IMG/VR virus record: IMGVR_UViG_3300028998_000054
Span: 1-6,902 of that record
Origin: a virus
Length of the DNA: 6,902 bases
Reading direction: 5' to 3' (one strand)
Shown: positions 1 to 6,902 of the stretch, one piece after another
Position numbering within the stretch: the stretch's first letter is position 1
Layout of the letters: the number at the start of each line of letters is the position of its first letter
Translations under genes and position numbers: made by a program
Notes under the pieces: generated by a model
What the model saw: the letters and a program-made list of their open reading frames with translations, nothing else
What the model was told of the DNA's origin: nothing
Database searches by the model: none

Positions 1-99
1 CCTACCACAAGCGTGTTCCTTGAACTTTTGGGAATCAAGGGGGTATTCATAAAGATTGGGAAAAAAGCGCTCCCAATCTTTACAAAACTTCCCCCTTGA
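1..99. repeat. Left copy of a terminal direct repeat. Positions 1-99 are identical to 6804-6902. The repeat is truncated by the window edges, so it may be longer.
   Basis: Base-by-base comparison of the first and last 99 nt shows a perfect match. This implies a circular or tandem unit of about 6803 bp. Confidence 0.9.
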
Positions 100-120
100 C
101 ACCCAAAAATTCAATTCCCA
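29..120. repeat. Compound nested inverted repeats. The pairs are TGGGAAT(29-35)/ATTCCCA(114-120), CAAGGGGG(36-43)/CCCCCTTG(91-98) and GATTGGGA(54-61)/TCCCAATC(71-78). This is a candidate ssDNA hairpin such as a packaging signal or minus-strand origin.
   Basis: Three concentric perfect inverted-repeat pairs are read directly from the sequence. The region is non-coding and lies between the end of zot and the regulatory module on the circular map. Confidence 0.5.
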
Positions 121-158
121 AATAAAAAAGGCCGTCTGAAAACAAACGACCTTTTCTG
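120..158 (-). terminator. Probable rho-independent terminator of the leftward structural operon. The hairpin is built from the DUS and a degenerate inverted partner, followed by a U-tract.
   Basis: The minus-strand RNA reads aaaaggucguuuguuuucagacggccuuuuuuauuu. The stem AGGUCG/CGGCCU has one G-U wobble and is extendable with A-U pairs, then comes UUUUUUAUUU. It lies immediately downstream of the stop of the last operon gene (159). Confidence 0.55.
129..140 (+). other. Neisseria DNA uptake sequence, 12-mer AGGCCGTCTGAA (AG-DUS dialect).
   Basis: Exact GCCGTCTGAA core preceded by AG, located 3' of the zot-like gene. Confidence 0.85.
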
Positions 159-1355
159 TTAGTTTGAGCCAACCACACCGCCATTCTGACCAAATTCTTT
201 GCCAGCTTCGACATAGCCGTCATACATCAGATTCTGCTGAGACTTTCCGCCCATAACTAAGACTGAAGAATCAGGTTTACTGACAGATGGTTTCTCAACA
301 ACTTCAGAATTTGATAATTCGTTCCGTTTTTCCTTATACGGATTAAAGGGGAGACCGTTTTTTACATATTCATTACAGGTTTTCTTGTCAATTTCCTTAA
401 TTGCCGACCCTTGCGATGAATAGCAAGAGCACCCCGAATTTCCGCCAGAAATACACGCCACAGGGTATTCCAACTGCTTGACTTGGCGAACATTATCATA
501 AATCGGTTTTGATTCTACAAGCCCGTCAACAGTAGGTTTTAGCATTTCTTCAGTCAAATGCCTATCTTCCCTGCTTGCAAGCTGTTGACCAACCGAGCCA
601 CCAACATTTTGCGAGCTTTTGACGGCCATACGATGGAAATCTTGAGGGGGAGGGCTTTCTATTTGAGACATAGGCAAATTTTGATTATTTGCTACAATCT
701 CTTCTTTTTGCCCCAAGCCTGTCAGCAATTTATAGCCCATAAAGGACGAAATGCCCAACACTAAAAAGGCAATCGGAATAATATATAGAACCCTACTTTT
801 CGGAGTTTTGACTTTAGTGTGTATTTCTGCCGACTTGTAAAGGCCAAATGACTTTTTGTCGAATTTATAGACTTCAGGTCTAGCATTTTTCATACCAGTT
901 TTAGGATTATTTTCACAGTAATCCCAAAAATAACGCATTCTAACGCCAAGTGGTGTTTTGTGGATGTGATAATGCGCCCCAACCAAGTCGCGAACCTGCT
1001 TATCAATTCGACCTGGCATTTGAGTAATCAATATAATATCTACCCCTGAATGTCTGTGCACATGAAGCCATTCTACAATCTCTGGAGTTTTTGAACCGGC
1101 GGAACGTGGCGGGAAAATATTCTGAGCTTCATCAATGACTACGACTGAGCCGTTATTTTCTGGCCATTTGAGCCAAACGTGCATGTCTTGGATTGTATGG
1201 CCATCGGGGATAGGCTCGGTTGGAATCGTCAATTCAGGGATACCGTGAATAAATATTTTCCGACCAGCCCATTCTTTATCTACTTTTTTTGCCAAATCTG
1301 AGACGGCCATTAGTGTCTTGCCAGAGCCTGGAACGCCAGTAATTAAAGTAATCAT
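159..1355 (-). CDS. zot: Zot-like / pI-family filamentous phage assembly ATPase.
   Basis: N-terminal Walker A GVPGSGKT and Walker B VVVIDEAQ. One central transmembrane helix VLYIIPIAFLVLGISSFMGYKLL followed by a C-terminal periplasmic domain. Last gene of the structural operon after the pVI-like gene, as in CTXphi/Ff. Confidence 0.85.
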   Translation of the reverse strand: MITLITGVPGSGKTLMAVSDLAKKVDKEWAGRKIFIHGIPELTIPTEPIPDGHTIQDMHVWLKWPENNGSVVVIDEAQNIFPPRSAGSKTPEIVEWLHVHRHSGVDIILITQMPGRIDKQVRDLVGAHYHIHKTPLGVRMRYFWDYCENNPKTGMKNARPEVYKFDKKSFGLYKSAEIHTKVKTPKSRVLYIIPIAFLVLGISSFMGYKLLTGLGQKEEIVANNQNLPMSQIESPPPQDFHRMAVKSSQNVGGSVGQQLASREDRHLTEEMLKPTVDGLVESKPIYDNVRQVKQLEYPVACISGGNSGCSCYSSQGSAIKEIDKKTCNEYVKNGLPFNPYKEKRNELSNSEVVEKPSVSKPDSSVLVMGGKSQQNLMYDGYVEAGKEFGQNGGVVGSN

Positions 1356-1365
1356 TTCAAAACCT

Positions 1366-1689
1366 CTATTTAATAAATTTTAACGAACGATATGAAGCCC
1401 AAATTCCGAATGAAAAAGAAAATCCGCCAAATATGACGTTCAACGCTTCGGGAATGCCAGCGAGACCCAAAAGCCCGACCAAATCAGCAGGCATGGCGAA
1501 ATAATTGGTTTTTATGTAATCCAAAATTCCATCAAAAGCAAAACCCAACCCCTCATACGAAACAAGCGAGACGCCTAAACCTACAAGAACCTGAAAAAAA
1601 AGTGTCTTTAAAGATGGCAGAAAAGTAACCAAAAGCCTGCCCAAGTAAGACATCAGTACGCGTAAAAGACCAGCAAGAAAAGCAGGCAT
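1366..1689 (-). CDS. pVI-like minor coat / hydrophobic membrane protein.
   Basis: 107 aa, strongly hydrophobic with several predicted TM segments. It sits between the pIII-like and pI-like genes, which is the gVI position in Ff and the ace position in CTXphi. Its start is 3 nt from the pIII stop. Confidence 0.5.
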   Translation of the reverse strand: MPAFLAGLLRVLMSYLGRLLVTFLPSLKTLFFQVLVGLGVSLVSYEGLGFAFDGILDYIKTNYFAMPADLVGLLGLAGIPEALNVIFGGFSFSFGIWASYRSLKFIK

Positions 1690-1692
1690 TTT

Positions 1693-3324
1693 TTATCCTC
1701 TACCACTAAAAGCTTTAAAAACCAACATTGCCGAAATAAAATAAGCCATAAAAATAAAAACATAGCGCAATTTTTCGACGGCCATACAGACATAAGACAT
1801 CGGAAGCTGATGAGTTCCGAATTGCCCAAAATCTAAAGTTATATCTTGAGGACATGCGCCACCTGTACTAAATGCTGATGACGGCTTAAATGTGCCAAAA
1901 TCGCCATTTGATTTAAGACCGCCCCAGTCAGGCTCGCCATCTCCATTACCAAAAGGAGAATCAGGCATTTCAGGCAACTCCGAATCTTGGCCACCACCAC
2001 CACCGCCTGAACCATTCGTTCCACTTGTTCCACTTCCGCCTGTCGTTTCACTTCCACCGCTTCCGCCAGTCGTTCCACTTCCACCGCTTCCGCCAGTCGT
2101 TCCACTTCCACCACTTCCGCCTGTCGTTCCATCTTGACCGCCACCGCCACCATTTCCGCCCCCTTGCTTACCGCTGTCGGGCGTTGTGGCGTGGTCAGCT
2201 CCGCTTCGACCACCGCCACCACCGCCCCCAGCGGATGAGCCATTAGGGCTTGATGATTGTGCGTCTTGTTTATTTGAAGAACTCGAAGAGCCAGTAGAGC
2301 CGACAGTTGAAATTTCTGTTTTCGGTTTGTGTTTATAAGTGCAGACTACTGAAAATGTACCGTTAGATTTCTTGCCAAAGGTCATATTTGAACCCGGGCC
2401 ACAATCCCCATCCTGTGAAGATACTTTATAAGTACTAATACTGGCGGAACCTAAAGGCCTACCACCAGAACTATCAGGCTCATAAACCTGACAAAACGTC
2501 CCCCCGCTAAAATGCTCTTGCATTCTCATTGCCCAACCATTAGAAGTAGTACCAGTACACGCACCTTCTAAAGTATCTGAAACAGCTCCTGTATCATCGT
2601 TTACATAAATATCTTCAACTTTTCTACCAGAACTTCCGCCACCGCCATGACTTCCACCACCGCCACCGCCTGAGCTTCCGCCACCGCCTGAGCTTCCGCC
2701 ACCGCCATGGCTTCCACCACCGCCATTGCTTCCGCCACCGCCATGGCTTCCACCACCGCCATTGCTTCCGCCACCGCCATGGCTTCCACCACCGCCACCA
2801 TTACCATTCGTTCCGTTATTTTTATTTTTTTCCTTTTCTTCTTCCTGACGTCTTTGCTGTTCTTTCTTTACTTGGATTTCTCTCAATAGCTTTTGGTATT
2901 CGTTTTCATCTTCCAAAGCCTTTTTTAGCTTCTCCTTTTCGATTCCAAGCTTTTTTGCGTTTTCGGCCACGTCCTTTTCACCCATACTTATTTTTTTATT
3001 CCCCGAATTATTGGGCAATACATCTTCAATATCAAAGACTTGCATTTCCTGTTTTTTACCCTTTGAACCTTGATACTCAGTTCTATAAAGACACTGGTCT
3101 AGGACACAGGCAACTTTTGTTATTGTGGTAATGTGCGTGATACCTGTTTTTTTATCCAAAATGCCTATTTGTTTCGGCTCCCATAGACTTGTCATATCAT
3201 TGAGGCGTTTATCAGTTCTAAATCCCCAAGTAACATCTCCGACTTTTGCAGTATCTGCAAATGACGGAACAGGAAATAAAAAAGCGACCGCCATTACTGC
3301 GACCGCTAGAAAATTTTTTCTCAT
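1693..3324 (-). CDS. pIII-like minor coat / adsorption protein with Gly-rich linkers.
   Basis: 543 aa. Signal peptide MRKNFLAVAVMAVAFLFPVPSFA and cysteine-containing N-terminal domains. Two long Gly/Ser-rich linker repeats, (GGGGSHGGGGSN)n and (TTGGSGGSG)n. C-terminal membrane anchor YVFIFMAYFISAMLVFKAF. Its position follows the major coat gene. Confidence 0.8.
   Translation of the reverse strand: MRKNFLAVAVMAVAFLFPVPSFADTAKVGDVTWGFRTDKRLNDMTSLWEPKQIGILDKKTGITHITTITKVACVLDQCLYRTEYQGSKGKKQEMQVFDIEDVLPNNSGNKKISMGEKDVAENAKKLGIEKEKLKKALEDENEYQKLLREIQVKKEQQRRQEEEKEKNKNNGTNGNGGGGGSHGGGGSNGGGGSHGGGGSNGGGGSHGGGGSSGGGGSSGGGGGGSHGGGGSSGRKVEDIYVNDDTGAVSDTLEGACTGTTSNGWAMRMQEHFSGGTFCQVYEPDSSGGRPLGSASISTYKVSSQDGDCGPGSNMTFGKKSNGTFSVVCTYKHKPKTEISTVGSTGSSSSSNKQDAQSSSPNGSSAGGGGGGGRSGADHATTPDSGKQGGGNGGGGGQDGTTGGSGGSGTTGGSGGSGTTGGSGGSETTGGSGTSGTNGSGGGGGGQDSELPEMPDSPFGNGDGEPDWGGLKSNGDFGTFKPSSAFSTGGACPQDITLDFGQFGTHQLPMSYVCMAVEKLRYVFIFMAYFISAMLVFKAFSGRG
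2017..2135. repeat. Tandem 27-nt coding repeat, about 4 copies, encoding TTGGSGGSG units of the pIII linker.
   Basis: The unit cgttccacttccaccgcttccgccagt is repeated at 2017, 2044, 2071 and 2098 with minor variants. Confidence 0.8.
2631..2808. repeat. Tandem 36-nt coding repeat (18-nt sub-period in places), about 5 copies, encoding GGGGSHGGGGSN units.
   Basis: The ccatgg motif recurs with a 36-nt period (2705, 2741, 2777), and ccgcctgagcttccgcc is duplicated. Confidence 0.8.
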
Positions 3325-3388
3325 AACTTACCCCTTAAACAAAAAAATCAAAGACAAAGTTGCTAAAAAACCAACGAAAAACGGAAAA

Positions 3389-3691
3389 TCAGTTACCATC
3401 TGAAACACCTGACGAATTAATAAAACGAGCTACAACCCTAAAACAAAACATAATCACAAAAACCAAAACAAATGGCGTTGCAATCTGAGAACCATAGCCC
3501 ATCTGTTCTAAAATCGAACATTCAGGAAAATTTAAAACTACCTTTTCAGGCCCAACAAACCAGTCTTTCCCCTGTTTACGAGGGGCTATCAAATAGCCCT
3601 CAGAATGCAAAACGGGGACAATTTGGGAAACAACATAATCAGTCGCTGTTTCATTAGTCTGAAAGCATTGCAACCCTACACGCGCACCCAT
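3389..3691 (-). CDS. Hypothetical small membrane protein. It may be a minor virion or assembly protein.
   Basis: 100 aa ORF between the major coat and pIII genes in the operon. It has a C-terminal hydrophobic segment IATPFVLVFVIMFCF. No recognisable motif. Confidence 0.45.
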   Translation of the reverse strand: MGARVGLQCFQTNETATDYVVSQIVPVLHSEGYLIAPRKQGKDWFVGPEKVVLNFPECSILEQMGYGSQIATPFVLVFVIMFCFRVVARFINSSGVSDGN

Positions 3692-3706
3692 ATTGCCCCC
3701 AGTTTC

Positions 3707-3922
3707 TTAACCGCGCAGGAAGCTTGAAACCAAACGGAAAGCTTTAATAAGCACGTACACGCCAATCAAAGCAACACCCACAGCAGTTACTACCGGAGCA
3801 ACCTTTGCAAGTTCACCCGTAATACTGGCAGACACATCGCCAATACCTTCGGCCATAGTCAAAGCAGAAGCGGTTGCCAGAGTTGCGCCAACGGCGACTT
3901 TTTTCAGATTTGCGAGTTTCAT
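3707..3922 (-). CDS. pVIII-like major coat protein.
   Basis: 71 aa. Signal peptide ending ALTMA. The mature part (about 47 aa) has an acidic N-terminus (EGIGD), a hydrophobic core (VAPVVTAVGVALIGVYVLI) and a basic C-terminus (KAFRLVSSFLRG). Confidence 0.8.
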   Translation of the reverse strand: MKLANLKKVAVGATLATASALTMAEGIGDVSASITGELAKVAPVVTAVGVALIGVYVLIKAFRLVSSFLRG

Positions 3923-3948
3923 AGTTTTACCTCAAAAATTAATAAAAT

Positions 3949-3968
3949 TCCGCTTTCGGGGGCAAGCG
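3949..3968 (-). other. RNA hairpin between the ssDNA-binding gene and the coat gene, CCGCTT-N8-AAGCGG.
   Basis: Perfect 6-bp inverted repeat with a G-rich 8-nt loop in the 59-nt intergenic gap. Confidence 0.3.
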
Positions 3969-3981
3969 GACAGCCCTAAAA

Positions 3982-4293
3982 TTATTTCTGCGGATTGCTT
4001 TCTTTTTTGATATTCACAGGCTGGATGTCAACAATCACGTTTTGAACGCGATTACCGTTAGTCTGTACTTCAATATCGATTTCCGCTTCAAACGGCAATG
4101 GAATGCCGTTGAATTTTTCAAAATTTTCAGAAGTACCGAATTTCATCGGCTCGGTTGCTGAGCCACGCATATCAGCGTTATCACGCGCAAATGGAAACTC
4201 GACATAAACCGTTGTCGAATCATAGGCCTTGCCTGTATCGTTCATCACGCCTTTGGAACGTTTCAAGCCTTGCACCTTAGCGAACATTTTCAT
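3982..4293 (-). CDS. Probable ssDNA-binding protein (gene V / RstB analogue).
   Basis: 103 aa hydrophilic ORF immediately downstream of rep and upstream of the major coat gene. Size and position match filamentous phage ssDNA-binding proteins. No sequence motif confirms this. Confidence 0.5.
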   Translation of the reverse strand: MKMFAKVQGLKRSKGVMNDTGKAYDSTTVYVEFPFARDNADMRGSATEPMKFGTSENFEKFNGIPLPFEAEIDIEVQTNGNRVQNVIVDIQPVNIKKESNPQK

Positions 4294-4324
4294 TTTTAAA
4301 ACTACCTTCCTGCCTTTTTAGGCT

Positions 4325-5548
4325 TTAGTGATTTAAATAGATTTCTCTATCTTCCAAAACCATGCCGTAATCATCAATCAATTCCAACTCAATAGAATCT
4401 TTATATTCGTCATGGATAAATTCTAAATACCGCTTATCTTGCAGAGCATAAGACGCGGGATTTACTCTTTCTGGCAACGAGCCATCTTTTCTTTTAAGGC
4501 ATTCAACAATTTCCGAATCCGACATTCCCAGTTGCAACATCATATTAATTGCACGGCCTGCCTGATTACTTGCGACTTCCTTAACTCTTTCTATTGAAAT
4601 CTCAAGTCTTTTTAATGCTGAAACCGTTCTTTCCGTTGAACCTTTTTCCTGAAATTTCTCGCATATCGGAAATGCGCCACCCCAAAACTGACCGGGGAAA
4701 AGAAGAATATCTAAAGGAAGAATACAATTCCGACCCATGAATTGAAGCTCAAATCGGCACCAATTAACGCCTGAAACGTCACCTTGCTCTTTAGCTTTGT
4801 CATAAATTCGCGCATAACATGATGACTGTTTAGAGCCTATGCCCAACGTCTTACCTGTATTCGTATCATTCAACCAATCAGACCCAATTTGCGAAACCAA
4901 AGGTTTTTTTCCGCGCTTATTAAACTCTCCATTGTTATAGGAAACCCAAGCAGAATCGGGCGAAATTTCGCATTCGAAAAAATCTTTTGCTATATCACAA
5001 CGCGTTATTTTGGGATTTTTCGCAAACATCAAAAATTTATATAACCGCTTTTCCCAGCCGTCTAAAGCAACATTGCAACCTTTACCGCTCAACTCAATCA
5101 AAAGGGTGTCATTCTGACCGCCGATATAGACTTGACCATACAGAACGCCATCAACCGAAATTTCCCATCGTTGTCCATAAAATCGACCCTTTCCGACCGG
5201 AGCAGGGGACGACACGCCGAACCCAAATATAAACTCTGAAATTTCCGACCAATTCCTTATAACGTCATAGTCAGAAATCGGCGTTGAGATTCCTACTTGC
5301 TTACCGTCAACACAAAAACCAGTCACTGACGATTCGTGGAAAGTGAAGCTCAGCGTATCAATAAAAGCCGAGTTACCCAGCCCCTTACGAAGAGGAACGG
5401 CTTTAATATTGCCGTCATAGTCAATAACGTACTTTTCATAACGTTCGTATTCTTGAGCTTCGCAGTAACTGTCTGAATCTCGACCCCCCCTGTTAGATAG
5501 GGGGGGGGCATAAGCCCCAGAGGTTTTAAGCTGTTCAATCTTTCTCAT
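4325..5548 (-). CDS. Rolling-circle replication initiation protein (Rep_trans / RstA-like).
   Basis: 407 aa, first large gene of the leftward operon next to the divergent promoter region. Its length, position and sequence character fit phage replication initiation factors of Neisseria and Vibrio filamentous phages. This family assignment is from memory, not a search. Confidence 0.7.
   Translation of the reverse strand: MRKIEQLKTSGAYAPPLSNRGGRDSDSYCEAQEYERYEKYVIDYDGNIKAVPLRKGLGNSAFIDTLSFTFHESSVTGFCVDGKQVGISTPISDYDVIRNWSEISEFIFGFGVSSPAPVGKGRFYGQRWEISVDGVLYGQVYIGGQNDTLLIELSGKGCNVALDGWEKRLYKFLMFAKNPKITRCDIAKDFFECEISPDSAWVSYNNGEFNKRGKKPLVSQIGSDWLNDTNTGKTLGIGSKQSSCYARIYDKAKEQGDVSGVNWCRFELQFMGRNCILPLDILLFPGQFWGGAFPICEKFQEKGSTERTVSALKRLEISIERVKEVASNQAGRAINMMLQLGMSDSEIVECLKRKDGSLPERVNPASYALQDKRYLEFIHDEYKDSIELELIDDYGMVLEDREIYLNH
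5484..5508. repeat. Homopolymer pair C7 (5484-5490) and G9 (5500-5508) separated by TGTTAGATA. On the coding strand this is C9...G7 within rep codons 15-22.
   Basis: Read directly. The pair forms a 7-bp G/C stem with a 9-nt loop and encodes PPLSNRGG near the Rep N-terminus. Confidence 0.9.
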
Positions 5549-5750
5549 TTAGCAACCCCAAATCCTCTTTTTCCAAGCCATAAGAAACAGGAATTGCAAT
5601 ACCAGCAACAACCCAGACTTCCGCACGAGAAACAGCAAGAACTTGAGAGCAATCATGAAAATATAACGTATTCAACAAAACGTTATTTTCACGACATTCA
5701 ACGCGCCATCCTGCCTCTTCTTGAATCACTTTTGCACTACGCTTTTTCAT
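5535..5750 (-). CDS. Small hypothetical protein upstream of rep. Its stop overlaps the rep start by 14 nt.
   Basis: 71 aa ORF with AAAGG 7 nt upstream of its ATG. It runs in the same direction as rep. An alternative antisense ORF exists (5594-5854 +), so this call is uncertain. Confidence 0.4.
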   Translation of the reverse strand: MKKRSAKVIQEEAGWRVECRENNVLLNTLYFHDCSQVLAVSRAEVWVVAGIAIPVSYGLEKEDLGLLNEKD

Positions 5751-5904
5751 GTTTTGACCTTTTTACAACACATAACTGTTATTTGCATTCATGCATGCAT
5801 TTTTGGCATTGTATTCATGTATGCAAATATGCACAATACAAATATGCTTGTTAACAAGTAACGCCTTGTTTTATATTGCATAAAAGTTTTAGGAAAAATG
5901 ACGC
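5751..5904. promoter_or_regulatory. Divergent promoter/operator region between the leftward rep-structural operon and the rightward regulatory module.
   Basis: AT-rich 154-bp gap. Palindrome ATGCATGCAT (5791-5800) and direct repeats CAAATATGC at 5824 and 5839. Perfect 12-bp palindrome CTTGTTAACAAG (5847-5858) overlaps a -35-like TTGTTA, with a -10-like TATATT at 5872-5877. AGGA at 5891-5894 lies 10 nt before the ATG at 5905. Confidence 0.55.
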
Positions 5905-6093
5905 ATGAAATCACTGAGAATCAAAGAAGAGCAGGAAGAGAGCATTAGACGGCTTGCCATCAATGCCAATAAGAAACTGATACAGCTTGGGCGCGAACCG
6001 CTGAAAGACAGCGAGCTTGCCCATATACTTCTAAACGAAGCAATCAAACGCGCCTACATCGGCGAAGACGGCGAAATCACGATTAAGAAATAA
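5905..6093 (+). CDS. Small putative DNA-binding regulator, with a possible ribbon-helix-helix-like fold.
   Basis: 62 aa. N-terminal short beta-like segment (KSLRIK) followed by two predicted helices. First gene after the divergent operator. Its stop overlaps the next ORF's start in TAATG. Confidence 0.45.
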   Translation: MKSLRIKEEQEESIRRLAINANKKLIQLGREPLKDSELAHILLNEAIKRAYIGEDGEITIKK

Positions 6094-6314
6094 TGAAATC
6101 CTTAAAAAATCTATTGCTTATTTCAATAGGCTTTTCAATCGGTTATTTCACTGGATTCATACAAGGGGAATCAAAGGCAATTGAATGCCTAAAGACCCAA
6201 AAACCGACAGAGCTAAACTTATACTGTCTTTTTTCTTCCCCCAACGTCGAATTTATCGAACTGGACAAACTCGAAGAAACAAACCTACAAAATAAGGAGC
6301 AAACGCTCAAATAG
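6093..6314 (+). CDS. Small single-pass membrane protein of unknown function.
   Basis: 73 aa with N-terminal TM helix LLLISIGFSIGYFTGFI. Translationally coupled to the upstream ORF through a 1-nt overlap. Confidence 0.45.
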   Translation: MKSLKNLLLISIGFSIGYFTGFIQGESKAIECLKTQKPTELNLYCLFSSPNVEFIELDKLEETNLQNKEQTLK

Positions 6315-6338
6315 AGAGCGTTTGCTCATTGAATTAAA

Positions 6339-6361
6339 ATAAGCCCCGGAAAGGGGCTTAT
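6339..6361 (+). promoter_or_regulatory. Stable hairpin ATAAGCCCC-GGAAA-GGGGCTTAT (9-bp stem) that ends 1 nt before the start codon of the HTH gene.
   Basis: Perfect inverted repeat. The 3' arm contains the only SD-like sequence, AAGGGG, 6 nt before the ATG at 6363. No T-tract follows on the plus strand, so it is more likely a translational or processing element than a simple terminator. Confidence 0.5.
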
Positions 6362-6362
6362 C

Positions 6363-6692
6363 ATGGCAACACAATCTGAACTCATCGACCAAATCAAAGA
6401 CAGGCTTTTTATACTGTCTGACTATGCTTTATCTCAACGCTGGCAAGTAGAGCCGACCCGAATCAGCCAATACCGACGCGACCGTCTGCGACTTCCTATT
6501 CGGTTTATTGAGGACATTGCCGAACAAATCGGCATTGACGCGCTATCACTTATAAAAATGCTTGATACGGCGCGACTTACCAAGCAAAACAAGGACGCCT
6601 CAAAAATCTTATTCTGGCGACCAAACGAAAAAGTCAGACGTTATCCGCCACCATGGGTAGAGCGAAAACACTTTTTCAGACGAAAACGCTAG
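6363..6692 (+). CDS. CI/XRE-type helix-turn-helix regulator, a candidate phage repressor analogous to RstR, with a strongly basic C-terminal tail.
   Basis: 109 aa. Residues about 18-45 (LSDYALSQRWQVEPTRISQYRRDR) fit an HTH helix2-turn-helix3 pattern, followed by further helices (IRFIEDIAEQIGIDALSLIKML). C-terminus RKHFFRRKR. It is divergent from rep and adjacent to the att-like site, like rstR in CTXphi. Confidence 0.5.
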   Translation: MATQSELIDQIKDRLFILSDYALSQRWQVEPTRISQYRRDRLRLPIRFIEDIAEQIGIDALSLIKMLDTARLTKQNKDASKILFWRPNEKVRRYPPPWVERKHFFRRKR

Positions 6693-6719
6693 TTCGCATA
6701 ATTTGTCGTTTCGTCAAAT
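6691..6719 (+). other. dif-like site (candidate XerCD attP). AGTTCGCATAAT matches the XerC arm plus the first central base of Neisseria dif, followed by a degenerate XerD-side arm.
   Basis: AGTTCGCATAA TTTGTC(G) TTTCGTCAAAT compared with Neisseria dif AGTTCGCATAA TGTATA TTATGTTAAAT as recalled from memory. The XerC arm matches 11/11. The central region matches 3/6. The XerD arm matches 8/11 only if the spacer is 7 nt. Confidence 0.5.
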
Positions 6720-6760
6720 TTTCCAAAAACTACAAACTCTTTTTGTCTTCGACGACGTTC

Positions 6761-6802
6761 GCCACGTGGCAGGCGGGCAGGAAATAAAACCCTTTCCTGC
6801 CC
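6761..6802. repeat. Perfect 10-bp palindrome GCCACGTGGC (6761-6770), then a hairpin with a perfect 10-bp stem, GGGCAGGAAA (6775-6784) / TTTCCTGCCC (6793-6802), and an 8-nt loop.
   Basis: Read directly from the sequence. It is non-coding, lies just before the terminal repeat, and is part of the structured intergenic region. Confidence 0.8.
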
Positions 6803-6803
6803 A

Positions 6804-6902
6804 CCTACCACAAGCGTGTTCCTTGAACTTTTGGGAATCAAGGGGGTATTCATAAAGATTGGGAAAAAAGCGCTCCCAATCTTTACAAAACTTCCCCCTT
6901 GA
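6804..6902. repeat. Right copy of the terminal direct repeat. It is identical to 1-99.
   Basis: Perfect 99/99 identity with the window start. Confidence 0.9.

Follow-up and report, generated by a model that had tools for sequence, protein, structure and literature searches.

The inverted repeat at positions 5484-5508 of the analysed window (the whole 6,902-nucleotide stretch of the IMG/VR virus record IMGVR_UViG_3300028998_000054) is very probably the plus-strand origin, or ori(+), nick hairpin of a filamentous phage, and it lies within the first 22 codons of rep, which encodes the phage's own Rep_trans initiator. This conclusion comes from sequence comparison and is based on the frame-independent conservation of the element as DNA, on its match to mapped nic sites, and on the Rep_trans motifs of the encoded protein. 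An earlier note on this DNA had proposed a phase-variable switch or, instead or in addition, an intragenic origin. Both proposals found support, with their order of importance reversed: we read the origin as the primary function and phase variability as a consequence of the origin architecture. The origin proposal gained from the presence of the hairpin in 134 of 165 related rep loci, where it is translated in two frames, is sometimes non-coding, and retains compensatory stems and a CT'AA loop.

The window holds an essentially complete, circularly permuted filamentous-phage genome, with a 99-nt terminal direct repeat at its ends that gives a unit length of 6803 nt. The minus strand is the coding strand of the morphogenesis and replication genes and carries zot (159-1355), DUF2523/g6p (1366-1689), the gene for a TspB-like attachment protein (1693-3324), the gene for coat protein B (3707-3922), an RstB-like ORF (3982-4293) and rep (4325-5548). 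A recombinase gene is absent from this 6.8-kb circular genome. The rep product is a 407-aa Rep_trans rolling-circle initiator (Pfam PF02486, E 5e-26) that resembles the solved Rep_trans structure 4cij weakly but significantly. In a family alignment of Rep, the motifs RxD (R183/D185), YxKxxE (Y249/K251) and WxRxE (W263/R265/E267) show little or no variation, and they agree with the Rep_trans motif definitions. The nick-type hairpin is found in cis with this PF02486 gene, whose catalytic motifs are conserved. A Neisseria host is plausible for the phage. An AG-DUS is present at 129-140, and the closest isolate-borne relatives belong to N. sicca, N. lactamica and N. uirgultaei. The gene flanking an integrated relative has its best named matches scattered among Haemophilus, Pasteurellaceae, Moraxella and Neisseria and is uninformative on the host, for which the DUS dialect was the better guide.

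The C7-N9-G9 arrangement described at 5484-5508 in the earlier note is exact, the plus strand reading C7-TGTTAGATA-G9. On the rep-sense strand, which is the viral strand and the minus strand of the window, the 5' arm (5500-5508) is a C9 run in codons 14-16 (GCC CCC CCC C..), corresponding to G9 on the plus strand. The loop (5491-5499) is TATCTAACA on the sense strand and TGTTAGATA on the plus strand, with the CT'AA core inside it, and the 3' arm (5484-5490) is a G7 run in codons 20-22 (AGG GGG GGT), corresponding to C7 on the plus strand. The sense strand C9-TATCTAACA-G7 is read as GCC CCC CCC CTA TCT AAC AGG GGG GGT, so that codons 14-22 encode A-P-P-L-S-N-R-G-G, and the full sense-strand hairpin is CCCCCCCCCTATCTAACAGGGGGGG. 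Pairing of the arms is perfect over 7 bp, as had been claimed, and reaches 8 bp with an adjacent T:A pair. The G/C-rich 7-bp stem encloses a 9-nt loop, where about 8-12 nt is expected of the nick type, and the CT'AA in this loop stands on the rep-sense strand. The minimum-free-energy fold of the sense-strand ssDNA includes the C:G hairpin, its loop holding CTAAC, and a wider 111-nt fold around it is unexceptional (z = -1.7). The C7 and G9 tracts of the hairpin are the only G/C homopolymers of at least 7 in the window, and the C7-N9-G7 pattern occurs once in the window and in none of 200 dinucleotide-preserving shuffles. The 25-nt core recurs unchanged in over 15 assemblies made independently in different projects, which rules out a sequencing artefact, and for the relatives as a whole more than 100 independent assemblies exclude a homopolymer artefact.

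Just 3' of the hairpin, the ssDNA fold displays a weak imperfect inverted repeat at 5455-5481 on the minus strand, GAGATTCAGACAG..CTGCGAAGCTC. It is absent from the output of the inverted-repeat search and poorly conserved within the window's clade, and it is only a candidate for the position of a Rep-binding site, by analogy to IR-III of pT181. No convincing IR-III-like Rep-binding repeat adjoining the hairpin was found by folding or by the repeat search. The intergenic region contains larger hairpins, at 20-114 and 6766-6811, for which a part in the origin is conceivable.

The window's clade also comprises, at 85-99% identity, three saliva inoviruses from GenBank (OR148965-7), six contigs from IMG/VR and eleven from metagenomes. 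The contigs of this clade are largely circular or tandem, as expected from a replicating phage. Its 14 distinct haplotypes differ at only 2 of the 25 core positions, against 25 of 90 positions in one flank and 30 of 120 in the other. The two core variants replace the first C by T and one A of the loop by C. Two independent contigs, L174 and L178, both possess C11 and G8. L174 differs from the window only in these tract lengths (C+2/G+1) and in the Gly-rich repeat of the attachment gene. The net +3 change leaves Rep intact and recodes the peptide from APPLSNRGG to APPPYLTGGG. The tracts thus do slip in the window's lineage, and what selection retains is frame and hairpin rather than peptide. 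We therefore read the window's phage lineage as one in which the rep frame is probably held by selection.

For the wider comparison, 165 loci comprising 790,940 bases were gathered from collections of viruses and genomes through homology to Rep; in the search of genome contigs a single-protein query gave no matches, and an alignment-based query recovered the relatives. The loci were screened with a regular expression of the form C-run / N2-8..TAA[C/T]A / G-run. A C-run, a CTAA-type loop and a G-run were found in 134 of the 165 loci, once in each and only on the sense strand. In every case the conserved motif AFIDTLSFTF follows 77-165 nt downstream. No antisense match to the expression was found across the 165 loci, and 20 shuffles of all loci, searched on both strands, gave 5 matches in total. 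Most of the loci missed by the expression are 5'-truncated or carry slight variants of the hairpin. The information-content profile is partly circular because its sequences were chosen by the expression, and the match rate, strand and position constitute the non-circular evidence. The hairpin-bearing loci come from Neisseria, Kingella, Eikenella, Snodgrassella, Uruburuella, Rhodocyclaceae, methanotrophs and Aquirhabdus, a distribution that covers Neisseriaceae, Rhodocyclaceae and some Gammaproteobacteria.

The loop core [C/G]TAA[C/T]A is invariant across the relatives that carry the element. Tract lengths, whose comparison among relatives had been proposed in the earlier note, do vary, from C4 to C13 and from G5 to G9. 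G7 is the modal length, present in 70 of the 77 intact relatives, and G5, G6, G8 and G9 are found mostly in broken genes. Stems of mixed sequence are compensated, as in L099 (CCCTACC/GGTAGGG), L165 (CCCCTC/GAGGGG) and L123 (GCCCC/GGGGC). Among cultured phages, phiLf2 and phiSHP2 possess GACTCCCCT-cgtCTAAc-AGGGGAGTC within the first 60 nt of rep, and RSS1 has a GTAA variant of the hairpin 140 nt into rep. The sense strand of CTXphi has no C-run/CTAA/G-run hairpin, and the rule is thus not universal for Rep_trans phages.

Two-frame use, non-coding cases, compensatory stems and homologues starting downstream together indicate that the hairpin is conserved as DNA with a CTAA loop, not as a peptide. 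The core is read as xCT AAx (PPLSNRGG-type) in 51 of the 77 intact genes and as CTA AYA (PPRLTGGE-type) in the other 26, and the third frame, which contains an in-frame TAA, was found only in broken genes. In a Kingella MAG (L119) and an Alysiella MAG (L120) the hairpin precedes the rep ATG, and several natural homologues start 3' of the motif, for example at ..EYERY. The rare codons AGG, GGG and CCC are fixed in the hairpin region.

These observations bear directly on a functional N-terminal peptide motif, PP-x-SN-R/T-GG, of which the homopolymers would merely be the codons. Such a motif is common to the protein homologues, with PPLSNRGG or a near variant in most full-length ones down to about 30% identity, and it was an attractive explanation from the protein alignment, but it was dropped once the DNA showed two-frame usage and is now judged very improbable. 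The second frame, giving PPRLTGGE or PPYLTGGG, is used in a third of the intact genes as counted above and likewise in the near-identical L174, synonymous positions are fixed, some homologues begin downstream or have the element 5' of the ATG, and the peptide encoded in the origin region of the pT181 family is reportedly dispensable (PMC5703833). That the tracts are primarily a selected phase-variation switch for rep, without origin function, is better matched to their behaviour and nevertheless improbable. It would account for the varying tract lengths among relatives, for the +/-1 changes behind most broken rep genes, for the variation of the gonococcal homologues between strains and within passaged cultures (PMC5320596), and for the cut of Rep to 18-65 aa that a slip in the window would cause. 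However, the element is kept far beyond Neisseria, and also where it is non-coding (L119, L120) or has a non-homopolymeric stem, neither of which is explained by a translational switch. The CTAA core and the complementarity of the arms are conserved, though neither is needed for slippage, and no OFF allele is present in the 14 haplotypes of the window's clade.

A role of the hairpin in the mRNA, as a terminator/attenuator or as a translation-modulating structure early in rep, is highly unlikely. Judging from the ssDNA fold, a stable G:C stem 40 nt into the ORF would form in RNA too, but no T-run follows the stem, the sense strand continuing with TCGAGATTC. A terminator scan found no terminator-like sites in 5300-6000, no Rfam match was obtained for the hairpin, and the invariant CTAA loop and its identity with relaxase DNA nic sites would be left unexplained. 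We regard a recombination or attachment site for chromosomal integration as extremely improbable. The attP of CTXphi is a folded ssDNA hairpin and the Nf phages of Neisseria target inverted-repeat dRS3 sites, which would favour such a site, but in chromosomal copies the hairpin is found within the prophage, where rep begins, and not at a junction, and the integrated relative L173 is flanked by dif-like sequences. A dif-like half-site is found in the window at 6692-6703.

Under the origin reading, the nick is predicted between T5495 and A5494 of the minus strand. In supercoiled replicative-form DNA the C-run and G-run would extrude as a cruciform, or the hairpin would fold in ssDNA, and the loop TATCT'AACA would be presented on the viral strand (rep-sense, window minus). 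Rep would cut between T5495 and A5494 and become tyrosine-linked to the 5' end, the 3'-OH would then prime rolling-circle synthesis, and the regenerated hairpin would be used for termination and re-ligation. With homopolymer arms within an ORF, slipped-strand errors would alter the reading frame of rep.

The homopolymers of at least 7 (C9 and G7) in the 5' part of the coding sequence are, by comparison with the relatives, a real frameshift hotspot. At codons 16-22, a slip of +/-1 puts the gene out of frame. The truncation of Rep foreseen in the earlier note was reproduced in simulated slips, though the products are of 18, 37 or 65 aa and not of the 15-22 aa given there. The gene is broken at the hairpin in 38 of 115 non-redundant contexts. 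For 19 broken loci with a close intact relative, tract length is nearly always the sole difference, and loss of the T adjoining the G-run was found in 4 of the 19. In related clades, for example, C10 is intact with C9 and C11 broken, and G7 is intact with G6 and G8 broken. No OFF allele was seen among the 14 haplotypes of the window's own clade, which display substitutions and the one compensated C+2/G+1 variant. In the gonococcus, Zelewska et al. 2016 (PMC5320596) listed the homologous (C)8TTATCTAACA(G)7, found in the two 'replication initiation factor' genes NGO_06135 and NGO_06695, among the candidates for translational phase variation. It ranges over C6-C11 and G5-G8 in six strains, and its length varies in reads from passaged cultures, Ion Torrent as well as Illumina. 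Their article contains neither the word 'hairpin' nor the word 'phage' and treats the tracts as simple-sequence repeats only.

The phase-variable switch suggested in the earlier note is supported for the family, through the gonococcal variation and the broken relatives; in the window's clade only frame-preserving change was observed. Reversible switching of rep in prophages is plausible on this evidence: among relatives integrated as chromosomal prophages, +/-1 alleles occur commonly and switch rep off, possibly in a reversible manner. It is a rather unlikely proposal that the hairpin arms double as a selected reversible rep switch, with the +/-1 alleles being made by the rolling-circle cycle itself. 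The 3' arm, AACAGGGGGGG, is immediately 3' of the predicted nick, and in the pT181 model that stretch would be re-synthesised at termination. If true, such a switch would place phage production in lysogens under heritable, stochastic control and would account for the finding that a third of the related prophage rep genes are out of frame exactly here.

The kind of element and the phase variability of its homologues are already known. The additions made here are modest, and consist of a further member phage, the reading of the gonococcal repeats as probable nick-hairpin arms, and the two-frame translation across lineages. A plus-strand origin and a probable nick position are placed by homology for the widespread oral Neisseria-type filamentous phages and, by extension, for the Nf/MDA/Ngo prophages of pathogenic Neisseria and for cultured phages such as phiLf2 and phiSHP2, which may serve for annotation, for phagemid building and for judging whether a prophage still replicates. 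Two published gonococcal phase-variable entries would be reinterpreted, their 'repeat' being the arms of a Rep_trans nick hairpin. A cis-acting DNA site appears to constrain a coding sequence to the point where lineages differ in which of two frames they translate the same DNA, and the architecture of the origin would be linked with a proneness of the initiator gene to on/off mutation. Full-text search found no papers containing the exact hairpin sequence or the pT181 IR-II string, and no described origin or mapped nick of Neisseria or betaproteobacterial Rep_trans inoviruses was found in the limited collection of literature searched.

Several known systems can be compared with the window. RstA of CTXphi is, like the window's Rep, the Rep_trans initiator of an integrative filamentous phage, and the gene order rep-rstB-coat-...-zot is the same in both. 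The origin of CTXphi is reported upstream of rstA (ig-1). The gonococcal genes NGO_06135 and NGO_06695 possess, like the window, a homologous element at the 5' end of a filamentous (pro)phage Rep_trans gene, and their pattern is matched by the loci L051-L058, L103 and L113. The gonococcal copies belong to Nf-type prophages in the chromosome that have an IS110-type transposase, whereas the window is without a recombinase gene, and the window's clade shows frame-preserving variation only.

In the pT181 family, RepC/RepD are Rep_trans initiators with a GC-rich inverted repeat in the 5' part of the rep ORF, as in the window. IR-II in the pT181 sequence, AACCGGC-TACTCTAATA-GCCGGTT, is within repC codons ~22-33, and the dso of the family sits inside rep (PMC5703833), in agreement with the earlier note's statement that such initiators have their origin within their own gene. 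TCT AAT of pT181 encodes Ser-Asn in the frame shared with TCT AAC of the window. The pT181-family nick is placed at the tip of the GC-rich repeat in the literature on these plasmids, and in the window a nick there is only predicted. Single-molecule work showed that nicking of the pT181 type requires cruciform extrusion of the GC-rich repeat in negatively supercoiled DNA. The pT181 stem is of mixed sequence and not slippage-prone, whereas that of the window is homopolymeric. A well-defined IR-III binding site lies directly next to it, whereas none was found in the window, and the replicon is a Gram-positive plasmid, unlike the window's phage.

The MOBT relaxases (ICEBs1 NicK, ICESt3 RelSt3 and Tn916 Orf20) are, like the window's Rep, PF02486 enzymes. 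According to PMC9371924, the MOBT nic site is a conserved CT'AA within a G/C-rich hairpin's loop, mapped for ICEBs1 and conserved in the ICESt3/Tn916/ICEBs1 family, and is identical to the Rep_trans dso. The MOBT ICEs differ from the window in being Firmicutes conjugative elements whose relaxase has an N-terminal HTH. The hairpin of ICESt3 is intergenic, with its binding site 68 bp away (PMC9371924), whereas that of the window is translated and belongs to a proteobacterial filamentous phage. The published oriT sequences are ACCCCCCCACGCTAACAGGGGGGT for ICEBs1 and ACCCCCGATTTCTAATAGGGGGGT for ICESt3. In the MOBT ICEs and in the window alike, the hairpin is found at, or just 5' of, the start of the enzyme gene, and ACCCCCCC-ACGCTAACA-GGGGGGT of ICEBs1 compares with CCCCCCCCC-TATCTAACA-GGGGGGG of the window, the CTAACA core being identical in the two.

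The window begins and ends with an exact direct repeat of 99 nt (positions 1-99 and 6804-6902), and it is therefore taken as a circular contig of 6803 nt carrying an assembler overlap. Several of the related contigs from metagenomes are dimers whose copies lie head to tail, spaced at 6885 nt in contig L176 and 6779 nt in contig L180. Once circularised, the large nested inverted repeats at 20-114 and 6766-6811 fall into one single intergenic region. The former is composed of a repeat with 24-nt arms (20-43/91-114) enclosing a perfect hairpin of 12 bp (50-82), and the latter is a hairpin of 19 bp. These repeats are candidate sites of the packaging signal and of the minus-strand origin. Another inverted repeat of 20 nt, TATTTGCATTCATGCATGCA / TGTATTCATGTATGCAAATA, is located at 5780-5829, between the divergently oriented rep operon and plus-strand ORFs (5905-6692). 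Promoter-like hexamers adjoin it on both strands, and this repeat looks like an operator.

An ORF of 71 aa (5535-5750, minus strand) shares 14 nt with the start of rep. It has no match in Pfam and is carried as an annotation in the GenBank relatives of the window. A translational coupling or regulatory role is possible for this ORF, since a small ORF also abuts rep in RSS1 and VCY.

GC-stem hairpins with a CTAA or GTAA loop were found inside the 5' part of rep in three cultured Rep_trans inoviruses, namely RSS1 from Ralstonia (locus L187, 347-374), phiLf2 from Xanthomonas (locus L188, 8-33) and phiSHP2 from Stenotrophomonas (locus L189, 35-60). No paper naming the rep 5' hairpin as the origin of RSS1, phiLf2 or phiSHP2 was found in the literature. 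In the related contig L020 (IMGVR_UViG_3300006317_000129, 1250-1320), the C-tract has grown to ~25 C's, and unrelated GC-rich sequence takes the place of the loop and the G-arm. Such a tract represents either a runaway expansion accompanied by rearrangement at the origin, or else an assembly artefact. The differences between the window and its near-identical relative L174 are confined to the two homopolymer tracts and a Gly/Ser-rich (GGGGS/H) repeat region, which lies at 2688-2742 inside the TspB-like gene (1693-3324). Repeat rearrangement is evidently a source of variation in the attachment protein.

An exact Neisseria DNA uptake sequence of the AG dialect, AGGCCGTCTGAA, was found just downstream of zot (129-140). 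This dialect is typical of N. subflava, N. flavescens, N. mucosa C102, N. elongata and oral taxon 014, and its presence points to a commensal Neisseria as the probable host despite the phage GC content of ~42%. For a host gene that flanks an integrated relative, the taxonomic assignment was ambiguous.

The integrated relative L173 possesses dif-like repeats on its flanks, ..ATAATATAAATTATGCGAAC.. and ..AATAAATTATGCGAAC.. (L173 5680-5710 and 12690-12715), which adjoin host genes. Because these repeats border integrated L173 and the window itself contains a dif-like half-site, GTTCGCATAAT (6692-6703), XerCD-type integration at dif is suggested. No recombinase gene is encoded in the window according to its ORFs and Pfam annotation, and in this respect the window differs from the Nf1-4 prophages, in which an IS110 transposase is present.

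Follow-up and report, generated by a model that had tools for sequence, protein, structure and literature searches.

How a filamentous phage that encodes no recombinase of its own enters a Neisseria chromosome is the question raised by the stretch of DNA analysed here (IMG/VR record IMGVR_UViG_3300028998_000054, 6,902 nt; the window, below), in which a gene for a helix-turn-helix (HTH) protein ends in a sequence resembling the chromosomal dif site. Inoviruses that exploit the Xer recombinases of their hosts are well known from Vibrio, Xanthomonas and other genera, and the described filamentous phages of Neisseria (Nf1-4, MDAphi) all use an IS110-type transposase of their own. The original prediction, made from the sequence alone, was that the dif-like sequence mediates Xer-dependent integration of a Neisseria phage, and the analysis described here supports this reading. 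Judging from sequence comparisons, positions 6691-6719 are very probably the attP site of a filamentous phage of commensal Neisseria (N. subflava / N. flavescens group) that integrates at dif in the manner of VGJphi; we infer that the reaction depends on XerC and XerD.

The first and the last 99 nucleotides of the window are identical (100% identity; direct repeat D5, spacing 6803) and, therefore, the window is a complete, circularly assembled inovirus genome of 6803 bp with a 99-nt terminal overlap. Thus, of the unit of about 6.8 kb with junctions that had been postulated, the junctions dissolve into a circular genome, whereas the postulated lack of an integrase or transposase stands: Pfam and PHROG scans detected no integrase, transposase or other recombinase domain in any sizeable ORF. 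All hallmarks of the Inoviridae (Tubulavirales) are present, namely, a small circle, Zot/pI, coat protein B, a pVI-like protein, an adsorption protein and a rolling-circle initiator (Table 1), and the assignment is based on the Pfam families Zot, Phage_Coat_B, DUF2523 and Rep_trans as well as on near relatives deposited as Inovirus. On the strand opposite to the core genes, there is a three-gene operon encoding proteins of 62 and 73 amino acids and the 109-aa HTH protein. The inverted repeat in the control region between the divergent operons (I6, 85% complementary) is, by its position, a candidate operator, and the strong hairpin in the attP-to-zot intergenic region is a candidate packaging signal or complementary-strand origin. 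Inside a terminator-like hairpin after zot, at 129-140, lies an AG-type DNA uptake sequence, AGGCCGTCTGAA, which we take to be the dialect of the N. subflava/sicca group. Several small ORFs of the genome have no assigned function.

Table 1. Features of the window, in order of position
Feature	Position	Strand	Basis or remark
Terminal overlap	1-99		duplicates 6804-6902
Virion and assembly gene block	159-3922	-	Pfam
Zot/pI	159-1355	-	Pfam Zot
pVI-like DUF2523 protein	1366-1689	-	Pfam DUF2523
TspB-like pIII, adsorption protein	1693-3324	-	Pfam Neisseria_TspB (weak)
ORF within the virion/assembly block	3389-3691	-	ORF list
Coat protein B	3707-3922	-	Pfam Phage_Coat_B
RstB-like ssDNA-binding protein	3982-4293	-	PHROG 4994, 929 (RstB); annotated RstB in OR148965/6
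RstA-like rolling-circle initiator	4325-5548	-	Pfam Rep_trans E 5e-26; PHROG 453 E 1e-62
Small ORF of the replication module (4325-5750)	5535-5750	-	ORF list
Divergent control region between rep-side and regulator-side operons	5751-5904		20-nt inverted repeat 5780-5799 / 5810-5829
62-aa ORF	5905-6093	+	PHROG 5642, function unknown; called as gene in prophage copies
73-aa ORF	6093-6314	+	ORF list; called as gene in prophage copies
109-aa XRE/CI-like HTH protein with conserved C-terminal tail	6363-6692	+	PHROG 4441, 638, 34897
XerC arm of attP, AGTTCGCATAA	6691-6701	+	identical to N. meningitidis dif arm and to host arm of empty sites
Overlap (central) region, TTTGTCG	6702-6708	+	TTT (6702-6704) matches host TTTATA; last 4 nt differ
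Degenerate XerD-like arm, TTTCGTCAAAT	6709-6719	+	8/11 to TTATGTTAAAT
Strong hairpin, attP-to-zot intergenic region	6766-6811		inverted repeat I7; ssDNA fold z-score -7.9
Second, nested hairpin	6823-6902, continuing across the circular junction to 114		inverted repeats I1, I2, I17-I20; ssDNA fold

The sequence of 6691-6719, AGTTCGCATAATTTGTCGTTTCGTCAAAT, is parsed as AGTTCGCATAA / TTTGTCG / TTTCGTCAAAT, with an XerC arm that matches the Neisseria arm perfectly, an overlap region of 7 nt and an XerD-like arm with 8/11 matching positions. As originally noticed, the stop codon of the HTH gene overlaps the site, with the TAG of the 109-aa ORF at 6690-6692 taking in its first two bases. The dif sequence named in the original prediction is indeed the published dif of N. 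meningitidis MC58, AGTTCGCATAATGTATATTATGTTAAAT (Carnoy & Roten 2009, PMC2731167), so that the 12-nt identity claimed for the window holds; with the actual hosts, however, the shared stretch is 14 nt long, AGTTCGCATAATTT, because the overlap of the N. subflava / N. flavescens dif is TTTATA. The identity of this dif was assigned from its sequence together with published annotation: it differs from the published N. meningitidis dif in one overlap base, and the N. subflava dif has been reported to have the same XerD arm and a one-base difference in the core (PMC10210955). Against the host dif, the attP overlap is mismatched at 3/6 positions, on the XerD side. There is a single copy of the 12-mer AGTTCGCATAAT in the window, and none in any of 200 dinucleotide-preserving shuffles. 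A register scan of the XerD-side arm yielded 8/11 at a spacing of 7 nt and 5/11 at 6 or 8 nt, in agreement with the original alignment, and matches of at least 8/11 to the XerD arm are found at 0.3% of the positions in the window genome; in one variant (L007), the arm still matches at 8/11 although the DNA beyond it is unrelated.

Prophages were located by exact-sequence look-up of the HTH protein, which returned 10 places on 7 contigs, including the 2.3-Mb contig of GCA_023635085.1. In all 10, the phage, often present as two tandem copies, occupies the same position in the chromosome; a conserved PNP_UDP_1 / homoserine dehydrogenase / DUF498 block lies to its left, and the right flank is variable. 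At the left end (attL), the host flank is followed by (A/G)(G/A)TTCGCATAA, TTTGTC(G/A), TTTCGTCAA(A/T)T and the phage; the junction between tandem copies is the attP sequence; and at the right end (attR), the end of the HTH gene leads into AGTTCGCATAA TTTATA TTATGTTAAAT and the host flank, so that an intact dif is regenerated. From attL to attR, the prophage is colinear, over its full length, with the window rotated at attP, the identity ranging from 84 to 95% by strain, and the prophage ends coincide with attP. The empty dif site (attB) is AGTTCGCATAA TTTATA TTATGTTAAAT, with the same flanks as in attL and attR; the scan of genome contigs with the dif pattern gave, among the matches listed, mostly the dif sites of unrelated Proteobacteria, and the Neisseria loci were used, the empty attB carriers among the matches listed being N. 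flavescens CD-NF2 and CD-NF3, N. subflava C2011009653 and Neisseria MAGs. A protein-seeded contig scan with the HTH protein confirmed no relative.

Thus, all four att sites (attP, attB, attL and attR) were recovered from public assemblies, and attB, attL and attR were read in independent contigs and species, which bears out the original prediction of a Neisseria inovirus that exploits Xer. Comparison with the host chromosome, by which the prediction was to be judged, places the prophage exactly at dif, with the hybrid site attL on one side and the complete dif, attR, on the other; insertion away from dif with a transposase just outside the element, the outcome that would have spoken against it, was not observed, as the locus is a single dif and no transposase flanks the prophage. 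The attP sequence is present also in free circles, including the saliva-virome genomes OR148965/6, and these circles could stem either from Xer excision or from rolling-circle replication across tandem copies. Islands with ParA/ParB genes that resemble the gonococcal genetic island (GGI) adjoin the same dif as the phage.

Natural differences between alleles permit mapping of the crossover without experiment. Some empty sites carry variant host XerC arms, GATTCGCATAA (GATTCG) or GGTTCGCATAA (GGTTCG); among the metagenome matches to these variant sites, 12/15 carry the hom-DUF498 left flank and 0 carry phage DNA, and the outer two bases of the XerC arm accordingly serve as a marker of the phage allele. 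In lysogens L003, L005 and L149, attL contains the host GA, and in L010 and L148, the host GG, whereas in all five, attR and the tandem junction contain the phage AG. The overlap region, by contrast, is that of the phage in 9/9 attL and that of the host (TTTATA/TGTATA) in all attR. As the host alleles of the XerC arm stay in attL and the overlap travels with the XerD side, the exchange must have occurred within TTCGCATAA|TTT, that is, in the inner XerC arm and the first three overlap bases. XerC is known to cleave between its arm and the overlap region (PMC4246890), and this position falls inside TTCGCATAA|TTT. Phage insertion, then, leaves the host with a functional dif whose XerC arm is that of the phage; rewriting of the XerC arm has been likewise reported for V. 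cholerae difI variants.

The position of the crossover bears directly on explanations that dispense with Xer altogether, namely, an unrecognised phage recombinase, an Nf-type transposase acting in trans, or homologous recombination over the shared 14 bp. A recombinase could be sought among the small ORFs without function, and related oral inoviruses commonly carry IS110-type transposases; nevertheless, we consider any such explanation extremely improbable given that the target is the dif core and that the crossover lies at the boundary of the XerC arm and the overlap across independent lineages and species. Furthermore, the Nf phages use dRS3 at many loci whereas this phage was found at one locus in all places read, a recombinase domain is present in no ORF, and 14 bp is not long enough for recombination by RecA.

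What was found instead are the features of an IMEX: no recombinase of its own, a dif-like attP with an overlap of 6-8 bp, and insertion at dif between a hybrid site and dif. More specifically, attP is a single 29-bp duplex site, with an overlap of 7 bp and homology to dif beside the XerC arm alone, as is characteristic of VGJphi. That phage employs a single 29-bp duplex site with dif homology next to the XerC arm, and its integration involves catalysis by XerC alone, is resolved by replication and is reversible (PMC5357621, PMC4246890). The attP of VGJphi is ACTTCGCATTA TGTCGGC TTATGGTAAAA (VGJphi record), to be compared with the dif1 overlap TGTATG. VGJphi and the VGJ-type IMEXs (Fibrovirus; f237, VEJ, fs1-like) are inoviruses without an integrase, too, regenerate dif and form single or multiple prophage copies. 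Like that of the window, the VGJphi site consists of 11+7+11 nucleotides, with three homologous and four non-homologous overlap bases, and lies at the 3' end of a gene for an HTH regulator (within the 3' coding part of ORF154 in VGJphi). The 11+7+11 layout, the 3+4 partition of the overlap and the protein families shared with ORF154 (see below) therefore favour a VGJ-type pathway. The two systems also differ in several respects. The host of the window phage is a betaproteobacterium (Neisseria), its XerC arm is identical to that of the host, its XerD-like arm is weaker (8/11 versus 9/11) and no homologue of ORF136/XafV is encoded downstream of attP; the Rep protein is a distant relative, with ~29% identity to those of other Vibrio inoviruses, and VGJphi is not among the best 30 of 89 matches.

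Under the VGJphi-type scheme that we favour, host XerC and XerD would bind attP and dif, and the replicative dsDNA form would recombine with the chromosomal dif without any recombinase encoded by the phage. XerC, presumably acting first, would swap one pair of strands, the second exchange would be blocked by the non-homologous XerD-side overlap, and replication would resolve the junction, giving rise to an integrated phage with a hybrid attL to its left and an intact dif rebuilt at attR; the rebuilt dif could then take another copy, yielding tandem prophages. Binding of XerD to the weak 8/11 arm, the register of which depends on the lineage, is an assumption of this scheme. An exchange by XerC only is consistent with the observation that the overlap region always segregates with the XerD side.

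The obvious alternative within the Xer framework is complete two-step recombination started by XerD, with the help of a phage factor as in TLCphi or of FtsK as in the GGI. The GGI, the known IMEX of Neisseria, likewise resides at the Neisseria dif and combines a perfect XerC arm with a degenerate XerD arm, and XerD-arm degeneracy is a feature of TLCphi as well; moreover, GGI-like islands occupy the very dif used by the phage, and beside attP the phage encodes an HTH protein extended by a conserved C-terminal segment, just as the TLCphi factor XafT, encoded next to attP, consists of an XRE-type HTH and a second domain. However, the GGI is a 57-kb conjugative-type island with a dif-homologous overlap that is integrated in an XerD-first, FtsK-dependent reaction (PMC5357621), whereas the element described here is a phage of 6.8 kb in which the overlap is non-homologous on the XerD side. 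The overlaps of both TLCphi and the GGI are homologous to dif, whereas the overlap in the window differs from that of the host dif at three of six positions, on the XerD side. If two strands were exchanged through a heteroduplex, both kinds of overlap should result, in contrast to the uniform segregation seen in attL and attR. Finally, the features of the TLCphi type, that is, an overlap identical to dif and an XafT factor with the DUF3653 domain, are absent from the window, with no match to DUF3653 in the window ORFs even at E up to 10 (Pfam). Taken together, these observations render initiation by XerD quite unlikely.

Integration of single-stranded DNA of the CTXphi type, at a site folded from two inverted dif-like half-sites, appears less plausible still, and we regard it as very unlikely. 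The resemblance to CTXphi pointed out in the original prediction is genuine as far as the gene layout is concerned: CTXphi, also an Xer-exploiting phage, has an RstA/RstB-type module and a divergent regulator and forms tandem arrays at dif, and the window genome shares this replication module and the divergent regulator, its prophages are commonly in tandem, and strong hairpins adjoin its attP. The likeness does not extend to the type of site, which is a single duplex attP as in VGJphi, with both arms already present at a 7-nt spacing. The CTXphi site, in contrast, is a folded ssDNA of ~150 nt with two inverted attP copies, and its integration is irreversible. The second, inverted dif-like half-site that had been proposed as a possible partner was not found in the window, where the next best match to the XerC arm, with 2 mismatches, is located within zot at a distance of ~900 nt and does not exceed chance; the ssDNA fold leaves attP without a partner site, and the adjoining hairpins contain no dif-like sequence. 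In CTXphi, the homology of the overlap on the XerC side decides compatibility with the target (PMC4246890).

Diverged relatives from other Neisseria species retain the arrangement of gene stop and attP. Homologues of the HTH protein with 52-93% identity are encoded in N. yangbaofengii, N. weixii, N. perflava and metagenomes, and in every lineage, the stop codon of the HTH gene overlaps, or directly adjoins, a dif-like arm with CGCATAA at its end. The complete chromosome of N. yangbaofengii contains a tandem prophage with the attP GATTCGCATAA TGTCTGG..., an attR that reads GATTCGCATAA TGTATA TTATGTTAAAT, and an attL with a third allele of the XerC arm, ATTTCG, against GATTCG of the phage. The first triplet of the overlap is TTT in the window lineage, where the host has TTTATA, and TGT in N. 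yangbaofengii, where the host has TGTATA (TTT|GTCG versus TTT|ATA, and TGT|CTGG versus TGT|ATA, respectively). The sequences at hand, from few lineages, are thus suggestive of co-variation between the overlap triplet and the host dif. The register of the XerD-like arm varies, with 7 nt in the window and 8 nt as the best fit in two other lineages; in one lineage (L171-L173), attP and attR are located on separate contigs, and the 8-nt spacing fits best. In the assembly collection, the index for the HTH protein comprises 206 blocks, indicating that dif-integrating Neisseria inoviruses are widespread in oral commensals.

The product of the gene that ends in attP is most likely a phage repressor or regulator homologous to ORF154 of VGJphi. 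The 109-aa protein matches PHROG 4441, 638 and 34897, the same three families as ORF154, and hhalign aligned the two proteins with E 1.3e-4 over the HTH. The AlphaFold model (pLDDT 79) gave, in a Foldseek search of viral structures, generic CI/Cro-type HTH matches alone, with E > 0.02. The XRE-type HTH is followed by an invariant tail, W-x-P-N...Y-x-P-x-W-V. According to a 2026 preprint, the attP of VGJphi by itself integrates poorly, and an adjacent phage factor, XafV (ORF136), is needed for efficiency. Conceivably, the 109-aa protein represents a new family of Xer activation factors and serves XerC in Neisseria as XafV does in Vibrio, although we deem this unlikely; if true, its action could extend in trans to the GGI-like and vgrG islands piled up at this dif. 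How the GGI integrates has been described as having long been elusive.

Two known factors were considered as counterparts of the 109-aa protein, and neither was supported. With regard to XafV, BLASTP against VGJphi ORF136 gave E 0.56, and hhalign of the HTH family against ORF136 gave a probability of 0.2%; with regard to XafT, the Pfam search was empty, without DUF3653. Among the window proteins as a whole, no homologue of XafV or XafT was detected, and PHROG 1668, to which ORF136 belongs, was matched by none.

The closest deposited genomes, OR148965-OR148967 (D_HF3_19, D_HF1_11 and D_HF7_9, from human saliva), were recovered as free circles; they are 89-92% identical to the window in nucleotide sequence and 98% in Rep, and have the same attP. 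In these records and the accompanying paper (PMC10537320), no att site is annotated, the Neisseria host is merely predicted and integration is not discussed. The next relatives are sister oral inoviruses with a Rep 33-41% identical to that of the window. Each of the six that we fetched (OR148970, 74, 75, 76, 82 and 83) has a transposase gene between zot and rep, in the place taken by the HTH operon and attP in the window; all three of the transposases tested are of the IS110 type (DEDD_Tnp_IS110 + Transposase_20), and no dif-like arm with fewer than 2 mismatches was found in the six genomes. From these comparisons, it looks like the integration module has been swapped on a shared inovirus backbone. 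The described Neisseria phages Nf1-Nf4 (MDAphi, NgoPhi6-9) share with the window the TspB-like adsorption protein, Zot, coat protein B and the Rep_trans initiator. As stated in the original prediction, the Nf/MDA phages use a transposase of the IS110/Piv type and target dRS3 repeats; their insertions are described as lying at variable loci, whereas the window phage has no transposase and was seen inserted at dif alone.

Literature searches, with most subscription journals outside their scope, found no prior description of a dif-integrating filamentous phage of Neisseria. The nearest precedent is the Haemophilus oral 'phage 4' (bioRxiv 10.1101/633727), an integrase-less inovirus reported at the dif of its host, which belongs to another genus; that report presents neither a junction or crossover analysis nor sequence kinship to the window. 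The phage described here represents a second integration strategy for Neisseria inoviruses and extends an established mechanism to a new genus, without introducing a new principle. The element is a small, tractable substrate for Xer recombination in Neisseria and bears on the pile-up of phages, GGI-like islands and type VI effector islands at one dif.

The phage-specific part of attP is an imperfect palindrome whose arms are complementary at 8 of 9 positions and which, in the fold of the single-stranded DNA, forms a small local hairpin. This palindrome could be the binding site of a protein, either XerD or the HTH protein, or else a coincidence of dif-like symmetry. A candidate operator is the 20-nt inverted repeat that lies within the 154-nt gap separating the divergent rep-side and regulator-side operons (coordinates of these and other features are listed in the table).

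Directly upstream of attP, the C-terminal tail of the HTH protein is encoded, and this tail is the best-conserved part of the protein outside the HTH domain in an alignment of homologues with 52-93% identity, with W85, P87, N88, Y94, P96, W98 and V99 showing no variation; the predicted structure of this segment is of low confidence. In the regulatory module of several related Neisseria inoviruses, a gene for a TonB C-terminal domain is located beside the HTH gene, and the corresponding place in the present phage is occupied by a 73-aa ORF.

Features of the phage genome and of related phages (positions in the window unless a contig or record is named)
Feature	Position	Strand	Description
AG-type DNA uptake sequence	129-140		AGGCCGTCTGAA
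pIII tandem-repeat tracts	1990-2230 and 2600-2815		two long tracts, 18- and 27-nt units
Inverted homopolymer pair	5484-5508	-	C7-TGTTAGATA-G9, inside rep, 5' end
Inverted repeat	5780-5829		TATTTGCATTCATGCATGCA / TGTATTCATGTATGCAAATA, 20 nt
HTH protein C-terminal 25 residues	6615-6689		residues 85-109
attP palindrome	6699-6722		AATTTGTCG TTT CGTCAAATT, imperfect
TonB C-terminal-domain gene	L164 2690-3274; L166 1031-1408; L157 (OR148983) 1113-1619		in related phages

The only DNA uptake sequence (DUS) in the genome resides in a terminator-like hairpin (window 125-160), shortly past the zot stop codon. It is of the AG type, the dialect of the N. subflava/sicca group, and fits a host with that dialect.

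In the second copy of a tandem prophage (L007, 16027), the G9 tract of rep is G8, resulting in a frameshift, and rep is called at 366 aa versus 407 aa; this could reflect slipped-strand phase variation of replication or, alternatively, an error in the homopolymer length of a long-read assembly. The tandem repeats of the pIII gene encode Gly/Ser-rich linkers (GGGGSH/N and GGSGGSGTT), and the size of pIII differs among prophage copies, from 497 to 565 aa, which suggests that the repeats expand and contract.

In N. perflava 327A (L021, 796-868), the HTH gene of a third lineage, ending in ...NHFNQY*, has its stop codon 1 nt ahead of a complete dif with the overlap TGTATA; this site is the attR of a further inovirus that integrates at dif. 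L164 and L165, the contigs that match, end exactly at the XerC arm, so such prophages often split short-read assemblies at dif.

Other elements adjoin the same site. The intact dif is followed directly on its right by an island resembling the gonococcal genetic island, which encodes ParA/CbiA, ParB_N, DUF2857, AcaB, SSB and a topoisomerase (L004 10446-20330; L005 17574-20330; L009 10446-17585; L135). This island occurs alongside the phage, and in L135 in the absence of the phage; the islands were read from the dif-side end. Other right flanks of dif (L003, L006-L008) contain RHS/VgrG type VI effector clusters; such clusters are reported to be bordered by dif-like sites whose XerC arms are variant (PMC10210955). 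It looks as if several types of elements stack at the dif site of these commensal Neisseria.
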